Source of the DNA: a virus | Taxonomy: Duplodnaviria; Heunggongvirae; Uroviricota; Caudoviricetes | Reading direction: 5' to 3' (one strand) | DNA: 52,416 nucleotides | IMG/VR virus record: IMGVR_UViG_2896589216_000005 | In this document: piece by piece, positions 1 through 52,416 of the stretch | Numbering within the stretch: position 1 is the first letter of the stretch | How the letters are laid out: every line of letters begins with the position of its first letter | Position numbers and translations under genes: made by a program | Notes under the pieces: generated by a model | Seen by the model: only the letters and a program-made list of their open reading frames with translations | Databases searched by the model: none | What the model was told of the DNA's origin: nothing

Positions 1-1131
1 TCAAATGACCAGTTTTTTCCATTCCTTACCGCGTGCGTCGTTGTAAATATCGGTCATTTTTTGATTCGAATGGCCTAGCAAAATTTTGGTATCAACCCCC
101 TGCTCTCTGAACAATCGCTCTGATAAAGATCTCTGCTCATGGAAAGAGGGAGGGGTGCCATTAGCACGCCAGTTGTAATCCACAGAATCCCGGGCTTTTT
201 TAAATGCAACGGTTAATGTTGCTGGCTTAACCATCCCGCCGCGCTTAGCTGTCCCTTTCGCGTGATGGTGGTGCAATAGCCACGGACTAAGAACGCAATC
301 GCGGCAGGATGACACCACATCATCCAGGGTGAGATTTAATTTATCGCAACGCAGAGCCAGAGGGATGGCAATCCGGGTTCCTGTTTTTTGCTGTTCGACA
401 TGAAGATAACCATCCCGGATATCCGAAAATTGCATTTTGCAAATATCTGAAAGGCGCTGGCCTGTCATCAGTGCCAGCAGCATACCGCGCTGTAAAAAGT
501 AACCATCCTTTTCCGCTGCGTTATAAATCATCATCCACTCATCAAAAGTCAGTCGCTGTCTTGATATCCGCACCTGCGGTTTTTTTGCCGATTCTGCAGG
601 GTTAAAGCCTGGCGGGACATCGCCCGTTTGCTGAGCTTCCCGGAAAACATCGATCAGTACTTTCCTGAAAATTTGTCCCATTCTGTTATGTCCTCTGGCC
701 TTGTACTCTTCCAGTACTGATACCACATCTTTTACGGTTATGACATCTAACGGTCTGGTGCCAAAACGTTCATCAAATACCCTGAGAGGGGCCGCTTTCT
801 GTTTCAGCGTGTTGAGTTTGATCTCGCCGTTTTCATATCTTTCCTGTTGAATTTTTCTGTAATTATTCAGAAAAATGGTAACGGTTGATGAACCGCCGGT
901 ATCACTAATAATTTTCTCCTGCAGACTGCGCATTTGTTCCATTTGCTGCCGGGCAAGACGGCTGTTCGCTTCTGCTGCAATAGTTTCTGCCAGTTTCTGG
1001 TCAATACTGCCGAGACCGTGATTTTTGCCTGTTATGGGATGCCTGTAACGCCAGTAAACTTTGTTATTTCTTTTATCAAAATACGGAGATAATCCCGGAA
1101 CATCGGTTTTATATTTTCGCGGGCGCGCCAT
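1..1131 (-). CDS. int: Phage integrase (tyrosine recombinase), 376 aa
   Basis: Six-frame ORF; lambdoid integrase-like sequence, followed on the same strand by an excisionase-like ORF; sits at prophage left end. Confidence 0.88.
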   Translation of the reverse strand: MARPRKYKTDVPGLSPYFDKRNNKVYWRYRHPITGKNHGLGSIDQKLAETIAAEANSRLARQQMEQMRSLQEKIISDTGGSSTVTIFLNNYRKIQQERYENGEIKLNTLKQKAAPLRVFDERFGTRPLDVITVKDVVSVLEEYKARGHNRMGQIFRKVLIDVFREAQQTGDVPPGFNPAESAKKPQVRISRQRLTFDEWMMIYNAAEKDGYFLQRGMLLALMTGQRLSDICKMQFSDIRDGYLHVEQQKTGTRIAIPLALRCDKLNLTLDDVVSSCRDCVLSPWLLHHHHAKGTAKRGGMVKPATLTVAFKKARDSVDYNWRANGTPPSFHEQRSLSERLFREQGVDTKILLGHSNQKMTDIYNDARGKEWKKLVI

Positions 1132-1357
1132 CTTCCAGTATCCTCTTCAAAGCAGGGTGATCTGTGGCGATCACCTCCGGCTTGTTTACCATTCCGACAA
1201 AGCGAGCTTGCGGATCCACTCGCCAGCGTCTTCCAACTTTTTTGGGGAGAGGAAATATCATTCCGGCTTTAGCGTATTTACTTAACGTACTCGGAGTTGG
1301 GACCGGTTCACTGAATTCCTCTTTTGCCCACTCAGTGAGCAGAATAAGTCTTGCCAT
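1109..1357 (-). CDS. xis: Excisionase (Xis/AlpA-like small DNA-binding protein), 82 aa
   Basis: Small basic ORF immediately upstream of and overlapping int start; KVGRRWRV-type motif. Confidence 0.7.
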   Translation of the reverse strand: MARLILLTEWAKEEFSEPVPTPSTLSKYAKAGMIFPLPKKVGRRWRVDPQARFVGMVNKPEVIATDHPALKRILEDGAPAKI

Positions 1358-1421
1358 GAGCGTCGTTCGCTAATCATGGTCGCCGCCACTATAGCTGGTG
1401 GGCAACGACCGGGGTTGAACA

Positions 1422-3896
1422 TTAAAAATCAGCCTGATTCGGGATCAGTTTTTGCCAGATAACTGAAACGTATTTTGCCTGGTAACGGGCGTCATCAAGT
1501 GCATTATGGCGCTCACCTTCGAATGGAATAGCCGTTCTGGCATCGAAGTCTATGGCTTTCCCCAGCTCAACGATTGTGCGTACATCGCGATCGTTGTAGT
1601 AACGCCACGGGCAGGGGATCCCCTGCCGTTCGTATGAACGGCGCAAAATCGTGTTGTCGAAGTTGGCTCCATTTCCCCAGACCTGAACAAAAAATTCACC
1701 GGAGTTTTCGTCGATAAATTCCCGCAATTGTAACAGTGCATCATCTAACGGGATTTCATCGGTCATAATGGCAGATTGCGCTTCGCGTGATTGCTTAAGC
1801 CACCATTTAATGGTGTCCCGATCAATGACCCCGCCAGCAGTTTCCAGATCGATAGTCTTACTAAATTCCGGTCCCATATCTCCGGTTTGCGGATCGAAAA
1901 ATATTGCACCTATTGAGATGATCGGGGCATCAGGATTTTTTCCCATGGTTTCAAGGTCGATCATTAGATGGTCACACGTCCTGCTGGTGGATGTGATTTC
2001 TTGATGACCGTTCACCTTAATTGAGTGATCTGCCGTCTCGCCAGTTTCATTATCGCTATCGTGATGCTGATTGCCGTCAGTGTTCTCCTTGTGTGGATGT
2101 TCAGCGCCTTCCATTTCCTCCGGATCATCTTCCTGAACTTCAACCTGATACTCTTCATCGAATGTTTCCTGGTATGTTGCGTCGCCCATCACCGCGCCAC
2201 AATCAGGGCAGTTGCCGCCGCCGGTCTGACCGCAGGCGGTGCAGACTTTTTCCACTTCCTGTTGCGCCACTGGTTCAGGCTGTTTCGTTTCTGGCTCGTT
2301 TTGTAACGCATTTGGGCTGTTTTGTTCCGCTTTCTGGCCGTTCTGTTCCGTTTCTTGCTGGTTCTGATTCACTGAATCGCGGGTTTCAATCCCCTTCACC
2401 CATTTCGGATCATTCGGGTCGCTAATCCCTGCAACAAATTCACCACGTGATACAGCAAGCAAATTATTGGCGTCAGGCTGGCTGATATTGGCTGCCTGCA
2501 TAATTTTGTTTACTTCGTCAGCGGTAACTTTTACCGGCTCTGGTTGTGCGATCGTGTCAGATGCACCAGTATTTTGTTGTGAACCTGAGTACGTGCCGTT
2601 TTTACGTGCGAAGTATTCCTCTTTTGTGATTTCCGTAGCTCCCAGGGCCAGTGCTTTTTCCAGACCAGAAAGTTTGTTTGCGCGACCGTATTTTTCGCCG
2701 TCCTTATCGGTGAAAAGGAAGTAGAACGGTCCCTCACGCTCTACAGATGGTTCGTCTTCCACTTCGCATTCGGTTTTTTCGTTGTCCGGCATTGCCGTTT
2801 CCACTGCATCAGTTTCTGGTACTGGTGACGGGAGAGTACCAGCTGTGCCCTGATTTGTTCCTTCGTCATCTTCAAACACGCCCTTGGTAGTCAGGTATTC
2901 AGTGATGTATTTGTTCAGTGCTACGGGATCTTTGTGAATGTCGATCGGACGCTCACGGACAAGGCCAAAAATAGTCTGACGGTCGTAGCGAACGGCATCG
3001 GGTTGTTTGCGCATTGATGCGGAAATGCGCTTCCAGTCTTCGCGATCTTTGTCGATAACTTCATTTTTTGCCCAGCGATGGATGCTGCCGTCAATGTTTC
3101 CGGTATCAATATCGCCAGGCCAGAGAGCGTAGGCCAGTTCTTCATCCAGCGTTTTCCATGTCTGCTTGTATTCGCGACAAATGGCGGCAGTGACTGGGTT
3201 GATTTTTCCTGCTGAGTTTTCAGTGTTCTGTTGATTGACTCTGGCGCTGGCGAGATCAACAACAGACGTGTATTTTCCAGTCTCTTTGCGCTCTGCGTCC
3301 TGCCGTTTTTTCCAGTTACGTAATTCAGCCTGAATTTCGGGCCATTTGGCACCCGGATTACATTTGTGTTTAACCCATCCGATAGCGAACAGTTTGCGTT
3401 CCGGATACATAGCGTTAATTTCAGGCGTTTTCATCAGTGCTTCAACGATATGCCCGTCAAAGGTAGCAACGTCTTCCTGCAGTAATTCCTGCGCGTCAAT
3501 CGCCATATCAACGGTGATGTTTTCACATGTACCGAACTTAACCAGGACCGCGTTCTGTACTTCAAGGGACAGCTTGTCAAAATTGACGTTCATCGGATCG
3601 GATTCTGGTTCGACCGGAATAAAGGAAGCGGATTCCTCATCCCAGCGGTTTTCCTGCATATATTCAGCATCCCAGGAATCGAGGGCAGGGCGGGGTATAC
3701 CGGGTTTATCCTCGCAGACAAGAAATTTATAAGCGCAGTCCTGAGCAGCCGGATAATGTTCCAGGAATTGCCAGTGAAATTTTGCGCGGGCGCGACGTTC
3801 ATCACCGGCTTCAATGGCAGTGGCTACAGCGACGGCACCTTCTTCCTTTATTGCCTGTTCGTCCGGAATGGCGGCGCAAATAAAGACTTTACTCAT
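1422..3896 (-). CDS. Large exonuclease-family protein: C-terminal DEDDh (DnaQ-like) 3-5 exonuclease domain, central CxxC...CxxC zinc ribbon, acidic linker
   Basis: 824-aa ORF; C-terminal MIDLETMG...HNALDDARY motifs typical of DnaQ-like exonucleases; occupies the recombination-module position next to xis. Confidence 0.7.
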   Translation of the reverse strand: MSKVFICAAIPDEQAIKEEGAVAVATAIEAGDERRARAKFHWQFLEHYPAAQDCAYKFLVCEDKPGIPRPALDSWDAEYMQENRWDEESASFIPVEPESDPMNVNFDKLSLEVQNAVLVKFGTCENITVDMAIDAQELLQEDVATFDGHIVEALMKTPEINAMYPERKLFAIGWVKHKCNPGAKWPEIQAELRNWKKRQDAERKETGKYTSVVDLASARVNQQNTENSAGKINPVTAAICREYKQTWKTLDEELAYALWPGDIDTGNIDGSIHRWAKNEVIDKDREDWKRISASMRKQPDAVRYDRQTIFGLVRERPIDIHKDPVALNKYITEYLTTKGVFEDDEGTNQGTAGTLPSPVPETDAVETAMPDNEKTECEVEDEPSVEREGPFYFLFTDKDGEKYGRANKLSGLEKALALGATEITKEEYFARKNGTYSGSQQNTGASDTIAQPEPVKVTADEVNKIMQAANISQPDANNLLAVSRGEFVAGISDPNDPKWVKGIETRDSVNQNQQETEQNGQKAEQNSPNALQNEPETKQPEPVAQQEVEKVCTACGQTGGGNCPDCGAVMGDATYQETFDEEYQVEVQEDDPEEMEGAEHPHKENTDGNQHHDSDNETGETADHSIKVNGHQEITSTSRTCDHLMIDLETMGKNPDAPIISIGAIFFDPQTGDMGPEFSKTIDLETAGGVIDRDTIKWWLKQSREAQSAIMTDEIPLDDALLQLREFIDENSGEFFVQVWGNGANFDNTILRRSYERQGIPCPWRYYNDRDVRTIVELGKAIDFDARTAIPFEGERHNALDDARYQAKYVSVIWQKLIPNQADF

Positions 3897-3991
3897 TTTG
3901 TTTTAACCTCATTACAGATTTCAGGGTGAACGAATCCCTGCCATTGCTGGCATTTTTAATCCGTTGGTATGGCGTTAATATGGCTGGCGGG

Positions 3992-4180
3992 TTATCCAGC
4001 CGGTATTTCGTTATTCAGGTTCAGCGATACTTTTTTTAACGGGAGGCATTCACCGGGGATTTTTTGTTCGTCCCTTACCTGAATGCAGGATGACTTACTG
4101 TCATAAATTCCGGTAATCACATTTTGTGGCTCACCCGTTATAAGAAAAACGGTCATCACCAGTGCAAATGCTGAAGTCAC
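3992..4180 (-). CDS. Small protein with hydrophobic N-terminus downstream of dicB (YdfD-like by position), 62 aa
   Basis: ORF whose GTG start overlaps the dicB stop (GTGA); position matches ydfD of the Qin dicB operon. Confidence 0.45.
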   Translation of the reverse strand: MTSAFALVMTVFLITGEPQNVITGIYDSKSSCIQVRDEQKIPGECLPLKKVSLNLNNEIPAG

Positions 4181-4344
4181 TGCTGTTCTCCGATAATACC
4201 AAGTTCAAGAAGGGCAATTCTGGAAAGTATGGAATTATCATTGAGAAGATAAGGTTCATATTTTCTCATCTTAATGGCATCTTCCGTAAACTCCCGGTTA
4301 CTGAGCAGAACACCAATATCAAAACAACCGGTAATGACTCCAAC

Positions 4345-4722
4345 TTATTGATAGTGTTTTATGTTCAGATAATGCCCGATGACTTTGTCATGCAGCTCCA
4401 CCGATTTTGAGAACGACAGCGACTTCCGTCCCAGCCGTGCCAGGTGCTGCCTCAGATTCAGGTTATGCCGCTCAATTCGCTGCGTATATCGCTTGCTGAT
4501 TACGTGCAGCTTTCCCTTCAGGCGGGATTCATACAGTGGCCAGCCATCCGTCATCCATATCACCACGTCAAAGGGTGACAGCAAGCTCATAAGACGCCCC
4601 AGCGTCGCCATAGTGCGTTCACCGAATACGTGCGCAACAACCGTCTTCCGGAGCCTGTCATACGCGTAAAACAGCCAGCGCTGGCGCGATTTAGCCCCGA
4701 CGTATCCCCACTGTTCGTCCAT
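4345..4722 (-). CDS. insB: IS1 InsB (transposase frame, normally expressed as InsAB fusion by -1 frameshift)
   Basis: 125-aa ORF matching IS1 InsB. Confidence 0.9.
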
Positions 4723-4766
4723 TTCCGCGCAGACGATGACGTCACTGCCCGGCTGTATACGCGAGG

Positions 4767-5042
4767 TTACCGACTGCGGCCTGAGTTTTTTAAGTGACGT
4801 AAAATCGTGTTGAGGCTAACGCCCATAATGCGTGCAGTTGCCCGGCATCCAACGCCATTCATGGCCATATCAATAATTTTCTGGTGCGTACCGGGTTGAG
4901 AAGCGGTGTAAGTGAACTGCAGTTGCCATGTTTTACGGCAGTGAGAGCAGAGATAGCGCTGATGTCCGGCAGTGCTTTTGCCGTTACGCACCACCCCGTC
5001 AGTAGCTGAACAGGAGGGACAGCTGATAGAAACAGAAGCCAC
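4767..5042 (-). CDS. insA: IS1 InsA
   Basis: 91-aa ORF matching IS1 InsA (zinc-finger N-terminus CPSC...CSHC). Confidence 0.92.
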
Positions 5043-5315
5043 TGGAGCACCTCAAAAACACCATCATACACTAAATCAGTAAGTTGGCAGCATCACCAAA
5101 CAACCTTCAGACGTATTAACGTTTGGTAATAACGTTTCCATTATCGCGTCCTCAACAATGAATTTTGTGATGCGGTGCCTGGTGCCTCCAGGTGACGTTA
5201 ACCAGTTAACAATTAACGCCGGATACAGAGAATCCACCCATAACACTGTTTTTGGTTTTAACTGTTCTGCGTGCGCTCAGCCGCATTCACCACATCACAA
5301 AATTCACTTTAAAAA

Positions 5316-5368
5316 GGGCGGCAGAGCAGTCACGGAGTAAAACTGATACCGCCAAACGTCACCAGAAA
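5316..5368 (-). ncRNA. dicF: DicF small regulatory RNA (53 nt) followed by U-tract
   Basis: Reverse complement of 5316-5368 reads UUUCUGGUGACGUUUGGCGGUAUCAGUUUUACUCCGUGACUGCUCUGCCGCCC followed by UUUUU, matching the DicF sequence as recalled. Confidence 0.88.
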
Positions 5369-5673
5369 ATTGATAACAGAGGGCGTTGCAGCGGGGTTGT
5401 CACTTAAGCGTATGGTCAACCTGACAACCCGGTGTCCTCAGCGGGGGAAGGAATAACCCCGCCATACTTACCGCCGCGCCATTTCGCGGATTGCCACAAC
5501 CGGAAGCGCACGATCGAATTAAATTTAACGACGACCTATACAGAGAGACTAACTTCTCCGGGCGCTTTCGTGTTATGCCCTGACTTTTCAGGGATATATC
5601 CTTTTCAGTAAACTGTCAGTGCCGGATTCTTATCCGTGTCCGGCGCACGCACTCTACCTCACCTGTGAATAAA

Positions 5674-6060
5674 TTAATGATTAATTGATATTTTGTTGTT
5701 TGATTCAACTTTCCCATCGGATGTGTGATGCTTTAAATCACAGGAATTAATACTGCTTGCTGTAAAATGATTTTCAAGGGGTTCTATTCGAATCCCTTTC
5801 TTTTTCATTAACAAGCCAAACCCCTTATCAATGATGTCCATTAGATCCAGGAAGTATTTTTCATGTAAATCCTGGTTATCAGAGAGCTGCTTCTCTTCGT
5901 ACAGCCCGATAAAGGCTCGGCGTACGTTACCGGATATATTGTCGATGGTTTCTTTTTCTACGGTACTCAGGTCAAGAGTCGCCAGTTGAGAGCGAACCAC
6001 ATTCGATGCCATTTCCTGGAATGGTACTGGTAAATCTTTAAATTCCATCGTCAACCTCAT
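5674..6060 (-). CDS. Hypothetical protein in the dicB operon (128 aa)
   Basis: ORF whose start overlaps the upstream gene stop (ATGA at 6060); lies between the ydfA-like gene and dicF. Confidence 0.5.
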   Translation of the reverse strand: MRLTMEFKDLPVPFQEMASNVVRSQLATLDLSTVEKETIDNISGNVRRAFIGLYEEKQLSDNQDLHEKYFLDLMDIIDKGFGLLMKKKGIRIEPLENHFTASSINSCDLKHHTSDGKVESNNKISINH

Positions 6061-6317
6061 CAGTCGGAGTTTCTTGCTAACCAGCGACGCGCGCCAGCTT
6101 CGGTTTTAAACGTTTTGCTTTTGGTATACGTCATGGCGGTGAATGTGCCGTCCTGGTTGGGGAGCACACCACATACCAGAGATTCGCTGTTGCCAAGATC
6201 GATAGTATCCATGCTGACCTCATTACCCCTTAACGCCGGGTAGCGGAACTGTTTGCTGAGAACACCGTGCGGTGTCTTGATGGGTGGTAATTTAGTTTTC
6301 TCATGAATGTTGGTCAA
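6060..6317 (-). CDS. ydfA: YdfA-like small protein (first gene of dicB operon); true start may be the internal ATG at 6212 (50 aa)
   Basis: ORF track start is TTG at 6317 with no SD; internal Met (MDTIDLG...) has a GAGG SD and gives a 50-aa product of YdfA size. Confidence 0.55.
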   Translation of the reverse strand: MTNIHEKTKLPPIKTPHGVLSKQFRYPALRGNEVSMDTIDLGNSESLVCGVLPNQDGTFTAMTYTKSKTFKTEAGARRWLARNSD

Positions 6318-6326
6318 GCATTTTTA

Positions 6327-6340
6327 ATGAGAAAACTCAA
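6327..6340. promoter_or_regulatory. Operator-like palindrome ATGAGAAAACTCAA upstream of the dicB operon
   Basis: Near-perfect inverted repeat TGAG-AAAA-CTCA; second copy at 6860-6873; the pair flanks the repressor gene. Confidence 0.4.
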
Positions 6341-6401
6341 CATTTAATGCAAAATAAAGCCAATACATTGAAATGTAAGGCTTTAAAATTTGTGAAGGGG
6401 G

Positions 6402-6809
6402 TTACTGATGTTTGTTACGTTTGCGAGCTTCTAGTAGCTCGGTGAATAGGCGATTAAAATTCTCAACGCGGGCACGGAGTTCGCTGATTTGTGCTTGCTG
6501 CTCTGATTTTGGAAGTGCGCGATACAATCGCAACATCTCCAACTCATCTTCCGATAAGTCTAAGGCGCTGTTGAGTGCTACTGGTGGATCTGGTGTTTTA
6601 TCCTCGTCACCAAACAGTATCCAAGTTGGTGAACATTGCAATACCTCAGCCAGGCGATGCAAATTTTGCCCGCGCGGGGCTGTATGGTCGCTTTCCCATA
6701 GTGAAATTGATGAGCCAGATACGCCAGCGGCTTTGCTTAAATCGTTTTGACTTAAACCAACCTGTTTGCGTCTTTCTCTAATTCGTTGACCTAAAGTTTT
6801 CTCGTTCAT
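6402..6809 (-). CDS. dicA: DicA-like HTH repressor (XRE family), 135 aa
   Basis: N-terminal HTH (QRIRERRKQVGLSQNDLSKAAGVS) and LQCSPTWILFGDEDK segment match DicA; divergent from a Cro-like gene. Confidence 0.85.
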   Translation of the reverse strand: MNEKTLGQRIRERRKQVGLSQNDLSKAAGVSGSSISLWESDHTAPRGQNLHRLAEVLQCSPTWILFGDEDKTPDPPVALNSALDLSEDELEMLRLYRALPKSEQQAQISELRARVENFNRLFTELLEARKRNKHQ

Positions 6810-6859
6810 ATTTAGATATCTTAATAACCCTTGACTCGAGATTCCTTGAATGATTGCTA

Positions 6860-6873
6860 TTGAGAAAACTCAA
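6860..6873. promoter_or_regulatory. Operator-like palindrome TTGAGAAAACTCAA in the dicA/dicC divergent promoter region
   Basis: Perfect inverted repeat TTGAG-AAAA-CTCAA, 13 nt upstream of the dicC-like start and next to its SD. Confidence 0.45.
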
Positions 6874-6886
6874 CTTTGGAGGGGTG

Positions 6887-7114
6887 ATGTTTAAATCAGA
6901 CGTAATTAATTTTTATGGGACGAAAGCCAAAGTAGCGAAAGCTGCTGGTGTTGATCCATCTGCTGTTTCTCAATGGGGGGAACTGGTTCCTGAAGGTCGC
7001 GCGATGCGCCTGCAAGAGGCATCCGGCGGGGAACTTCAGTACGACCCCAAAGTTTATGACGAATATCGTAAGGCAAAGCGGGCGGGGCGGTTGAACAATG
7101 AAAATCACCCCTGA
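6887..7114 (+). CDS. dicC: DicC-like Cro-type regulator (75 aa)
   Basis: ATG at 6887 preceded by GGAGGGG SD; VPEGRAMRLQEASGGELQYDPKVY matches DicC/YdaS-type Cro proteins. Confidence 0.78.
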   Translation: MFKSDVINFYGTKAKVAKAAGVDPSAVSQWGELVPEGRAMRLQEASGGELQYDPKVYDEYRKAKRAGRLNNENHP

Positions 7115-7649
7115 ACAGGTTTGTGAGGCTCTGGATGCCTGGGTATGTCGACCAGGAATGACACAGGAGCAAGCGACGATATTAATCACGGAAGCATTCT
7201 GGGCTCTGAAAGAACGCCCGAACATCGATGTTCAACGCGTCACGTTTAATGATGGCGAGGTTGATCAACGGGCGCTGGGCGTTAACCGGGTGAAGATATT
7301 CGAACGCTGGAAAGCTATCGACACCAGGGATAAGCGGAAAAAATTCACGGCGCTGATTCCGGCAATTATGGAGGCTATCCGAATTAGTGATTTCAGGTTG
7401 TATCGTGAGATCAGTGATGGAAAAAGCATTACGTACATGATCGCCGGATTAAACAAAGAATATGGCGATGTGGTGGAGTCCGGGCTGCTTTTTGCGGATC
7501 CAGCTGTTGTGGAACGTGAGACTGACGAGCTTATAGAAAAAGCTATTGCTTTCAAGCATGCGTATCGTCAGCAATATCAATATTACTTTGCAGATAAACA
7601 AATGTCTGCCAGGGGTTTGTATGAGTATCGATGCACTACGATGGGCTAA
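7098..7649 (+). CDS. YdaT-like (CII-position) regulatory protein, 183 aa
   Basis: Immediately follows the Cro-like gene with overlap; N-terminus MKITPEQV resembles YdaT family. Confidence 0.5.
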   Translation: MKITPEQVCEALDAWVCRPGMTQEQATILITEAFWALKERPNIDVQRVTFNDGEVDQRALGVNRVKIFERWKAIDTRDKRKKFTALIPAIMEAIRISDFRLYREISDGKSITYMIAGLNKEYGDVVESGLLFADPAVVERETDELIEKAIAFKHAYRQQYQYYFADKQMSARGLYEYRCTTMG

Positions 7650-8661
7650 AAAGGTGAAAACCGGCAGTTCATCCAGTAAGTCTGTATTGACCTGGCTTGC
7701 TGATATGTGCGGTGCCGATTTGTGTGCATACCCGTCTGTATCTGCACTGGCAGAAGTAACGGAACTAAACAAAAAGACTGTGCAGGACAGCTTACGACAC
7801 CTGATGGAGATTGGGTTAATTGTTGATACCGGTGAGAGAAAAGGCAGAACAAAGCAAATTGTGGTGTACCGACTTATCGGTGTAGAAGAAAGTGTTGCCG
7901 AGCCTGAATACACCCAAAAACGGGAGTCTTTAAAGGTGGGTAAAATTGGTGCTGTTAGTAAAAACAGTACCGAAAATGGTTATGTTTCAGCACAAAACAG
8001 ACCCAAAAACGGAACTCTTAGCTGCATGGAAAATAACCAAAGACACCCAAATTTTCCATCAAAGACACCCAAAAACGGATCACGGAACCCAAAGGAACCC
8101 AAAGATCTAAACCCCACACATAACGCACGCGAGAGTGCTCCGACCAGTGAGCAGGAAGTTTTGTCGTTACAGGCAGCACCCCTTGTATTCCTGGATGGCC
8201 TGAGCGAACCCATCGGAAAATATCCGATGACCGATAGCTGGTATCCGTCACGGGATTTTCGACGACGGGCTGCGTTGTGGGGGATGGCTTTGCCGGAGAC
8301 AGAATTTACACCTGCTGAACTTGCCGCCTTCCGGGACTACTGGGCAGCGGAGGGGAAAGTGTTTACGCAGATTCAGTGGGAGCAGAAATTCGCCCGTCAC
8401 GTAAATCACGTCAGGGCGCAGGTTAAACCAGTCAGCAAGGGGGTAAACCATGCAGCAGCACCAGGTGGCACCGCATCACGGGCAGTTCAGGAAATTCGGG
8501 CAGCACGTGAGCAGTGGGAACGTGAAAACGGATTTATCAGCGACGGAAACGGTCTGGAAGCTGTGGGAACTCATGGGGGAGGTTTATTCGAACCGCTGGA
8601 CCCAGAAGAACGGGGCCGCACCTTCGAAGCTCTGGATTGCACAGATTGGCGCGATGACTGA
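7621..8661 (+). CDS. Replication initiation protein (O-like, N-terminal wHTH)
   Basis: ATG at 7621 (MSIDALRWAKK...); position before the P-like gene; stop overlaps the P start (ATGACTGA). Confidence 0.72.
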   Translation: MSIDALRWAKKVKTGSSSSKSVLTWLADMCGADLCAYPSVSALAEVTELNKKTVQDSLRHLMEIGLIVDTGERKGRTKQIVVYRLIGVEESVAEPEYTQKRESLKVGKIGAVSKNSTENGYVSAQNRPKNGTLSCMENNQRHPNFPSKTPKNGSRNPKEPKDLNPTHNARESAPTSEQEVLSLQAAPLVFLDGLSEPIGKYPMTDSWYPSRDFRRRAALWGMALPETEFTPAELAAFRDYWAAEGKVFTQIQWEQKFARHVNHVRAQVKPVSKGVNHAAAPGGTASRAVQEIRAAREQWERENGFISDGNGLEAVGTHGGGLFEPLDPEERGRTFEALDCTDWRDD

Positions 8662-9115
8662 GCAGCAAATCCGACAGGTCTGCCGCCAGTGCATGGACCG
8701 CTGCCGGGCGGGTGAAACATGGCCTCCGGACCTGGCTGAGTTTGTGGCGCTGATTTCAGAAAGCGGGGCCAATCCATTTGGCCTGACGGTGGATGCTGTG
8801 ATGGAGGAGTACCGCCGCTGGCGTGATGAGTCCTGGCGATATGACGGAAGCGACAAATATCCGTGGCCTCAGCCTGTGCTGTACCACATCTGCCTCGAAA
8901 TGCGTACCAGAGGGATTGAGCGCCAGATGACGCAGGGTGAGTTAAAACGACTTGCGGAACGGCAACTGACGAAATGGGCAAAGCATGTTGGTAACGGGAT
9001 GAGTGTTCCGCCAGTGCGACGACAACTGGAAGGGGCGAAACACCCGCAAGGGCCAACGCCAATTGAACGGCTGAAACAGGAATACGAACGCCGGAAGGCA
9101 GCTGGTTTTATTTGA
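8450..9115 (+). CDS. P: Replication protein P-like (helicase loader); start uncertain (8450, 8573 or 8654)
   Basis: C-terminal two thirds align with lambda P (YPW...TQGELKRLAERQLTKWAKH); ATG at 8654 is coupled to the O-like stop. Confidence 0.7.
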   Translation: MQQHQVAPHHGQFRKFGQHVSSGNVKTDLSATETVWKLWELMGEVYSNRWTQKNGAAPSKLWIAQIGAMTEQQIRQVCRQCMDRCRAGETWPPDLAEFVALISESGANPFGLTVDAVMEEYRRWRDESWRYDGSDKYPWPQPVLYHICLEMRTRGIERQMTQGELKRLAERQLTKWAKHVGNGMSVPPVRRQLEGAKHPQGPTPIERLKQEYERRKAAGFI

Positions 9116-9130
9116 ATCTGAGAAACGATT

Positions 9131-9919
9131 TTGTCGGAGGAAATTTTAATGGAAACCGTATTTGACGCACTGAAAGCAATGGGAAAAGCCACATCGGTAG
9201 AACTGGCCGCGCGACTTGATATCAGTCGTGAAGAGGTTCTCAACGAGCTGTGGGAACTCAAAAGAAATGGCGTCGTTGATAAAACTGGTCACACCTGGTT
9301 TCTGGCTGGCGAAGGTGAATCCCGGGTAACCGAAGAGCGGCCAGTAAAATCTGAAGCACAGGATATGCTGACCGGGGAGGTCGAACAAAAAGTTACCGCA
9401 GACATGATGATTGAGTTTATCGGTCAGGATGGTGCTAAAACGTGTGAGGAACTGGCGGGTAAGTTCGGCGTCAGTACTCGCAAGGTTGCCTCCACGCTGG
9501 CGGTGGTAACCGCAACGGGGCGGCTGGCACGCGTTAATCAGAACGGTAAATTTCGTTACTGCATGCCGGGCGATAATTTACCAGCAGAGCCGAAAGCCGC
9601 GCTGGTAACGGAAAGTGATGGTAAGGCCTTTCCTCAGCCAGCAGGTGCTGCGTTACCAGTCCGGGAAGCCGCAACACAGGAAGAAATTAAAACAGAAACT
9701 GTGGCGGACATTGTGCAGCCGTTGCCATCGTTTACCGAAACGCAAGCAGATGAGCTGATTTTTCCGTCCCTTCGCAGGGCAAACCTGGCGCTGCGCAGGG
9801 CGAAAAGTGATGTTCAGAAGTGGGAGCGAGTCTGCGCCGCGCTGCGGGAGCTGAACAAGCACCGGGATATTGTTCGACAGATTACTGATTCTTCCCGCCG
9901 TGTTGTATCGGAAAAGTGA
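9131..9919 (+). CDS. Hypothetical phage protein with N-terminal winged-helix (DUF1627-like), 262 aa
   Basis: ORF; N-terminal wHTH-like segment ([28 protein letters not shown]). Confidence 0.55.
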
Positions 9920-10327
9920 TTGCCGGAGGCGCTTATGGCAAAAGTATTTACACCAGAAGAGCGGGAAGAAGTGAAGGCGCGCATTGTGGAATTCGTGCGC
10001 CTGAGCGGACGAGAAACTTTTCGACAACTGGCAGATAAAACGGGTGTCAGTAAGACCGCTATTCGTCGTTTATCTGGTGCGCTTGCGGCCAGTGGTGATG
10101 TCTGGCTCTCTGGTTGCGGGGTATTTCCATCAGAGCAGGCGTATCGCGTATGGCGTAAGACACCGGAGAAGGCTGCTGACCCGACACTGATTCGAAAGTT
10201 ACCTGACGGAGAAATACGTCGTTACAACAGACGGCAGAACATAATTTGTCGTGAGTGCCGCCAGAGCGAAGTTATGCAGCGTGTGCTGGCGTTCTATCGG
10301 GGAAACTTTCAGGAGGTGATGGAGTGA
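9920..10327 (+). CDS. Hypothetical phage protein, 135 aa
   Basis: ORF tightly packed in the early operon. Confidence 0.5.
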   Translation: MPEALMAKVFTPEEREEVKARIVEFVRLSGRETFRQLADKTGVSKTAIRRLSGALAASGDVWLSGCGVFPSEQAYRVWRKTPEKAADPTLIRKLPDGEIRRYNRRQNIICRECRQSEVMQRVLAFYRGNFQEVME

Positions 10328-10620
10328 GGGTCAGAGTTTATATTGCCGGTCCAATGACGGGATATGAAAATTTCAACCGTGAGGCGTTTCACAAGGCGGA
10401 AGAGGAACTGAAACGGGAAGGGCATACCGTCTTAAACCCGGCAGTACTTCCGGACGGGCTGACACAGCCGCACTACATGGATATTTGCATGGCAATGATT
10501 CGTTGTGTGGATGCGATTTACATGCTGAATGGCTGGCAGCGGTCAGCGGGCGCTAAGGCAGAGCTGGCACTGGCGGAGAAACTGGGGCATGCAGTGATTT
10601 ATCAGGAGGTGGCTCAATGA
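10324..10620 (+). CDS. DUF4406 / nucleoside 2-deoxyribosyltransferase-like small protein (98 aa)
   Basis: GTG start overlapping the upstream stop, AGGAGG SD; VYIAGPMTG...N-terminal motif typical of the deoxyribosyltransferase-like fold. Confidence 0.55.
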   Translation: MRVRVYIAGPMTGYENFNREAFHKAEEELKREGHTVLNPAVLPDGLTQPHYMDICMAMIRCVDAIYMLNGWQRSAGAKAELALAEKLGHAVIYQEVAQ

Positions 10621-11078
10621 GAGAGGTTAACTATGAGGCGCTTCGTGAGGCAGCACAAAACTATCAGTCGACGCTGGCGTGGTATCAGGCTATCCCGGAC
10701 AGCCCAAATGCTGAACGGGATTGTGATGCGGCTCTTGCTGCGTTTAAGCGTCACATCCGTCATCGGGAAGCGGATATTATCGCTGATTTGCTGGATGGAC
10801 TGGAAGAAGCAAAATCACAACTCAAAGAGCAGCGTGAGTATTACGAAGGCGTTATCTCTGATGGGAGCAAGCGTATTGCTGAACTGGAAGCGCGGGAAGT
10901 TCAATTACCGACTCGCTACGACCTTCGATATGGACACCCGATAAATGCAGATGAGCGACATGTCATGATACCTAAAGAAAATGGCAGTTGGCTTTACCTG
11001 ATTGACCTAGAACACGCATTACGCGTCGCTGGCATTCGCATCAAAGGAGAGGAGCATGGAAATAAAACCAGAGGATGA
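10617..11078 (+). CDS. Hypothetical phage protein, 153 aa
   Basis: ORF with start overlapping the upstream stop. Confidence 0.5.
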   Translation: MREVNYEALREAAQNYQSTLAWYQAIPDSPNAERDCDAALAAFKRHIRHREADIIADLLDGLEEAKSQLKEQREYYEGVISDGSKRIAELEAREVQLPTRYDLRYGHPINADERHVMIPKENGSWLYLIDLEHALRVAGIRIKGEEHGNKTRG

Positions 11079-11412
11079 GTTAAGCAATATCGTTTTATTT
11101 CCGGTAAAAGAGGATGACCCTCGTAATCAGGTTAATTTTCTTTATGAGCCATCGGAAAGACCATATTGTCATCACGCCTCTGTTCGGGTTGACGAAAAAG
11201 AGCGTCAGGTCCGCTGTAAAATCTGCGGTGCAGTTGTGGAGCCATTTGACTGGATGCTCTCTGTGGCGAAAAGAGAAACCAGACTGGCAGATGATGTAAG
11301 GCTATTGCGCCAGGAGGAACAGGAAAGGCGGAAAAATATAGAAAAGTTAATTCAGATTGAGCGTAACGCGAAAGCGCGGATATGCAGGGCGACAAAATCC
11401 AGAACTGAATAA
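11056..11412 (+). CDS. Hypothetical protein with CxxC zinc-ribbon motif, 118 aa
   Basis: ORF; CKICGAVVEP motif. Confidence 0.45.
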   Translation: MEIKPEDELSNIVLFPVKEDDPRNQVNFLYEPSERPYCHHASVRVDEKERQVRCKICGAVVEPFDWMLSVAKRETRLADDVRLLRQEEQERRKNIEKLIQIERNAKARICRATKSRTE

Positions 11413-11507
11413 TTAAATTTAGCACTGTAAATAAAATCAAATCCTTAACCGGAGGGATTTCTGCACCCTCAGAACATCAGGAGGCCGTCCGAAAGGGCGG
11501 TAGTGAA

Positions 11508-11690
11508 ATGCGAAAATTCAAAATAATTATTGAAACGGGAATAGCCGGTGGAGATTTCGAGGATGAATTCGAAGTGGATGATGATGCAACACCAGATGAA
11601 ATACAGGATGAAGCTAAAGATATTTTCTTTAACTACTGCAATTACTCATACCACGAAATAAAAGACGAAGAGGAAGAACAAAATGGCTGA
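11508..11690 (+). CDS. Small acidic protein, 60 aa
   Basis: ORF; highly acidic (D/E-rich). Confidence 0.4.
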   Translation: MRKFKIIIETGIAGGDFEDEFEVDDDATPDEIQDEAKDIFFNYCNYSYHEIKDEEEEQNG

Positions 11691-11859
11691 TTTTGGTTCA
11701 ACTAAATATAACGCCAGTTTTGAAGAATGGCATGAACTGTTAATGGATTATGCAGAGTTACGCGGTGGAAGTGCCGCTGATGCTGAAGCATGGCGTGATG
11801 ATTATGAAGCAGGGAAAACACCGGTCGAAGCATATTGTGATGAGTGGGGCGATGAATGA
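11683..11859 (+). CDS. Small hypothetical protein, 58 aa (below the ORF-track length cutoff)
   Basis: ATG at 11683 overlaps the upstream stop; its stop overlaps the next start (ATGA at 11856). Confidence 0.4.
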   Translation: MADFGSTKYNASFEEWHELLMDYAELRGGSAADAEAWRDDYEAGKTPVEAYCDEWGDE

Positions 11860-12215
11860 GCGAGATTAATTATCAGGAAGGGCATGAAAAGGCAGGGCAG
11901 GCAAAACCAGTGGCATGGCGATATCGCTACGTGAAAAAAGGCGTTACAGACTTTCAGGGGAAGCAGTGGGTTGGTGACTGGAAATATGTCCCGACAAAAG
12001 AGGATTGTAACGACAGACCAAACTATGAAATTCAGGCGTTATTCACGGCCCCGCCAGCTTCGGTGACATCAGAAGGACTGGTTAAAGCTGTGCGCTTTTA
12101 TGAACAGGTACGGCGTGAGGATCCGCCAGTTGAAACCGGAGCATGGAAAGACGCTATTGACTGGGTACTCAAGGAGGCCTGCCTGGTTGTAAACACGGGC
12201 ATCAAAGGAGGCTGA
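11856..12215 (+). CDS. Hypothetical phage protein, 119 aa
   Basis: ORF, translationally coupled. Confidence 0.5.
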   Translation: MSEINYQEGHEKAGQAKPVAWRYRYVKKGVTDFQGKQWVGDWKYVPTKEDCNDRPNYEIQALFTAPPASVTSEGLVKAVRFYEQVRREDPPVETGAWKDAIDWVLKEACLVVNTGIKGG

Positions 12216-12431
12216 ATGGGTATTGCCGCAAGTTATACCATGCATCTCTATTGTGATTGCCGCCAGTGTACGGATGGCAAATATCAGTCGCCAGATTTTG
12301 GTGAGTATATGGGTACGTCATGGGCTGGCTGTGCAAAAGAGGCACGTAAAGATGGGTGGCGAATAAGTGCCGACAAAACGCGTGCTTTTGCGCCAGGGCA
12401 TAAAATTTTGAGGAGCAACAAAGGAGAGTGA
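12216..12431 (+). CDS. Small Cys-rich hypothetical protein, 71 aa
   Basis: ORF starting 1 nt after the upstream stop. Confidence 0.45.
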   Translation: MGIAASYTMHLYCDCRQCTDGKYQSPDFGEYMGTSWAGCAKEARKDGWRISADKTRAFAPGHKILRSNKGE

Positions 12432-12432
12432 T

Positions 12433-12651
12433 GTGCCTACATTATTCAGAAAAGAATATCCGCGAAAAAGTAGAGCGACAGAATTTTTGTTTCTCATTCT
12501 GTTTATCGTGTTGATGATACCGATATCCCCGTTAATTCTGGTATGGGGAATCGGAAAAATAATTGAGCCAGTTATTGAATTGTATAACGACGTGGTATGG
12601 GCTCCGTTCAACACACTGCACAATAAAATTAATCCGTATAAGGAAAACTGA
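12433..12651 (+). CDS. Small membrane protein, 72 aa
   Basis: ORF with a strongly hydrophobic core (FLFLILFIVLMIPISPLILVWGIG). Confidence 0.45.
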   Translation: MPTLFRKEYPRKSRATEFLFLILFIVLMIPISPLILVWGIGKIIEPVIELYNDVVWAPFNTLHNKINPYKEN

Positions 12652-12652
12652 T

Positions 12653-12916
12653 ATGGCAACTTTGACAAAAAAAGAACAGGCATGGTTGAACGAATTACAG
12701 GACGTTCTTGATCGCTGTCCATCACCGAAAAAAATTGGTTTTTACACCATTGGCGATAAAAGCATTTACCTGTATGACCTGCGCCGCATGGATGAAATCA
12801 TGGAGGCTCTTGATAATCGTTCGTCAATGGATTGGTGTGTTGCTGTCCATGATATGAATGCAGGGTTTGATGAAAAGATTTTGTTCCCCTCATCAGTTGA
12901 AAGCACTGCGGGTTAA
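12653..12916 (+). CDS. Hypothetical phage protein, 87 aa
   Basis: ATG at 12653 just after the upstream stop. Confidence 0.45.
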   Translation: MATLTKKEQAWLNELQDVLDRCPSPKKIGFYTIGDKSIYLYDLRRMDEIMEALDNRSSMDWCVAVHDMNAGFDEKILFPSSVESTAG

Positions 12917-12926
12917 GGAGTAACAC

Positions 12927-13094
12927 ATGACCACTATTACCAAAGAACGTATTGAATTGTTCATTAAAAACCCGCTTGAAAACGGGCTTACCCGTGGTGA
13001 ACAAATGGAACTGGCACGGATTGCGCTGGCATCGCTGGAAGCAGAGCCGGTTGTGTTCTGGTTTGAAAAATATCAAGAAGGGGCTACGGCATGA
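12927..13094 (+). CDS. Small hypothetical protein, 55 aa
   Basis: ATG at 12927 preceded by AAGGAG SD; stop overlaps the next start (ATGA). Confidence 0.4.
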
Positions 13095-13293
13095 CGACTT
13101 TTACCAGAGAGCAGTTAATAGCTCACGCAGAGGAGACTATTGAAGCACAGAGACTGTGCATACCGGGCACAATCGACCATGACATCATCCGCACATATAA
13201 GATAGACTGGCCCCCTGAATCTCCAGACAACCAGTATCACTTAAATAAGTGATAGTCTTAATACTAGTTTTTAGACTAGTCATTGGAGTACAG

Positions 13294-13659
13294 ATGATTG
13301 ATGTCTTAGGGCCGGAGAAACGCAGACGGCGTACCACACAGGAAAAGATCGCAATTGTTCAGCAGAGCTTTGAACCGGGGATGACGGTCTCCCTCGTTGC
13401 CCGGCAACATGGTGTAGCAGCCAGCCAGTTATTTCTCTGGCGTAAGCAATACCAGGAAGGAAGTCTTACTGCTGTGGCCGCCGGAGAACAGGTTGTTCCT
13501 GCCTCTGAACTTGCTGCCGCCATGAAGCAGATTAAAGAACTCCAGCGCCTGCTCGGCAAGAAAACGATGGAAAATGAACTCCTCAAAGAAGCCGTTGAAT
13601 ATGGACGGGCAAAAAAGTGGATAGCGCACGCGCCCTTATTGCCCGGGGATGGGGAGTAA
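13294..13659 (+). CDS. insC: IS2 InsC (orfA)
   Basis: 121-aa ORF from [14 protein letters not shown]6G slippery site before stop. Confidence 0.9.
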
Positions 13660-14522
13660 GCTTAGTCAGCCGTTGTCTCCGGGTGTCGCGTGCGCAGTTG
13701 CACGTCATTCTCAGACGAACCGATGACTGGATGGATGGCCGCCGCAGTCGTCACACTGATGATACGGATGTGCTTCTCCGTATACACCATGTTATCGGAG
13801 AGCTGCCCACGTATGGTTATCGTCGGGTATGGGCGCTGCTTCGCAGACAGGCAGAACTTGATGGTATGCCTGCGATCAATGCCAAACGTGTTTACCGGAT
13901 CATGCGCCAGAATGCGCTGTTGCTTGAGCGAAAACCTGCTGTACCACCATCGAAACGGGCACATACAGGCAGAGTGGCCGTGAAAGAAAGCAATCAGCGA
14001 TGGTGCTCTGACGGGTTCGAGTTCTGCTGTGATAACGGAGAGAGACTGCGTGTCACGTTCGCGCTGGACTGCTGTGATCGTGAGGCACTGCACTGGGCGG
14101 TGACTACCGGCGGCTTCAACAGTGAAACAGTACAGGACGTCATGCTGGGAGCGGTGGAACGCCGCTTCGGCAACGATCTTCCGTCGTCTCCAGTGGAGTG
14201 GCTGACGGATAATGGTTCATGCTACCGGGCTAATGAAACACGCCAGTTCGCCCGGATGTTGGGACTTGAACCGAAGAACACGGCGGTGCGGAGTCCGGAG
14301 AGTAACGGAATAGCAGAGAGCTTCGTGAAAACGATAAAGCGTGACTACATCAGTATCATGCCCAAACCAGACGGGTTAACGGCAGCAAAGAACCTTGCAG
14401 AGGCGTTCGAGCATTATAACGAATGGCATCCGCATAGTGCGCTGGGTTATCGCTCGCCACGGGAATATCTGCGGCAGCGGGCTTGTAATGGGTTAAGTGA
14501 TAACAGATGTCTGGAAATATAG
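13617..14522 (+). CDS. insD: IS2 InsD (orfB transposase, DDE)
   Basis: 301-aa ORF in the -1 frame relative to insC. Confidence 0.9.
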
Positions 14523-14766
14523 GGGCAAATCCAAAGATGGATATTGCTGTTCTGGAAATCGCACTGGTATCGCTGGCAGCAGAGCCAGCCGGTAAATTGC
14601 ATGAATACAAACCAGTGGGATATCAGCGTCTGGTCGATGAGTTAACCATGCTGGTAAAGCAGTTAACCTGGCAACTGAGGAAAGCGAAGCCAGACTGCAA
14701 ATTACCGGATAAGGCGATGAGTTATCTGGAGCGGAACGGACTGATAAGCGTGGAGGATATTTTACG

Positions 14767-14850
14767 ATGACCTGGCCTGAAGCATTAACAACGGTAGGAA
14801 TTGCGATGGCGGTGGCGCTGGTGGTGTATTCGATTTGCCGCTGGGGATAA
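14767..14850 (+). CDS. Possible 27-aa hydrophobic peptide
   Basis: ATG overlaps the upstream stop (ATGA); product MTWPEALTTVGIAMAVALVVYSICRWG; too short to be confident. Confidence 0.25.
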   Translation: MTWPEALTTVGIAMAVALVVYSICRWG

Positions 14851-15061
14851 AAACGGTTTGCGGGAAAAGGAGAGTTAAGTAGAATTGCAGCGGGTGCTTG
14901 AGGCTATCTGTCTCAGGCATGAACACCAAAAGGCAGATAGAGAAAAGCCCCAGTTAACATTACGCGTCCGGCAAGACGCTTAACATTAATCTGAGGCCAT
15001 ATCTATGCTCTACACACGTAGGTTAGCCTCTTACGTGCCGAAAGGCAAGGAGAAGCAGGCT

Positions 15062-15217
15062 ATGAAGCAGCAAAAGGCGATGCTAATCGCCCTGATCGTC
15101 ATCTGTTTAACCGTCATTGTGACGGCACTGGTAACGAGGAAAGACCTCTGCGAGGTACGAATCCGAACCGGCCAGACGGAGGTCGCTGTCTTCACAGCTT
15201 ACGAACCTGAGGAGTAA
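15062..15217 (+). CDS. hok: Hok/Gef-family membrane toxin (51 aa)
   Basis: MKQQKAMLIALIVICLTVIVTALVTRKDLCEVRIRTGQTEVAVFTAYEPEE matches the Hok family signature (closest recalled member HokD/RelF). Confidence 0.8.
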   Translation: MKQQKAMLIALIVICLTVIVTALVTRKDLCEVRIRTGQTEVAVFTAYEPEE

Positions 15218-15285
15218 GAGACCCGGCGAGGGAGAAATCCCTCGCCACCTCTGATGTGGCAGGCATTCTCAACGCACCCGCACTT

Positions 15286-15318
15286 AACCCGCTTCGGCGG
15301 GTTTTTGTTTTTATTTTC
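15286..15318 (+). terminator. Rho-independent terminator after hok
   Basis: GC hairpin CCCGCTTCGGCGGG followed by T-run. Confidence 0.5.
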
Positions 15319-15433
15319 AACGCATTTGAAGTTCTGGACGGTGCCGGAATAGAATCAAAAATACTTAAGTAGCGCGCAGGGATAAGAGGGATGGTCCCTT
15401 AAAGGGGAGAGCTAATTATCCGGAAGGATTCTG

Positions 15434-15685
15434 ATGATGAACATCGAAGAGCTGCGTAAAATTTTTTGTGAAGATGGCCTCTATGCTGTGTGCGTTGAAA
15501 ATGGAAATATTGTTAGTCATTACCGCATTGTGTGTTTGCAAAAAAATGGGGCTGCGTTAATTAATTTTGTGGATGCCCGAGTGACGGACGGATTTATCTT
15601 GCGCGACGGTGAGTTTGTCACTTCATTACAGGTATTGAAAGAGATCGGAATAAAAGCTGGCTTTTCTGCTTTTTCAGAAGAATAA
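15434..15685 (+). CDS. Hypothetical protein, 83 aa (Rem-like by position and size)
   Basis: ORF between hok and the DUF968 gene, as rem is in Qin. Confidence 0.45.
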   Translation: MMNIEELRKIFCEDGLYAVCVENGNIVSHYRIVCLQKNGAALINFVDARVTDGFILRDGEFVTSLQVLKEIGIKAGFSAFSEE

Positions 15686-15751
15686 ACTCATCTACAATCT
15701 TGCGCGGGGCTGAACTCCCGCTGAGTAACACCGTGCCACCGGAGAAAACCG

Positions 15752-16030
15752 ATGGCACGCAACGCAAAATATTACAAACATGATAATTCGACCGTTCTTG
15801 CCCACACGCACGAGCGGTATTCTCACGCATTTAAGTCAGACTGGTACCAGCATCCCCCATGCACTGAAGAACAGGCCGAATGGCTCATTCAGTGTTACCG
15901 CAGGCGCGGATGCGAGGTTAAAAAAGCCCTTAGCCTCGACTACCGTCACTGGATAATCTCCGTCAGGCTTCCTTACTCCGAACGCCCACCGCGTCTGTCC
16001 CGCACATACCAGCAACGCATCTGGAGATAA
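15752..16030 (+). CDS. Hypothetical protein, 92 aa
   Basis: ORF ending 1 nt before the DUF968 gene start. Confidence 0.4.
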   Translation: MARNAKYYKHDNSTVLAHTHERYSHAFKSDWYQHPPCTEEQAEWLIQCYRRRGCEVKKALSLDYRHWIISVRLPYSERPPRLSRTYQQRIWR

Positions 16031-16031
16031 C

Positions 16032-17078
16032 GTGCGGGTATTACTTCGACCTGTTCTGGTACCGGAACTCGGGCTGGTGATCGTTAAGCCGGGCCGTGAA
16101 TCCATGCCGGTATTCCACAATACCCGGGTACTGGTGGAGCCGGAACCGAAAAGCATGCGTAATCTGCCGTCCGGGGTCGTTCCTGCCGTTCGCCAGCCGC
16201 TGGCGGAGGATAAATCATTACTGCCATTTTTCAGCGACGAACGAGTGATTCGTGCTGCTGGTGGCGCTGGCGCATTGTCTGACTGGTTACTGCGCCATGT
16301 TAAATCCTGCCAGTGGCCACACGGCGATTATCACCACAGTGAAACCGTCATTCACCGTTATGGTACCGGCGCAATGGTGTTGTGCTGGCACTGCGACAAC
16401 CAGCTGCGCGACCAGACCTCCGAATCACTCGGGCAACTTGCTCACCAAAACCTGTCTGCATGGATGATTGACGTCATACGCCATGCAATGAATGGCTCGC
16501 AGGAACGGGAATTATCGCTGGCTGAATTATCCTGGTGGGCGGTCCGCAATCAGGTGGCGGACGCGCTACCGGAAGCGGTATTACGTCGTTCGCTGGGGTT
16601 GCGTGCGGAAAAAATCCGCTCAATGTACCGTGAAAGCGACATCGTACCGGGAGAGCAGACCGCCACCAGCATACTGAAGCAGCGCACAAAAAATCTTGCG
16701 CCGCTGCCTCACGCCCACCAGCAAAACCCGCCACAGGAAGAGACGGTGGTCAGCATTGCCGTTGATCCTGAGTCTCCGGAATCTTTCATGAAACGACCTA
16801 AACGTCGCCGCTGGGTTAACGAGAAATACACACGCTGGGTGAAGACACAGCCGTGTGCGTGTTGTGGTAAGCCAGCCGACGATCCCCATCACCTGATTGG
16901 TCATGGTCAGGGCGGAATGGGGACAAAATCTCACGATATTTTCACGCTACCGCTGTGTCGGGAGCATCACAACGAGCTTCATGCGGATCCTCTGGCGTTC
17001 GAAGAAAAGCATGGTTCTCAGGTTGATTTAATTTTTCGTTTTCTTGATCACGCCTTTGCAACTGGCGTGCTTGGGTAA
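16032..17078 (+). CDS. ydfU: DUF968 (YdfU-like) protein with C-terminal HNH-like Cys/His motif
   Basis: 348-aa ORF; CACCGKPADDPHHLIGHGQGG...CREHHNELH; position between hok and Q as in Qin. Confidence 0.65.
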   Translation: MRVLLRPVLVPELGLVIVKPGRESMPVFHNTRVLVEPEPKSMRNLPSGVVPAVRQPLAEDKSLLPFFSDERVIRAAGGAGALSDWLLRHVKSCQWPHGDYHHSETVIHRYGTGAMVLCWHCDNQLRDQTSESLGQLAHQNLSAWMIDVIRHAMNGSQERELSLAELSWWAVRNQVADALPEAVLRRSLGLRAEKIRSMYRESDIVPGEQTATSILKQRTKNLAPLPHAHQQNPPQEETVVSIAVDPESPESFMKRPKRRRWVNEKYTRWVKTQPCACCGKPADDPHHLIGHGQGGMGTKSHDIFTLPLCREHHNELHADPLAFEEKHGSQVDLIFRFLDHAFATGVLG

Positions 17079-17090
17079 AAGAGGTGACTG

Positions 17091-17465
17091 ATGCTCATAG
17101 ATTTGGTTTTACCTTACCCGCCGACGGTGAACACTTACTGGCGACGCCGTGGCAGCACATATTTTATCTCGGAGGAGGGAAAGCGTTATCGCCGGGCTGT
17201 GGCGCTTATTGTTCGCCAGCAGCGGCTGAAATTAATCCTGTCCGGAAGGCTGGCGATAAAGGTGATTGCAGAGCCACCGGATAAGCGTCGTCGCGACCTG
17301 GACAATATCCTGAAAGCACCGCTGGATGCGCTGACGCATGCGGGAGTGTTAATGGACGATGAGCAGTTTGATGAAATCAATATCGTTCGTGGTCAGCCAG
17401 TATCTGGTGGACGTATGGGGGTGAAGATTTACCCCATAATGCATGAAGAGCAGGTCAAAAAATGA
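17091..17465 (+). CDS. rusA: RusA-family Holliday junction resolvase
   Basis: 124-aa ORF; YPPTVNTYWRRRG and RRRDLDN motifs of RusA. Confidence 0.85.
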   Translation: MLIDLVLPYPPTVNTYWRRRGSTYFISEEGKRYRRAVALIVRQQRLKLILSGRLAIKVIAEPPDKRRRDLDNILKAPLDALTHAGVLMDDEQFDEINIVRGQPVSGGRMGVKIYPIMHEEQVKK

Positions 17466-18283
17466 AACTGGAAGATTTACCGAAATACTACTCCCCAAAA
17501 TCCCCTGGCCTGACCGATGTATCGGCCTCAACGTCAAAAGATGCGCTGAGTATCACTGATGTGATGGCCGCGCAGGGCATGACACAGAATCGGGCTGAGA
17601 TGGGGTTTTCTGCGTTCCTGGGGAAAATGGGCATCAGTATGAATGACAGGGCGCGGGCAACAGAATTACTGGCAGATTATGCACTCAGTCGGTGCGATCG
17701 TGTGGCGGCGTTGAGAAAACTTCCGGCAGAAATAAAACCGGTAGTGATGCGCATTATGGCTTCGTACGCTTTTGAGGATTATGCCCGCAGCGCAGCGAGT
17801 AAAAAGCAGTGCCCTTGTTGCTATGGGGAAAAATTTATTGAAAGCGTAGTTTTTACAAACAAGGTCCAGTATCCGGATGGTAAGCCGCCGGTATGGGCAA
17901 AGTGTACGAAAGGTGTGTATCCGTCTTACTGGGAAGAATGGAAAAAAGTCAGGGAGGTGGTAAAAGTTGCCTGTCCGGAGTGTGGCGGAAAGGGTGAGGT
18001 TTCCACCGCCTGTAAGGATTGCCGTGGGCGTGGTGTCGCCATTCATCGTGAAGAGTCGGTAAAACGTGGTATGCCTGTTATCAGAGACTGCCAGCGTTGT
18101 GGTGGTCGTGGCTGTGAAAGACTACCATCAACGGAGGCATTTAATGCCATATGCAAAGTGACGAGTGCTATCACGCTTGATACGTGGAAAAAATCAGTGA
18201 AACGCTTTTACGATACGTTGGTGGTTCGGTTTGACATTGAAGAGGCATGGGCGGAGCGGCAGTTAAAGAGGGTAACGCGATAG
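17462..18283 (+). CDS. Q: Late-gene antiterminator Q (zinc-binding type)
   Basis: 273-aa ORF with multiple CxxC pairs, located just upstream of a promoter/terminator pair and the late genes. Confidence 0.78.
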   Translation: MKLEDLPKYYSPKSPGLTDVSASTSKDALSITDVMAAQGMTQNRAEMGFSAFLGKMGISMNDRARATELLADYALSRCDRVAALRKLPAEIKPVVMRIMASYAFEDYARSAASKKQCPCCYGEKFIESVVFTNKVQYPDGKPPVWAKCTKGVYPSYWEEWKKVREVVKVACPECGGKGEVSTACKDCRGRGVAIHREESVKRGMPVIRDCQRCGGRGCERLPSTEAFNAICKVTSAITLDTWKKSVKRFYDTLVVRFDIEEAWAERQLKRVTR

Positions 18284-18288
18284 TGTTG

Positions 18289-18322
18289 TTGATTTTTCCC
18301 GAATCTGTGGTAAATTTGCTCT
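18289..18322 (+). promoter_or_regulatory. Putative late promoter PR-prime and qut region
   Basis: TTGATT, 16-nt spacer, TAAATT just after the Q stop and before the terminator. Confidence 0.35.
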
Positions 18323-18365
18323 AACGATGGGCGTTTTATGCCTGACGTTAGAAGATTTTTTACAC

Positions 18366-18388
18366 CCCGCCGCCTGGCGGGTTTTTTA
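18366..18388 (+). terminator. tR-prime-like intrinsic terminator
   Basis: Hairpin CCCGCC-GCCT-GGCGGG followed by TTTTTT. Confidence 0.55.
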
Positions 18389-18509
18389 TGACTGAAATCG
18401 CGTCAGTACAGTAAACGCGCTGGTGGCGGTGAATACCTGTCTTTCAGCTTGCTGGCTTTTTCGACAAGAGTTATTGGTGTGTCACGTTAACCGGAAAAGG
18501 GAAAAAGAC

Positions 18510-18707
18510 ATGCTGAAACAGCAGGATATGACAGAAACCGCCAGAGTGGTGTTTAATGAATTAAGCGTTAACGACCCGGCGACAGTCGGGGAGATTGCGC
18601 AGAATACTTACCTTTCACGCGAACGCTGCCAGTTAATACTGACCCAGCTGGTTATGGCGGGTCTGGCAGACTATCAGTTCGGTTGTTACAGACGCCTTCC
18701 GCAGTGA
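18510..18707 (+). CDS. Small winged-helix-like protein, 65 aa
   Basis: ATG at 18510 after the terminator; ORF track extends it upstream to 18423. Confidence 0.4.
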   Translation: MLKQQDMTETARVVFNELSVNDPATVGEIAQNTYLSRERCQLILTQLVMAGLADYQFGCYRRLPQ

Positions 18708-18857
18708 AGGCTTTTTTATTTGTGGTAAATGGGCGGCTGGTGGGTGTTAGGGGCACCCACCAGCCATCTGCTCATGCGTTGGGTTCACAAGCAAACCTCA
18801 GGCCCACTGCTTTGCGCAAAAGCAGAATGAGCCTATCAGAGACAGGCTTAATGATCC

Positions 18858-19916
18858 ATGCTTAATACTGTAAAAATATCCAGTTGTGAGTTAATCAACG
18901 CCGACTGCCTGGAATTTATCTGGTCGTTACCCGAAAATTCTGTTGACCTGATAGTCACGGACCCGCCGTACTTTAAAGTGAAGCCTGAGGGCTGGGATAA
19001 CCAGTGGAAGGGCGACGATGATTACCTGAAGTGGCTGGACCAGTGTCTGGCGCAGTTCTGGCGGGTGCTGAAACCTGCCGGAAGTCTTTACCTGTTCTGT
19101 GGTCATCGCCTGGCATCTGATATCGAAATCATGATGCGTGAACGCTTCAGTGTGCTGAACCATATTATCTGGGCGAAGCCGTCCGGACGCTGGAACGGAT
19201 GCAACAAGGAAAGCCTGCGGGCGTATTTCCCCGCCACAGAGCGCATTCTGTTCGCGGAACATTATCAGGGGCCGCATCGTCCGAAAGATGCCGGGTATGC
19301 GGCGAAGGGCAGTGCACTGAAACAGCATGTGATGGCCCCGCTGATTTCTTACTTTCGTGATGCGCGCGCGGCCCTGGGGATAACGGCAAAACAGATTGCA
19401 GATGCCACAGGAAAGAAAAACATGGTGTCGCACTGGTTCAGTGCCAGTCAGTGGCAGCTACCGAACGAAAGCGATTATCTGAAATTACAGTCGCTGTTTG
19501 CCCGGGTGGCAGAAGAGAAACATCAGCGCGGTGAACTGGAAAAGCCCCACCACCAGCTGGTGGATACGTATACGTCACTGAACCGGCAGTATGTGGAGCT
19601 GCAGAGTGAATATAAGCATCTGCGGCGGTATTTTGGTGTGACGGCGCAGGTGCCGTACACGGATGTGTGGACACATAAACCGGTGCAGTTCTATCCCGGG
19701 AAACATCCGTGCGAAAAACCGGCAGAAATGCTGCAGCAGATAATCAGCGCAAGCAGTCGTCCGGGTGACCTGGTTGCAGATTTTTTTATGGACTCAGGTT
19801 CAACGGTAAAAGCGGCACTGGCGCTCGGGCGTCGTGCGATTGGCGTTGAGCTGGAGACCGGACGTTTTGAGCAGACGGTTCGGGAAGTACAGGATTTAGT
19901 CAGCCAGAACGGATGA
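18858..19916 (+). CDS. Orphan DNA methyltransferase (N6-adenine/N4-cytosine class, DPPY motif)
   Basis: 352-aa ORF; N-terminal DPPY catalytic motif and C-terminal SAM-binding motif; no nuclease partner nearby. Confidence 0.85.
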   Translation: MLNTVKISSCELINADCLEFIWSLPENSVDLIVTDPPYFKVKPEGWDNQWKGDDDYLKWLDQCLAQFWRVLKPAGSLYLFCGHRLASDIEIMMRERFSVLNHIIWAKPSGRWNGCNKESLRAYFPATERILFAEHYQGPHRPKDAGYAAKGSALKQHVMAPLISYFRDARAALGITAKQIADATGKKNMVSHWFSASQWQLPNESDYLKLQSLFARVAEEKHQRGELEKPHHQLVDTYTSLNRQYVELQSEYKHLRRYFGVTAQVPYTDVWTHKPVQFYPGKHPCEKPAEMLQQIISASSRPGDLVADFFMDSGSTVKAALALGRRAIGVELETGRFEQTVREVQDLVSQNG

Positions 19917-19956
19917 TATTGCAGAATTAATTACGCGTCGTTATTATGCGGCTCCC

Positions 19957-20032
19957 GGCCCTTTAGCTCAGTGGTGAGAGCGAGCGACTCATAATCGCCA
20001 GGTCGCTGGTTCAAATCCAGCAAGGGCCACCA
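19957..20032 (+). tRNA. ileZ: tRNA-Ile2 (anticodon CAU, lysidine type; ileZ-like)
   Basis: 76-nt cloverleaf by hand folding; anticodon loop CUCAUAA; near-identical to recalled ileX; encodes 3-prime CCA. Confidence 0.85.
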
Positions 20033-20039
20033 TCACATA

Positions 20040-20116
20040 CCGCCATTAGCTCATCGGGATAGAGCGCCAGCCTTCGAAGCTGGTTGCGCGGGGTTCGAGT
20101 TCTCGATGGCGGTCCA
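20040..20116 (+). tRNA. argO: tRNA-Arg (anticodon UCG)
   Basis: 77-nt cloverleaf by hand folding; anticodon loop CUUCGAA; T-loop TTCGAGT; encodes CCA. Confidence 0.78.
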
Positions 20117-20130
20117 TTTATCGGTATTCT

Positions 20131-20200
20131 GCGTTGTTAGCTCAGCCGGACAGAGCAATTGCCTTCTAAGCAGCTGTGGTTGCACTCCTGTTGTTTCTGG
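20131..20200 (+). pseudogene. Degenerate tRNA-Arg (UCU) remnant
   Basis: Intact acceptor 5-prime strand, D-arm and CUUCUAA loop, but no canonical T-arm or matching 3-prime acceptor strand. Confidence 0.4.
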
Positions 20201-20373
20201 TGGTGATGGTGGACTTCAGCAGCCGGATAATGTCGGTGCTGTCTGATGATGTTTTGGTGGCGGGTGTGGTGGTTGTTGCTTTCCCGTTGCTGAAAAAGAA
20301 AGCATCAGGCGATTAGCAGGGTATCAGTTACCCGTTGAAATTTTTAAATACCTCACAATTCCACAGCTTGATG

Positions 20374-20570
20374 ATTGTCTGGCTGCCGGAGAATTTGTTA
20401 AAAATTACATCGCATGGTGAATCCCCCTCAGCGGCGGGGCATCTGGCAAAGTGTATGATCCAGAGAACATGCAAATTCAGTAGACAGGCTGAATTTACCG
20501 GGAGGCACCTGGCACCATGCGACAGACAGAAATTAGGCTATACTTCAGCCCCTCTCCGGAGGGGCTTTTC
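20374..20570 (+). repeat. Structured direct-repeat unit A (about 200 bp) ending in an 8-bp GC hairpin plus T-run
   Basis: Shares conserved blocks with unit B; terminal hairpin AGCCCCTC-TCCG-GAGGGGCT followed by TTTTCT. Confidence 0.5.
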
Positions 20571-20842
20571 TGTGCAGGATGTGTCACAGTTTCCTGAATT
20601 CTGAGTACTGTCCTGTTACTCAGGGTGCTATATTTTCTGACGTGATGAAAGTCTGCCGGAAGGCGGAACGTATCGGAAATGACCCAGTAGAGAAAACGTT
20701 GACTCAGATACCGATGCTGAGTTACCGGGAAACCGGCATCACATGACCGCTATCCTTCCAGGCTCGCTCCGGCGGGCCTTTTTACTGCAGAAAACAGTTT
20801 TCCCGTAAAATGCTACGTTGCTCATAATTCAGGCTGGCGATT

Positions 20843-21035
20843 ATTGTCTGGCCAGCGGGAAGTTTGTTAAAAAATTTCGCATGGTGAATCCCCCTGTGCG
20901 GAGGGGCAATCAGCGAGTAGGTATATGGGATAATCGCGGATTCAGGTGCTGGTACTGAATTCACCGGGAGGCACCCGGCACCATGCAATGGCACATAGCG
21001 CCACTCTCCAGCCCCTCTCCGGAGGGGCTGTTTAT
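20843..21035 (+). repeat. Structured direct-repeat unit B
   Basis: Same block order as unit A, 469 bp downstream; identical terminal hairpin. Confidence 0.5.
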
Positions 21036-21064
21036 ATTGATTTTGTCAGATGTGAGTAAACTCC

Positions 21065-21400
21065 TTATGGACTTTGTTGTTTTAGTCCATAAGGACATAT
21101 TTGCAGAGTGCAACGGTTATTAAAGCATTCATTCAATACGTTATCTGTATTTGTAGGGCATTCCTGGCTGTTTTTGATTAAATTCCAGAATGTTTTATTG
21201 AATGGCACTACGTTGTAAATGGTTACAGGTAGCACTTTGTTATTGAGCATGATGCCTGTGTGAGTCAGTGTAAATATACTTTCAGGAGGTAAGAAAGCAT
21301 CCGATTGATACCAGATTATTAATTTTATTTTACTCCATATGACTGAAAAAGATATTCCGCATGATGGCTGGATAACTGTATCAATCACAATCCACTTCAT
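21065..21400 (-). CDS. Hypothetical protein in AT-rich island, 111 aa
   Basis: ORF with AGGAAA SD 4 nt before the ATG; low GC relative to flanks; the 3-prime end overlaps a hairpin, so the C-terminus is uncertain. Confidence 0.4.
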
Positions 21401-21659
21401 TTAGTTTCCTTGTTTATGTCTTGCTGGTGATGTTCTGAAAAGTATAAATGATATTTTTGATTGTAAACCATAGAGCAGAATTATTTTTCTGATGTTGTTT
21501 ATTGTTTATTTAAATGCATGGTGGTTTATATCTCGTCTTGTAGTTTATCCATGCATATCTGCTTGATGATGAGGTTTTTATTTAAGGTATGGTTTTGTTT
21601 TTTTCTGTATTACATGTCAGGTATTTTAAAGAATCATTTTTCAGATGGTGGAAAGAACC

Positions 21660-23516
21660 ATGGCATTTAAACACTATGATGTTGTCAGGGCGGCGTCGCC
21701 GTCAGATCTTGCGGAAAAGCTGACACATAAACTGAAAGAGGGCTGGCAGCCGTTTGGTAGTCCGGTGGCCATAACCCCTTATACCCTGATGCAGGCGATT
21801 GCAGCAGAAGGTGATGTGGTCGTCAGTGGTGCAACTGAGCCGGAGTGGTACTACGTCATCGTACTGGCCGGGCAATCCAATGCCATGGCTTACGGTGAAG
21901 GGCTTCCGCTTCCGGATTCTTACGATGCGCCCCACCCACGTATTAAGCAACTGGCCCGTCGCAACACAGTGACTCCCGGTGGTAAAGCATGCGCATTTAA
22001 CGACATCATTCCGGCAGACCACTGCCTGCATGATGTTCAGGATATGAGCGCACTGAATCATCCGAAGGCAGACCTGAGCAAAGGGCAGTACGGCTGTGTC
22101 GGCCAGGGCTTACATATTGCCAAAAAACTGCTTCCGTATATCCCGAATAACGCGGGGATCCTGCTGGTACCATGCTGTCGTGGTGGTTCGGCATTCACCC
22201 AGGGCGCGGAGGGGACATTCAGTGCGGACACGGGGGCCAGCCAGGATTCGGCACGCTGGGGTGTGGGTAAACCGTTATATCAGGACCTGATCGCACGCAC
22301 CAAAGCGGCATTACAGAAGAACCCGAAAAATGTGTTGCTGGCGGTGTGCTGGATGCAGGGCGAATTTGACATGAGCGCTGCCACCTACGCACAGCAACCG
22401 GACCTGTTCACGGCCATGCTGAAGCAGTTCCGTACTGACCTTTCCGGATTTAACGCGCAGTGCCATGGCGGCAGTGCTGCAGTTGTACCGTGGATTTGTG
22501 GCGACACGACGTATTACTGGAAAAACACATACGGCACACAGTATGACTCCGTCTACGGCGCGTACAAAAACAGGGAGAGCGACAACGTTTTCTTTGTGCC
22601 GTTCATGACCGACGGTAACGGCAACAACACGCCCACCAACTTACCGGCAGAAGACCCGGATATTGCTGATGCAGGTTATTACGGCGCGCAATCCCGTAGT
22701 AATGGTAATTGGGTATCGTCAAATCGTCCGACACATTTCAGTTCATGGGCGCGCAGGGGCATTATTTCGGATCGCCTGGCAACCGCTATTCTGAACGCAG
22801 TTGGTCGAACCAGCGCCTTCATCAGCGGTACCGCACCGGAGATTAAACCCTCGCCCGGCGGCGACACGCCATCGGGGCCGTCTGATGGTGACACATCCGT
22901 TCGTACAGTCTCCCTGCTGCCGACAGCCGGAGAGGCTGCTGCGCAGGGCTGGACCATCACCGGCGGCAGTGTTGCGCTGGAAGATGGTGTGTTTAAGGTT
23001 ACCAAGCAGAGCAATAAAACCTGGTCCCTGATGCATCCGGTGGATGACGCAGTCTCCCTGCTGACACGGGGTGGCAGACTGAGCTGTAAGTTTCGACTGT
23101 CAGGCGCACTGACCAACAACCAGTTCGGTCTGGGAATTTATCTGTATACCGATGTAGCGTTACCTGACGTCGTGGCGATGACCGGGACTGGTAACCCGTT
23201 CCTGATGTCGTTCTTCACCCAGACCACAGACGGCAAACTGAATCTGATGCATCACAAGAAAGCCGGAAACACAAAGTTGGGCGAGTTCGGGAATTACAGT
23301 AACGACTGGCAGACGCTGGAGCTGGTGTTCACCGCCGGCAGTGCCACGGTTACTCCGAAACTGAATGGAGTGGCTGGCCCGGCATTCCAGGTCATAAAAG
23401 ACAGTCTGACACTGGGGCTGAATGCGCTGACGCTGACGGATATTACCAAAAATGCAGCGTATGGCGTTGAGATAGAAAGTCTGGTGCTGGAGATAAATGC
23501 ACCGGCATCATCATAA
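21660..23516 (+). CDS. NanS-p-like sialate O-acetylesterase (DUF1737 + SGNH/SASA esterase)
   Basis: GQSNA esterase motif and N-terminal DUF1737-like segment; the position Stx-type phages use for this gene. Confidence 0.78.
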   Translation: MAFKHYDVVRAASPSDLAEKLTHKLKEGWQPFGSPVAITPYTLMQAIAAEGDVVVSGATEPEWYYVIVLAGQSNAMAYGEGLPLPDSYDAPHPRIKQLARRNTVTPGGKACAFNDIIPADHCLHDVQDMSALNHPKADLSKGQYGCVGQGLHIAKKLLPYIPNNAGILLVPCCRGGSAFTQGAEGTFSADTGASQDSARWGVGKPLYQDLIARTKAALQKNPKNVLLAVCWMQGEFDMSAATYAQQPDLFTAMLKQFRTDLSGFNAQCHGGSAAVVPWICGDTTYYWKNTYGTQYDSVYGAYKNRESDNVFFVPFMTDGNGNNTPTNLPAEDPDIADAGYYGAQSRSNGNWVSSNRPTHFSSWARRGIISDRLATAILNAVGRTSAFISGTAPEIKPSPGGDTPSGPSDGDTSVRTVSLLPTAGEAAAQGWTITGGSVALEDGVFKVTKQSNKTWSLMHPVDDAVSLLTRGGRLSCKFRLSGALTNNQFGLGIYLYTDVALPDVVAMTGTGNPFLMSFFTQTTDGKLNLMHHKKAGNTKLGEFGNYSNDWQTLELVFTAGSATVTPKLNGVAGPAFQVIKDSLTLGLNALTLTDITKNAAYGVEIESLVLEINAPASS

Positions 23517-23662
23517 AAAGTGAGCCAGTCAAATGGAAGGTATCGTTAAACTCACCGGTAGTGTCAGTGGGTAGACTGGCCCCCTGAATCTCCAGACAAC
23601 CAGTATCACTTAAATAAGTGATAGTCTTAATACTAGTTTTTAGACTAGTCATTGGAGTACAG

Positions 23663-24094
23663 ATGATTGATGTCTTAGGGCCGGAGAAACGCAGACGGCG
23701 TACCACACAGGAAAAGATCGCAATTGTTCAGCAGAGCTTTGAACCGGGGATGACGGTCTCCCTCGTTGCCCGGCAACATGGTGTAGCAGCCAGGCAGTTA
23801 TTTCTCTGGCGTAAGCAATACCAGGAAGGAAGTCTTACTGCTGTGGCCGCCGGAGAACAGGTTGTTCCTGCCTCTGAACTTGCTGCCGCCATGAAGCAGA
23901 TTAAAGAACTCCAGCGCCTGCTCGGCAAGAAAACGATGGAAAATGAACTCCTCAAAGAAGCCGTTGAATATGGACGGGCAAAAAAGTGGATAGCGCACGC
24001 GCCCTTATTGCCGGGGATGGGGAGTAAGCTTAGTCAGCCGTTGTCTCCGGGTGTCGCGTGCGCAGTTGCACGTCATTCTCAGACGAACCGATGA
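23663..24094 (+). CDS. insC: IS2 orfA (InsC) of copy 2, C-terminally altered
   Basis: ORF extended to 143 aa by the 1-bp deletion; S-to-R substitution relative to copy 1. Confidence 0.7.
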
Positions 24095-24890
24095 CTGGAT
24101 GGATGGCCGCCGCAGTCGTCACACTGATGATACGGATGTGCTTCTCCGTATACACCATGTTATCGGAGAGCTGCCCACGTATGGTTATCGTCGGGTATGG
24201 GCGCTGCTTCGCAGACAGGCAGAACTTGATGGTATGCCTGCGATCAATGCCAAACGTGTTTACCGGATCATGCGCCAGAATGCGCTGTTGCTTGAGCGAA
24301 AACCTGCTGTACCACCATCGAAACGGGCACATACAGGCAGAGTGGCCGTGAAAGAAAGCAATCAGCGATGGTGCTCTGACGGGTTCGAGTTCTGCTGTGA
24401 TAACGGAGAGAGACTGCGTGTCACGTTCGCGCTGGACTGCTGTGAGCGTGAGGCACTGCACTGGGCGGTGACTACCGGCGGCTTCAACAGTGAAACAGTA
24501 CAGGACGTCATGCTGGGAGCGGTGGAACGCCGCTTCGGCAACGATCTTCCGTCGTCTCCAGTGGAGTGGCTGACGGATAATGGTTCATGCTACCGGGCTA
24601 ATGAAACACGCCAGTTCGCCCGGATGTTGGGACTTGAACCGAAGAACACGGCGGTGCGGAGTCCGGAGAGTAACGGAATAGCAGAGAGCTTCGTGAAAAC
24701 GATAAAGCGTGACTACATCAGTATCATGCCCAAACCAGACGGGTTAACGGCAGCAAAGAACCTTGCAGAGGCGTTCGAGCATTATAACGAATGGCATCCG
24801 CATAGTGCGCTGGGTTATCGCTCGCCACGGGAATATCTGCGGCAGCGGGCTTGTAATGGGTTAAGTGATAACAGATGTCTGGAAATATAG
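24051..24890 (+). CDS. insD: IS2 orfB (InsD) of copy 2, N-terminally truncated (279 aa)
   Basis: Lacks the first 22 codons present in copy 1; D-to-E substitution. Confidence 0.7.
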
Positions 24891-25001
24891 GGGCAAATCC
24901 AGTGGGTCGTCTGAGATGCCTGCATGAGTTATCAGAGCCATCAGTACTTAACTGGTGGCTTTTTTTATTGTTGTCAGCTTCCGGATAACGGGAGACGGGG
25001 T

Positions 25002-25217
25002 ATGTACCAGATGGAAAAAATCACAACAGGTGTGTCATACACCACGTCAGCGGTGGGAACGGGCTACTGGTTCCTGCAGTTGCTGGACAGGGTTTCCCCG
25101 TCTCAGTGGGCGGCAATAGGCGTGCTGGGGAGTCTGCTGTTTGGGCTGCTGACATATCTGACTAACCTGTATTTCAAAATCAGAGAGGACCGTCGTAAGG
25201 CGGCACGGGGAGAGTAA
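25002..25217 (+). CDS. Class II holin/pinholin (EssD/EssQ-like), 71 aa, dual-start motif
   Basis: [10 protein letters not shown]... with two transmembrane segments; dual start Met1/Met4. Confidence 0.85.
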
Positions 25218-25221
25218 TTCA

Positions 25222-25566
25222 ATGACTCAAAACTATGAACTGATTGTGAAAGGGATCCGCAATTTTGAGAATAAAGTTACGGTAACTTTAGCGTTACGGG
25301 ACAAAAAACGCTTTGACGGTGAAATTTTTGACCTGGACATCGCGCTGGACCGTGTTGAAGGTGCCGCGCTGGAGTTTTATGAGGCAGCAGCCAGAAGGAG
25401 CATCAGACAGGTCTTCCTGGATGTTGCTGCCGGGTTATGTGAAGGGGATGAGCAGTCGCCGGAAAAGCGCCCCGTAATTTTAGAGGCGCAGGATGTGTTG
25501 ATAACCTACAGAGGAAAACTACCGGGAATAATTACGGGTTCTCTGAAGAGTCCGCCGAAATGGTAA
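25222..25566 (+). CDS. YdfR-like protein (DUF1327) inside the lysis cassette
   Basis: 114-aa ORF between holin and endolysin, as ydfR is in Qin. Confidence 0.55.
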   Translation: MTQNYELIVKGIRNFENKVTVTLALRDKKRFDGEIFDLDIALDRVEGAALEFYEAAARRSIRQVFLDVAAGLCEGDEQSPEKRPVILEAQDVLITYRGKLPGIITGSLKSPPKW

Positions 25567-25804
25567 TTTTACCAGCATATTTTTCATCCAGTAATACAGC
25601 AAGCCGCCTGAAAGAGTCTTGTTGTTCCTGAGACCATTTGGGATTGCATGATTCAAACTGGATTGATGCCAGCGTTGATTGCATCTGTTCCCTTGGAATT
25701 GAGAATGCCAGATATGAGAAGGCGACGGTAAGGGTATTCACGTCTTCCCGAAGCCTAGAAATGCTGTCGAGCAACTCCTGTAGAGAAATGGTGTTATTGT
25801 CCAT
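25532..25804 (-). CDS. Hypothetical 90-aa protein encoded antisense within the lysis cassette
   Basis: Minus-strand ORF with GAGGA SD 6 nt upstream of the ATG; overlaps the 3-prime end of the ydfR-like gene by 35 nt. Confidence 0.4.
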   Translation of the reverse strand: MDNNTISLQELLDSISRLREDVNTLTVAFSYLAFSIPREQMQSTLASIQFESCNPKWSQEQQDSFRRLAVLLDEKYAGKITISADSSENP

Positions 25805-25909
25805 AAATAATCCTCATGATTGTATTGACCTGTTAGCAGCCTGAGGCAACAGGCTGGAACTGATAAACATATCCAGGGCTCAGAAACCGATAAATCCTGA
25901 TAAATATCC

Positions 25910-26443
25910 ATGAACGCAAAAATCAGATACGGCCTGTCGGCTGCCGTTCTGGCGCTGATTGCCGCTGGTGCGCCTGCGCCTGACATTCTCGACCAGTTTC
26001 TGGATGAAAAGGAAGGTAACCACACCACGGCATACCGTGATGGCGCGGGTATCTGGACCATCTGCCGCGGTGCCATCCTGGTGGATGGCAAACCTGTCGT
26101 TCCGGGCATGAAGTTGTCGAAGGAAAAATGCGACCGGGTTAACGCCATTGAGCGTGATAAGGCGCTGGCATGGGTGGAGAAAAACATCAGAGTGCCATTG
26201 AGCGAACCCCAGAAAGCGGGGATCGCGTCATTCTGTCCGTACAACATTGGTCCCGGTAAGTGTTTCCCGTCGACGTTTTATAAACGAATTAATGCAGGTG
26301 ATCGCAGGGGAGCGTGTGAGGCGATTCGCTGGTGGATTAAGGACGGTGGCAGAGACTGCCGTATTCGTTCAAACAACTGCTACGGTCAGGTATCCCGTCG
26401 TGACCAGGAGAGCGCGCTGGCGTGCTGGGGTATCGACAGATAA
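25910..26443 (+). CDS. Endolysin (lysozyme, GH24-like) with N-terminal SAR signal-anchor
   Basis: 177-aa ORF; hydrophobic Gly/Ala-rich N-terminus then T4-lysozyme-like core. Confidence 0.85.
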   Translation: MNAKIRYGLSAAVLALIAAGAPAPDILDQFLDEKEGNHTTAYRDGAGIWTICRGAILVDGKPVVPGMKLSKEKCDRVNAIERDKALAWVEKNIRVPLSEPQKAGIASFCPYNIGPGKCFPSTFYKRINAGDRRGACEAIRWWIKDGGRDCRIRSNNCYGQVSRRDQESALACWGIDR

Positions 26444-26602
26444 GCAGAATATTTTGCTGAAAAATGCGGTTTGCTTACACGGACGGATAACACGAAATCC
26501 TGCGAACTGACAAAAACTAAGTGAATAAAAGTAAAAACCCCGTTTGTTGGCTGCAAGCGGGGTTTTGTGTTTCCTGACTCTGGAAAAGTCAAAGGAGAAA
26601 GT

Positions 26603-26740
26603 GTGTTTGATTTTAGCAAACTGATTCGGGAGATTCGAGTGATGGCTGAAAAATTATCCACCTGGAAGTTCATTCTTATCTGGCTGGTGTTTGTGATTAT
26701 GGCCTCCGGTTATTTCATCGGTCAGATACGCTGGTGGTGA
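26603..26740 (+). CDS. Possible small membrane protein (45 aa) between endolysin and Rz
   Basis: GTG start after AAAGGAGA SD; hydrophobic stretch KFILIWLVFVIMASGYFIG; stop 1 nt before the Rz start. Confidence 0.3.
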   Translation: MFDFSKLIREIRVMAEKLSTWKFILIWLVFVIMASGYFIGQIRWW

Positions 26741-26741
26741 A

Positions 26742-27209
26742 ATGAACCGCGTACTGTGCGTGGTCATCATTGCCCTGCTGGTGGCCTGTGGTGCGCTTAG
26801 TCTGGGGCTGAATCATTACCGTGATAACGCCATAACCTACAAAGAGCAGCGCGATAAAAAAGTCAGTGAGCTGGAGCAGGCAAATGCAACCATTACTGAT
26901 ATGCAGCAGCGCCAGCGTGATGTTGCTGCACTTGATGCCAGATACTCGAGGGAATTAGCCGATGCGAGAGCTGAAAATGAAACTCTGCGCGCTGACGTTG
27001 CCGCTGGTCGTAAGCGCCTGCGGATCAACGCCACCTGCCCCGGTACCGTGCGTGAAGCCCCCACCACCTCCGGCGTGGATAATGCAACCGGCCCCCGACT
27101 GGCAGACACCGCTGAACGGGATTATTTCACTCTCAGAGAGCGGTTGATGCTGATGCAGAAGCAGCTGGAAGTGGCGCAGGAATATATCCGCACTCAGTGC
27201 CTGAAATAA
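26742..27209 (+). CDS. Rz: Rz i-spanin
   Basis: 155-aa ORF with N-terminal TM segment and coiled-coil; follows the endolysin. Confidence 0.85.
   Translation: MNRVLCVVIIALLVACGALSLGLNHYRDNAITYKEQRDKKVSELEQANATITDMQQRQRDVAALDARYSRELADARAENETLRADVAAGRKRLRINATCPGTVREAPTTSGVDNATGPRLADTAERDYFTLRERLMLMQKQLEVAQEYIRTQCLK
26962..27147 (+). CDS. Rz1: Rz1 o-spanin lipoprotein embedded in the +1 frame of Rz
   Basis: Signal peptide with lipobox VVSAC and proline-rich mature part; entirely inside Rz. Confidence 0.7.
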   Translation: MRELKMKLCALTLPLVVSACGSTPPAPVPCVKPPPPPAWIMQPAPDWQTPLNGIISLSESG

Positions 27210-27462
27210 GTTTTGCTGATTCGCGGTATTGTCGCCGTATCCCCGCATTAACAGAGACCGCAGCCCGACCGGGAGACTCCTCTGCGCGAGTGTGCGGGGA
27301 TAATCAAAAACGATACACACCGGGGTTTACCGCGTTAACGGAGCGCGGCGTTGTCCCCTCATAGTCGCCTGTCCGGTGCGATGGTGGAAGAAACCGGACT
27401 ACATTGAAAATGATAACCATTATCATTTTTGCGGGTCCTTTCCGGCGATCCGGGCCGTTACG

Positions 27463-27474
27463 GGGCGGCGACCT
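27463..27474 (+). other. cosN cohesive-end site (GGGCGGCGACCT), with cosB expected downstream
   Basis: 12-nt match to the lambda left cohesive end followed by lambda-like CGCGGTTTTTCACTATTTATGAAAATTTT, just upstream of nu1. Confidence 0.75.
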
Positions 27475-27650
27475 CGCGGTTTTTCACTATTTATGAAAAT
27501 TTTTCAGGGAAAATCGTGTCGGTACTTCTCGAATATAACTTTTTGTTTTTTTTAATATTGCATCCGTAAAGGTCCGACATGAAAGTGTCCGAAAATGCCT
27601 TTTTCTGGCGTTTTCATGTCGGGCCTTGTATTTGATAATGGGTTGTTTTC

Positions 27651-38062: not shown

Positions 38063-40525
38063 TCTTGTTATTGACCTGAGTCTGGATGCTGTCCGTTTCG
38101 ATGAGCAGATGAGCCGGGTAAGGCGTCATTTTTCATGTCTGGATACCGACGCCAGAAAAACCGCCAGTGCTGTTGAACAGGGCCTGAGCCGCCAGGCGCT
38201 GGCTGCACAAAAAGCCGGGATTTCCGTCGGGCAGTATAAAGCGGCCATGCGAACCCTGCCCGCACAGTTTACGGATATCGCCACGCAGCTTGCAGGTGGT
38301 CAGAATCCCTGGCTGATCCTGCTGCAACAGGGCGGTCAGGTGAAGGACTCCTTCGGCGGGATGATCCCCATGTTCAGGGGGCTTGCCGGTGCGATCACCC
38401 TGCCGATGGTCGGGGTCACCTCGCTGGCGGTGGCGACAGGTGCGCTGGTGTACGCCTGGTACCAGGGAGATTCCACGCTTTCAGCGTTTAATAAAACCCT
38501 GGTTCTTTCCGGTAATCAGTCCGGACTGACTGCCGATCGTATGCTGACTCTCTCAAGAGCCGGGCAGGCAGCAGGGCTGACGTTTAACCAGGCGAGAGAG
38601 TCACTGGCAGCCCTGGTGAATGCCGGTGTGCGTGGTGGTGAACAGTTTGATGCCATCAACCAGAGTGTCGCGCGTTTTGCGTCTGCATCCGGTGTGGAGG
38701 TGGATAAAGTCGCTGAAGCCTTCGGGAAGCTGACCACTGACCCGACGTCGGGACTGATGGCGATGGCGCGCCAGTTCCGTAACGTGACGGCAGAGCAGAT
38801 TGCGTATGTTGCACAGCTGCAGCGTTCCGGAGACGAGGCCGGGGCATTGCAGGCGGCGAACGATATCGCCACGAAAGGCTTTGATGAGCAGACCCGTCGC
38901 CTGAAAGAAAACATGGGAACACTGGAGACCTGGGCGGATAAAACAGGGAAGGCATTCAAATCGATGTGGGATGCCATTCTGGATATCGGTCGTCCTGAAT
39001 CCTCAGCGGATATGCTCGCCAGTGCGCAGAAGGCATTTGATGAGGCGGATAAAAAATGGCAGTGGTACCAGAGCCGGAGCCAGCGCCGGGGAAAGACCTC
39101 CTCTTTTCGTGCGAACCTTCAGGGGGCATGGGATGACCGGGAAAATGCCCGTCTGGGTCTGGCAGCGGCCACGCTGCAGTCGGATATGGAAAAAGCCGGT
39201 GAACTGGCGGCAAGGGACCGGGCTGAGCGTGAGGCGTCACAGCTGAAGTATACCGGAGAGGCGCAGAAGGCGTATGAGCGCCTGCAGACGCCGCTGGATA
39301 AATATACCGCCCGTCAGAAAGAGCTGAATAAGGCCCTGAAAGACGGAAAAATCCTGCAGGCGGATTACAACACGCTGATGGCGTCGGCAAAAAAGGATTA
39401 TGAATCGACGCTGAAAAAGCCGTCAGGTGTGAAGGTGTCTGCCGGTGAGCGCCAGGAAGACCGGGCGCATGCAGCCATGCTGGCGCTTGAAACCGAGCTC
39501 AGGACGCTGGAAAAACACAGCGGTGTGAATGAGAAAATCAGCCAGCAGCGCCGGGATTTATGGGAAGCGGAAAATCAGTATGTGGTCCTGAAAGAGGCCG
39601 CCACGAAACGGCAGTTATCTGAGCAGGAAAAATCCCTGCTGGCCCATGAGAAAGAAACGCTGGAGTACAAACGCCAGCTGGCTGAGCTGGGCGACAAGAT
39701 TGAACACCAGAAACGGCTGAATGAGCTGGCACAGCAGGCGGCGCGGTTTGAACAGCAGCAGAGCGCGAAGCAGGCGGCAATCAGCGCAAAAGCACGCGGA
39801 CTCACCGACCGTCAGGCGCAGCGGGAGTCGGAAGAGCAGCGCCTTCGTGAGGTGTACGGTGATAATCCGGCTGGGGCGAGTGGGCGGAAAGTGCGACGGA
39901 CAGTTTTTCGCAGGTTAAAAACGCGGCCACGCAGACCTTTGACGGTATTGTACAGAATATGGCAGCGATGCTGACCGGCAGCGAACAGAACTGGCGTGGT
40001 TTCACCCGTTCTGTGCTGTCCATGCTGACAGAGATTTTTCTGAAGCAGGCGATGGTGGGGATAGTCGGGAGTATCGGCAGCGCCATTGGCGGGGCTGTTG
40101 GTGGCGGCGCATCCGCGTCAGGCGGTACAGCCATTCAGGCTGCGGCGGCGAACTTCCATTTCGCGACCGGGGGATTTACGGGGACGGGGGGTAAATATGA
40201 ACCTGCGGGGATTGTTCATCGCGGGGAGTTTGTCTTCACGAAGGAGGCGACCAGCCGGATTGGCGTGGGAAATCTTTACCGGCTGATGCGCGGCTATGCC
40301 ACCGGCGGTTATGTCGGTGGCACCGGAAGTCCGGCGCAAATGCGGCGTTCAGAGGGTATCAGATTTGAGCAGAACAACAACGTGGTGATTCAGAACGACG
40401 GTACGAATGGTCTGCCAGGTCCACAGATGCTGAAGGCAGTGTATGACATGGCCCGCAAGGGTGCCCGTGATGAAATTCAGGCACAGATGCGCGATGGTGG
40501 TCTGTTCTCCGGAGGTGGACGATGA
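38043..40525 (+). pseudogene. H: Tape measure protein H, frameshifted (1-bp deletion in G-run at about 39874)
   Basis: Lambda gpH homology moves from ORF 38043-39974 to the frame of ORF 39959-40525 near CTGGGGCGAG. Confidence 0.85.
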
Positions 40526-40851
40526 AGACCTTCCGCTGGAAAGTGAAACCCGGTATGGATGTGGCTTCAGCCCCTTCCGTCAGGAAAGTGCGCTTTGGTG
40601 ATGGCTATTCCCAGCGAGCGCCTGCCGGGCTGAATGCCGACCTGAAAACGTACAGCGTGACGCTTTCTGTTCCCCGTTGGGAGGCCACGGCGCTTGAGTC
40701 GTTTCTGGCTGAGCACGGGGGCTGGAAATCCTTTCTGTGGACGCCGCCTTATGAGTGGCGGCAGATAAAGGTGACCTGCGCAAAATGGTCGTCGCGGGTC
40801 AGTATGCTGCGTGTTGAGTTCAGCGCAGAGTTTGAACAGGTGGTGAACTGA
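40522..40851 (+). CDS. M: Minor tail protein M
   Basis: 109-aa ORF near-identical in pattern to lambda gpM. Confidence 0.92.
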   Translation: MKTFRWKVKPGMDVASAPSVRKVRFGDGYSQRAPAGLNADLKTYSVTLSVPRWEATALESFLAEHGGWKSFLWTPPYEWRQIKVTCAKWSSRVSMLRVEFSAEFEQVVN

Positions 40852-41549
40852 TGCAGGATATCCGGCAGGAAACACTGAATGAATGCACCCGTGCGGAGCA
40901 GTCGGCCAGCGTGGTGCTCTGGGAAATCGATCTGACAGAGGTCGGTGGAGAACGTTATTTTTTCTGTAATGAGCAGAACGAAAAAGGTGAGCCGGTCACC
41001 TGGCAGGGGCGACAGTATCAGCCGTATCCCATTCAGGGGAGTGGTTTTGAACTGAATGGCAAAGGCACCAGTACGCGCCCCACGCTGACGGTTTCTAACC
41101 TGTACGGTATGGTCACCGGTATGGTGGAAGATATGCAGAGTCTGGTCGGCGGAACGGTGGTCCGGCGTAAGGTTTACGCCCGTTTTCTGGATGCGGTGAA
41201 CTTCGTCAACGGAAACAGTGACGCCGATCCGGAGCAGGAGGTGATCAGCCGCTGGCGCATCGAGCAGTGCAGCGAACTGAGCGCGGTGAGTGCCTCCTTT
41301 GTACTGTCCACGCCGACGGAAACGGATGGCGCTGTTTTTCCGGGACGTATCATGCTGGCCAACACCTGCACCTGGACCTATCGCGGTGATGAGTGCGGTT
41401 ATCACGGTCCGGCAGTCGCGGATGAATATGACCAGCCGACGTCCGATATCACGAAGGATAAATGCAGCAAATGCCTGAGCGGCTGTAAGTTTCGCAATAA
41501 CGTCGGCAACTTTGGCGGCTTCCTTTCCATTAACAAACTTTCGCAGTAA
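40851..41549 (+). CDS. L: Minor tail protein L
   Basis: 232-aa ORF with the conserved Cys cluster of gpL. Confidence 0.92.
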   Translation: MQDIRQETLNECTRAEQSASVVLWEIDLTEVGGERYFFCNEQNEKGEPVTWQGRQYQPYPIQGSGFELNGKGTSTRPTLTVSNLYGMVTGMVEDMQSLVGGTVVRRKVYARFLDAVNFVNGNSDADPEQEVISRWRIEQCSELSAVSASFVLSTPTETDGAVFPGRIMLANTCTWTYRGDECGYHGPAVADEYDQPTSDITKDKCSKCLSGCKFRNNVGNFGGFLSINKLSQ

Positions 41550-41553
41550 TCCC

Positions 41554-42297
41554 ATGACAGAGACAGAATCAGCGATTCTGGCGCACGCCCGGCGATGTGC
41601 GCCAGCGGAGTCGTGCGGCTTCGTGGTGAGAGCGCCGGAGGGGGAAAGATATTTTCCCTGCGTGAATATTTCCGGTGAGCCGGAGGATTATTTCCGGATG
41701 GCTCCGGAGGACTGGCTGCAGGCAGAGATGCAGGGTGAGATTGTGGCACTGGTCCACAGTCATCCCGGTGGTCTGCCCTGGCTGAGTGAGGCTGACCGGC
41801 GGCTGCAGGTGCAGAGTGATTTGCCGTGGTGGCTGGTCTGCTGGGGGGCGATTCACAAGTTCCGCTGTGTGCCGCATCTCACCGGGCGGCGCTTTGAGCA
41901 CGGGGTGACGGACTGTTACACGCTGTTCCGGGATGCTTATCATCTGGCGGGGATTGAGATGCCGGATTTTCATCGCGGGGATGACTGGTGGCGTCACGGT
42001 CAGAATCTCTATCTGGATAATCTGGAGGCCACAGGGCTGTATCAGGTGCCGTTGTCAGCGGCGCAGCCGGGCGATGTGCTGCTGTGCTGTTTTGGTTCAT
42101 CGGTGCCGAATCATGCCGCCATTTACTGTGGTGACGGCGAGCTGCTGCACCATATTCCTGAACAACTGAGCAAACGAGAGAGGTACACCGACAAATGGCA
42201 GCGACGCACACACTCCCTCTGGCGTCACCAGGCATGGCACGCATCTGCCTTTACGGGGATTTACAACGATTTGGTCGCCGCATCGACCTTCGTGTGA
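41554..42297 (+). CDS. K: Tail assembly protein K (JAB/MPN + NlpC/P60)
   Basis: ATG at 41554 (MTETESAILAHARRCAP); HSHP motif. Confidence 0.9.
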   Translation: MTETESAILAHARRCAPAESCGFVVRAPEGERYFPCVNISGEPEDYFRMAPEDWLQAEMQGEIVALVHSHPGGLPWLSEADRRLQVQSDLPWWLVCWGAIHKFRCVPHLTGRRFEHGVTDCYTLFRDAYHLAGIEMPDFHRGDDWWRHGQNLYLDNLEATGLYQVPLSAAQPGDVLLCCFGSSVPNHAAIYCGDGELLHHIPEQLSKRERYTDKWQRRTHSLWRHQAWHASAFTGIYNDLVAASTFV

Positions 42298-42836
42298 AAA
42301 CGGGGGCCGAAGCCATCCGGGCGCTGGCCACACAGCTCCCGGCGTTTCGCCAGAAACTGAATGAGGGCTGGTATCAGGTGCGCATTGCCGGGCGTGATGC
42401 AGGCGAAAACGAATTATCTGCCCGTCTTAATGAGCCGCTGGCAAATGGTGCCGTGATCCACATCGTACCGCGTCTGGTGGGAGCTAAAAGTGGCGGTGTG
42501 TTTCAGGCGGTGCTGGGGGCAGCTGTTATGGCGGTTGCTATATGGATGCCGGGGGTAGGAATTATGGCGAGTAATCTGCTGTTTTCTCTCGGTGCCAGTA
42601 TGACGCTTGGCGGTGTTGCACAGATGCTGGCACCGAAAGCCAGAACTCCCCGTACACAGACAACGGATAACGGCAAACAGAACACCTGTTTCTCATCACT
42701 GGATAACATGGTTGCCCAGGGCAATGTCCTGCCTGTTCTGTACGGTGAAATGCGCGTGGGGTCACGTGTGGCATCTCAGGAGATCAGCACGGCAGATGAA
42801 GGGGATGGTGGTCAGGTTGTGGTAATTGGGCGGTAA
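42195..42836 (+). CDS. I: Tail assembly protein I
   Basis: Matches lambda gpI; overlaps the K 3-prime end as in lambda. Confidence 0.85.
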   Translation: MAATHTLPLASPGMARICLYGDLQRFGRRIDLRVKTGAEAIRALATQLPAFRQKLNEGWYQVRIAGRDAGENELSARLNEPLANGAVIHIVPRLVGAKSGGVFQAVLGAAVMAVAIWMPGVGIMASNLLFSLGASMTLGGVAQMLAPKARTPRTQTTDNGKQNTCFSSLDNMVAQGNVLPVLYGEMRVGSRVASQEISTADEGDGGQVVVIGR

Positions 42837-42908
42837 TATTATTTACTCATGTTCTAACTGATTTAATATTTATATCGAACACTGATAATTATTCTATTGG
42901 TTAGCTAT

Positions 42909-43205
42909 ATGAACAAAACGATTTTATTCTGCACGATTATTGCCTTAACAGGATGTAAATCTTTGGATTACGTAAAATCCGGAAAACCTGTAATGGAAGG
43001 TAATTCATTAAAAAATATTGATGAATTGTCAGGCTGCATATCCAGACAATGGGCTGGTAATGGAACACCTATAACATCCCTTCCTATTGAGAATGGGGTA
43101 AGCCTTTTAGTTCCACAGGCTATGGGGGATATGATATTGTGCTTGATATCAAAAAAGCAGGAAATGGCAGTAGTTTTACTCTTTATGAACGTGTACCAGC
43201 ATTAA
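42909..43205 (+). CDS. Lipoprotein moron between tail genes I and J (possible Cor-like exclusion protein)
   Basis: Signal peptide MNKTILFCTIIALTGC with lipobox; AT-rich flanks; own terminator hairpin downstream; lambda has no gene here. Confidence 0.6.
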   Translation: MNKTILFCTIIALTGCKSLDYVKSGKPVMEGNSLKNIDELSGCISRQWAGNGTPITSLPIENGVSLLVPQAMGDMILCLISKKQEMAVVLLFMNVYQH

Positions 43206-43269
43206 CGCCAAAAATTTTTGCTGATAGTGTTAATGCATGTAAATAATAGTTAATCCTGCCGTAACTCAT

Positions 43270-43299
43270 GAGCCGCCTTTTGGGCGGCTTTGTTGTTTA
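43270..43299 (+). terminator. Hairpin plus T-run after the lipoprotein moron
   Basis: AGCCGCC-TTTTG-GGCGGCT followed by TTGTTGTTT. Confidence 0.4.
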
Positions 43300-43312
43300 T
43301 GGAGTGTGAGGA

Positions 43313-46300
43313 ATGGGTAAAGGAAGCAGTAAGGGGCATACCCCGCGCGAAGCGAAGGACAACCTGAAATCCACGCAATTACTGAGTGTGATCGATGCCA
43401 TCAGCGAAGGGCCGATTGAAGGTCCGGTGGATGGATTAAAAAGCGTGCTGCTGAACAGTACACCGGTGCTGGACAGTGAGGGGAATACCAACATCTCCGG
43501 TGTTACGGTGGTGTTCCGGGCAGGTGAGCAGGAGCAGACACCGCCGGAGGGATTTGAATCCTCCGGTTCCGAGACGGTGCTGGGTACGGAAGTGAAATAC
43601 GACACGCCGATCACCCGGACCATCACGTCTGCAAACATCGACCGTCTGCGCTTTACCTTCGGTGTGCAGGCACTGGTGGAAACCACCTCAAAGGGTGACA
43701 GGAATCCGTCGGAAGTCCGCCTGCTGGTTCAGATACAACGTAACGGTGGCTGGGTGACGGAAAAAGACATCACCATTAAGGGCAAAACCACCTCGCAGTA
43801 TCTGGCCTCGGTGGTGGTGGGTAACCTGCCGCCGCGCCCGTTTAATATCCGGATGCGCAGGATGACGCCGGACAGCACCACAGACCAGCTGCAGAACAAA
43901 ACGCTCTGGTCGTCATACACTGAAATCATCGATGTGAAACAGTGCTACCCGAACACGGCACTGGTCGGCGTGCAGGTGGACTCGGAACAGTTCGGCAGCC
44001 AGCAGGTGAGCCGTAATTATCATCTTCGCGGGCGCATTCTGCAGGTGCCATCGAACTATAACCCGCAGACGCGGCAATACAGCGGTATCTGGGACGGGAC
44101 GTTTAAACCGGCATACAGCAACAACATGGCATGGTGTCTGTGGGATATGCTGACCCACCCGCGCTACGGCATGGGGAAACGTCTTGGTGCGGCGGATGTG
44201 GACAAATGGGCGCTGTATGTCATCGGCCAGTATTGCGATCAGTCAGTGCCGGATGGCTTTGGTGGCACGGAGCCGCGCATCACCTGTAACGCTTACCTGA
44301 CCACACAGCGTAAGGCGTGGGATGTGCTCAGTGATTTCTGTTCGGCGATGCGCTATATGCCGGTATGGAACGGGCAGACGCTGACGTTCGTGCAGGACCG
44401 ACCGTCGGATAAGGTGTGGACCTATAACCGCAGTAATGTGGTGATGCCGGATGATGGCGCGCCGTTCCGCTACAGCTTCAGCGCCCTGAAGGACCGCCAT
44501 AATGCCGTTGAGGTGAACTGGATTGACCCGGATAACGGCTGGGAGACGGCGACAGAGCTTGTTGAAGATACGCAGGCCATTGCCCGTTACGGTCGTAACG
44601 TCACGAAGATGGATGCCTTTGGCTGTACCAGCCGGGGGCAGGCACACCGCGCCGGGCTGTGGCTGATTAAAACGGAGCTGCTGGAAACGCAGACCGTGGA
44701 CTTCAGCGTGGGTGCAGAAGGGCTTCGCCATGTACCGGGCGATGTCATTGAAATCTGTGATGATGACTATGCGGGTATCAGCATCGGCGGGCGCGTGCTG
44801 GCGGTGAACAGCCAGACGCGGACACTGACGCTCGACCGTGAAATCACGCTGCCATCCTCCGGCACCACGCTGATAAGCCTGGTTGACGGACAGGGGAATC
44901 CGGTCAGCGTGGAGGTCCAGTCCGTCACCGACGGCGTGAAGGTGAAAGTGAGCCGTGTTCCTGACGGCGTTGCCGAATACAGCGTGTGGGGGCTGAAGCT
45001 GCCGACGCTGCGCCAGCGCCTGTTCCGCTGCGTGAGTATCCGTGAGAACGATGACGGCACGTATGCCATCACCGCCGTGCAGCATGTACCGGAAAAAGAA
45101 GCCATCGTGGATAACGGGGCGCACTTTGACGGCGACCAGAGCGGCACGGTGAATGGTGTCACGCCGCCAGCGGTGCAGCACCTGACTGCCGAAGTCACCG
45201 CAGACAGCGGGGAGTATCAGGTACTGGCCCGCTGGGACACGCCGAAGGTGGTGAAGGGCGTGAGCTTCCTGCTTCGCCTGACCGTGACAGCGGACGATGG
45301 CAGTGAGCGGCTGGTCAGCACGGCCCGGACGACGGAAACCACATACCGCTTCAGGCAGCTGGCGCTGGGGCGTTACATGTTGACGGTCCGGGCGGTAAAT
45401 GCGTGGGGACAGCAGGGCGATCCGGCGTCGGTATCGTTCCGGATTGCCGCACCGGCAGCGCCGTCGCGGATTGAGCTGACGCCGGGCTATTTTCAGATAA
45501 CCGCCACGCCGCATCTTGCCGTTTATGACCCGACGGTACAGTTTGAGTTCTGGTTTTCGGAAAAGCGGATTACCGATATCAGGAAGGTTGAAACCACAGC
45601 GCGCTATCTTGGCACGGGGCTGTACTGGATAGCCGCCAGTATCAATATCAAACCGGGCCATGATTATTATTTTTACGTTCGCAGTGTGAACACCGTTGGC
45701 AAATCGGCATTCGTGGAGGCTGTTGGTCAGCCGAGTGATGATGCATCCGGTTATCTGGATTTTTTCAAAGGCGAGATAGGGAAAACCCATCTGGCTCAGG
45801 AGCTGTGGACGCAGATTGATAAAGGTCAGCTTGCGCCTGACCTGGCTGAAATCAGGACGTCCATTACGGATGTCAGCAATGAAATCACGCAGACTGTCAA
45901 TAAGAAACTGAAAGACCAGAGTGCGGCAATCCAGCAGATACAGAAGGTTCAGGTTGATACAAATAATAATCTGAACAGCATGTGGGCTGTGAAGCTGCAA
46001 CAGATGAAGGACGGACGCCTTTATATTGCGGGTATCGGTGCCGGTATTGAGAATACGCCAGCAGGAATGCAGAGTCAGGTGCTGCTGGCGGCAGACAGGA
46101 TTGCGATGATTAATCCTGCGAATGGCAACACAAAGCCGATGTTTGTTGGTCAGGGCGATCAGATATTCATGAACGACGTGTTCCTGAAACGCCTGACGGC
46201 TCCCACCATTACCAGCGGCGGTGATCCTCCGGCATTTTCCCTGACACCGGACGGGCGGCTGACGGCGAAAAATGCCGATATTAGCGGTAACGTGAATGCG

Positions 46301-46792
46301 AACTCCGGGACGCTCAACAACGTCACGATTAACGAGAACTGTCGGGTTCTGGGAAAACTGTCCGCCAACCAGATTGAAGGCGATCTCGTTAAAACAGTGG
46401 GCAAAGCTTTCCCCCGGGACTCCCGTGCACCGGAGCGGTGGCCATCAGGGACCATTACCGTCAGGGTTTATGACGATCAGCCGTTTGACCGGCAAATTGT
46501 TATTCCGGCGGTGGCATTCAGTGGCGCTAAGCATGAGAGAGAGCATACTGATATTTACTCCTCATGCCGTCTGATAGTGCGGAAAAACGGTGCTGAAATT
46601 TATAACCGTACCGCGCTGGATAATACGCTGATTTACAGTGGCGTTATTGATATGCCTGCCGGTCACGGTCACATGACACTGGAGTTTTCGGTGTCAGCAT
46701 GGCTGGTAAATAACTGGTATCCCACAGCAAGTATCAGCGATTTGCTGGTTGTGGTGATGAAGAAAGCCACTACAGGCATCACGATTAGCTGA
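43313..46792 (+). CDS. J: Central tail fiber / host specificity protein J
   Basis: 1159-aa ORF collinear with lambda gpJ. Confidence 0.95.
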
Positions 46793-46810
46793 ATTTTATA
46801 ACCCAGATAC

Positions 46811-46837
46811 GGGCACCAGAAATGGTGCCTTTTTTAT
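46811..46837 (+). terminator. Hairpin plus T-run between J and lom
   Basis: GGGCACC-AGAAAT-GGTGCC followed by TTTTTT. Confidence 0.45.
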
Positions 46838-46859
46838 TGCAGAAAAGCGAGAGGTAATT

Positions 46860-47459
46860 ATGCGTAAATTATGTGCTGTTATTCTGTCCGCAGTAGTCTG
46901 GCTGGTTGCCGCTGGTATGCCAGCGAGCGCAGCAGAGCATCAGTCCACACTAAGCGCCGGGTATCTTCAGACCCATACTGATATGCCAGGCAGCGATGAT
47001 CTGAACGGGATTAACGTGAAATACCGTTATGAGTTTACGGACACGCTGGGGCTGGTGACGTCATTCAGTTATGCCAATGCCAAAGATGAGCAAAAAACGC
47101 ATTACAGCGATACCCGCTGGCATGAAGATTCCGTGCGTAACCGCTGGTTCAGCGTGATGGCGGGGCCGTCTGTGCGCGTGAATGAATGGTTCAGCGCGTA
47201 TGCGATGGCGGGTGTGACTTACAGTCGTGTGTCGACTTTTTCCGGGGATTATCTCCGTGTAACTGACAGCAAGGGGAAAACGCACGATGTGCTGACCGGA
47301 AGTGATGACGGTCGCCACAGCAACACGTCTCTGGCGTGGGGGGCTGGCGTGCAGTTTAACCCGACCGAATCCGTGGCCATTGATATTGCTTATGAAGGCT
47401 CCGGCAGTGGTGACTGGCGTACCAACAGTTTCATCGTTGGTGTCGGCTATAAATTCTGA
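46860..47459 (+). CDS. lom: Outer membrane protein Lom (Ail/PagC family)
   Basis: 199-aa ORF with signal peptide; near-collinear with lambda Lom. Confidence 0.9.
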   Translation: MRKLCAVILSAVVWLVAAGMPASAAEHQSTLSAGYLQTHTDMPGSDDLNGINVKYRYEFTDTLGLVTSFSYANAKDEQKTHYSDTRWHEDSVRNRWFSVMAGPSVRVNEWFSAYAMAGVTYSRVSTFSGDYLRVTDSKGKTHDVLTGSDDGRHSNTSLAWGAGVQFNPTESVAIDIAYEGSGSGDWRTNSFIVGVGYKF

Positions 47460-47485
47460 TTAGCCAGGTAACACAGTGTTATGAC

Positions 47486-47513
47486 AGCCCGCCGGTTCAG
47501 GCGGGCTTTTTTG
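47486..47513 (+). terminator. Intrinsic terminator after lom
   Basis: AGCCCGCC-GGTTCAG-GCGGGCT followed by TTTTTT. Confidence 0.5.
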
Positions 47514-47523
47514 TGGGGGGAAT

Positions 47524-50499
47524 ATGGCAGTACTGATTTCAGGTGTACTGAAAGATGGTGCAGGTAAGCCGATACAAAACTGCACCATTCAGCTAAAGGC
47601 CAGGCGCAACAGCACCACGGTGGTGGTGAACACAGTGGCCTCAGAAAATCCGGATGAAGCCGGGCGTTATACAATGGACGTCGAGTATGGTCAGTACAGC
47701 GTCAGTCTGTTGGTGGAGGGATTCCCGCCGTCACACGCCGGGATTATCACCGTATATGAGGACTCAAAGCCGGGCACACTGAATGATTTCCTCGGTGCAA
47801 TGACGGAGGATGATGTCCGGCCAGAGGCACTGCGCCGTTTTGAACTGATGGTGGAAGAGGTGGCGCGTAACGCGTCCGCAGTGGCACAGAACACGGCAGC
47901 CGCGAAGAAGTCAGCCAGCGATGCCCGCACATCAGCCCGTGAGGCGGCAACCCATGCGACTGATGCTGCAGGCTCAGCACGCGCAGCCAGCACGTCAGCC
48001 GGACAGGCCGCGTCGTCGGCTCAGTCAGCGTCTTCCAGCGCAGGAGCGGCATCAACAAAGGCCAGTGAAGCATCGAAAAGTGCTGCTGCTGCAGAGTCCT
48101 CAAAAAGCGCGGCAGCTACCAGTGCCAGTGCCGCGAAAACGTCAGAAACGAATGCGGCAGCGTCACAACAATCAGCAGCCACTTCTGCATCCACCGCGAC
48201 CACGAAAGCGTCAGAAGCAGCCACTTCAGCACGGGATGCGTCGGCTTCAAAAGAGGCGGCAAAATCATCAGAAACGAACGCAGCCTCGAGCGCCAGCAGC
48301 GCAGCTTCCTCGGCAACGGCGGCAGCAAATTCTGCGAAGGCGGCAAAAACGTCCGAGACGAACGCCAGGTCTTCTGAAACGGCAGCGGGACAGAGCGCCT
48401 CAGCTGCGGCAGACTCAAAAACAGCGGCTGCATTATCTGCCAGTGCCGCGTCAACAAGTGCCGGGCAGGCCTCAGCCAGTGCCACCGCCGCCGGAAAATC
48501 GGCAGAAAGTGCTGCATCGTCTGCTTCAACAGCCACAACGAAGGCTGGCGAAGCCGCTGTACTGGCCAGCGCAGCAGCGAGGTCTGCTTCCGCAGCGAAG
48601 ACATCCGAGACGAACGCGAAAGCGTCGGAAACCAGCGCAGAATCCTCAAAAACGGCTGCCGCATCGTCCGCCAGTTCGGCGGCGTCATCGGCATCATCTG
48701 CGTCTGCTTCAAAAGATGAGGCGACCAGACAGGCGTCAGCAGCAAAGGGCAGCGCCACGACGGCATCCACGAAGGCGACAGAGGCAGCTGGCAGTGCGAC
48801 GGCGGCAGCTCAGAGCAAAAGTACGGCGGAATCCGCGGCAACGCGCGCTGAGACAGCGGCAAAACGGGCAGAGGATATTGCATCCGCCGTGGCGCTTGAG
48901 GATGCGAGCACGACGAAAAAGGGGATAGTACAGCTCAGCAGTGCGACTAACAGCACTTCCGAGTCACTGGCGGCAACGCCAAAAGCCGTTAAGGCCGCGT
49001 ATGAGCTGGCTAACGGGAAATACACCGCACAGGATGCAACGACAGCACAGAAAGGGATAGTTCAGCTTAGCAACGCGACCAACAGCACATCTGAAATGCT
49101 GGCGGCAACGCCAAAGTCGGTAAAGGCAGCCTATGACCTTGCTAACGGGAAATATACTGCTCAGGACGCTACGACAGCACAAAAAGGAATTGTCCAGCTC
49201 AGTAGTGCAACCAACAGCGCATCTGAAACGCTTGCCGCGACACCGAAAGCAGTGAAAGCAGCTAATGATAATGCGAATGGTCGGGTACCTTCTGCCCGTA
49301 AGGTGAATGGTAAGGCGCTTTCAGCGGATATAACACTGACGCCGAAAGATATTGGTACGCTTAACTCAACAACAATGTCATTCAGCGGTGGTGCTGGTTG
49401 GTTCAAATTAGCAACGGTAACCATGCCACAGGCGAGTTCTGTTGTTTCAATTACGTTGATTGGTGGTGCGGGATTTAACGTGGGGTCACCTCAACAGGCA
49501 GGTATATCTGAACTTGTTTTGCGTGCAGGTAATGGTAATCCGAAGGGGATTACTGGTGCTTTATGGCAGCGCACATCGACAGGGTTTACAAATTTTGCCT
49601 GGGTCAATACATCTGGTGATACTTACGATATTTACGTTGCAATCGGAAATTATGCGACTGGTGTAAATATTCAATGGGATTATACCAGTAATGCCAGCGT
49701 GACGATTCATACGTCACCAGCATATTCTGCTAATAAGCCGGAAGGGTTAACGGACGGTACAGTTTATGCACTCTATACGCCATCAGAGCAGTTTTATCCG
49801 CCTGGCGCACCAATCCCGTGGCCATCAGATACCGTTCCGTCTGGCTATGCCCTGATGCAGGGGCAGACTTTTGACAAATCTGCATACCCGAAACTTGCAG
49901 CCGCTTATCCGTCAGGCGTGATCCCTGATATGCGTGGCTGGACGATTAAGGGCAAACCCGCCAGTGGTCGTGCCGTATTGTCTCAGGAACAGGACGGCAT
50001 TAAATCGCACACCCACAGCGCCAGCGCATCCAGTACGGATTTGGGGACGAAAAACACATCGTCGTTTGATTACGGAACCAAATCCACGAATAACACCGGG
50101 GCGCATACGCACAGTCTGAGTGGCTCTACGGGGTCTGCCGGTGATCATACTCATGGTAATGGTATTCGTTGGCCAGGAGGCGGCGGTTCTGCGTTAGCAT
50201 TTTATGATGGCGGTGGGTTCACTTATGTCCAGGATTCACAGTATCAAGTAAGCCCGGGGACTTCTTCCCGTAGATCGTATTATCAACGTATTCAGACACA
50301 GTCAGCAGGTGCTCATACCCACTCGCTGTCTGGTACTGCAGCAAGTTCTGGCGCACATGCACATACTGTAGGTATTGGTGCGCATACGCACTCCGTTGCG
50401 ATTGGTTCACATGGACACACCATCACCGTTAACGCTGCTGGTAACGCGGAAAACACCGTCAAAAACATCGCATTTAACTATATTGTGAGGCTTGCATAA
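47524..50499 (+). CDS. stf: Side tail fiber Stf with Ala/Ser-rich low-complexity shaft and C-terminal HxH repeats
   Basis: N-terminus matches lambda Stf; C-terminal GAHTHS/HAHT repeats typical of phage fiber tips. Confidence 0.9.
48910..49280 (+). repeat. Three tandem 123-bp repeats inside stf (41-aa unit [39 protein letters not shown])
   Basis: Repeat units visible directly in DNA and protein. Confidence 0.65.
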
Positions 50500-51083
50500 T
50501 GGCATTCAGAATGAGTGAACAAGCACGGACCATAAAAATTTATAATCTGCTGGCCGGAACTAATGAATTTATTGGTGAAGGTGACGCATATATTCCGCCT
50601 CATACAGGTCTGCCAGCAAACAGTACCGATATTGCACCACCAGATATTCCTGCTGGCTTTGTGGCTGTTTTCAACAGTGATGAGGCATCGTGGCATCTCG
50701 TTGAAGACCATCGGGGTAAAACGGTTTATGACGTAGCGTCAGGGGACGAGTTATTTATTTCTGAACTCGGTCCGTTACCGGAAAATGTTACCTGGTTATC
50801 GCCGGAAGGGGAGTTTCAGAAGTGGAACGGCACAGCCTGGGTGAAGGATACGGAAGCAGAAAAAATGTTCCGGATCCGGGAGGCGGAAGAAACAAAAAAC
50901 AACCTGATGCAGGTAGCCAGTGAGCATATTGCGCCGCTTCAGGATGCTGCAGATCTGGAAATTGCAACGGAGGAAGAAACCTCATTGCTGGAAGCCTGGA
51001 AAAAGTATCGGGTGTTGCTGAACCGTGTTGATACATCAACTGCACCTGATATTGAGTGGCCTACGAACCCTGTCAGGGAGTAA
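50499..51083 (+). CDS. tfa: Tail fiber assembly protein Tfa
   Basis: 194-aa ORF near-identical in pattern to lambda Tfa; start overlaps the stf stop (TAATG). Confidence 0.92.
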
Positions 51084-51097
51084 TCATTGGGATTATG

Positions 51098-51147
51098 CCG
51101 CAGCACGTCTTAAGCAAGAACGTGCTGCGGTTGGATGCTATTTTTTC
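51098..51147. terminator. Bidirectional hairpin between convergent tfa and the methyltransferase gene
   Basis: 11-bp stem CCGCAGCACGT/ACGTGCTGCGG followed by a T-run. Confidence 0.4.
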
Positions 51148-51806
51148 CCTGAAGCGGAAAACATTACTACAGTACCTTGAACCTTGGTTTTAACATTCTC
51201 GAAATGCTCTGAGAGTATATGTGTTAAGCCTTCTTCGGAATCTTTTGTGTTTGAAAAGATGCCTTTCTGATTGTAAATGCGCATCAGTTTTTGACCGAAG
51301 CTATTGTGCACAACTCCATCGCCAAGAATTGTGGCTCCGTATAGAGTTCCATCGTCAGTTAAGGCCTGCGCCGCATTGCGTATTACACAGCTTTTTGTAG
51401 ATATATTTCCAGGCAGGCAGTGAAGAAGGTAAAACATGGAAATGGAATCAAATTGACCATGTAACGCCGCGGGATAAGGTTCAAAAACATCATGGCTAAT
51501 TTTATGTTTAATTTTTGATTCCCCAGCCCTTGTAGATGCCGCGTTCAGGCTAGCTTCGTTCAAATCCATTAAAGATATCAGACTACTCTCAGGTACGTGA
51601 GTAAGGTAAAACCCAGTTCCAACACCAATATCCAGATGGTTGTTACCTACATGTTCCAGAAAGTGTGGAAGAAGGTGTTCCTTTGTAGGACATCCCCATG
51701 CAAGCCGATTTGATACTCCCAAAACCCACCAGTCATAAAGCTTTAGGGTAAGTGGTGTGTAAATTTTAGCCCCATCATCTGTGTTTTTTTTCATTGATTT
51801 CACCAT
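51138..51806 (-). CDS. Class I SAM-dependent methyltransferase (moron)
   Basis: 222-aa ORF with motif I LDIGVGTGFY; lower GC than flanks; opposite strand to the tail genes. Confidence 0.7.
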   Translation of the reverse strand: MVKSMKKNTDDGAKIYTPLTLKLYDWWVLGVSNRLAWGCPTKEHLLPHFLEHVGNNHLDIGVGTGFYLTHVPESSLISLMDLNEASLNAASTRAGESKIKHKISHDVFEPYPAALHGQFDSISMFYLLHCLPGNISTKSCVIRNAAQALTDDGTLYGATILGDGVVHNSFGQKLMRIYNQKGIFSNTKDSEEGLTHILSEHFENVKTKVQGTVVMFSASGKK

Positions 51807-51862
51807 GTTATAGTTTTATTTGTGAATTAAATCAATTATGGCGATGAATTACAAGGGGTTAA

Positions 51863-52183
51863 ATGCTGCCGCAGCATAGCGATATTGAAATAGCCTGGTA
51901 TGCTTCGATACAGCAGGAGCCGAATGGCTGGAAGACCGCCACCACACAGTTCTACATCCAGGAATTCAGTGAGTATATTGCGCCACTGCAGGATGCTGTA
52001 GATCTGGAAATCGCAACGGAGGAAGAAAGATCGTTGCTGGAGGCATGGAATAAATATCGGGTATTGTTGAATCGTGTTGATACATCAACTGCACCGATAT
52101 TGAGTGGCCTGCAAATCCTGTCAGGGAGTAATCATTGGGATTATGCCGCAGACACGTCGTATGCAGGAACGTGCTGCGGTTAG
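51863..52183 (+). pseudogene. Second, partial tfa-like 3-prime copy with a 1-bp deletion
   Basis: About 210 bp near-identical to the tfa 3-prime end ([37 protein letters not shown]); GCACCGATATT versus GCACCTGATATT shifts the frame. Confidence 0.6.
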
Positions 52184-52416
52184 TTTGTGAGCTTTCGATA
52201 GTGGTTGTTATTTTTGCCCTTATTTGTTCCGGAGGCCATGGTTCAATGGTCCGTCTGCCCCCTGTGGTGATGTCAGCAAAATCAGCCACTGCGCGAACCA
52301 CAATAGCCCGGGAAGATGCTGAAGATCACCAGGTAAAGCTGTCAGCGCAGAAACTGGAAGAACTGCTCGCATCAATGGTTAAGGATGAGGTTGATCGCAA
52401 TGATGGGATTTATTGA
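52135..52416 (+). CDS. Hypothetical small ORF at the window edge
   Basis: ORF only; possible start MVRLPP...; no recognisable family. Confidence 0.2.

Follow-up and report, generated by a model that had tools for sequence, protein, structure and literature searches.

A putative late hypermethylation module of a lambdoid prophage, with a conserved structured leader and a probably inactive methylase

The window analysed here, a stretch of viral DNA 52,416 nucleotides in length, is best read as carrying a lambdoid-prophage hypermethylation module in which a Q-dependent late methylase is placed under extra control by its leader, and in which the window's own enzyme is probably dead; to this joint reading we assign a probability of roughly 70%. 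The gene itself is ordinary: prophages carry thousands of copies of this well-studied enzyme, which already serves as a laboratory tool. What is new lies immediately before it: a conserved spacer with an apparently undescribed RNA structure.

A prophage copy of M.EcoGII in the late control region

The methylase (18858..19916, plus strand, 352 aa) is placed in the M.EcoGI/GII family of beta-class N6-adenine DNA methyltransferases by its Pfam profile and by its identity to M.EcoGII. A profile search matched residues 29-340 to N6_N4_Mtase (PF01555, E 4.5e-42) with 144.9 bits, above the gathering cutoff of 26.7; the catalytic DPPY (D35-P36-P37-Y38) is intact and invariant across the alignment, and the position of motif I at residues 310-314, C-terminal to DPPY, gives the motif order of the beta class. 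As the 221-position profile spans 312 methylase residues, the long insertion between catalytic and SAM-binding motifs that had been described in the original prediction is genuine; its counterpart in M.EcoGII is a target-recognition domain with its linker (PMC11551740). Compared over its full length with M.EcoGII, the enzyme is identical at 326 of 349 residues (~93%), the reference being a machine-read sequence from the supplement of PMC11551740 with a few reading errors. The 90% identity cluster that holds the window methylase has 5932 members, 349-aa E. coli proteins among them, and DNA identity across the methylase region is 86% to phiP27 and 94.7% to phage 1720a-02, the latter named by Murray et al. 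as bearing a very similar enzyme (PMC5778455). By sequence the window gene is already known: it is a prophage-borne copy of M.EcoGII, whose non-specific adenine methylation has been characterised. The earlier description of a 352-aa DPPY orphan is borne out, with no nuclease partner among the methylase neighbours (Q upstream, tRNA genes downstream).

M.EcoGII and M.EcoGI, from prophages of E. coli O104:H4 C227-11 (Murray et al. 2018, PMC5778455), share with the window enzyme the beta-class arrangement, in which DPPY comes first and motif I last with the target-recognition domain between them, and are likewise orphan prophage genes sited where silence in the lysogen would be expected. The window enzyme differs from M.EcoGII in its length and C-terminal tail (352 against 349 aa) and in carrying FMDSG and H140 where M.EcoGII has FMGSG and Y140. 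The adenine methylases of Mu-like prophages (Drozdz et al. 2012, PMC3299994) are also phage-borne, promiscuous and presumed to be anti-restriction, but they belong to the alpha class, with the motif order reversed, and are unrelated to the window enzyme in sequence. Cloned alone, M.EcoGII methylated adenine N6 in any context; it and M.EcoGI were both reported silent in the lysogen, constitutive expression of M.EcoGII resulted in slow-growing, unstable clones, and protection of progeny DNA from restriction is a role already proposed for the family (all PMC5778455). The suggestion that a late methylase here protects progeny DNA matches that published proposal, whereas the suggestion that it marks DNA epigenetically in the lysogen is unsupported, given the reported silence. 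Nor can the absence of a new methylated motif, once offered as the refuting observation, discriminate between readings: no motif is expected of a family that methylates adenine in any context, and the present allele carries the substitution G312D, considered below.

The gene sits behind a complete lambda-type late control layout. Firstly, the antiterminator Q (17462..18283, plus strand, 273 aa) was identified by Pfam Antiterm (PF03589, E 3.9e-51) and by phrog_127, 'anti-termination protein Q-like'. Secondly, the late promoter PR' (18289..18328, plus strand) comprises a -35 TTGATT at 18289-18294, a -10 TAAATT at 18311-18316 and a lambda-type pause element, AACGAT, at 18323-18328; the segment from 18289 to 18331 aligns with lambda PR' (against lambda 44499-44629), with the GGTAAATTTG and AACGATGGG blocks identical. 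A generic promoter scan left PR' uncalled, 8 of 12 consensus positions being matched. Thirdly, the intrinsic terminator tR' (18366..18388, plus strand), recognised by terminator scan and single-sequence fold, consists of a hairpin at 18366-18381, CCCGCCGCCTGGCGGG, followed by seven T's. Further along, the terminator scan found a second terminator-like hairpin followed by a T-run (18694..18719, plus strand), which holds in its loop the stop codon of a 65-aa ORF. The same arrangement recurs in the Salmonella locus L021, and in L078, a locus devoid of the small ORF, a hairpin also lies immediately 5' of the leader. A position just after PR'/tR' is confirmed for the methylase, and its membership of a Q-dependent late transcript is supported, Q-dependence being what that position predicts; with two terminators after PR', this prophage-located orphan would be expected to be silent in the lysogen.

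Two tRNA genes lie downstream of the methylase, within the same late transcript: tRNA-Met(CAT), named ileZ in Stx phages, at 19957-20032, and tRNA-Arg(TCG) at 20040-20116, both on the plus strand and both found by ARAGORN and the Rfam tRNA model. Gene order in the Stx2 phages phiP27 (annotated; L23-L24) and 1720a-02 is as in the window, with Q, a small TrmB-like ORF, the methylase and tRNAs; in those phages the tRNAs are followed by stx, whereas in the window copies of the STnc100 small RNA and an IraM-like gene occupy that place. A search of 5426 complete E. coli genomes found the region in 2522 of them, in as many as 8 places per genome.

A conserved spacer before the methylase

The approximately 140 nt that directly precede the methylase (18720..18857, plus strand) were recognised as a structured leader from their conservation and covariation. 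Conservation of the leader exceeds that of either flanking gene, with a mean nucleotide identity between loci of 83%, compared with 71% for the methylase coding sequence and 47% for methylase third positions; synonymous positions in methylase codons 2-9 are unusually conserved, and no Shine-Dalgarno sequence is present before the methylase ATG. Linkage to the enzyme is close: 116 of 118 leader matches in viral loci lie directly 5' of a methylase (the other two are cut by contig ends), and the same holds for the genome loci with the exception of L020, L035 and the Xenorhabdus/Photorhabdus type, the last of which has a shorter, different spacer in the leader's place. No Rfam 15 family reached threshold over the leader, the best being P26 on the minus strand (24 bits against 36), and no Rfam riboswitch model matched it at E up to 10; permissive thresholds, applied to the window and a divergent relative, returned hairpin-level noise only. 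The D12-methyl RNA motif (RF02950) is, to go by its name in Rfam, a candidate structured RNA associated with methyltransferases of the D12 class, next to whose genes it lies; it went unmatched (13 bits against a gathering threshold of 57, in a single relative only), and the methylase class differs too. No description of the leader came up in Rfam or the searchable literature, nor did literature searches on its sequence or on small RNAs located here yield anything relevant. A coding reading of the spacer, whether as a 60-aa ORF (18683-18865) or as a short ORF from a conserved AUG/GUG, was rejected on account of single-base indels between conserved blocks; the short ORF, moreover, terminates after 7 codons in most Enterobacteriaceae.

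Comparative evidence is good that the leader is a structured, selected RNA. Its covariation score of 0.295 compares with 0.133 for shuffles, none of 500 reaching 0.295, and with 0.04-0.11 for slid controls. Covariation supports three hairpins, namely P1 (18735-18746 pairing with 18754-18765), P2 (18769-18776 with 18786-18793) and P3 (spanning 18805-18829), and the window sequence itself folds with z = -3.85. An alternative basal helix, AUGGGC/GCUCAU (18729-18734 with 18770-18775), excludes P2; 97% of its cells are paired on the sense strand, by way of 73 G-U cells, against 76% antisense, and the two conformers lie 2.3 +/- 4.5 kcal/mol apart. A model in which these conformers govern exposure of the start codon was rejected: their energies are close, but predicted accessibility of the start region shows no consistent difference between them. 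Two further helices were discarded: one sequestering the start region (GGUCA/UGAUC with AAGC/GCUU), which at 76% paired equals shuffled controls and lacks covariation, and a P4 hairpin, with no more than 58% of its cells paired and a register that varies from clade to clade. A long-range pairing proposed by RNAalifold, UGGGC/GCCCA, is invariant on both sides and clashes with the covarying base of P3.

One must consider whether such conservation could be a DNA-level signal (a promoter, an operator, or a junction at which phage modules recombine) and not RNA structure. Mosaic lambdoid phages do share conserved junction sequences, and a conserved TGTG(A/G)AAT block looks like an extended -10 element, in the window repeating TGTGGTAAAT of PR'. 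Such an origin is nonetheless very improbable: compensatory base changes preserve the three helices, as a linear DNA signal would not need, clades differ by one base in the register of the -10-like block, many of them lack its conserved A at hexamer position 2, and plus-strand promoter scans of the window, L021 and L078 came back empty. The same register shift, frequent loss of the -10 hexamer A and absence of a scan match led us to reject the block as a promoter.

The strand on which the RNA structure acts is less easily settled, as wobble statistics fail to fix the functional strand. Pairing is slightly better on the minus strand for P1 (94% against 92%) and the P2 core (93.5% against 90.5%) and clearly better for the P2 extension (91% of cells antisense against 65% sense), and RNAalifold computes a lower energy for the reverse strand (-33.1 kcal/mol) than for the forward one (-18.1 kcal/mol). 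These figures favour an element that is mainly a cis-antisense RNA opposite the methylase, which, much as type I toxin-antitoxin or phage antisense controls do, would keep methylase mRNA that leaks through in the lysogen from being translated. The cost of constitutive M.EcoGII to its clones (PMC5778455) speaks for this too, as do the conserved synonymous positions of codons 2-9, which a promoter or pairing region would need, and the convergent small RNA genes known from the moron region of lambdoid prophages (PMC4104026). A mainly antisense element is nevertheless unlikely in our estimation: no promoter-like minus-strand site occurs near the element in the window, L021 or L078, the minus strand has no clean terminator after it, the basal helix attains its 97% on the sense strand only, and the sense strand belongs to the late transcript in any case.

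The small upstream gene

The 65-aa ORF (18510..18707, plus strand; phrog_331, E 5.9e-37), nested in a 94-aa GTG ORF starting at 18423, encodes a three-helix protein that is probably a winged helix. Matches to the winged-helix Pfam families TrmB, HTH_24 and MarR_2 (E 0.002-0.007) score 16-18.5 bits against cutoffs of 22-27, all below gathering; an AlphaFold2 model with a mean pLDDT of 66 places helices at residues 5-18, 26-32 and 37-49 and leaves the wing unresolved; and a Foldseek search with that model returned nothing significant, the best matches, at E 0.4, being Lrp/AsnC-type HTH domains. Identity across loci falls from 64% overall to 46% at its third-codon positions. Among the 76 genome loci with sequence available upstream, 55 have it immediately before the methylase, with only a few of these outside a spacing of 134-200 nt, and a methylase follows it in 75 of the 76 viral loci that hold it; it is missing from 20 of the 76 genome loci, where leader and methylase are retained. 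The small ORF is genuine, yet as an accessory of the methylase module it is optional, and about 30% of loci do without it. The suggestion of a specificity subunit fails, since M.EcoGII cloned alone is active and without specificity (PMC5778455), and the loci that dispense with the small ORF speak against that role as well.

The further suggestion of a regulatory partner may be framed as a protein that binds the spacer, as a DNA operator or as RNA, and so regulates the module in the way of a controller protein. Its near-constant distance upstream of the methylase, its almost complete failure to occur without one (75 of 76 with methylase) and its helix-turn-helix-like three-helix core would suit such a part. 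We regard it as distinctly improbable, because the roughly 30% of loci without the small ORF have an equally conserved leader and methylase, whereas Xenorhabdus and Photorhabdus loci have the protein and are without most of the leader. The resemblance to the C proteins of restriction-modification systems also fails on two counts, there being neither an Xre-type HTH (a profile search found no Xre or HTH_3 match, and PADLOC none either) nor a nuclease gene nearby; the family matches are sub-threshold and the fold search had no significant match.

The window allele and the proposed control of the family

In the window, codon GAC at 19791..19793 (plus strand) encodes Asp312, by which the first glycine of SAM-binding motif I is lost (FMGSG to FMDSG). 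The motif, at residues 310-314, reads F310-M-D312-S-G314 and departs from the FxGxG of an intact motif I. Glycine occupies position 312 in 16 of 16 aligned homologues and in all 319 copies from the fetched loci, making G312D private to the window allele; the exact window protein occurs on one contig only, from Shigella dysenteriae. Residue 312 aligns with G197 of M1.HpyAVI (PDB 5HEK/5HFJ; PMC5173035), a beta-class adenine methylase with the same FMGSG motif as the M.EcoGII family, the C-terminal SAM-binding region being free of gaps. M1.HpyAVI is otherwise distant, a sequence-specific restriction-modification enzyme lacking the long target-recognition domain, and the comparison serves solely to judge the glycine substitution. 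A G197A mutant showed this glycine to be crucial for AdoMet binding, and AdoMet binding was likewise lost from M.EcoKI and M.EcoP15I when this glycine was mutated (PMC5173035). A second private change, Y140H, falls at the end of a stretch reported as the invariant dimer interface (PMC11551740).

Given that G312D is unique against 335 other copies, together with the role of G197 in M1.HpyAVI, the window methylase most likely cannot bind SAM and is probably inactive. An enzyme still active despite G312D, with prophage DNA hypermethylated upon induction, would accord with the full-length ORF, the intact DPPY and the unaltered remainder of the motif region (ADFFM-SGST); we think it improbable in view of the glycine retained in 335 of 335 other compared copies, its importance to AdoMet binding in the enzymes just mentioned, and the additional Y140H. 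The inactive reading is preferred, and what the window holds is probably the remnant of a module in decay, within a prophage of Shigella dysenteriae. The window copy should not be scored as active when methylomes or restriction evasion are predicted from sequence.

In the joint reading, the module would occupy the moron site directly after PR', from which RNA polymerase would have to traverse both tR' and the further terminator-like hairpin where the 65-aa ORF ends. Because these two lie between PR' and the methylase, the enzyme is expected to be made only upon Q antitermination, late in lytic growth. Progeny DNA would then be broadly methylated and shielded from restriction in the next host, while a growth-impairing enzyme would be kept off in the lysogen, both steps following published proposals for the family. 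The 140-nt element most likely limits or times methylase translation, acting either as a structured 5' leader in which one of two helices precludes the other, or by way of a cis-antisense RNA. More tentatively, and at somewhat under even odds, it represents an undescribed regulatory RNA family dedicated to M.EcoGII-type methylase genes across the Enterobacterales, which would gate translation of the growth-impairing methylase by means of its mutually exclusive helices, as sense leader, as cis-antisense RNA or as both; any trigger might be, for instance, the methylase, the 65-aa protein or SAM/SAH. For the silencing of the M.EcoGII family, a leader that has no ribosome-binding site and is more conserved than the enzyme it precedes offers a concrete candidate control, which may perhaps also be of use for the tight expression of M.EcoGII-type enzymes.

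A known methylase in the lambdoid late operon

The window carries a complete lambdoid prophage, judging from its ORF list, in which a 352-aa methylase ORF (18858-19916, plus strand) matches Pfam N6_N4_Mtase (PF01555, E 4.5e-42, residues 29-340). Its DPPY motif (residues 35-38) precedes a SAM-binding motif near residue 312, an order that places it in the beta class of amino-methyltransferases. It agrees at 326 of 349 positions with M.EcoGII as given in the supplement of PMC11551740, a machine-read sequence with a few obvious reading errors. M.EcoGII, which comes from an E. coli O104:H4 prophage, has 349 aa and methylates DNA adenines in any context (PMC5778455), and the long insertion between motifs noticed in the original prediction is the counterpart of its modelled four-helix target-recognition domain and charged linker (PMC11551740). 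The window protein sits in a 90% identity cluster of 5932 members; its region matches 41 phage records, nearly all Stx2-converting phages (86% identity in phiP27, 94.7% in 1720a-02), and 2522 of 5426 complete E. coli genomes, at up to eight places per genome. Murray et al. call the 1720a-02 enzyme a very similar homologue of M.EcoGII (PMC5778455).

The gene lies in a lambda-like late control region. Antiterminator Q (17462-18283, plus strand; PF03589) is encoded upstream of a 65-aa small ORF and the methylase, and lambda PR' aligns with the 40 bases 3' of Q, the two sharing GGTAAATTTG, which contains the -10 element, and the lambda pause element AACGATGGG. A GC-rich hairpin followed by seven T's (18366-18388) lies 3' of PR'. 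Q itself is long (273 aa), and its residues 171-217 form a zinc-finger stretch of the DnaJ type (CxxCxGxG) that overlaps the Antiterm match (residues 178-265) at its start. Genes for tRNA-Met(CAT) and tRNA-Arg(TCG) follow the methylase, and the annotated order in phiP27 and 1720a-02 is Q, small ORF, methylase, tRNAs, stx. No nuclease gene adjoins the methylase among its neighbours in the window, and a DPPY methylase directly after PR'/tR' with no restriction partner is thus what the locus holds. The late expression and anti-restriction role proposed for such an orphan enzyme agree with the published view; the proposal that the small ORF is a specificity partner is contradicted, since M.EcoGII is active without specificity when cloned on its own (PMC5778455). 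The locus is real but known, an M.EcoGII-family methylase in the customary position within a lambdoid late operon: gene, location and presumed anti-restriction role are already in the literature.

Further downstream, on the plus strand, two full STnc100 small RNA copies (20382-20575 and 20611-20786; 140 and 133 bits) together with a weak one (20851-21039; 30 bits) occupy the place of stx in phiP27 and 1720a-02. Small RNA genes have been reported downstream of PR' in the moron site (PMC4104026), and these copies may correspond to them. A 111-aa ORF of the anti-adapter IraM family (21065-21400, minus strand; NF007393, 162 bits against a cutoff of 121; phrog_4407) would encode a regulator of RpoS stability carried by the prophage. 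Positions 20130-20172 (plus strand) look like a tRNA-Arg(TCT) gene, the third tRNA of Stx-phage clusters, reduced to its 5' half and ending just after the anticodon loop; ARAGORN makes no tRNA call there. A 623-aa protein (21645-23516, plus strand) combines DUF1737, a SASA sialate O-acetylesterase domain and DUF6645, domains that resemble those of NanS-p esterases of Stx prophages.

The small ORF and a probably inactive allele

The small ORF (18510-18707, plus strand) is a real gene, nested within a 94-aa GTG ORF (18423-18707): it keeps the N-terminus MLKQQDMTE among relatives, matches phrog_331 (E 5.9e-37) and has 333 relatives, those listed and named coming from Enterobacterales genera, with 46% identity at third codon positions against 64% for the whole gene. 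Assignment to a helix-turn-helix fold is weak: all winged-helix Pfam matches fall below threshold, the AlphaFold2 model has three helices (mean pLDDT 66) with the C-terminal 'wing' not resolved, and Foldseek with this model returned only non-significant Lrp/LexA/MarR-type matches. Linkage to the methylase is one-sided. The small ORF lies directly 5' of the methylase, at a near-constant gap, in 55 of 76 genome loci with upstream sequence (only 12 of these loci have the Q type of the window), and the methylase follows it in 75 of 76 viral loci, yet 20 genome loci have methylase and leader without it. The single viral exception, L339 (2264-3548), has an AraC-like regulator gene instead, and its leader appears, from the translated ORF, to stop after the first hairpin.

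Motif I of the window methylase reads FMDSG rather than FMGSG: a single substitution has turned codon 19791-19793 from GGC into GAC. Position 312 is glycine in 16/16 aligned homologues from Escherichia to Erwinia and in all 319 methylase copies found among 391 loci; the exact window protein occurs on one contig, a 4.6-Mb Shigella dysenteriae sequence, in a collection of 15 billion proteins. Residue 312 aligns without gaps with G197 of M1.HpyAVI, which also has FMGSG. Alanine scanning found G197 crucial for AdoMet binding, and mutating the equivalent glycine is stated to abolish it in M.EcoKI and M.EcoP15I (PMC5173035). A second private change, Y140H (1 of 278 copies), falls at the end of a stretch reported as an invariant dimer interface (PMC11551740). 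On these sequence comparisons the window copy is likely unable to bind SAM, and the allele is probably dead. To take the absence of a new methylated motif on expression as refutation, as originally suggested, would mislead, because M.EcoGII-family enzymes recognise no motif and the window copy is probably without activity.

A conserved structured leader before the methylase

The item worth follow-up is the leader before the methylase (18720-18857, plus strand), for which no prior description was found: Rfam gave no match even at E up to 10, and full-text literature searches with its conserved blocks returned nothing relevant. Across genera, the 150-nt spacer between the two genes (18708-18857) gives a better alignment than the flanking genes: mean pairwise identity over 20 loci is 83% in its last 135 nt, 71% in the methylase CDS (third positions, 47%) and 64% in the small ORF. 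A conserved reading frame is ruled out by single-base indels between conserved blocks. Profile matches immediately precede the methylase start in genome loci, including those without the small ORF, the exceptions being the Xenorhabdus/Photorhabdus type plus L020 and L035; amongst viral loci the methylase directly follows 116 of 118 matches, the other two being cut by contig ends. Xenorhabdus/Photorhabdus loci (L051-L077) keep both genes around a shorter spacer (76-101 nt) that retains at most the first hairpin, in some with a terminator-like T-run after it.

A covariance model gathered 82 further copies (50 distinct) from divergent clades. In its alignment, 83% of cells (base-pair positions across sequences) pair against 74% in shuffles, and covariation scores 0.295 against 0.133 (0/500 shuffles reach 0.295; slid controls 0.04-0.11), values biased toward the model to which the alignment was fitted. 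Compensatory changes affect 8 of 11 pairs in P1 (18735-18746 with 18754-18765), 2 of 4 in P2 (18769-18776 with 18786-18793), which is a longer, 7-bp helix in the clade of Yersinia locus L068, and 5 of 9 in P3 (18805-18829). All three helices were already seen in MAFFT alignments predating any model. Together these are good evidence for a conserved structured RNA.

Strand and possible action

The plus strand of the leader certainly belongs to the late transcript. The main rival is that the region acts through a cis-antisense repressor RNA: on the minus strand P1, P2 and P3 pair at least as well, with the clearest gain in the P2 extension (91% against 65%), and RNAalifold also favours that strand. 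At their synonymous positions, methylase codons 2, 4 and 7-9 (18858-18884, plus strand) reach 87-97% conservation among clades, compared with 40-60% deeper in the gene, so that the element seems to reach some 27 nt into the CDS; this unusual conservation within codons 2-9 also favours an antisense RNA, but scans of the window, L021 and L078 found no promoter-like site for one.

Good pairing on the plus strand only is seen in a six-pair basal helix, AUGGGC/GCUCAU (18729-18734 with 18770-18775), paired in 97% of cells, always by transitions preserving wobble pairs. It would lengthen P1 and exclude P2, and the energy gap between conformers (2.3 +/- 4.5 kcal/mol) is compatible with a switch. Predicted start-codon exposure does not differ consistently between the conformers, and the helix that would cover the methylase start region shows no covariation.

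A terminator-like hairpin lies directly 5' of the leader in the window, in Salmonella L021 and in L078, which lacks the small ORF. The window hairpin (18694-18711, plus strand) holds the small-ORF stop codon in its loop and the last codons in its stem; in the alignment the stem varies among relatives whilst keeping self-complementarity. No clade has a Shine-Dalgarno sequence before the methylase ATG in the alignments. M.EcoGII is not expressed in the lysogen, and its constitutive expression gives slow-growing, unstable clones (Murray et al., PMC5778455). On the preferred reading, in which the leader acts within the late transcript, the terminators would let only Q-modified polymerase transcribe the methylase gene, and the leader, structured and without a Shine-Dalgarno sequence, would limit its translation.

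Follow-up and report, generated by a model that had tools for sequence, protein, structure and literature searches.

Stx phages such as 933W carry stx2AB between their tRNA genes and a gene for a SASA esterase. A matching frame is found in the viral DNA analyzed here (IMGVR_UViG_2896589216_000005, 52,416 nucleotides, hereafter the window). A sequence-only reading of the interval at positions 20131-21640 had described a degenerate third tRNA, two repeats resembling a duplicated small-RNA gene and an AT-rich open reading frame (ORF) of 111 amino acids, instead of toxin genes. In all likelihood, the interval represents the moron region next to the late promoter in a lambdoid prophage, a near relative of phi-potB (CFT073), and holds three tandem same-strand sRNA genes of the STnc100/PasD family together with a convergent iraL gene. 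The locus is genuine yet ordinary, because the repeats are a catalogued prophage sRNA gene (STnc100) and the AT-rich ORF encodes the characterized protein IraL; its elements are already known.

The interval and its borders

The features of the interval and its surroundings are given in Table 1. The degenerate third tRNA survives as a stump that matches the 42 5'-terminal nt of the intact CFT073 argO gene, from which the sequence diverges beyond 20172; neither ARAGORN nor Rfam called a complete third cloverleaf there. The small DUF3927 ORF that follows had been missed by the sequence-only reading. A DUF3927 gene also precedes PasD1 and PasD2 in E2348/69, and the esterase that forms the right-hand border is syntenic in 933W, E2348/69 and DA33133. 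To the left, ACCCCGCCGCCTGGCGGGTTTTTTAT can be read directly in the region 3' of the antiterminator gene Q, which probably corresponds to pR'/tR'.

Table 1. Features in and around the moron interval (positions in the window)
Feature	Position	Strand	Evidence or remark
Antiterminator Q	17462-18283	+	Pfam PF03589, 171.6 bits; left-hand context
Late-promoter and tR'-like terminator region	to 18390	+	3' of Q; terminator-like hairpin ~18364-18389
tRNA, CAT anticodon (ileZ type)	19957..20032	+	ARAGORN; Rfam tRNA 72.5 bits; same gene is tRNA-Ile in RefSeq
tRNA-Arg (TCG), argN type	20040..20116	+	ARAGORN; Rfam 50.3 bits
argO stump (tRNA-Arg UCU, third phage tRNA)	20131..20172	+	5' 42 nt through anticodon loop kept, 3' half deleted
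Small hydrophobic DUF3927 ORF	20176..20316	+	Pfam PF13064, 65.6 bits (cutoff 25)
Predicted promoter, unit 1	20375..20404	+	-35 TTGTCT 20375-20380; 18-nt spacer; TG-extended -10 TGTTAAAAA 20396-20404
STnc100 copy 1 (unit 1), RNA ~160 nt	20412..20571	+	Rfam RF02076, 140.5 bits at 20382-20575; terminator stem 20547-20566
Diverged third family member (middle unit)	20626..20785	+	Extended -10 TGcTATATT 20626-20634; predicted start ~20642; 5' domain to ~20742
Predicted promoter, unit 2	20844..20873	+	-35 TTGTCT 20844-20849; 18-nt spacer; TGTTAAAAA 20865-20873
STnc100 copy 2 (unit 2), RNA ~157 nt	20879..21039	+	Rfam RF02076, 132.8 bits at 20851-21039; terminator stem 21009-21030
iraL	21065..21433	-	CDS 21400..21065 plus 33-nt 5' UTR; start-site equivalent 21433; sigma-70 promoter ~21434-21475
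NanS-p-type sialate O-acetylesterase	21645..23516	+	Pfam (DUF1737 + SASA + DUF6645); right-hand moron border

The low-GC segment reported earlier is present, with GC content falling to 0.29-0.39 across 21000-21700. At least 80% of the block was found in 1008 of the 5426 complete E. coli genomes. A search of genome contigs (596 Gb) with the 15-base pattern GCATGGTGAATCCNCC returned, among the matches listed, unrelated taxa only; these are chance matches and taxonomically uninformative.

Two full-length STnc100 genes and a diverged third copy

The two same-orientation units lie where the sequence-only reading had placed them. They are linked by four paired repeat families (20370-20404/20839-20873, 20410-20441/20877-20908, 20489-20520/20955-20986 and 20543-20569/21006-21032) with 80-94% identity, contain every conserved block quoted earlier, and both end with the hairpin AGCCCCTCTCCGGAGGGGCT and a T-rich tail. 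Both match the Rfam family RF02076 (STnc100) along its full length (model positions 1-206), with scores that exceed the gathering threshold of 47 bits and E-values over the entire window of 5e-31 for unit 1 and 4.6e-29 for unit 2. Their R1 scores are 96.4 and 129.1 bits, respectively. Unit 2 represents the commonest type in the family: its 5' domain is identical to that of the single CFT073 copy, and the published STnc_100 qPCR primers (PMC12370729) match it exactly at 20880-20899 and 20953-20972. The sequence-only reading could not match the repeats to a known family; they belong to RF02076, a long-standing Rfam entry with relatives (EcOnc27/sRNA103 and PasD1/2) that have been detected by experiment.

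Two units exist as described, but the count of related units is three, the third lying between them. This middle unit scored 30 bits against RF02076 (E 3e-4, at 20611-20786), below the 47-bit threshold, and 22 bits in R1 (E 0.002 over 121 kb, 4e-6 locally). It folds into the STnc100 architecture through compensated helices (z -2.87), and helix P2 is preserved in two natural variants by a change from U-A to C-G. Its linker, AUGACCGCUAUCCUUCC, is followed by a terminator at 20760-20779 and five T residues; its -35 element is weak. The middle unit is an STnc100 relative by architecture, not a member under the Rfam criterion. PasD1 and PasD2 likewise fall under the RF02076 threshold (37.7 and 41.4 bits), which thus overlooks diverged members of the family. 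The middle unit is not PasD itself, as its linker and terminator differ and its score is lower than that of PasD.

A conserved, covarying fold

Units 1 and 2 have minimum free energies of -59.6 kcal/mol (z -3.44) and -69.5 kcal/mol (z -3.14). In an alignment of 55 distinct homologous 5' domains, 98% of the cells of 27 base pairs were paired. Two-sided changes occurred at 10 pairs, compared with 2.7 +/- 1.1 in shuffled alignments (0 of 500 reached 10) and 3-6 in slid controls; in helix 4, six of the seven pairs showed compensatory changes. The pattern used for the homologue search held CATGGTGAATCC and CCGGGAGGC constant, so helices 1, 2 and 5 were scarcely free to vary on those sides. Together with the two full-length STnc100 matches and the lack of a conserved reading frame (see below), this covariation bears out the earlier suggestion of a duplicated sRNA gene rather than coding sequence.

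An STnc100-like 5' domain is also present in the dicBF mRNA, in the dicF-dicB spacer, where no terminator follows it, and the domain may therefore have a role beyond that of a scaffold. In the alignments, PasD and the middle unit retain the P5 element CGGGA(G/A), as does the dicF-dicB spacer. We considered CsrA binding through GGA motifs; the GGA of P2 is unconserved (unit 1 has GCGGCGGGG), which leaves only the CGGGA of P5 and makes the CsrA idea speculation.

Variable linkers on a common scaffold

Each gene would yield an RNA of ~145-160 nt. Its first ~110 nt would fold into the conserved domain of several hairpins, which the helix GCAUGGUG/CACCAUGC closes. Next would come a linker of 17-29 nt, predicted to be mostly single-stranded, and then a GC-rich, Rho-independent terminator that ends in a U tail, an arrangement typical of Hfq-binding modules. 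Across the family, the 5' domains are combined in different ways with 34 distinct linker-terminator modules, and the linkers of the window's three units are mutually unrelated in sequence. In PasD, the seed UGUGAG sits immediately 5' of the terminator; by analogy, the linker may be the region that pairs with targets, which would be host or prophage mRNAs bound via Hfq. Because the three linkers are unrelated, the array would then give three specificities on one scaffold. The linkers of the middle unit (UCCUUCC) and unit 2 (CUCUCC) are CU-rich next to the terminator and resemble an anti-Shine-Dalgarno sequence. Several other linkers in the STnc100 family are not CU-rich.

Homologues of the units are known to be expressed or bound by Hfq. 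Eleven transcribed STnc100 copies are known in EDL933, with STnc100_4 positive by Northern blot (PMC5331693); EcOnc27/sRNA103 was detected by both Hfq-CRAC and Northern blot (PMC7873438, PMC4104026); and PasD1/2 are hubs in Hfq RIL-seq (PMC8550237). The phenotypes reported for EcOnc27/sRNA103 come from overexpression only, direct targets are not established in the literature, and surveys list the function of STnc100 as unknown (PMC9029176).

The ~110-nt domain might instead be the functional part, as a protein or RNA platform, a sponge or a nuclease shield, with the linker secondary and the three copies a matter of dosage rather than of three specificities. It is far more conserved than the linker, and it is retained with compensatory changes, and with its P5 element throughout, in PasD, the middle unit and the dicF-dicB spacer. 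However, the conservation may be due in part to the search pattern, the domain has no known partner, and the target motif from PasD RIL-seq pairs with the linker, not with the domain. We therefore regard this explanation as rather unlikely. A further idea, less likely than not, takes the domain that STnc100 and PasD share with the middle unit and with the dicF-dicB spacer for a portable, functional RNA module used by lambdoid prophages, perhaps protein-binding or nuclease-protective. It would be set directly 5' of a single-stranded functional segment (an sRNA seed or the dicB ribosome-binding site) and here would present three different seeds in tandem.

Promoters and terminators

The sequence-only reading took the conserved blocks for stems, but two of them, ATTGTCTGGC and TTTGTTAAAAA, are most likely the -35 and the extended -10 of each gene. 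The geometry of the predicted promoters of units 1 and 2 equals that of the PasD2 promoter, TTGACT-18-TAAAAA-7-G(+1), whose 5' end was placed 7 nt past TAAAAA by RNA-seq and Northern blot (PMC8550237). Among 41 distinct upstream sequences, the motif TTTGTTAAAA is conserved at ~50-90% per position, and in Salmonella LT2, RpoD is reported to occupy the promoters of STnc100 (PMC10794520). The homology to PasD and the conserved motif point to a putative sigma-70 promoter with a TG-extended -10 for each sRNA gene, and expression in the lysogen would therefore be possible without Q. After induction, Q-modified polymerase would pass the three terminators into nanS-p and the lysis genes. A simple promoter scanner made no call for the plus-strand promoters of the units. 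On the minus strand it reported look-alikes (TTAACA-16-GACAAT) that cover the conserved blocks; we judged these secondary, since the plus-strand geometry agrees with the mapped 5' end of PasD. A terminator scan found 9 sites, compared with 1.7 +/- 1.5 in shuffled sequences.

The uncalled plus-strand promoters would also fit a reading in which the units act in cis within the late operon, for example as a stack of terminators or as elements of processing and stability by which the Q-dependent transcript is shaped. They would then be inert relics here, not independently expressed RNAs that act in trans. The units do sit in the late transcription unit driven by pR', with Q/tR' on one side and the lysis genes on the other, every unit closes with a strong terminator, and the 5' domain occurs inside an mRNA, terminator-free, between dicF and dicB. 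This reading is nevertheless improbable, as the extended -10 is conserved at a set distance from the mapped PasD 5' end, uninduced lysogens yield discrete Hfq-bound RNAs from the homologues, and linkers are kept within types and swapped between types, as seeds should be.

Least of all do the repeats appear to encode small proteins or remnants of them: ORFs of 89, 55 and 70 amino acids overlap the units, and such ORFs are recorded as hypothetical proteins in ON470612 and as partial pseudo-CDSs in RefSeq genomes, but they match nothing in Pfam or NCBIfam, any one frame is open in at most 28 of 49 domains, length differences are not multiples of three (domain lengths cover all three residues modulo 3) and substitutions are pair-compensating rather than codon-patterned, so we rejected protein coding as a very remote prospect.

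The convergent ORF is iraL

The 111-amino-acid ORF had been correctly located in the AT-rich segment, but it lies on the minus strand. Its product is identical to IraL of CFT073 (111 of 111 residues), matches NCBIfam NF007393 with 162 bits (cutoff 121), shares 62% identity with IraM of K-12 and matches the IraM structure PDB 8twd (E 9e-32). The identical CFT073 protein has been shown experimentally to be an anti-adaptor that binds RssB and thereby stabilizes RpoS (PMC4045071). The published iraL 5'-RACE sequence, exact in CFT073, aligns at 21402-21433 with two mismatches. Among the anti-adaptors IraL, IraM and RssC, the window gene shares with CFT073 iraL its protein, its prophage context and a conserved transcription start region, and apart from the two substitutions in the 5' UTR nothing of substance separates them. 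A distance of 35 nt separates the terminator of unit 2 from the stop codon of iraL.

Comparison with known systems

The closest counterparts of units 1 and 2 are the STnc100 RNAs, among them EcOnc27/sRNA103 of the Stx2 phages Sp5 and 933W; both units are full-length members of this family, with a common fold and terminator style. The linker of unit 1, ACAGAAAUUAGGCUAUAC, is similar to that of the 933W/EcOnc27 copy, ACAGAGAUUAGGCAUAUAC. The site is also shared, since STnc100 in Stx2 phages has the SASA esterase on one side and the phage tRNAs (or stx) on the other. In Stx phages, STnc100 is an Hfq-bound sRNA just 3' of stx2B that overlaps EcOnc27/sRNA103. The site is thus Stx-equivalent, as had been proposed, but the RNAs do not stand there instead of toxin genes: 933W has an STnc100 copy 75 nt after stx2B (PMC12370729), in our search at 207.7 bits and with AsxR convergent, so STnc100 is a normal resident of the site. 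What sets the window apart is that it has three tandem copies without stx or a convergent AsxR/AgvB, whereas 933W and CFT073 have one copy each at the site.

PasD1/PasD2 of EPEC E2348/69 (Pearl Mizrahi 2021; Zhu, Shabalina and Storz 2026) resemble the window's units in gene order (Q, DUF3927, sRNA, then SASA esterase or holin), promoter geometry, a homologous 5' domain (35-41 bits) and the layout of linker-seed and terminator. They differ in their longer linker (63 nt in PasD-like modules), their seed UGUGAG and another terminator, GGCUGCGCA..GCGCAGCC; this seed directly 5' of that terminator is absent from the linkers and terminators of all three window units. Pas copies are reported as distal, not tandem. 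PasA was looked for at the locus and not found.

For the PR' moron site, Tree et al. (2014) reported convergent sRNA dyads, in which EcOnc27 is paired with AsxR and EcOnc06 with AgvB. The window has this site in common with them, as well as a sense-strand STnc100-type RNA that faces a convergent gene. In the window, however, the convergent partner is the protein gene iraL and not an anti-sRNA of 51-60 nt: AsxR and AgvB (RF02703 and RF02702) had no match with E <= 1 in 19900-21700, and blastn with AsxR of 933W found none, while the 933W positive control scored 88.1 bits.

Tandem paralogous Hfq sRNAs include OmrA/OmrB and PrrF1/PrrF2. These are likewise adjacent same-strand paralogues with a common scaffold and terminator. 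They share a seed, whereas the window's units share the structured domain and their presumed seeds differ.

Significance for the STnc100 family and its host

The locus has little weight as a discovery, given a long-catalogued RNA family with detected relatives and a characterized ORF protein; STnc100 is among the sRNAs most frequently annotated in bacterial genomes (PMC9029176). The diverged third copy, the tandem arrangement and the STnc100-like domain in the dicF-dicB spacer may be three minor novelties. Annotation still misses these sRNA genes, which RefSeq and phage records cover with CDSs labelled hypothetical or pseudo. The construction of the STnc100 family from one conserved scaffold and interchangeable linker-terminator modules provides a concrete, testable handle on it. 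The RpoS-stabilizing gene iraL lies beside three RNAs of the Hfq type, and about one fifth of complete E. coli genomes contain the block; speculatively, this suggests a prophage cassette that adjusts the stress regulation of its host.

Tandem STnc100-family RNA genes

A sequence-only reading had seen in the block at 20131-21640 two same-orientation repeat units with conserved blocks, and had found them more like a duplicated small-RNA gene than coding sequence. Both units are present as described: they share four blocks at 80-94% identity, and each ends in the same hairpin, AGCCCCTCTCCGGAGGGGCT, followed by a T-rich tail. The Rfam scan that the reading had proposed, run over the whole window at curated thresholds, identified both as full-length matches to STnc100 (RF02076), with 140.5 bits for unit 1 and 132.8 bits for unit 2 against a threshold of 47 bits. 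Published qPCR primers for STnc_100 have perfect matches in unit 2.

Strain EDL933 carries 11 STnc100 copies that are transcribed with low ribosome coverage, with Northern-blot confirmation for one (PMC5331693). Stx2 phages have a copy 75 nt 3' of stx2B (PMC12370729), and the copy after stx2B overlaps the Hfq-bound EcOnc27/sRNA103 (PMC12711010, PMC7873438, PMC4104026). PasD1/2 are structural relatives of STnc100 (Zhu, Shabalina and Storz, bioRxiv 2026) and, in EPEC strain E2348/69, abundant Hfq RIL-seq hubs (PMC8550237).

In public annotation, partial pseudo-CDS overlie the sRNA units in a RefSeq E. coli genome (probably DA33133; L002:5749-5874) and in the CFT073 phi-potB region (L006:23270-23395), and hypothetical proteins are annotated over them in a phage record (probably ON470612; L001:4350-5079). 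All three records lack annotation of the STnc100 RNAs.

Features of the prophage, in window coordinates
Feature	Coordinates	Strand	Remarks
STnc100-like domain	5162-5295	minus	spacer between DicF and dicB
DicF	5316-5367	minus	Rfam, 76.7 bits
sok antitoxin RNA	14892-15067	plus	Rfam, 117.1 bits
Antiterminator Q	17462-18283		followed by late-promoter and tR'-like region
94-aa ORF	18423-18707		3' of tR'-like terminator; without Pfam match
tRNA with CAT anticodon	19957-20032		tRNA-Met by ARAGORN; identical gene tRNA-Ile (ileZ type) in RefSeq
argO stump	20131-20172		first 42 nt of CFT073 argO
DUF3927 ORF	20176-20316		Pfam; 3' of tRNA remnant
Unit 1	20382-20575	plus	RF02076 match
Middle unit	20611-20786	plus	RF02076 match, below threshold
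Unit 2	20851-21039	plus	RF02076 match
111-aa ORF (iraL)	21065-21400	minus	convergent with unit 2
IS3-family element	23618-24890		HTH_Tnp_1 ORF and rve ORF; between NanS-p and holin genes
IS009	50842-51040	plus	Rfam, 223.8 bits

Conserved fold and coding potential

Two anchor motifs, used to search IMG/VR, returned 120 loci; the IMG/VR loci together with other loci gave 55 distinct 5' domains, for which RNAalifold predicted 27 pairs. In this structure 98.0% of cells are paired, versus 95.2 +/- 0.2% in shuffles. Covariation, which the earlier reading had suggested checking, is seen as two-sided changes at 10 pairs versus 2.7 +/- 1.1 in shuffles (none of 500 reaching 10) and 3-6 in slid-partner controls, with the caveat that the anchor motifs hold parts of helices 1, 2 and 5 constant. 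Helix 4 has compensatory changes at six of its seven pairs, one of which is AU 27 times, GC 21 times and CG once.

That the repeats are coding sequence, or remnants of known coding genes, is scarcely credible: at most 28 of 49 5' domains keep any given reading frame open, the domain lengths cover all three residue classes modulo 3, and ORFs overlapping the units match no Pfam or NCBIfam family. The units are not coding.

A diverged third unit

Counting two repeats was correct as far as it went, but a third related unit between them had been overlooked. In a permissive Rfam scan of the region this middle unit reaches 30 bits (E 3e-4), below the threshold, as do PasD1/2 (37.7 and 41.4 bits). Our own covariance model gives it 22 bits (E 0.002 over 121 kb, 4e-6 locally). 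It folds into the family architecture (z-score -2.87) with every helix compensated, including the closing helix (GUGAUG/CAUCAC), P2 (UCUGCC/GGCGGA) and P5 (CCGG/CCGG), and has an extended -10 upstream (TGcTATATT) and a clean terminator at 20760-20779. In two natural variants of about 91% identity, a U-A pair replaced by C-G preserves P2, and the -10 is unchanged. We consider the middle unit a diverged and probably functional paralogue.

At least seven IMG/VR contigs have arrays whose outer copies are separated by about 468-484 nt; Pas copies are distal, not tandem (Zhu, Shabalina and Storz, 2026). One IMG/VR contig (L131:2943-3395) has two family 5' domains about 255 nt apart, with tails unlike the common linker-plus-terminator types, and may represent another array layout.

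Promoters and RNA anatomy

The PasD2 5' end, placed at NC_011601 position 741157 by RNA-seq and Northern blot, is the G of GCATGGTG, 7 nt 3' of a TAAAAA that itself lies 18 nt 3' of TTGACT. Units 1 and 2 have a PasD2-like geometry upstream (TTGTCT, 18 nt, TAAAAA with TGn before it), so that their RNAs are predicted to begin at or near G20412 and G20879, respectively. Because this geometry matches that of the mapped end, the first two conserved blocks appear to be promoter elements and not the RNA stems that had been supposed. The best-conserved stretch among 41 distinct upstream sequences is TTTGTTAAAA, and RpoD binding at STnc100 promoters has been reported in Salmonella LT2 (PMC10794520). 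A consensus scanner did not call the plus-strand promoters of units 1 and 2 because TAAAAA lacks the final T, so the assignment TTGTCT-18-TAAAAA is an inferred one.

The folds of units 1 and 2 have three parts. The first is a domain with hairpins P2, P3 (variable), P4 and P5, closed by GCAUGGUG/CACCAUGC; a linker that is mostly unpaired comes next, and the terminator last. From homology and motifs, it is quite likely that the three units are independently transcribed Hfq-type RNAs.

The 111-aa ORF is iraL

The 111-aa ORF noted earlier does lie in a low-GC segment (GC down to 0.29-0.39 over 21000-21700), but it is on the minus strand and has a known identity. It scores 162 bits against NCBIfam IraM (cutoff 121), has 62% identity to K-12 IraM (solved structure 8twd) and, far from lacking homologs, is identical at 111 of 111 residues to the protein encoded at the iraL locus of CFT073. 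[quoted passage not shown] The published iraL 5'-RACE sequence, exact on CFT073, maps with two substitutions to 21402-21433 (minus), so the iraL promoter and the sequence upstream of nanS-p lie within the AT-rich stretch at 21434-21640. We regard the identity of the elements in this block, STnc100 units and IraL, as virtually certain.

The near-palindromic unit 2 terminator (21009-21030) sits 35 nt beyond the iraL stop codon (21065) and belongs to the other strand. Since it lacks a T-run in the iraL direction, iraL transcripts may continue into unit 2 as antisense RNA. A perfect 12-bp inverted repeat (21062-21073/21084-21095) spans the iraL stop codon.

Genomic setting

A complete lambdoid prophage makes up the window. 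Its genes near the block run Q, late-promoter/tR'-like region, DNA methyltransferase, tRNA(CAT), tRNA-Arg, argO stump, DUF3927 ORF and the three RNA units, followed by iraL, the NanS-p esterase, the IS3-family element, holin and lysozyme. Directly 3' of Q, at 18290-18390, TTGATT...TAAATT resembles a promoter and is accompanied by a strong terminator, ACCCCGCCGCCTGGCGGGTTTTTTAT; the pair looks like the late-operon elements pR' and tR'. As the ileZ-type tRNA-Ile of the RefSeq annotation, the tRNA(CAT) would presumably be lysidine-modified. A degenerate third tRNA had been described; a remnant is indeed present, but it is just the 42-nt argO stump, 3' of which the sequence diverges from CFT073, and the DUF3927 ORF that follows had been missed.

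In the Stx2 phage 933W the order is tRNAs, stx2AB, STnc100 (207.7 bits), AsxR (minus strand, 88.1 bits) and esterase. The site is Stx-equivalent, as had been proposed, because 933W shares this tRNA-to-esterase frame with stx2AB inside it. The repeats do not, however, stand instead of toxin genes: 933W has STnc100 alongside stx2AB, and STnc100 is native to the site. Convergent with unit 2, iraL stands where AsxR lies in 933W; no homologue of AsxR or AgvB is present (Rfam, 19900-21700), and none of PasA was found in the window. CFT073 phi-potB has three intact tRNAs, DUF3927, a single STnc100 copy and iraL; E2348/69 has DUF3927, PasD and then esterase or holin, with the sRNA PasA where the window has its IS3-family element. 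Of 5426 complete E. coli genomes, 1008 contain at least 80% of the block at 20120-21644 (best identity 99.3%), and the block is found in four phage records with 96.8% identity.

An STnc100-like domain between DicF and dicB

The DicF-dicB spacer is matched by our model as well, at 59.6 bits (E about 1e-12); Rfam gives 34.4 bits there, below threshold. Compensated pairs are seen in the closing helix (AUGUGGUG/CACCGCAU) and in P5 (CCUGG/CCAGG), and the domain is not followed by a terminator. Counterparts occur in CFT073 (L006:12365-12498, minus; 60.4 bits) and in K-12 Qin (L248:1956-2089; 55.8 bits), where the domain ends about 20 nt 5' of the dicB start codon. Our search of the dicBF literature turned up no account of this domain.

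Exchangeable linkers

Among the family loci, 34 distinct linker-plus-terminator modules lie 3' of the closing helix, with linkers of 19-63 nt; one 5' domain occurs with various linkers, and one linker with various domains. The segment 5' of the terminator is ...GGCUAUACUUC in unit 1, similar to the linker of the 933W copy, ...GCUAUCCUUCC in the middle unit and ...GCCACUCUCC, the commonest type, in unit 2. In PasD the seed UGUGAG lies directly 5' of the terminator and pairs with the target motif CUCACA(GG) (PMC8550237). By analogy with PasD, we lean slightly towards the linkers of the three units being target-pairing regions, in which case each unit would have a different specificity.

Function could instead reside in the 5' domain itself, which we think improbable and which is compatible with other readings; that the units are cis-acting or relic elements is more improbable still. 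The earlier reading of a duplicated small-RNA gene holds up, but both components, the STnc100 RNAs and IraL, are already known. What novelty remains lies only in the diverged third paralogue, in the tandem layout, in the view of a scaffold with exchangeable modules and in the dicB-leader domain.

Follow-up and report, generated by a model that had tools for sequence, protein, structure and literature searches.

Pinholin and predicted SAR endolysin genes in the likely lysis cassette of a stx-less, Stx-phage-like lambdoid prophage of Escherichia coli

Does the lysis region of the phage genome in IMG/VR record IMGVR_UViG_2896589216_000005 (52,416 nucleotides, the whole of which is referred to here as the window) encode a holin and endolysin of the lambda S/R type, or does it combine a pinholin with an endolysin carrying an N-terminal signal-anchor-release (SAR) segment, as the initial annotation proposed? 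Our analysis indicates that the region is very probably the lysis cassette of a stx-less, Stx-phage-like lambdoid E. coli prophage, consisting of a pinholin together with a predicted SAR endolysin. The genes follow one another in the order S (pinholin), a ydfR-family gene, an antisense ORF, R (predicted SAR endolysin), a small ORF with one transmembrane domain (TMD) and Rz/Rz1 (Table 1). Every lysis ORF is intact and of full length, and the two spanin genes complete the cassette.

Table 1. Features of the lysis region and its upstream flank, in window coordinates
Feature	Position	Strand	Remarks
IS2 copy, 1330 bp, with a 1-bp deletion in the orfA/orfB overlap	23572..24901	+	both ends match exactly; Pfam transposase domains
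Terminator-like hairpin with T-run	24934..24962	+	just 5' of the holin gene, inside the spurious 97-aa ORF extension
Shine-Dalgarno (SD) sequence GGGAG	24990..24994	+	7 nt 5' of ATG1, 16 nt 5' of ATG4
Holin gene in its 71-aa long form, equivalent to S21-71	25002..25217	+	class II, phage 21 S family
Holin, 68-aa form starting at Met4, equivalent to S21-68, the lytic effector	25011..25217	+	
Holin TMD1	25020..25085	+	residues 7-28, uncharged, 50% Gly/Ala/Ser/Thr; corresponds by alignment to S21 TMD1, which is releasable and inhibitory
Holin TMD2	25107..25175	+	residues 36-58, G40/S44/G48 conserved; corresponds by alignment to the hole-lining helix of S21
ydfR-family (DUF1327) gene	25222..25566	+	PF07041 E=7.7e-43; phrog_406; RefSeq YdfR family protein
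Convergent 90-aa ORF, overlapping the ydfR 3' end	25532..25804	-	phrog_2411 E=1.1e-58
Endolysin R, 177 aa, GH24 T4-lysozyme-type muramidase	25910..26443	+	933W R / Qin RrrQ subfamily
Putative SAR segment YGLSAAVLALIAAGAPAP	25928..25981	+	residues 7-24, after K4 and R6, without Cys
Catalytic triad codons	26012..26059	+	E35 26012-14, D44 26039-41, T50 26057-59
Terminator-like hairpin	26534..26566	+	3' of the endolysin gene, ahead of the small ORF and Rz
45-aa single-TMD ORF, GTG start after AAGGAG	26603..26740	+	phrog_6632 E=1.4e-29
Rz i-spanin, 155 aa	26742..27209	+	PF03245 E=8e-49; phrog_13
Rz1 o-spanin lipoprotein, +1 frame within Rz, lipobox VSAC	26962..27147	+	PF06085 E=7.6e-21; phrog_3198

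The S product belongs to the phage 21 S family of class II holins and pinholins (PF04971 'P21 holin S'; TCDB 1.E.1), matching the Pfam model with E=9e-33 and a score of 112.5 bits (cut-off 26), and its PHROG matches are the holin families phrog_9876 and phrog_20. Over its full 71 residues it shares 79% identity with S21, a pinholin defined by experiment; it differs from S of phage 933W at a single residue (99% identity) and is 100% identical to the holins of many Stx phages. On hydropathy only, it has the build of a pinholin, with about 70 residues and two TMDs, the first weakly hydrophobic and rich in Gly, Ala, Ser and Thr; uncharged runs at residues 7-28 and 31-58 are followed by a charged C-terminal tail of 13 residues. 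Phage 21 S21 and DLP12 EssD share both start codons, a TMD1 of this composition and the small-residue face of TMD2, where G40, S44 and G48 are invariant among the holin, S21, EssD, Qin EssQ and 933W S. These sequence features support the identification of S as a pinholin, one that would form small depolarizing channels. The reading frame, which closes with the stop codon at 25215-25217, can be extended upstream to an ORF of 97 aa beginning at 24924; this extension was rejected, as it spans a terminator-like hairpin, lacks an SD sequence and has no counterpart in S21 or 933W.

The holin begins MYQMEK, as does 933W S, and the two in-frame ATG codons pointed out in the initial annotation are present at 25002 and 25011 (codon 4). 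They share one SD region, which is the geometry of a dual start, and its spacing from ATG1 equals that of the annotated S21 ribosome binding site in phage 21. Met1 and Met4 are invariant in alignments with S21, EssD, EssQ and 933W S, and of the 120 best-matching homologue clusters, 99 retain two Met residues one or two codons apart. RNA folding around the starts yielded a small SD hairpin (CUUCCG/CGGGAG) with a z-score of -0.29, and phage 21 gave a similar result (-1.22), neither value being significant, and we infer no regulatory structure here. Both start codons are probably used. The description of these starts as the usual holin/antiholin arrangement holds for their position, but not for the residues between them: the extension is Met-Tyr-Gln, without Lys or Arg, whereas that of the phage 21 holin is MKS and Qin EssQ, which begins MKSMDK, has Lys2. 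Because Met-Tyr-Gln adds no positive charge, an antiholin role of the longer form is left in doubt.

The endolysin matches PF00959 'Phage lysozyme' (E=1.3e-23) and phrog_7, and its matches in the PDB include R21 (3hde/3hdf) and DLP12 RrrD (4zpu), with E about 1e-15. Sequence identity is 93% with 933W R, 88% with Qin RrrQ and 36% with R21. The GH24 domain contains the Glu-8aa-Asp-5aa-Thr triad expected of SAR endolysins, and the E35/D44/T50 columns are invariant with respect to R21 and RrrD and across 40 homologues. Eight Cys residues, of which C52 is the first, are invariant in the same 40 proteins and would fit folding in an oxidizing periplasm; the N-terminal segment, the triad and all eight Cys are shared with 933W R. 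An AlphaFold model of the protein (pTM 0.80) was aligned by Foldseek with full-length R21 (3hde) at TM scores of 0.70-0.77, and its fold also matches 7m5i and T4 lysozyme. The R gene has no recognizable SD sequence and is uncoupled from S.

At the N-terminus, MNAKIR is followed by the uncharged run of residues 7-24 and by D25. SAR segments are weakly hydrophobic, rich in Gly, Ala and Ser and preceded by basic residues, and the run answers this description, its 18 residues being 56% Gly, Ala, Ser or Thr and ending in APAP. It is less hydrophobic than the segment of R21 on both the KD and the Hessa scales and only marginally membrane-competent on the latter: the summed Hessa dG of the three best 19-mers is +5.4 to +7.9 for R versus +0.8 to +3.0 for R21. 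The N-terminal segment pointed out in the initial annotation is present; its SAR behavior, in the sense of release without cleavage, is predicted. Export of R as a lipoprotein or through the Tat pathway was rejected, as the N-terminus has neither a Cys nor a twin-Arg motif.

Two modes of activation are represented among the relatives of R. P1 Lyz, the prototype SAR endolysin, is activated by a disulfide isomerization that requires a Cys in the SAR domain. Foldseek matches R to it (1xjt, E=4.6e-4), and the two share the GH24 fold and a SAR-type segment at the N-terminus, but the Cys needed for thiol-disulfide activation of the P1 Lyz/Lyz103 type is absent from residues 1-30 of R and of 39 homologues, and the P1 holin is LydA, not an S21-type pinholin as here. 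R21 and RrrD, on the other hand, have the same fold as R, the same E35/D44/T50 numbering and an N-terminal segment without Cys, and these shared features make activation of the R21 type the likelier model. R21 differs in having a hydrophobic run of 24 residues and four Cys, as against 18 residues, eight Cys and an inserted C150-C157 loop in R.

The holin and endolysin had been described as paired, which is correct in the sense that they belong to one late-operon lysis cassette; the two genes are not adjacent, however, but 692 bp apart, whereas S and R of 933W are separated by 4 nt and the S21 and R21 genes of phage 21 overlap. The interval is occupied by the ydfR-family gene, which starts 4 nt past the holin stop codon and takes the place that R has in 933W, and by the convergent 90-aa ORF, which RefSeq and the annotation of phage vB_EcoS-783R2 list as a hypothetical protein and which has no match in Pfam, NCBIfam or PADLOC. 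Searches of NCBIfam and PADLOC likewise returned nothing for the ydfR-family gene and the 45-aa ORF. The latter, mostly unannotated, stops 1 nt ahead of the Rz ATG, in the place where in 933W the ant gene separates R from Rz; tblastn detected it in 53 phage records, including Salmonella phage SPN3UB at the same position between R and Rz, and at 50% identity in Pseudomonas phages. A nanS-p-type esterase gene upstream and Rz/Rz1 downstream are common to 933W and the window, but 933W is an Stx2a phage, whereas the window has no stx genes and carries an IS2 element upstream of S. The order holin-YdfR-lysozyme is instead shared with Qin, a cryptic prophage of E. coli K-12 (essQ-ydfR-rrrQ-rzpQ/rzoQ), whose EssQ is 79% identical to the holin. 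In Qin, ydfR overlaps rrrQ, there is no antisense ORF and the spanin is of the DUF2514 type.

A lysis system of the lambda S/R type, in which a large-hole holin frees a cytoplasmic endolysin, is the general default among lambdoid phages, and nothing specific to this locus speaks for it. We give it almost no credence, considering that S is a two-TMD class II holin of PF04971 where lambda S is a three-TMD class I holin, that the endolysin has an N-terminal export or anchor segment where lambda R has no hydrophobic segment, and that both genes are homologous to S21/R21 and to those of 933W; the initial assignment to a pinholin-type system, not a lambda S/R-type one, is thus upheld. Another alternative concerns the N-terminus of R, which might be a Sec signal peptide cut by leader peptidase. 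The product would then be a soluble periplasmic enzyme, kept inactive by the energized membrane or by other means, with the holin acting only as depolarizer and timer, and Oenococcus phage fOg44, whose endolysin Lys44 is secreted, provides a precedent. An n-region with K4 and R6, a core of 13-14 residues (LSAAVLALIAAGA) and a Pro/Ala c-region agree with such a peptide; the 18-residue run also fits an h-region, the Hessa dG is positive in every 19-mer window, and several homologues have AGA/S or APA/S/T, where Ala-X-Ala followed by Ser or Thr fits the -3/-1 rule. In R itself, however, both Ala-X-Ala motifs (A19-G-A21/P22 and A21-P-A23/P24) are followed by Pro, and Pro at +1 blocks cleavage by leader peptidase. 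Mean pairwise identity among the homologues is 70% in the segment, compared with 28% in the n-region and 84% in the catalytic domain. In the structural model, residue blocks 11-20 and 21-30 have a mean pLDDT of 95-96 and form a helix (11-18), a turn and a second helix (23-35), and Foldseek aligns the model over 174-181 columns with full-length R21 but over only 140 with SAR-less R21, as would be consistent with retention of the segment in the folded enzyme. The partnership with a pinholin also argues against cleavage, as does the fact that the group which defined SAR endolysins treats 933W R, 93% identical to R, as one of them: it appears as 'phage 933W SAR endolysin' in a Young laboratory construct, in a plasmid description that cites a dissertation (PMC9239132). 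A study in which deletion of rrrQ in K-12 gave no peptidoglycan or vesicle phenotype is silent on SAR behavior (PMC12287860), and our literature search turned up no direct test of such behavior in the 933W/RrrQ subfamily. On balance we lean towards a SAR segment and consider a cleaved signal peptide very improbable.

The function of the longer holin product and the expression of the cassette can each be read in a second way. One extra positive charge has been given as the reason why S21-71 and lambda S107 act as antiholins (PMC9636201; bioRxiv 10.1101/2024.01.23.576932); the Met-Tyr-Gln extension does not supply it, and a basic residue is likewise missing from 45 of the 99 clusters with two Met residues, 4 of which have Asp (MDQMEK). 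The Met1 product may accordingly be no antiholin, either the two products being equivalent or only one start being used, with the dual start a relic or a feature of translational efficiency. This reading is plausible, although we do not favor it: both Met residues are retained in all variants, which argues for selection on two starts, the three added residues, bulky Tyr included, could still retard the exit of TMD1, and the SD sequence has the same position as in S21. The Stx-phage branch of the S21 family as a whole conserves the double start without a basic residue (MYQ, MNQ, MHQ and even MDQ), so that a charge-based antiholin role of its longer product may be lacking; the fuller proposal, that such a role is indeed lacking and that lysis timing is set instead by the extension in a charge-independent way or by the small genes lodged in the cassette (YdfR/DUF1327 between S and R, the 45-aa TMD ORF ahead of Rz), we regard as improbable.

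As to expression, the IS2 copy interrupts the late operon downstream of the nanS-p-like esterase gene and ends 100 bp short of the holin ATG. It is flanked by a 5-bp direct repeat, GTGGG (23567-71 and 24902-06), and E. coli CB209 has the empty site; a second copy is found at 13203-14533. The element upstream of the holin is context and not lysis machinery, but it might be polar on late transcription, leaving an intact cassette poorly expressed or silent in a prophage that is perhaps defective. Of the genomes in the E. coli set, none matches more than 80% of the query (23300-27250) in one place, and the matches at 99.7% identity lack IS2, both of which would agree with such a state. We nevertheless find it rather doubtful. 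Q-modified RNA polymerase of lambda reads through terminators, the natural operon already contains hairpin terminators, and the lysis ORFs are all of full length; a silent cassette would, moreover, bear on its expression and not on its identity. The two terminator-like hairpins lie, like IS2, in the path of the transcript; they are pattern matches only, such sites being no more numerous in the scan than in shuffled controls.

By homology to phage 21, lysis might proceed as follows. Q-antiterminated late transcription would pass through the esterase gene, IS2 and the hairpin into S, and the holin would build up, both of its TMDs being inserted in the inner membrane. Exit of TMD1 from the bilayer would allow TMD2 to oligomerize into heptameric channels of roughly 2 nm, collapsing the proton-motive force. 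R, exported by Sec, would meanwhile stay inactive at the periplasmic face, tethered by a weakly hydrophobic N-terminal segment that is not cleaved off. Depolarization would speed its release, and the freed segment may then refold onto the catalytic domain as in R21, a step proposed because R has no SAR-domain Cys for thiol activation of the P1 Lyz type. The active muramidase would break down the murein, after which Rz/Rz1 would disrupt the outer membrane.

The set of pinholin and predicted SAR endolysin found here is one that has already been described and is ordinary for lambda-like E. coli prophages. A predicted SAR endolysin and a pinholin are present in about 99% of Stx phages (PMC8136144; PMC10462455), and genome surveys show cassettes of exactly the same sequence type to be standard among Stx and Stx-like lambdoid prophages. 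The significance of the locus beyond its correct annotation is accordingly small; the cassette type is of relevance to toxin release and to prophage-mediated lysis.

This DNA is a lambdoid prophage. The initial annotation had assigned it a dual-start pinholin paired with a signal-arrest-release (SAR) endolysin, and therefore pinholin-type lysis rather than lysis of the lambda S/R type. Sequence comparison supports an S21-family holin with a predicted SAR endolysin, subject to two caveats: the dual start is uncharged, and SAR behaviour is a prediction. In the comparison with phage 21 S21/R21 proposed at that stage, the holins are 79% identical over their full length and the endolysins 36% identical with aligned triads.

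Features of the prophage in gene order, with its lysis cassette
Feature	Coordinates	Strand	Remarks
Integrase	1-1131		First in gene order
RusA			Between integrase and Q
IS2, second copy	13203-14533		Same orientation as holin-side copy
Q antiterminator	17462-18283
DNA methylase			352-aa ORF after Q
tRNA-Met, tRNA-Arg			3' of Q and methylase gene (stretch 19957-21645 considered)
nanS-p-type SASA esterase	21645-23516		Precedes lysis cassette
IS2, holin-side copy	23572-24901	+	Between esterase gene and holin; ends 100 bp 5' of holin ATG
Holin (S)	25002-25217	+	71 aa; ATG 25002, second in-frame ATG 25011 (codon 4)
DUF1327/YdfR gene	25222-25566		Pfam E=7.7e-43
Convergent 90-aa ORF	25532-25804		Overlaps ydfR; phrog_2411
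Endolysin (R)	25910-26443	+	177 aa; N-terminus MNAKIRYGLSAAVLALIAAGAPAPDILDQFLDEKEG
Hairpin	26534-26566		3' of endolysin gene
45-aa ORF	26603-26740	+	Single C-terminal TMD; phrog_6632; GTG start after AAGGAG
Rz	26742-27209
Rz1	26962-27147		Embedded in Rz
Terminase Nu1/A			3' of Rz/Rz1
Head and tail genes			3' of lysis cassette

On every property that sequence can address, S fits the S21 pinholin family. It hits PHROG holin families and, at E=9e-33, the Pfam family PF04971 ('Bacteriophage P21 holin S'), differs from S of the Stx2 phage 933W by one substitution (99% identity), and is 100% identical to the holins of many Stx-converting phages. The S21 gene used for comparison (from OL657228) is annotated as encoding the S21-71 antiholin and the S21-68 pinholin. 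Two uncharged segments, 7-28 and 31-58, are followed by a basic C-terminal tail; the first (50% Gly/Ala/Ser/Thr) resembles the releasable first transmembrane domain (TMD1) of S21, and in the second, the residues G40, S44 and G48 from the helix that forms the S21 hole are retained. A Shine-Dalgarno sequence, GGGAG, lies 7 nt 5' of the first ATG. A 97-aa reading from 24924 was rejected as an ORF-listing artefact that crosses a terminator-like hairpin (24934-24962) and has no counterpart in relatives.

Alignments revealed that Met1 and Met4 are invariant in S21, EssD of DLP12, EssQ of the Qin prophage, 933W S and the present holin, and 99 of the 120 best homologue clusters have two Mets spaced by one or two codons, indicating that the double start is a selected feature and not chance. 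The usual holin/antiholin arrangement claimed for this gene thus holds in its start geometry, but the charge that defines the mechanism is missing. An extra positive residue in the long form, hindering TMD1 exit, has been credited with making S21-71 and lambda S107 antiholins (PMC9636201; bioRxiv 10.1101/2024.01.23.576932); the extension is Met-Lys-Ser in S21, EssD and EssQ but Met-Tyr-Gln here. The inter-Met residues differ by clade, with Lys or Arg in 54 of the 99 dual-Met clusters (e.g. MKSMDK, MYRMDK, MLRMEK; extensions MKS, MYR, MLR, MK, MMK) and only neutral or acidic residues in 45 (e.g. MYQMEK, MNQMEK, MHQMEK, MDQMEK; extensions MYQ, MNQ, MHQ, MFQ, MDQ); the Stx-phage clade belongs to the uncharged type. 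Given this uncharged extension, the long form may not be an antiholin at all, which we consider a serious but somewhat unlikely possibility.

R matches Pfam PF00959, PHROG endolysin families and the solved structures of the FAHEc1 endolysin, R21 (3hde, full length; 3hdf, truncated) and DLP12 RrrD (4zpu), and is 93% identical to R of 933W and 88% to RrrQ of Qin. Its triad, E35/D44/T50, lines up with the R21 triad and does not vary among 40 homologues. At the N-terminus, K4 and R6 are followed by 18 uncharged residues (56% Gly/Ala/Ser/Thr) and Asp25. The corresponding R21 segment is longer and more hydrophobic: the best 19-mer KD is 1.74 in R versus 2.11 in R21, and the summed Hessa dG of the top three windows ranges from +5.4 to +7.9 kcal/mol in R and from +0.8 to +3.0 kcal/mol in R21. 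The basic residues and the weakly hydrophobic run expected of a SAR segment are present.

Such a run could instead belong to an ordinary Sec signal peptide removed by leader peptidase, and some homologues do carry an AGA|S or APA|S/T junction compatible with the cleavage rule; our literature search found no direct test of SAR behaviour for a 933W/RrrQ-type endolysin. Four observations lean toward a SAR domain. Each Ala-X-Ala in R precedes proline (A19-G-A21|P22 and A21-P-A23|P24), and proline at +1 prevents cleavage by leader peptidase. Mean pairwise identity is 70% in the hydrophobic run, compared with 28% in the n-region and 84% in the catalytic domain, which is unlike a disposable leader. 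In the AlphaFold model (pTM 0.80), blocks 11-20 and 21-30 have mean pLDDT 95-96 and form a helix (11-18), a turn and a second helix (23-35); its alignment to full-length R21 (3hde) spans 174-181 columns (TM 0.70-0.77), and that to SAR-less 3hdf only 140. Finally, the group from which the definition of SAR endolysins came lists 933W R with its constructs as 'phage 933W SAR endolysin' (PMC9239132, where the source given is a 2011 dissertation by Kuty). Cleavage as a signal peptide is judged very unlikely, and both sequence and model lean toward a predicted SAR domain. The first 30 residues contain no Cys in R or 39 homologues, excluding thiol activation of the P1 Lyz/Lyz103 type and making R21-type refolding the better activation model.

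Eight cysteines (C52, C74, C109, C118, C136, C150, C157, C172) are invariant in the endolysin subfamily, whereas R21 has four; the additional four form the close pairs C109/C118 and C150/C157. R21 lacks the loop flanked by C150 and C157, whose length varies among homologues (CRIRSNNC versus CRLTKGQKNGC), and the loops at 109-118 and 150-157 are modelled with low confidence. These pairs probably close periplasmic disulfide loops, and the cysteine content fits a periplasmic, disulfide-bonded enzyme.

Both genes lie where the initial annotation placed them, but its pairing of holin and endolysin does not extend to adjacency, as 692 bp and two ORFs separate them. In 933W, 4 nt separate S from R, and ydfR here begins exactly at the 933W R start position, so that ydfR and the 90-aa ORF, neither of which has a match in NCBIfam or PADLOC, constitute an insert of ~690 bp relative to 933W. 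The 45-aa ORF stops 1 nt before the Rz ATG and is conserved at the protein level in 53 phage records, most lacking annotation. A counterpart in Salmonella SPN3UB also lies between endolysin and Rz, while one in Pseudomonas phages (50% identity) has a non-lysis context; the product may be a lysis-linked small membrane protein or a moron.

By homology with phage 21, the source of every functional step proposed here (PMC9636201; bioRxiv 10.1101/2024.01.23.576932), Q-antiterminated late transcription would enter S and holin would build up in the inner membrane, until TMD1 exits the bilayer and TMD2 forms small channels through which the membrane potential is lost. R, exported earlier by Sec and tethered inactive by its N-terminal segment, would then be set free and refold into active muramidase, with Rz/Rz1 finishing lysis. 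The transcript path into the cassette contains IS2 and two hairpins. The AT-rich stretch before the endolysin ATG (25870-25909) has no recognisable Shine-Dalgarno, nor is R translationally coupled to an upstream gene; in this, R differs from its 933W, Qin and phage 21 counterparts. Since Q-modified polymerase normally disregards terminators, the cassette is not taken to be silent. A 5-bp direct repeat, GTGGG, borders the holin-side IS2, and E. coli CB209 and several further genomes have the IS2-free site at 99.7% identity. Relative to the second copy, the holin-side IS2 has lost 1 bp in the orfA/orfB overlap and carries two substitutions, which probably leave its transposase defective.

Published surveys place a predicted SAR endolysin and a pinholin in about 99% of Stx phages (PMC8136144) and assign the holins of Stx2a phages to the P21 S family of pinholins (PMC10462455), and RefSeq names the same genes 'class II holin family protein', 'YdfR family protein', 'lysozyme' and 'lysis protein'; the finding was thus already known. 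The present cassette is a 933W-type S/R pair in Qin-type order (essQ-ydfR-rrrQ). No Shiga toxin subunit was found among the ORFs scanned 5' of the esterase gene, and the ~1.5-kb gap between tRNAs and esterase has a single ORF of at least 100 aa (111 aa, minus strand, no Pfam match). In Stx phages this gap is the site of stxAB, so the prophage is an stx-less relative of these phages.

Follow-up and report, generated by a model that had tools for sequence, protein, structure and literature searches.

A reverse-oriented gene between ydfR and the endolysin gene of a lambdoid prophage is probably a moron rather than part of the lysis machinery

The lysis cassette studied here contains an open reading frame of 90 codons (orf90) that runs against all of the surrounding genes, lying between a ydfR-like gene and the endolysin gene. 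This raises the question of whether orf90 is a gene at all and, if it is, whether it represents cargo expressed in the lysogen or a modulator of lysis, the two roles that the original prediction left side by side. The window, i.e., the whole stretch of 52,416 nucleotides that was analysed, is a lambdoid prophage. The features of its lysis cassette are as follows:

25002..25217, plus strand: class II (S21-type) holin, in the 71-aa form called by RefSeq
25222..25566, plus strand: ydfR (DUF1327, E = 8e-43), 114 aa
25532..25804, minus strand: orf90 coding sequence, ATG start, TAA stop, 90 aa
25811..25815 (read 25815-25811), minus strand: Shine-Dalgarno sequence GAGGA of orf90, 6 nt 5′ of the ATG
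25805..25909: intergenic region from the orf90 start to the lysozyme start, 105 nt, constrained
25910..26443, plus strand: phage lysozyme, an rrrQ-like endolysin, separated from ydfR by the insert
26742..27209, plus strand: Rz
26962..27147, plus strand: Rz1

Gene and domain calls place the holin, ydfR, endolysin and Rz/Rz1 genes on the plus strand and recover the antisense frame with its ATG, TAA and Shine-Dalgarno sequence, as had been read from the bare DNA. The convergent overlap of 35 nt between the 3′ ends of orf90 and ydfR (ydfR stop at 25566) was likewise predicted correctly. An upstream ATG of the holin gene at 24924 opens a 97-aa frame (24924..25217). The minus-strand sequence 5′ of orf90 reads GGTCAATACAATCATGAGGATTATTT-ATG, also written as ...CAATACAATCATGAGGATTATTT-ATG.

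The window is rich in antisense frames of similar length, one of them, of 169 aa, inside the lysozyme gene; ORF length alone is therefore weak evidence. Divergent copies of orf90 from E. ruysiae, Citrobacter, IMG/VR contigs and assemblies were aligned by codon with no internal gaps. In this alignment the orf90 frame yields pairwise dN/dS values of 0.08–0.44 and a pooled pN/pS of 0.32, and no stop interrupts it in any of the seven divergent copies. Conservation in relatives, on which the original prediction had made its case depend, is therefore found both as an open frame and as purifying selection. orf90 is a genuine protein-coding gene under purifying selection in its own frame, and it is this selection that raises it above chance.

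The contrary view holds that orf90 is spurious and that the true role of 25567-25909 is non-coding or belongs to the plus strand, for example to a 68-aa ORF with a TTG start (25638..25844). Besides the frequency of antisense ORFs of such size in the window, this view can claim the low pN/pS (0.38) of that plus-strand frame, which, however, follows from third codon positions common to both frames. The same frame is broken by stops in six of the seven divergent copies, whereas orf90 is broken in none, and in Citrobacter no ORF of at least 50 aa crosses the orf90 homologue on the opposite strand. The plus-strand ORF, which reaches 89 aa with an ATG start in some relatives, was rejected because of these stops; the remaining four frames show ratios of at least 1.0 and many stops. 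A Shine-Dalgarno sequence precedes each distant homologue whose DNA was read (it is weaker in L091), the protein family is recognisable by profile at 25–40% identity, and the AF2 fold is confident. We regard a spurious ORF as highly improbable, and the stop pattern of the two frames already largely refutes it.

The gene is already annotated in RefSeq and PHROGs, without a function. Its product is identical to RefSeq WP_000369850.1, a hypothetical protein whose gene occupies this position in many E. coli genomes, and matches PHROG 2411 (function unknown) over its full length (E = 1.1e-58, residues 1-90 on profile positions 1-90 of 90); some UniRef entries name the protein Ybl58. A literature search found no publication on orf90. 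Among the database copies, a minority carry a frameshift (94-aa products) or a truncation, as would be expected for dispensable prophage cargo. The frameshifted alleles (proteins P0037, P0049, P0051, P0059 and P0060 of 94 aa; P0041 and P0053 of 56 aa) continue in the +1 frame, likewise an open one (a 45-aa ORF at 25519-25656 in the window), and end in ...LPFRRTLQRTRNYSR. Not all of them are sequencing errors, since several clusters have multiple members.

How the gene came to lie at this site is suggested by comparison with the Qin prophage of E. coli K-12. The Qin genes essQ-ydfR-rrrQ-rzpQ include the same S21-type holin, YdfR N-terminal domain and lysozyme in the same order, but orf90 is lacking, and the Qin ydfR encodes 103 aa with another C-terminus and has a stop codon overlapping the rrrQ start. 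The limits of the additional DNA can be placed as follows:

25436..25900 (approximate): inserted module, ~465 bp, absent from the K-12 Qin cassette
25430-25440: left junction, inside ydfR codon ~70-73
~25900: right junction, ten bases 5′ of the lysozyme ATG

Homology between the window and Qin extends to ydfR codon ~70 (~25430), is then lost, and returns at ~25900. At one locus (L088) unrelated sequence stands in place of the N-terminal part of ydfR while everything from ~25439 onward is kept, so that the mobile unit should begin, on its left side, at ~25436. The insert has a GC content of 45%, compared with 54–56% for the holin, lysozyme and Rz genes, and a GC3 of 0.48 against 0.59–0.65. The module thus has two marks of a moron: it lies where a relative has the flanking genes adjacent (Qin ydfR abuts rrrQ), and its composition is distinct from that of its neighbours.

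We propose that the insert entered an S21-type lysis cassette at the point where ydfR meets the endolysin gene; there it would have replaced the last ~33 codons of ydfR and separated the endolysin start from it; the site may be a recombination hot spot of the late region. Residues 1-~70 of the YdfR protein are homologous to K-12 YdfR, and the insert encodes the tail (~71-114), whose coding sequence overlaps the 3′ end of orf90. To judge from this alignment, the last ~44 residues of the present 114-aa YdfR come from the 3′ flank of the insert. Such an origin offers an explanation for the differing C-terminal tails of YdfR proteins. The tail has a dN/dS of 0.60 and the N-terminal domain one of 0.51, ratios that do not decide whether the tail is functional. 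More generally, YdfR proteins agree over residues 1-~70 and differ beyond them, and PHROGs contains variants of 105–296 aa with the same N-terminus.

In addition to the gene itself, the insert would supply signals for its expression:

25866..25894, minus strand: candidate sigma-70 promoter, TTTATC (25894-25889), 17-nt spacer, TATGTT (25871-25866)
25837..25856: inverted repeat CAGCCTG-N6-CAGGCTG, perfect over 7 bp, between orf90 and the lysozyme gene
25463..25489, minus strand: terminator-like hairpin, GCGCCUC-9 nt-GGGGCGC followed by UUUU

The hexamers TTTATC and TATGTT are invariant in five diverged Escherichia-type copies while the spacer varies (alignment read by eye). They match the consensus weakly (3/6 and 4/6), and the consensus scan, which called nothing 5′ of orf90, did not call the pair. 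Transcription from them would start near 25859. A TACAAT at 25824-25819 is a poor candidate for the main promoter, as its start site would fall inside the conserved Shine-Dalgarno sequence. The only minus-strand promoter-like site that the scan did report (25504-25477) lies 3′ of orf90 and is within chance expectation. No LexA box (CTGT-N8-ACAG) occurs in 25805-25909, even with one mismatch, and membership of orf90 in the SOS regulon finds no basis there.

Across the 105 intergenic nucleotides divergence is 2–4 times slower than at synonymous sites (K 0.13–0.25 versus dS 0.21–0.95 in orf90), a constraint that might just as well reflect the start of endolysin translation from the opposite strand. 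The inverted repeat in this region is nested within a second repeat, CCTGTT...AACAGG, and a hairpin recurs at its position in diverged copies, Citrobacter included. The repeat would lie at the 5′ end of the predicted orf90 leader; it might form a stem-loop there in the orf90 mRNA, fold within the late transcript or bind a protein. At the other end, the terminator-like hairpin has a GC-rich 7-bp stem (25489-25467) that begins 43 nt past the orf90 stop, within the codons of the ydfR tail. With a 9-nt loop and only four U residues it falls below the criteria of the terminator scan and was not called. Its stem is retained in L087 through a change from U.G to U-A and is shortened in L088. An Rfam search of 25400-25900 returned no family.

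Because the insert carries a promoter-like pair, a Shine-Dalgarno sequence, an ORF and a terminator-like hairpin, orf90 could be transcribed alone and against the late operon. We consider it probable that orf90 is an accessory gene on a self-contained, reverse-oriented moron of ~465 bp, that it is made independently of Q-dependent late transcription, and that its product acts by protein binding and not in lysis. Transcription from its own promoter without Q would most plausibly take place in the lysogen. The protein would bind a host or phage protein, as IraM-like small prophage cargo does, and would take no part in lysis by holin, endolysin and spanin.

The properties of the predicted protein agree with such a role. 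It is acidic (10.2 kDa, pI 4.5), and the AF2 model (pLDDT 84) has three helices at residues 8-35, 38-51 and 59-76. There is no membrane segment or signal sequence in orf90, the maximum hydropathy over 19 residues being 0.75. On this model the product is expected to be a small, soluble, three-helix protein that is not membrane-associated. The homology and structure searches that the original prediction proposed gave the RefSeq and PHROG 2411 matches described above and no match in Pfam, in the PDB or by fold. Searches of orf90 and its relatives against Pfam, NCBIfam and PADLOC produced nothing meaningful; a match to the NCBIfam model Mip (E = 0.037 over 15 residues) was taken as chance. The defence models of PADLOC-DB gave nothing at E ≤ 1 for orf90, YdfR or two chromosomal relatives. 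A PDB profile search yielded YibL alone (E = 0.26, not significant), and fold searches gave no match.

In contrast to this reading, the convergent arrangement may be taken to hint that the orf90 promoter serves as a modulator of lysis or of the late operon, producing antisense RNA to the ydfR 3′ end, with the protein being secondary. Such transcription would damp leaky read-through into the endolysin and spanin genes in lysogens or tune the timing of lysis. The position of orf90 between holin and endolysin, converging on ydfR with the 35-nt overlap, fits this idea, as do the constrained upstream region and the orientation opposite to the late genes in every prophage and phage context examined. 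However, the protein sequence is under purifying selection and a Shine-Dalgarno sequence is kept in homologues down to ~25% identity, stand-alone relatives have no lysis neighbours, and the Citrobacter homologue lies upstream of the whole lysis cassette. Moreover, the terminator-like hairpin would end an antisense transcript in the ydfR tail, before the holin gene, and the region matches no Rfam family. We consider this explanation unlikely; a purely transcriptional antisense role may exist as an additional effect but leaves the selection on the protein sequence unexplained.

Of the two roles originally suggested, then, the cargo reading is supported by the discrete low-GC insert and the stand-alone relatives, with expression in lysogens as its probable corollary. 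The comparative data do not support a lysis modulator, given a family without linkage to lysis genes and a protein that is not associated with the membrane. Neither a membrane segment or lipoprotein signal nor a consistent linkage to lysis genes across the family, as would be expected of a lysis protein, was found.

The unique part of orf90 is present in 1207 of 5426 complete E. coli genomes (~22%), usually as one copy per genome. Carriers include O25b:H4-ST131 strains (99.6% identity), CFT073 (C_RS06730) and S88. The region from ydfR to the lysozyme gene is matched partially in 4347 genomes and fully in only ~1100, which means that most cassettes of the window type are without orf90. The gene matters in view of this spread, with roughly a fifth of complete E. 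coli genomes carrying it, the ST131 and CFT073 lineages among them, and an Stx2k phage as well.

Among sequenced phages only three carry orf90: vB_EcoS-783R2, Chlobot and phiSTEC1575-Stx2k. In the latter two the lysis cassettes are otherwise intact. Phage phiSTEC1575-Stx2k (L105 1285-3303) has an S21-type holin, ydfR and orf90, followed by two more holin-family genes and an M15 metallopeptidase endolysin. It thus possesses two holin sets in tandem, the second unrelated, and no lysozyme after orf90. In most of the other contexts the gene on this side of orf90 is the lysozyme gene.

A prophage of Citrobacter meridianamericanus (L003 2465-6847) encodes an 83-aa orf90 homologue located 5′ of a lambda-S-type holin, a CHAP endolysin and a DUF2514 spanin. 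Beside the homologue, the cargo region of this prophage includes a gene for a pertussis-toxin-S1-like ADP-ribosyltransferase and a reverse-oriented HicA/HicB pair. The convergent neighbour of the homologue encodes a 238-aa protein whose C-terminal motif ITGSL is shared with YdfR; an assignment as YdfR-like was rejected, as the protein has no Pfam or BLAST similarity to DUF1327. The shared motif stems from ~20 nt of common DNA just past the orf stop.

The family was extended in two steps, first with a profile search of 1.8 billion representative proteins and then with a word-indexed search. Relatives of ~90 aa with 25–40% identity were found in Serratia, Chania, Gibbsiella, Pantoea, Mixta, Winslowiella/Erwinia, Izhakiella, Sodalis and related genera. 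By these searches orf90 belongs to an unnamed Enterobacterales family of ~90-aa acidic proteins predicted to have three helices and no membrane segment. In Serratia marcescens and Winslowiella the relative (X) occupies a conserved chromosomal slot, pyrC-dinI-X-bssS-solA (L093 5001-5282; L094-L096 5001-5276). A LexA box precedes dinI in Serratia and Winslowiella, and a terminator separates dinI from X, which has its own Shine-Dalgarno sequence and, in Winslowiella, also its own terminator. By this arrangement, X is a predicted transcription unit separate from dinI. Kinship to the neighbouring BssS was considered, and hhalign of the orf90 family against BssS showed no relationship. E. coli K-12 presumably has no gene between dinI and bssS. 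An E. coli paralogue of 92 aa (64% identity) lies in an island outside any prophage, where its neighbours encode an AIDA-type autotransporter and a regulator of the AraC family. The relatives in Sodalis and in a metagenomic lineage likewise stand alone, in unrelated neighbourhoods. Members in Escherichia and Citrobacter appear to be confined to mobile or accessory DNA. The link between orf90 and the chromosomal ~90-aa genes of Serratia, Erwiniaceae and Sodalis is recorded in no annotation examined.

One may speculate further that orf90 and the dinI-X-bssS relatives constitute a new class of stress-connector or anti-adaptor-like proteins binding a host regulator or an RNA-decay component. Prophages of E. 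coli would then have acquired a copy, and its expression in the lysogen would serve to reprogram the host or block a superinfecting phage, and the fusion of the 3′ flank to YdfR could itself be functional. We give this extension little credence.

Another possibility concerns YdfR directly. In K-12, residues 1-72 of YdfR bind the N-terminal domain (catalytic half) of RNase E, and the protein co-purifies with RNA (PMC13232886); the part shared among YdfR proteins (1-~70) coincides with this RNase E-binding fragment. orf90 could be the functional partner of YdfR in a two-gene unit with the insert-encoded tail, for example by neutralising or regulating YdfR. Apart from the RNase E and RNA binding of K-12 YdfR, this idea draws on the 114-aa ydfR allele overlapping orf90 in every Escherichia prophage or phage copy examined except L088, and on the low pN/pS (0.22) of the ydfR overlap codons. 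The exception matters, however: in L088 orf90 is kept without the N-terminal domain of ydfR. Relatives of orf90 also lie beside the autotransporter and in the chromosomal dinI-X-bssS loci, the Citrobacter homologue adjoins a 238-aa protein without detectable DUF1327 similarity, and most ydfR genes are without orf90 (~4347 genomes match the region and ~1200 carry the gene). Common descent of a single insert explains the Escherichia linkage. The occurrence of orf90 without YdfR in several contexts thus opposes obligate pairing of the kind seen in a toxin–antitoxin-like unit, and we think a YdfR partner quite improbable.

Under the favoured reading as a moron, orf90 can be compared with known cargo genes. 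Like lambda bor/lom and the HK97-type morons, it is a small accessory insert of the late region near lysis genes, with distinct composition and patchy presence. The bor gene, like orf90, is oriented against late transcription. It lies after Rz, encodes an outer-membrane lipoprotein with a signal peptide, and its expression in lysogens has been demonstrated. orf90, whose expression in lysogens we only infer, differs in lacking a signal or membrane segment and any sequence similarity to bor, in its position between ydfR and the endolysin gene, and in supplying the ydfR tail.

A further model is found 4 kb upstream in the same prophage, where the cargo region between Q and the lysis genes holds an IraM gene:

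17462-18283: Q antiterminator
19957-20116: tRNA-Met(CAT) and tRNA-Arg(TCG), downstream of a DNA methylase gene
21065-21400, minus strand: IraM gene, 111 aa, 100% identical to RefSeq "anti-adapter protein IraM" WP_000871291.1
21645-23516: sialate-esterase-like gene
27651-28199: terminase Nu1

IraM is likewise a small cytoplasmic protein encoded in reverse orientation, and with RssB as its target it exemplifies a small cargo protein that binds a host regulator. No sequence similarity between the two was detected (no common Pfam or NCBIfam match), and a Pfam search of the IraM ORF of the window matched no model.

On this reading orf90 is one more uncharacterised prophage moron and establishes no new principle. 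What the analysis adds is evidence of selection, the limits of the insert, the probable origin of the YdfR tail and a link to a chromosomal Enterobacterales family. The gene can be put to experiment now, as a real, selected gene that is probably cargo and not lysis machinery and that has chromosomal relatives at dinI-X-bssS in Serratia, Erwinia and Pantoea.

Several further elements were observed in the window. Matches at Rfam gathering scores comprise DicF (5316-5367, minus strand), a sok-like antitoxin RNA (14892-15067, plus strand), two copies of STnc100 (20382-20575 and 20851-21039, plus strand) and IS009 (50842-51040, plus strand). Two copies of IS2 lie in direct orientation, 10.37 kb apart, at 13203-14533 and 23572-24901. 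The second is 1330 bp long, one base shorter, with an altered pattern of transposase ORFs, and is flanked by a 5-bp duplication, GTGGG. It is inserted between the esterase-like gene and the lysis cassette, ~100 bp 5′ of the holin gene, a position from which it may influence late transcription entering the lysis genes.

What the first reader, a model, noticed from the sequence alone, without database searches (positions are those of the whole stretch)
42837..43300. Self-contained lipoprotein cassette inserted between tail genes I and J
Lambda has no gene between I and J. Here a 98-aa ORF with a classical lipoprotein signal peptide (lipobox LTGC) sits in an AT-rich island with its own downstream hairpin terminator. 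Small lipoproteins carried in lambdoid tail regions (Cor-type) block superinfection by inactivating an outer-membrane receptor. The Cor assignment is by position and architecture only.
Basis: inference. Interest (0 to 1): 0.6.

Follow-up and report, generated by a model that had tools for sequence, protein, structure and literature searches.

The report
Frameshifted phage lipoprotein gene, not Cor
Between tail genes I and J sits an inserted, AT-rich gene for a small outer-membrane lipoprotein from a widespread, uncharacterised phage family unrelated to Cor, and in this window a one-base deletion has broken it.

Summary
The ORF, its lipobox (LTGC, Cys16), the AT-rich island (GC 0.355 against about 0.58 in the flanks) and the hairpin are all present. 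Three details need correcting.

1. The 98-aa ORF is a -1 frameshifted remnant of a conserved 112-aa gene. The window has G5 at 43124-43128 where relatives have G6. The gene occurs in 337 of 5426 complete E. coli genomes. The exact 98-aa product is on record only from Shigella dysenteriae.
2. The hairpin is not the cassette's own. Lambda and cassette-free prophages carry a homologous hairpin in their 60-nt I-J spacer.
3. No convincing promoter was found.

The protein is not Cor. It has no Pfam or PADLOC hit and is a full-length match to phrog_914 ("unknown function"). Similarity to Cor and to T5 Llp stops at the signal peptide, and phage Fraca carries both a homolog and a separate Cor.

The family has about 125 clusters, all around 112 aa, with three invariant cysteines and pN/pS of 0.11. 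It occupies several accessory slots in lambda-like tail clusters, most often immediately upstream of gene I, in hosts from Pseudomonas to Klebsiella. The same lipoprotein occurs with at least four different J receptor-binding ends.

My best reading, by analogy only, is an envelope-level phage-entry blocker that is inactive here.

The parts
42195..42836 (+). Tail assembly gene I (upstream neighbour)
   Evidence: ORF. tblastn with the I protein of the GZ04-0086 prophage gives 93% identity over residues 1-200. Annotated as 'tail assembly protein' in relatives.
42837..43264 (+). Inserted AT-rich cassette, boundaries approximate. It replaces the left part of the ancestral 60-nt I-J spacer.
   Evidence: Alignment with the empty sites of lambda (DE3) and strain WR3-3. 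GC 0.355 against about 0.58 in the flanks. 337 E. coli genomes have the 877-nt filled junction, while most have the 460-nt empty one.
42909..42956 (+). Lipoprotein signal peptide (codons 1-15) and the lipidated Cys16; lipobox L-T-G-C
   Evidence: Translation. Cys16 is invariant in 52 diverse homologs. The +2 residue is Lys here and is never Asp in the homologs read.
42909..43205 (+). 98-aa ORF as it stands: codons 1-72 are authentic and are followed by 26 out-of-frame codons
   Evidence: The exact product is on record as WP_134800674.1 from Shigella dysenteriae, on 3 contigs.
43124..43128 (+). G5 run: the site of the -1 frameshift (G6 in intact alleles)
   Evidence: Alignment with E. coli 214-4 and GZ04-0086. 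Among fetched loci 37 have G6 and 2 have G5. Only 2 of 337 complete E. coli genomes match without the extra base.
43124..43246 (+). Displaced 3' part of the ancestral gene (residues 73-112, including the invariant Cys111) with its original stop TAA at 43244-43246
   Evidence: Frame translation. tblastn of the intact protein matches residues 73-112 at 43124-43243 in a different frame.
43270..43300 (+). GC-rich hairpin plus T-rich tail (terminator-like), homologous to the I-J spacer hairpin of lambda
   Evidence: 9 pairs, 6 of them G-C, loop of 3. The stem forms in both the MFE and centroid structures of the 73-nt context. One search shows the same element at empty sites.
43301..43315 (+). GGAG Shine-Dalgarno sequence and ATG of J, within the conserved TTTATGGAG motif
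   Evidence: Read directly from the sequence. Conserved at empty sites, and the motif also follows the Fraca cassette.
43313..46792 (+). Tail tip / host-specificity gene J (downstream neighbour). Its C-terminal ~160 aa differ from lambda J.

Best explanation
Shown:
- The island is an accessory ('moron'-like) insertion in the late tail operon of a lambda-like prophage.
- Its ancestral gene encodes a 112-aa prolipoprotein of an uncharacterised phage-borne family (phrog_914).
- In this window a -1 slip in a G run truncates the protein after residue 72. It loses two strands, the C-terminal helix and the invariant Cys111.
- The surrounding prophage also has broken portal, protease and tape-measure genes and a shortened V gene. 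The window probably comes from Shigella dysenteriae.

Inferred from sequence rules and the structure model:
- The protein is cleaved by signal peptidase II and lipidated at Cys16.
- Because residue +2 is never Asp, the Lol system sends it to the inner leaflet of the outer membrane.
- The mature protein of about 97 aa is a compact alpha-beta-alpha domain. Cys43 and Cys111 probably form a disulfide.

Inferred by analogy only:
- The intact protein blocks entry of incoming siphophages at the cell envelope, either in the lysogen or in the infected cell.
- The blocked step is not tied to the J receptor-binding domain. It could be a step after adsorption, for example passage of the ejected tail-tip proteins or DNA through the periplasm.
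- During lytic growth the gene would be read as part of the Q-antiterminated late operon. Any prophage-state transcript would stop at the hairpin before J.
- The copy in this window is most likely non-functional.
For: Insertion and composition.
Frameshift.
Real gene under purifying selection.
Lipoprotein features: an invariant lipobox Cys, two further invariant Cys, and no Asp at +2.
Accessory-gene behaviour: related copies sit in three tail-cluster slots, T|H, K|I and I|J. Each has lower GC than its flanks, and those in tail-cluster slots are followed by a hairpin and a T run. More distant homologs sit next to an integrase and in a region with a P2-type replication gene.
Precedent: unrelated small lipoproteins encoded in siphophage tail clusters exclude phages. 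Lpp021 and Lpp010 were tested experimentally (PMC11893012). Cor and T5 Llp are cited from general knowledge. The authors of PMC4936722 proposed a Cor-like role for a lipoprotein between K and I in a Pseudomonas phage.
Independence from J type.
Against: No experiment on any family member was found. There is no PADLOC hit. No clear promoter was found, so expression from the prophage is not shown. The E. coli allele has a weak Shine-Dalgarno sequence (read). Some homologs are chromosomal and not in phages (Shimwellia next to ecotin; Dyella), so the ancestral function need not concern phages. The fold is a common one and gives no specific functional clue. The conserved position next to gene I could point to a role in the lytic cycle rather than exclusion.
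Confidence: 0.42

Rival explanations
1. Cor-type exclusion protein: a member or close analogue of Cor that inactivates FhuA, or whatever receptor the phage's own J uses.
For: It is a small outer-membrane-type lipoprotein encoded next to the host-specificity gene. Cor, Llp and Lpp021/Lpp010 set the precedent (PMC11893012).
Against: It matches phrog_914, not the Cor family phrog_1119. hhalign against Cor aligns only the signal peptide. T5 Llp (8a60) also matches only in the signal peptide. Fraca has both this family and a Cor. No Cor homolog is present in the window. Copies at least 97% identical occur with four or more different J C-termini, and Klebsiella prophages with giant J proteins also carry the family. 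The window's J type mostly lacks the cassette.
Confidence: 0.07
2. Lysogenic-conversion factor that benefits the host rather than blocking phages, for example serum or complement resistance, envelope stress tolerance or adhesion. Bor and Lom of lambda and the virulence lipoprotein Flpp3 are the models.
For: It has the look of an accessory insertion with foreign GC. It is common in clinical E. coli, including UTI89, NU14 and O104:H4. The closest fold is the Francisella virulence lipoprotein Flpp3. Chromosomal non-phage homologs exist. A Lom gene lies just downstream of J in the same prophage.
Against: No promoter was found for expression in the prophage state. The tight conserved position next to tail gene I across distant phages is not expected for a host-fitness gene. 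Similarity to Flpp3 is only 6-9% identity on a common fold.
Confidence: 0.2
3. Late-expressed lytic-cycle helper linked to the tail-tip protein gpI. For example, it could stop progeny virions from ejecting DNA into debris of the lysed cell, or condition the envelope at lysis.
For: The gene lies inside the late operon on the same strand and has no clear promoter of its own. In four diverged clades it sits immediately upstream of I, even where the space between K and the lipoprotein gene varies from about 0.65 to 3.2 kb. A Pseudomonas satellite phage keeps an I gene next to a lipoprotein gene that its authors relate to the helper phage's tail-cluster lipoprotein (PMC4936722).
Against: Most lambda-like prophages, and lambda itself, lack the gene, so it is dispensable. 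It also occurs away from I, at T|H, next to an integrase and on chromosomes. An exported lipoprotein cannot meet gpI in the cytoplasm of the producing cell.
Confidence: 0.15
4. The frameshift is a sequencing or assembly error in a homopolymer, and the gene is intact in the organism.
For: The shift lies in a G run. The portal frameshift (G5 to G4 at 31541) and the indels in the protease gene (32496, 33310) are also in or next to G runs.
Against: The identical 98-aa product is recorded from 3 Shigella dysenteriae contigs, one of them a 4.8-Mb chromosome. The same prophage also has changes that cannot be homopolymer errors: a 138-nt deletion in V and a deletion of about 90 nt with a frame change in the tape-measure gene. 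Shigella genomes are known for pseudogene accumulation (general knowledge).
Confidence: 0.12

Closest known systems
Cor superinfection-exclusion lipoproteins of phi80, N15, HK022 and T1 (phrog_1119)
   Same: A small lipoprotein with a lipobox, encoded in the tail region of siphophages near the host-specificity gene. It is an accessory gene that many relatives lack.
   Different: No similarity beyond the signal peptide. It is 112 aa against about 77 aa. It lies upstream of J or I rather than downstream of J. It coexists with a true Cor in phage Fraca. It does not track the J receptor-binding type.
T5 Llp ('lytic conversion lipoprotein', PDB 8A60)
   Same: An outer-membrane lipoprotein encoded next to the receptor-binding protein gene. 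It is a possible model for blocking a receptor from the periplasmic side and for protecting progeny (general knowledge).
   Different: Only the signal peptide matches by sequence. Llp is not among the structural neighbours in the PDB.
Lpp021 and Lpp010 of mEpimmI coliphages (PMC11893012)
   Same: Lipoproteins encoded within the structural or tail gene cluster. They have been shown experimentally to exclude phages; Lpp010 excludes lambda.
   Different: Lpp021 is 72 aa, lies on the opposite strand downstream of J, and has an unrelated sequence. Lpp010 was not compared here.
Lambda accessory 'moron' genes bor and lom (the moron concept of Hendrix and colleagues)
   Same: Extra genes set within or beside late genes, with atypical composition and a flanking terminator. 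Related phages lack them.
   Different: A different protein family. Here a promoter of its own is not evident, and the terminator-like hairpin is also present at the empty site.
Flpp3 (DUF3568) of Francisella and the N-terminal domain of BamC
   Different: Only 6-10% sequence identity and no Pfam match. The fold is shared with many unrelated proteins (KA1, DUF302, the Bet v 1 type), so this resemblance is not evidence of homology.
Lipoprotein AH14a_p83 of Pseudomonas phage AH14a (PMC4936722)
   Same: A lipoprotein gene between tail assembly genes K and I, in the same slot as the Klebsiella, Fraca and Pseudomonas-like members of this family. A phiAH14a protein is the best viral structural match (25% identity, TM 0.83). 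The authors also guessed a Cor-like role.
   Different: It is listed as 140 aa and comes from a distant host. Its function is equally untested. Whether the structural match is p83 itself was not checked.

Membership tests
Cor family (phrog_1119) | Significant profile match to the Cor family over the mature protein | tested here: not met
   The PHROG scan returns only phrog_914, whereas Fraca Cor returns phrog_1119. hhalign of the family profile against Cor aligns residues 1-32 only, which is the signal peptide.
Cor family (phrog_1119) | Size of about 70-80 aa and a position downstream of J or the tail fibre genes | tested here: not met
   112 aa when intact, and located between I and J. In Fraca, Cor lies downstream of J while the homolog of this protein lies upstream of I.
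Cor family (phrog_1119) | Excludes FhuA-dependent phages when expressed | not testable with these tools
   Needs plating assays with the intact allele.
Bacterial lipoprotein (signal peptidase II substrate) | A positively charged n-region, a hydrophobic h-region and a lipobox [LVI][ASTVI][GAS]C within about 25 residues of the N-terminus | tested here: met
   MNKTILFCTIIALTG|C. The Cys is invariant in 52 homologs. Six homologs also touch Pfam LPAM_1 weakly. No dedicated predictor was available.
Outer-membrane (Lol-sorted) lipoprotein | No Asp at position +2 after the lipidated Cys | tested here: met
   The +2 residue is K here and is K, A, S, T, G, E, V or L in the homologs read. Localisation itself was not tested.
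phrog_914 | Full-length significant HMM match | tested here: met
   E 7.3e-33, residues 1-112 on profile positions 1-118 of 118. The Fraca homolog scores E 2.8e-25.
Moron (accessory insertion in a phage operon) | Present between two genes that are adjacent in related phages | tested here: met
   Empty sites in lambda and WR3-3 have a 60-nt spacer, against 476 nt here. Of the 4297 E. coli genomes with this junction, 337 carry the cassette.
Moron (accessory insertion in a phage operon) | Nucleotide composition different from the neighbours | tested here: met
   GC 0.355 against 0.576 and 0.590. Copies in other slots also have lower GC than their flanks.
Moron (accessory insertion in a phage operon) | Own promoter upstream | tested here: inconclusive
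   No consensus match on the + strand. The best lenient matches are 8/12, or 9/12 with a 15-nt spacer. No transcript data are available.
Moron (accessory insertion in a phage operon) | Own terminator downstream | tested here: inconclusive
   The hairpin and T run are present, but a homologous hairpin exists at cassette-free junctions. Copies in the other tail-cluster slots also end with a hairpin and T run.
T5 Llp | Sequence or fold similarity of the mature protein | tested here: not met
Known anti-phage defence proteins (PADLOC-DB 2.0) | HMM match | tested here: not met
   No families matched for this protein or for two homologs.

The most novel reading that the evidence does not exclude
phrog_914 could be a new family of phage lipoproteins that works together with the tail-tip protein gpI. 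Anchored under the outer membrane, it would intercept the hydrophobic gpI and tape-measure proteins ejected by an incoming lambda-like phage. DNA entry would be blocked after adsorption, whichever receptor J uses. This would explain three observations: the gene sits immediately next to I in phages from Pseudomonas to E. coli; a satellite phage keeps an I gene next to a related lipoprotein gene; and the same lipoprotein occurs with many J types.
Probability: 0.12. Interest if true: 0.7.

Novelty: new variant of a known kind. Interest (0 to 1): 0.4.

Why it matters
Small lipoproteins encoded beside phage host-range genes (Cor, Llp, Lpp021/Lpp010) are the classic way a resident phage closes the door on competitors. 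They matter when predicting phage host range and when choosing therapeutic phages.

This family is unrelated to those in sequence and does not resemble T5 Llp in fold. It is present in about 6% of complete E. coli genomes and in Klebsiella, Enterobacter, Kluyvera and Pseudomonas-type prophages, and it has no assigned function. If it does block phage entry, it would add a widespread resistance determinant that does not depend on the receptor. It would also offer a handle on the poorly understood post-adsorption steps involving gpI.

For this particular window the practical message is more modest. The gene is a pseudogene inside a decaying prophage, and it should not be annotated as Cor.

Tried and rejected
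- Megablast of the island against 50,697 phage records found no match. tblastn found only two distant hits, Fraca and LMessi.
- Pfam gave nothing for the protein or for 52 homologs beyond lipobox noise. NCBIfam gave only a sub-threshold VirB7 signal-peptide hit. PADLOC gave nothing.
- The PDB sequence search gave only signal-peptide matches.
- Rfam found only a chance GcvB hit (E 0.44, 16.9 bits against a threshold of 42), so the island is not a known RNA gene.
- Foldseek against afdb50 was unavailable.
- The search for related loci with broad alignments failed for lack of conserved stretches. The P0041 scan found nothing. The genome-contig scan gave one locus.
- A literature search for WP_001332187 found nothing.
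- mEp021 Lpp021 was considered as a possible homolog. It was rejected because it is 72 aa, unrelated in sequence, and has no tblastn hit in the window.
- The JGI label 'YceK' on a few distant homologs was not accepted, because no Pfam match supports it.
- The 10-bp inverted repeat and the 8-bp direct repeat at the cassette edges are recorded but not interpreted. Matches of that length are near chance expectation in 721 AT-rich bases, and they are not seen around copies in other slots.
- A spanin (Rz1-like) role was rejected because the window has its own Rz/Rz1 pair at 26742-27209.

Full report
**What is in the sequence**

Gene I ends at 42836 and J starts at 43313. Between them lie 476 bases with GC 0.355, against 0.576 upstream and 0.590 downstream. 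An ATG ORF at 42909-43205 encodes 98 aa beginning MNKTILFCTIIALTGC. That start has a basic n-region, a hydrophobic core and a lipobox L-T-G-C with Cys16. A 9-bp GC-rich hairpin at 43270-43290 is followed by a T-rich tail.

**The ORF is frameshifted**

- The island matches 337 of 5426 complete E. coli genomes at 95-99.6% identity, but their copy is 477 nt long, not 476.
- The alignment places the missing base in a G run. The window has G5 at 43124-43128 where E. coli 214-4 has G6.
- The intact gene is 112 aa and is annotated as hypothetical protein WP_001332187.1.
- Its last 40 codons are still readable in the window, in another frame, up to TAA at 43244-43246.
- Only 2 of the 337 E. coli genomes match without the extra base. 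Among fetched viral loci, 37 have G6 and 2 have G5.
- The exact 98-aa product is on record as WP_134800674.1 from Shigella dysenteriae, on three contigs that include a 4.8-Mb chromosome. The window is therefore probably from that species, and the frameshift is probably real.
- The same prophage has further damage compared with its closest intact relative, GZ04-0086. There are frame changes in the portal gene (G5 to G4 at 31541), the S49 protease gene (32499 and about 33305) and the tape-measure gene (residues 611-638 lost, with a frame change near 39870). Gene V also lacks about 46 codons at its start.
- The truncation removes strands 4 and 5, the C-terminal helix and the invariant Cys111 of the modelled fold. 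This copy is most likely inactive.

**How self-contained the cassette is**

I aligned the window with cassette-free junctions from lambda (the DE3 prophage) and from strain WR3-3. Their 60-nt I-J spacer already contains a homologous hairpin, AAACCGCC-TGC-GGGCGGTT followed by TTGTC(G/A)TTTATGGAG, immediately before J. The insertion lies between the stop codon of I and this hairpin, at roughly 42837-43264.

The hairpin therefore belongs to the junction and is not unique to the cassette. The TTTATGGAG motif carries the Shine-Dalgarno sequence of J. About 4300 E. coli genomes have this junction, and most show the empty 460-nt span.

Copies of the gene in other tail-cluster slots are also followed by a hairpin and a T run. 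A terminator after the gene is thus a regular feature, whatever its origin.

No good sigma-70 promoter lies in the 72 nt upstream. The best lenient matches score 8/12, or 9/12 with a 15-nt spacer. The Shine-Dalgarno sequence of the E. coli/Shigella allele is weak. Expression in the prophage state is therefore not established.

**Family identity**

- Pfam, NCBIfam and PADLOC give nothing meaningful.
- PHROGs gives a full-length match to phrog_914, annotated 'unknown function' (E 7e-33).
- Cor belongs to a different family, phrog_1119.
- Profile comparison of this family with a Cor protein aligns only the signal peptide. The same is true for T5 Llp, PDB 8A60.
- Phage Fraca carries a 31%-identical homolog upstream of I and a separate Cor downstream of J.
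- The window contains no Cor homolog. Its only other convincing lipoprotein gene is Rz1.

The Cor assignment therefore fails as family membership.

**The family itself**

- A profile search of 1.8 billion representative proteins finds 125 clusters. Nearly all are 105-125 aa.
- In 52 diverse members the only invariant residues are Cys16 (lipobox), Cys43 and Cys111. This suggests one disulfide in an exported protein.
- The residue after the lipidated Cys is never Asp in the members read. By the usual sorting rule that predicts outer-membrane localisation.
- Among 13 intact E. coli alleles pN/pS is 0.11, so the gene is under purifying selection.
- The AlphaFold model is confident (pLDDT 83.5, pTM 0.74). 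It shows a helix, a five-stranded sheet and a C-terminal helix.
- The best viral match is an uncharacterised protein of Pseudomonas phage phiAH14a.

**Genomic behaviour**

| Slot | Where seen |
|---|---|
| K-I-lipoprotein-J | E. coli / Shigella |
| K-lipoprotein-I-J | Klebsiella, Kluyvera, Fraca |
| K-(variable insert)-lipoprotein-I | 17 viral contigs of the P0067 clade, plus L088 |
| K-lipoprotein-I | L111 (P0031 clade) |
| T-lipoprotein-tape measure | Another Enterobacter-type clade (L070, L073-L075) |
| Next to an integrase | Distant member P0037 |
| Region with a P2-type replication gene | Distant member P0078 |
| Ordinary chromosomal context | Shimwellia (next to ecotin), Dyella |

In the P0067 clade the stretch between K and the lipoprotein gene varies from about 0.65 to 3.2 kb.

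A published description of Pseudomonas phage AH14a noted a lipoprotein gene between K and I and guessed a Cor-like role. Its satellite AH14b keeps an I gene next to a lipoprotein gene that the authors relate to the helper's tail-cluster lipoprotein (PMC4936722).

In short, this is a mobile accessory gene that favours the tail-tip part of lambda-like phages and usually lies immediately beside I.

**Test of the receptor-matching idea**

The window's J differs from lambda J in its last ~160 residues. That C-terminal type is the commonest in E. coli, at 7482 places in 3386 genomes. The cassette is found at only about 349 places.

Conversely, viral contigs whose lipoprotein is at least 97% identical carry at least four unrelated J C-termini. 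Klebsiella prophages with the family have J proteins of more than 3100 aa. A blocker tuned to the phage's own receptor, as Cor is to FhuA, would be expected to co-vary with the receptor-binding end of J. This one does not.

**Mechanism**

Shown:
- an inserted accessory gene for an exported lipoprotein from an uncharacterised family;
- inactivation by a frameshift in this window.

Inferred from sequence rules:
- lipidation at Cys16, an outer-membrane anchor, one disulfide, and a compact alpha/beta domain facing the periplasm.

Inferred by analogy:
- The analogues are Cor, Llp and the experimentally tested Lpp021 and Lpp010 of mEpimmI phages (PMC11893012).
- The intact protein most likely interferes with entry of incoming siphophages at the envelope, at a step not tied to the J receptor-binding domain.

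I put this at about 0.4. The rivals are a host-benefit conversion factor in the style of Bor or Lom (0.2), a late-expressed helper linked to gpI (0.15) and a true Cor-type function (0.07).

**Novelty and interest**

The gene is already in the databases as a hypothetical protein and as phrog_914. A distant relative has been remarked on in print. No function is known. It is best described as a new variant of a known kind: a lipoprotein moron in a tail cluster, with its own sequence family, fold and a conserved position next to I. Interest is moderate, and lower for this window in particular because the copy is a pseudogene in a decaying prophage.

Noticed in passing
window 30286-31877, 31867-33369, 36539-37177, 38043-40525: The structural module of this prophage is damaged compared with the near-identical GZ04-0086 prophage. 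The portal gene is frameshifted at a G run (31541, G5 to G4). The S49 protease gene has two frame changes (about 32499 and 33305). Gene V lacks about 46 codons at its start. The tape-measure gene has lost residues 611-638 and changes frame near 39870. The prophage looks cryptic.
   Followed up: partly
window, whole: The exact 98-aa frameshift product is on record only as WP_134800674.1 from Shigella dysenteriae, on 3 contigs. No complete E. coli genome matches the island at 100%. The window is probably from S. dysenteriae.
   Followed up: partly
window 42837-42846 / 43239-43248 and 42826-42833 / 43280-43287: A perfect 10-bp inverted repeat (TATTATTTAC / GTAAATAATA) sits exactly at the left edge of the insertion and at the original stop codon. 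An 8-bp direct repeat, TTGGGCGG, lies at the end of I and in the 3' arm of the hairpin. Both are near chance expectation, but their placement is striking. They may be traces of the recombination that inserted the cassette.
   Followed up: no
L081/L082 (lambda DE3) 2431-2490; L080 501-560: The 60-nt I-J spacer of lambda itself contains a GC-rich hairpin followed by a T run, just before the ribosome-binding site of J. This is a terminator-like element inside the late operon with no gene attached. The stem differs from the window's by paired changes (AACCGCC/GGCGGTT against GAGCCGCC/GGCGGCT).
   Followed up: partly
L094-L109 (IMG/VR contigs), between about 2650-3350 and 4001: In Pseudomonas-type lambda-like phages the stretch between K and the lipoprotein gene varies from about 0.65 to 3.2 kb, while the lipoprotein gene always abuts I. 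The K|I junction appears to be a hotspot for cargo genes.
   Followed up: no
L002 (phage Fraca) 5725-5994: An 89-aa ORF with no family match sits directly upstream of the Fraca lipoprotein gene, in the same K|I insertion.
   Followed up: no
L091/L092 5001-5339 and 2701-3039; L093 5001-5339: Homologs at 23-38% identity occur in ordinary chromosomal contexts with no phage genes. In Shimwellia blattae the gene lies between a YidB-like gene and ecotin. In Dyella it lies between ppnN and gspH/uvrB. The phage genes may derive from a cellular lipoprotein of unknown function.
   Followed up: no
window 45700-46792 (J residues ~800-1159): J is 93-100% identical to lambda J over its first ~800 residues, per 100-residue block. 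Identity then drops to 36% (residues 801-900), 50% (1001-1100) and 32% (after 1100), which indicates a different receptor-binding end. This end is the commonest J type in E. coli prophages, including those of O157:H7.
   Followed up: partly
window 26742-27209 and 26977-27147: The window has a typical Rz gene with an embedded Rz1 lipoprotein gene (MKLCALTLPLVVSAC..., proline-rich). This is the only other convincing lipoprotein gene in the window. No Bor or Cor homolog was seen.
   Followed up: no
L054 (IMG/VR contig): One viral contig shows three K-I pairs within 14 kb, at about 585-1855, 5651-6891 and 9917-11190. This suggests a tandem or misassembled prophage region.
   Followed up: no

Follow-up and report, generated by a model that had tools for sequence, protein, structure and literature searches.

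Organisation of the locus

The locus described here closes the window, that is, the whole stretch of 52,416 nucleotides that was analysed, which comes from a virus of the Caudoviricetes. Its first gene, tfa (50499..51083, plus strand), is the last gene of the late operon of this prophage and codes for an intact tail fibre assembly protein of 194 aa, as judged from the ORF, a Pfam Caudo_TAP match (1.3e-44) and the UTI89 annotation (“tail fiber assembly protein”). It is followed on the opposite strand by ybcY (51138..51794), which codes for a YbcY-type class I SAM-dependent methyltransferase, and, again on the plus strand, by the relic of a second tfa gene, tfaX′ (51863..52131). The window ends in a DUF4376-type dead fragment (52228..52416, plus strand) that lacks its N-terminus and carries an internal stop; it is recognised from the UTI89 annotation and the sequence, the DUF4376 label being that of RefSeq. 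In UTI89, this fragment is followed by the end of the prophage within ompW.

Between the convergent tfa and ybcY genes there is a hairpin, CCGCAGCACGT-(11 nt)-ACGTGCTGCGG (51098..51130). The 67-nt stretch around it has a folding energy of -28.5 kcal/mol on the plus strand and -25.4 kcal/mol on the minus strand (z about -4.5), and in lambda a change in both arms preserves the stem. No canonical U-tract was found beside it on either strand. The hairpin probably ends the tfa and ybcY transcripts or stabilises their 3′ ends, and would thus be a putative terminator.

As the initial annotation had noticed, the 3′ end of tfa is present in two direct copies, for which we give refined limits. Copy 1 (50919..51132, plus strand) comprises the last 165 nt of tfa and 49 nt past the stop codon (51081-51083), meaning that the repeat also takes in non-coding DNA and the hairpin. 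Copy 2 (51968..52181, plus strand) carries a degraded version of the latter (52146-52179), with a 1-nt insertion in the stem at about 52151. The copies may be extended to 50907-51132 and 51956-52181, with an offset of 1049 nt, and are 88.5% identical over 227 aligned columns (blastn E = 2e-80) or 90.1% identical over 213 ungapped columns. The 1-bp deletion previously reported in copy 2 is also present, as a T missing between 52095 and 52096 (CACC-GATATT). In UTI89, CACCTGATATT is found in both copies and the deletion is consequently absent there, UTI89 being the only other locus read across this site in copy 2, since in the others homology ends upstream or diverges there. Among the matches listed, only strain B-1109 is 100% identical to the window over 2,017 nt, the others listed being 2,018 nt long.

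Of the 18 coding differences between the copies, 13 affect the third position of a codon, the codons concerned being synonymous in 11 cases and non-synonymous in five, and copy 1 is as close to the tfa end of lambda (90.2%) as it is to copy 2 (90.1%). Because third-position differences dominate and each end is as far from lambda as from the other, the two ends are best described as different alleles, copy 2 being, by this comparison, the relic of a fibre cassette that has been replaced.

The state of tfaX′ points the same way. When in frame, it is an ORF of 89 codons; here it is frameshifted by the deletion, and the ORF as read runs to 52183. Codons 27-89 are the counterpart of the last 63 residues of lambda-type Tfa, with 78-79% identity to the lambda protein in tblastn, and the ORF matches phrog_2341 and only positions 73-122 of the 131 of the Caudo_TAP profile. 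Among 5.8 billion proteins there was no full-length Tfa with the first 26 codons of this ORF, all 43 matches being 89 aa or shorter, and no stf gene was found next to the second copy, either upstream or following it. With a partial profile, a broken frame and no adjoining fibre gene, the downstream copy is thus, on the evidence of its sequence, a dead relic and not part of an ordinary downstream fibre cassette, an option that the initial annotation had left open.

Additionally, copy 1 overlaps a match to the candidate sRNA IS009 (Rfam RF02111; 50842-51040, 223.8 bits), and the same model gives 112.1 bits on copy 2 (51886-52089), just under its gathering score of 117. Belonging to this model would say little about RNA function.

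The ybcY gene and its candidate promoters

The minus-strand ORF in the ORF list spans 51138-51806 and has 222 codons, in agreement with both the initial annotation and RefSeq, where translation starts from the ATG at 51806. The gene is a member of the YbcY family (PHROG 2132; RefSeq WP_000240999-type “class I SAM-dependent methyltransferase”); its match to phrog_2132 covers positions 1-218 of 218 (E = 3.9e-157, PHROG profile search), and 411 cluster representatives belong to the family at E <= 1e-30. The protein is identical to cluster P0002, an intact 222-aa cluster with 6,589 member sequences, and has a pI of 6.9. The true start is, however, probably the second ATG, at 51794, giving a product of 218 aa, because the homologues and PHROG 2132 are 218 long, the Enterobacter homologue has AAG in place of the first ATG, and it is the second ATG that follows a Shine-Dalgarno sequence (GGTGA). 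The lower GC content noted initially is also confirmed: ybcY has 41.2% GC (GC3, 35.6%), while the whole window has 51.9% and J has 56.3%.

The 5′ region of ybcY (51795..51862, minus strand) contains, besides the Shine-Dalgarno sequence, candidate sigma-70 hexamers and diverges from the tfaX′ ORF. The first candidate promoter is TTGATT (51835-51830), a 17-nt spacer and TATAAC (51812-51807), and a promoter scan gave a second one, TTAACC-16-CATAAT (51862-51835). The TATAAC -10 hexamer abuts the annotated ATG, which would leave a very short leader. For the K-12 gene, the same hexamers as in the first candidate, assigned there from a genomic SELEX peak and a consensus match, have been reported together with an H-NS site (PMC3946193). 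As reported for that K-12 orthologue, a sigma-70 promoter of its own could drive ybcY transcription in the direction opposite to the late operon, whether or not lytic growth takes place, and its expression would probably be damped by H-NS.

Distribution and state of the cassette

Comparison with K-12 identifies the cassette as the tfaD′-ybcY-tfaX′ arrangement that is already annotated in the DLP12 prophage, common rather than new. There, a partial tfa′, a frameshifted ybcY, a second partial tfa′, appY and ompT are found in this order and in the same orientation (the annotated names are tfaD/ybcX, ybcY and tfaX/ylcE), with 96.9% DNA identity to positions 50645-52108 of the window and 99.4% nucleotide identity in the coding region of ybcY. 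There are, nevertheless, differences between both loci. The ybcY gene of DLP12 is dead (its start ATG is changed to ATA, an A-run is altered and the frame is shifted), whereas the gene studied here is intact and 100% identical to the UTI89 allele. In place of the partial tfaD of K-12 there is a full-length upstream tfa here, part of a prophage whose int, head, tail and fibre ORFs are spread over the window. In the near-identical UTI89 locus the prophage lies at ompW, whereas DLP12 lies at argU. Finally, copy 2 reaches 52181 here, including the hairpin, and is followed by the DUF4376 relic, where K-12 has appY-ompT instead.

The module is not restricted to these loci. We found ybcY DNA in 3,836 of 5,426 complete E. 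coli genomes (with roughly 4,900 copies in all), the left junction in 3,066 and the right junction in 3,442 of them, and 14 sequenced lambdoid phage genomes carry the gene. It has also been described next to ompT in UPEC strains (PMC6854850). The suggestion that the methyltransferase is cargo captured in this prophage does not agree with such a distribution, as the sandwich is an old module, annotated for decades in DLP12, whose junctions are found in thousands of genomes.

Could a module of this kind be inert debris, with ybcY a functionless passenger between recombination hot spots, beside ompT, that decays like the tfa fragments? The K-12 gene is dead, the region is rich in pseudogenes and an H-NS site has been reported. 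No ybcY phenotype is known, a K-12 ybcY mutant having had no effect in one assay (PMC2408971), and E. coli ybcY alleles differ by at most eight codons, a diversity too low for dN/dS to show purifying selection. However, none of the eight loci examined outside K-12 has a disrupted ybcY ORF, whereas the adjoining tfa relics are stopped, frameshifted or variously truncated. In B2/UPEC remnants, where the prophage between int′ and ybcH is reduced to about 2 kb, the annotation shows only ybcY and ompT to be intact. The family-invariant catalytic residues are also all kept, and the intact cluster is the large one mentioned above. We consequently regard mere debris as a rather unlikely explanation.

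The data argue instead that ybcY behaves as a moron, an accessory gene and not a core one. This reading of the sequence is adopted because the gene is on the opposite strand, has a low GC content, is found in only 14 of the 159 phage records whose Tfa has a related C-terminus and has a counterpart in ea47, which occupies the same place, in the same orientation, in lambda. The last point agrees with the earlier proposal that this is a region where lambdoid phages keep accessory genes, and the patchy presence among the phage records speaks against the case, also considered initially, of a core gene conserved in all relatives. The candidate promoter hexamers are identical to the SELEX ones of K-12, and a strong hairpin, although one with no U-tract, is found after the stop codon.

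The YbcY product and its substrate

The Pfam families Methyltransf_12, 23, 25 and 11 are all matched above their cut-offs (for instance, 37.5 bits versus a cut-off of 30 for Methyltransf_12). In a set of 32 homologues, LDIGVGTG (motif I), H101-D102 and D77, the acidic residue that closes beta-2, do not vary, and YbcY also has the DS-S motif of beta-4. In the AlphaFold model (mean pLDDT, 91.7), strands alternate with helices. With motif I, the acidic residue of beta-2 and an alpha/beta fold, the protein is predicted with confidence to be a class I (Rossmann-fold) SAM-dependent methyltransferase, and it looks intact because the invariant motifs are all kept and the model scores highly. A literature search for YbcY biochemistry found no report of SAM binding or methyl transfer; the publications that mention “ybcY”, some of them unrelated, reported no function, and searches for WP_000240999, or for moron together with methyltransferase, gave no matches.

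The initial annotation held that the substrate cannot be told from sequence. This stands in the sense that no particular substrate can be named, but it was too pessimistic, as fold and motifs make DNA unlikely and favour a small molecule or a lipid. The closest structural relatives of YbcY are JHAMT (7ec0), PmtA (8ys9, a PE N-methyltransferase), UbiG (4kdr), Coq5 (4obw), DhpI (3ou2) and BelI (9fce), that is, enzymes acting on small molecules or lipids, although their identity to YbcY is only 10-21%. JHAMT and UbiG are also the best sequence-profile matches in the PDB. By contrast with these relatives, the YbcY family has its own invariant motifs, YDWWV, AWxC, LHCLPG and YNxKGIFxN, which they do not explain. 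Against the NCBIfam equivalogs (RquA, PmtA, UbiG/UbiE, BioC, NodS and CpaM), the best scores were 15.7-18 bits versus cut-offs of 175-390, and ten diverse members of the family were also far under every curated cut-off. As no family member reaches a curated cut-off, it is from the fold alone that the class of small molecules and lipids is deduced; we consider this class somewhat better than an even bet. Because the closest structural relatives act on such compounds, YbcY would most likely act in the lysogen by methylating a small or lipophilic compound of cellular or environmental origin.

Other sources were less informative. The Salmonella, Enterobacter, Yersinia and Aeromonas homologues are lone genes in unrelated contexts, and gene neighbourhood was consequently discarded as a guide to the substrate. 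The Aeromonas homologues adjoin transposases. Domain fusions were discarded as well, as the distant relatives have no informative partner (there is one RCC1 fusion, and the others have extensions with no recognised domain). Among the PADLOC defence models there was only a 12.8-bit non-hit.

Two other kinds of substrate have to be considered. The methylation of RNA (tRNA or rRNA) or of a protein is improbable: although enzymes of this type do appear among the structural matches, they rank under many small-molecule enzymes and none of them stands out, YbcY has no RNA-binding extension, its pI does not suggest a basic surface, and the best PDB profile matches are against such a substrate. Orphan DNA methyltransferases are frequent in phages, and the class I SAM-binding fold would fit one that, like Dam/Dcm-like phage morons, served in restriction protection or host epigenetics. 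However, YbcY does not have the features of an N6A/N4C or C5 enzyme, as a regular-expression search found neither of the motif IV signatures ([DNS]PP[YFW] and PC), there is no room for a target-recognition domain in the 218-aa single-domain model, and no DNA methyltransferase is among the best structural matches listed. DNA is thus an unlikely substrate on both motifs and model, and a role as an orphan DNA methyltransferase is very improbable.

Module boundaries and proposed history

When the module is compared among relatives, its edges vary. Homology on the left resumes at 50645, 50963/50967 or 51092-51108, or is continuous, and on the right it ends at 51889, 52087 or 52108, or is also continuous. 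The hairpin itself is the left edge in several relatives (Turner, 51098; APEC E19025, 51098; O157 FRIK2455, 51092; 2013C-3250, 51108), several mosaic breakpoints falling either there or inside the tfa 3′ sequence. Both copies can be aligned with the tfa end and hairpin of lambda, right after which homology is lost. Relatives with other upstream fibre cassettes, in turn, retain ybcY-tfaX′ unchanged. Experiments in K-12 have demonstrated recombination by lambda Red at these tfa patches of about 200 bp (Poteete et al. 2004; PMC545071). Together with the breakpoints, these experiments bear out the earlier view of tfa 3′ ends as recombination substrates. They do not, however, support the idea that recombination between tfa genes captured the methyltransferase, as a foreign gene cannot enter through homologous recombination between such genes alone. 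No homology to tfa is present where ybcY-derived DNA meets tfaX′ (about 51857-51945), and for this reason the junction is probably an illegitimate join.

On the other side of the problem, the Salmonella, Enterobacter and Yersinia homologues lie in non-phage neighbourhoods, and the chromosomal homologue of Enterobacter can be aligned with ybcY (69% DNA identity) over a stretch that starts within the coding sequence and takes in about 60 nt of the upstream regions of both genes. We propose the following history. A stand-alone methyltransferase gene of an enterobacterial chromosome would have been acquired long ago together with some 60 nt of the DNA upstream of it, as its homology suggests, and then fused by a non-homologous join with the inner part of a tfa gene, of which the tfaX′ stump would remain. 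The tfa C-terminal third and the post-stop hairpin are the standard right boundary of the side-tail-fibre module, beyond which accessory genes start. Homologous recombination across the tfa ends of about 200 bp would subsequently have swapped fibre cassettes upstream and accessory blocks downstream, which is consistent with the breakpoints in relatives and the K-12 experiments. The outcome here would be a live tfa followed by ybcY, a dead tfa end and a dead DUF4376-annotated fragment.

A local tandem duplication of the tfa end followed by the insertion of ybcY between the copies, as a fresh capture, would also give direct copies about 1 kb apart and about 90% identical, but it is extremely improbable, given that the copies differ mainly at synonymous or third positions, as working alleles do, that copy 1 is no nearer to copy 2 than to the tfa of lambda, that the same sandwich is present in DLP12 and both junctions in thousands of genomes, and that ybcY-tfaX′ is unchanged in relatives with different upstream fibre cassettes.

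The identity of the gene and its evolutionary reading, as a ybcY moron module at the boundary of the fibre module, are very probably correct, and we put the probability that such a module is the best explanation as a whole at roughly 80%.

Structurally, there is nothing new in the cassette, which is present in K-12 and most E. coli, and it is twenty years since the tfa ends were described as prone to recombination. The cassette is, however, an example of the exchange of lambdoid fibre modules at a conserved tfa end and hairpin, where each swap leaves a stump and an accessory gene at the tfa boundary hitch-hikes through many phages. The remaining value is biochemical, as an intact and very widespread enzyme is found beside the virulence-associated protease OmpT in uropathogenic strains. 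It is conceivable, although doubtful, that YbcY has been domesticated to the benefit of the host, where it would modify or detoxify a target such as a membrane lipid, a quinone or a toxic metabolite of exogenous origin. If this were true, it would explain the spread of the gene by lambdoid phages and its carriage in about 70% of E. coli genomes, as well as its intact survival beside ompT in B2/UPEC strains after the loss of the rest of the DLP12-like prophage, and it would give a new functionally characterised methyltransferase family with the motifs YDWWV, LHCLPG and YNxKGIFxN.

Comparison with known systems

Duplicated tfa-type sequences downstream of a fibre gene are also known from invertible tail-fibre segments, such as Mu G/Gin, P1 C/Cin and e14 P/Pin. 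Here, by contrast, the copies are direct, and the second one is truncated and has no alternative fibre tip. Since, in addition, no ORF at the end of the window codes for an invertase, an invertible segment was rejected for this locus; a search for inverted repeats in 46000-52416 gave only a weak 26-nt pair, outside the ybcY region. In Turner and APEC E19025, an invertase lies between tfa and ybcY.

The boundary between tfa (orf-194) and ea47 in lambda is a closer parallel, with the same tfa C-terminal third, the post-stop hairpin and then an accessory gene on the opposite strand. Lambda differs in having ea47 (minus strand) where this prophage has ybcY, and in lacking the second tfa stump in the stretch read.

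Lambdoid morons include lom and bor of lambda, as well as those of HK97/HK022 that Hendrix and colleagues defined. Like them, ybcY is an extra gene between conserved modules, with a flanking hairpin, a lower GC content and a candidate promoter of its own, and it is oriented against the late operon and missing from many close relatives. It departs from typical morons in that its hairpin is not a canonical terminator, and its expression from the prophage and its benefit for the host are putative.

Gene layout at the right end of the prophage

The window ends in the right arm of a lambda-like prophage, where open reading frame calls and Pfam matches place J (43313-46792), lom (46860-47459), the side tail fibre gene stf (47524-50499) and tfa (50499-51083), all on the plus strand. 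These are followed by a minus-strand frame of 222 aa (51138-51806), here called ybcY, which scores above the cut-offs of several Pfam models for class I methyltransferases, and by a plus-strand frame of 106 codons (51863-52183), tfaX′, whose Tfa match is confined to the distal portion of that domain (Caudo_TAP positions 73-122 of 131). The initial annotation had described such a methyltransferase with a low GC content, and both points were borne out, as ybcY has 41.2% GC (GC3 35.6%) versus 51.9% for the whole window.

Other features of this region deserve mention. Within stf, three tandem 132-nt units (Phage_fiber_2 repeats) occupy 48899-49294. The stf of the UTI89 prophage (locus L001, 4993-8100) is otherwise near-identical but longer by exactly 132 nt (3108 versus 2976 nt), which suggests that the repeat copy number has changed between these sister prophages. 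Between the tfaX′ stump and the nearby prophage end lies a dead fragment that RefSeq annotates as DUF4376 (window 52228-52416 onward; L001 9830-10099). It lacks its N-terminus, carries an internal stop and is a third dead fragment; a link to the fibre genes is only a suggestion. Finally, a 45-codon frame (51056-51193, plus strand; 6924-7061 in the K-12 locus, L003) covers the tfa stop codon, a hairpin and the 3′ end of ybcY. It is labelled "hypothetical protein" in UTI89 and "nucleocapsid protein" in K-12, and is almost certainly a spurious call with a misleading name.

The direct repeat and its hairpin

A repeat finder and pairwise alignment confirmed that ybcY is flanked by direct copies of the tfa end, at 50907/50919-51132 and 51956/51968-52181 (offset 1049 nt), with 88.5% identity over 227 columns (blastn E = 2e-80) and 90.1% over the ungapped core. 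The 1-bp deletion previously noticed in the second copy is also real: one T is missing between 52095 and 52096, and there is one additional base at about 52151. The deletion is absent from UTI89, the sole other locus read across that site, where the 89-codon tfaX′ frame is kept.

The repeat was found to extend beyond the coding sequence, running 49 nt past the tfa stop codon and including a strong hairpin (CCGCAGCACGT-11 nt-ACGTGCTGCGG, 51098-51130); the 67-nt stretch around it folds at about -28 kcal/mol (z = -4.5). This hairpin lies 3′ of the ybcY stop codon and is not followed by a U-tract on either strand, and it may act as a terminator or stabiliser.

Additionally, Rfam RF02111 ("IS009", a candidate sRNA family) matches the first copy at 50842-51040 (plus strand; 223.8 bits, gathering score 117) and, below that score, the second at 51886-52089 (plus strand; 112.1 bits). 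As the K-12 match (L003 6710-6908) falls inside the tfaD′ pseudogene, IS009 appears to model conserved tfa coding sequence rather than a free-standing RNA gene.

Origin of the two tfa ends and variation among relatives

Local duplication is a very unlikely source of both tfa ends, given the third-position differences between them and the equal distance of the first copy from lambda tfa. Of the 18 coding differences, 13 fall at third codon positions (11 synonymous and 5 non-synonymous codons), and the first copy is 90.1% identical to the second and 90.2% identical to lambda tfa. This pattern marks them as distinct working alleles that diverged under selection. The second copy is a stump left by a fibre cassette that has since been replaced. 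Since the first 26 tfaX′ codons matched no longer protein anywhere (all 43 matches are of 89 aa or shorter), the join between ybcY DNA and tfa, at about 51857-51945, is probably an old illegitimate junction.

Comparison of the junctions across relatives showed that the homology breakpoints vary. The left edge lies at 50645 in K-12, with a terminase fragment joined to tfa there; at 50963 in ev243, with another fibre cassette upstream and a tfa stump of only 120 nt; at 50967 in B2 remnants; and at 51092-51108 in O157 FRIK2455, Turner, APEC E19025 and 2013C-3250. To the left of ybcY, these last four carry katN-yciEFG (FRIK2455), a Pin-type invertase block (Turner and APEC E19025) or IS1203 (2013C-3250). 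On the right, homology ends at 51889 in B2 remnants (ompT directly next), at 52087 in the ev243 type (then an alpha/beta hydrolase gene and ompT) and at 52108 in the K-12 type (then appY and ompT), while between UTI89 and the window it is continuous, leading to the DUF4376 fragment and attR. The segment common to every locus examined, about 51108-51889, comprises part of the hairpin, ybcY and its upstream region.

Two of these layouts are of separate interest. In O157:H7 FRIK2455 (L011 2594-6979), yciE, yciF, yciG and a manganese catalase gene lie between a prophage tfa and a hairpin-ybcY-tfaX′-IS66-hydrolase-ompT block; in UTI89, yciE, yciF and yciG adjoin the prophage end on the chromosome. 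The layout suggests that one prophage has rearranged with another at tfa-end or hairpin sequence. In Turner (L010 3354-5010) and APEC E19025 (L022 1818-3140), a Pin-type DNA invertase and ydfK/ynaM-like small genes separate tfa from hairpin-ybcY, so the module can sit downstream of an invertase-containing fibre region.

Likely start and origin of ybcY and its candidate promoters

The start of ybcY is most likely the second ATG (51794), giving 218 aa, which is the length of its homologues and of the PHROG profile; the first ATG is AAG in an Enterobacter homologue, and GGTGA lies upstream of the second. In Salmonella, Enterobacter and Yersinia, homologues (56-68% identity) occur as single chromosomal genes outside any phage context. 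The DNA alignment with the Enterobacter gene (69% identity) starts inside the coding sequence and extends some 60 nt beyond its 5′ end, so the phage gene was apparently acquired from the chromosome of an enterobacterium along with its own 5′ region. A candidate promoter, TTGATT-17-TATAAC (51835-51807, minus strand), is present in this region; the same hexamers are given for K-12 ybcY in a map of constitutive RpoD promoters made by genomic SELEX, which also places an H-NS site between ybcY and tfaX (PMC3946193). Farther upstream is a second candidate, TTAACC-16-CATAAT.

The YbcY methyltransferase

The SAM-binding motifs LDIGVGTG, D77, H101-D102 and D116-S117 are invariant across 32 homologues, which also have the family-specific YDWWV, AWxC, LHCLPG and YNxKGIFxN in common. 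The AlphaFold model is confident (pLDDT 91.7, pTM 0.88), supporting the class I fold, and profile searches of PDB sequences lead to JHAMT and UbiG. Neither a DPPY-type nor a PC motif is present in YbcY, whose pI is 6.9. The family is compact (a search of 1.84 billion proteins at E <= 1e-30 gives 411 representatives), is listed in PHROGs as "unknown function" and is absent from PADLOC; neither YbcY nor ten diverse relatives reached a named NCBIfam family. The initial annotation held that the substrate could not be told from sequence; a class can nevertheless be proposed for it, as we read YbcY as a putative methyltransferase of small molecules or lipids that acts in the lysogen.

Its retention in B2/UPEC strains hints at usefulness. 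There, the annotated DLP12-like element is cut down to int′, tfa′, ybcY and ompT, with only ybcY and ompT intact, a linkage noted before in UPEC (PMC6854850). In FY10 (L020 2382-5359) and UPEC 26-1 (L021 2377-5359), the element occupies the argU tRNA site and has an intact 218-aa ybcY without the tfaX′ stump. By contrast, K-12 has ATA instead of ATG at the likely true start (L003 7650-7680 versus window 51780-51800), followed by a shorter A-run, so its gene may be dead through start-codon loss besides the annotated frameshift. This loss counts against usefulness, as does the absence of any reported ybcY phenotype.

Comparison with lambda and K-12 DLP12

Lambda tfa (orf-194) can be aligned with each of the two copies past the stop codon and as far as the end of the hairpin, directly after which homology ends; in lambda, one stem position is changed on both sides with pairing preserved. 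The next lambda gene is ea47, on the opposite strand, where the window has ybcY. Judged from this alignment, the repeated unit (the C-terminal third of tfa plus the hairpin) is where the side-fibre module of lambdoid phages ordinarily ends on the right, and ybcY sits in the first accessory slot after it. This position, together with its low GC content, agrees with the earlier view of ybcY as a moron. The tfa-end repeats are likewise recombination substrates, as proposed, on the direct evidence that lambda Red recombines at these patches (Poteete et al., PMC545071).

A capture event at this locus, by contrast, is not upheld, because the same arrangement recurs elsewhere. The 730-nt ybcY segment is present in 3,836 of 5,426 complete E. 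coli genomes (identity >= 98%) and in 14 sequenced lambdoid phages, among them ev243, 2G7b, Turner, Kati and the PhiR series. A 98.9% identical copy in a Bacillus thuringiensis CT-43 plasmid (HM037272.1), found in the plasmid collection, is best explained as contamination with E. coli DNA or as an artefact of cloning in that assembly. Junction-specific queries recovered the left junction (tfa end, hairpin, ybcY 3′ end) in 3,066 E. coli genomes and the right one (ybcY 5′ end, tfaX′) in 3,442, and the full 2-kb configuration of the window occurs in 1,113, including UTI89, S88 and APEC O1; in UTI89 the prophage ends within ompW, adjoining yciE-yciF-yciG and trp. Flanking of ybcY by tfa ends is the norm. 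In K-12, the cryptic prophage DLP12 is annotated in the order nohD, terminase′, tfaD/ybcX′, frameshifted ybcY, tfaX/ylcE′, appY and ompT, and window 50645-52108 matches it at 96.9% identity. Consequently, the tfa-end/methyltransferase/tfa-end sandwich is the arrangement long annotated in K-12, and the ybcY cassette is an already known, widespread module.
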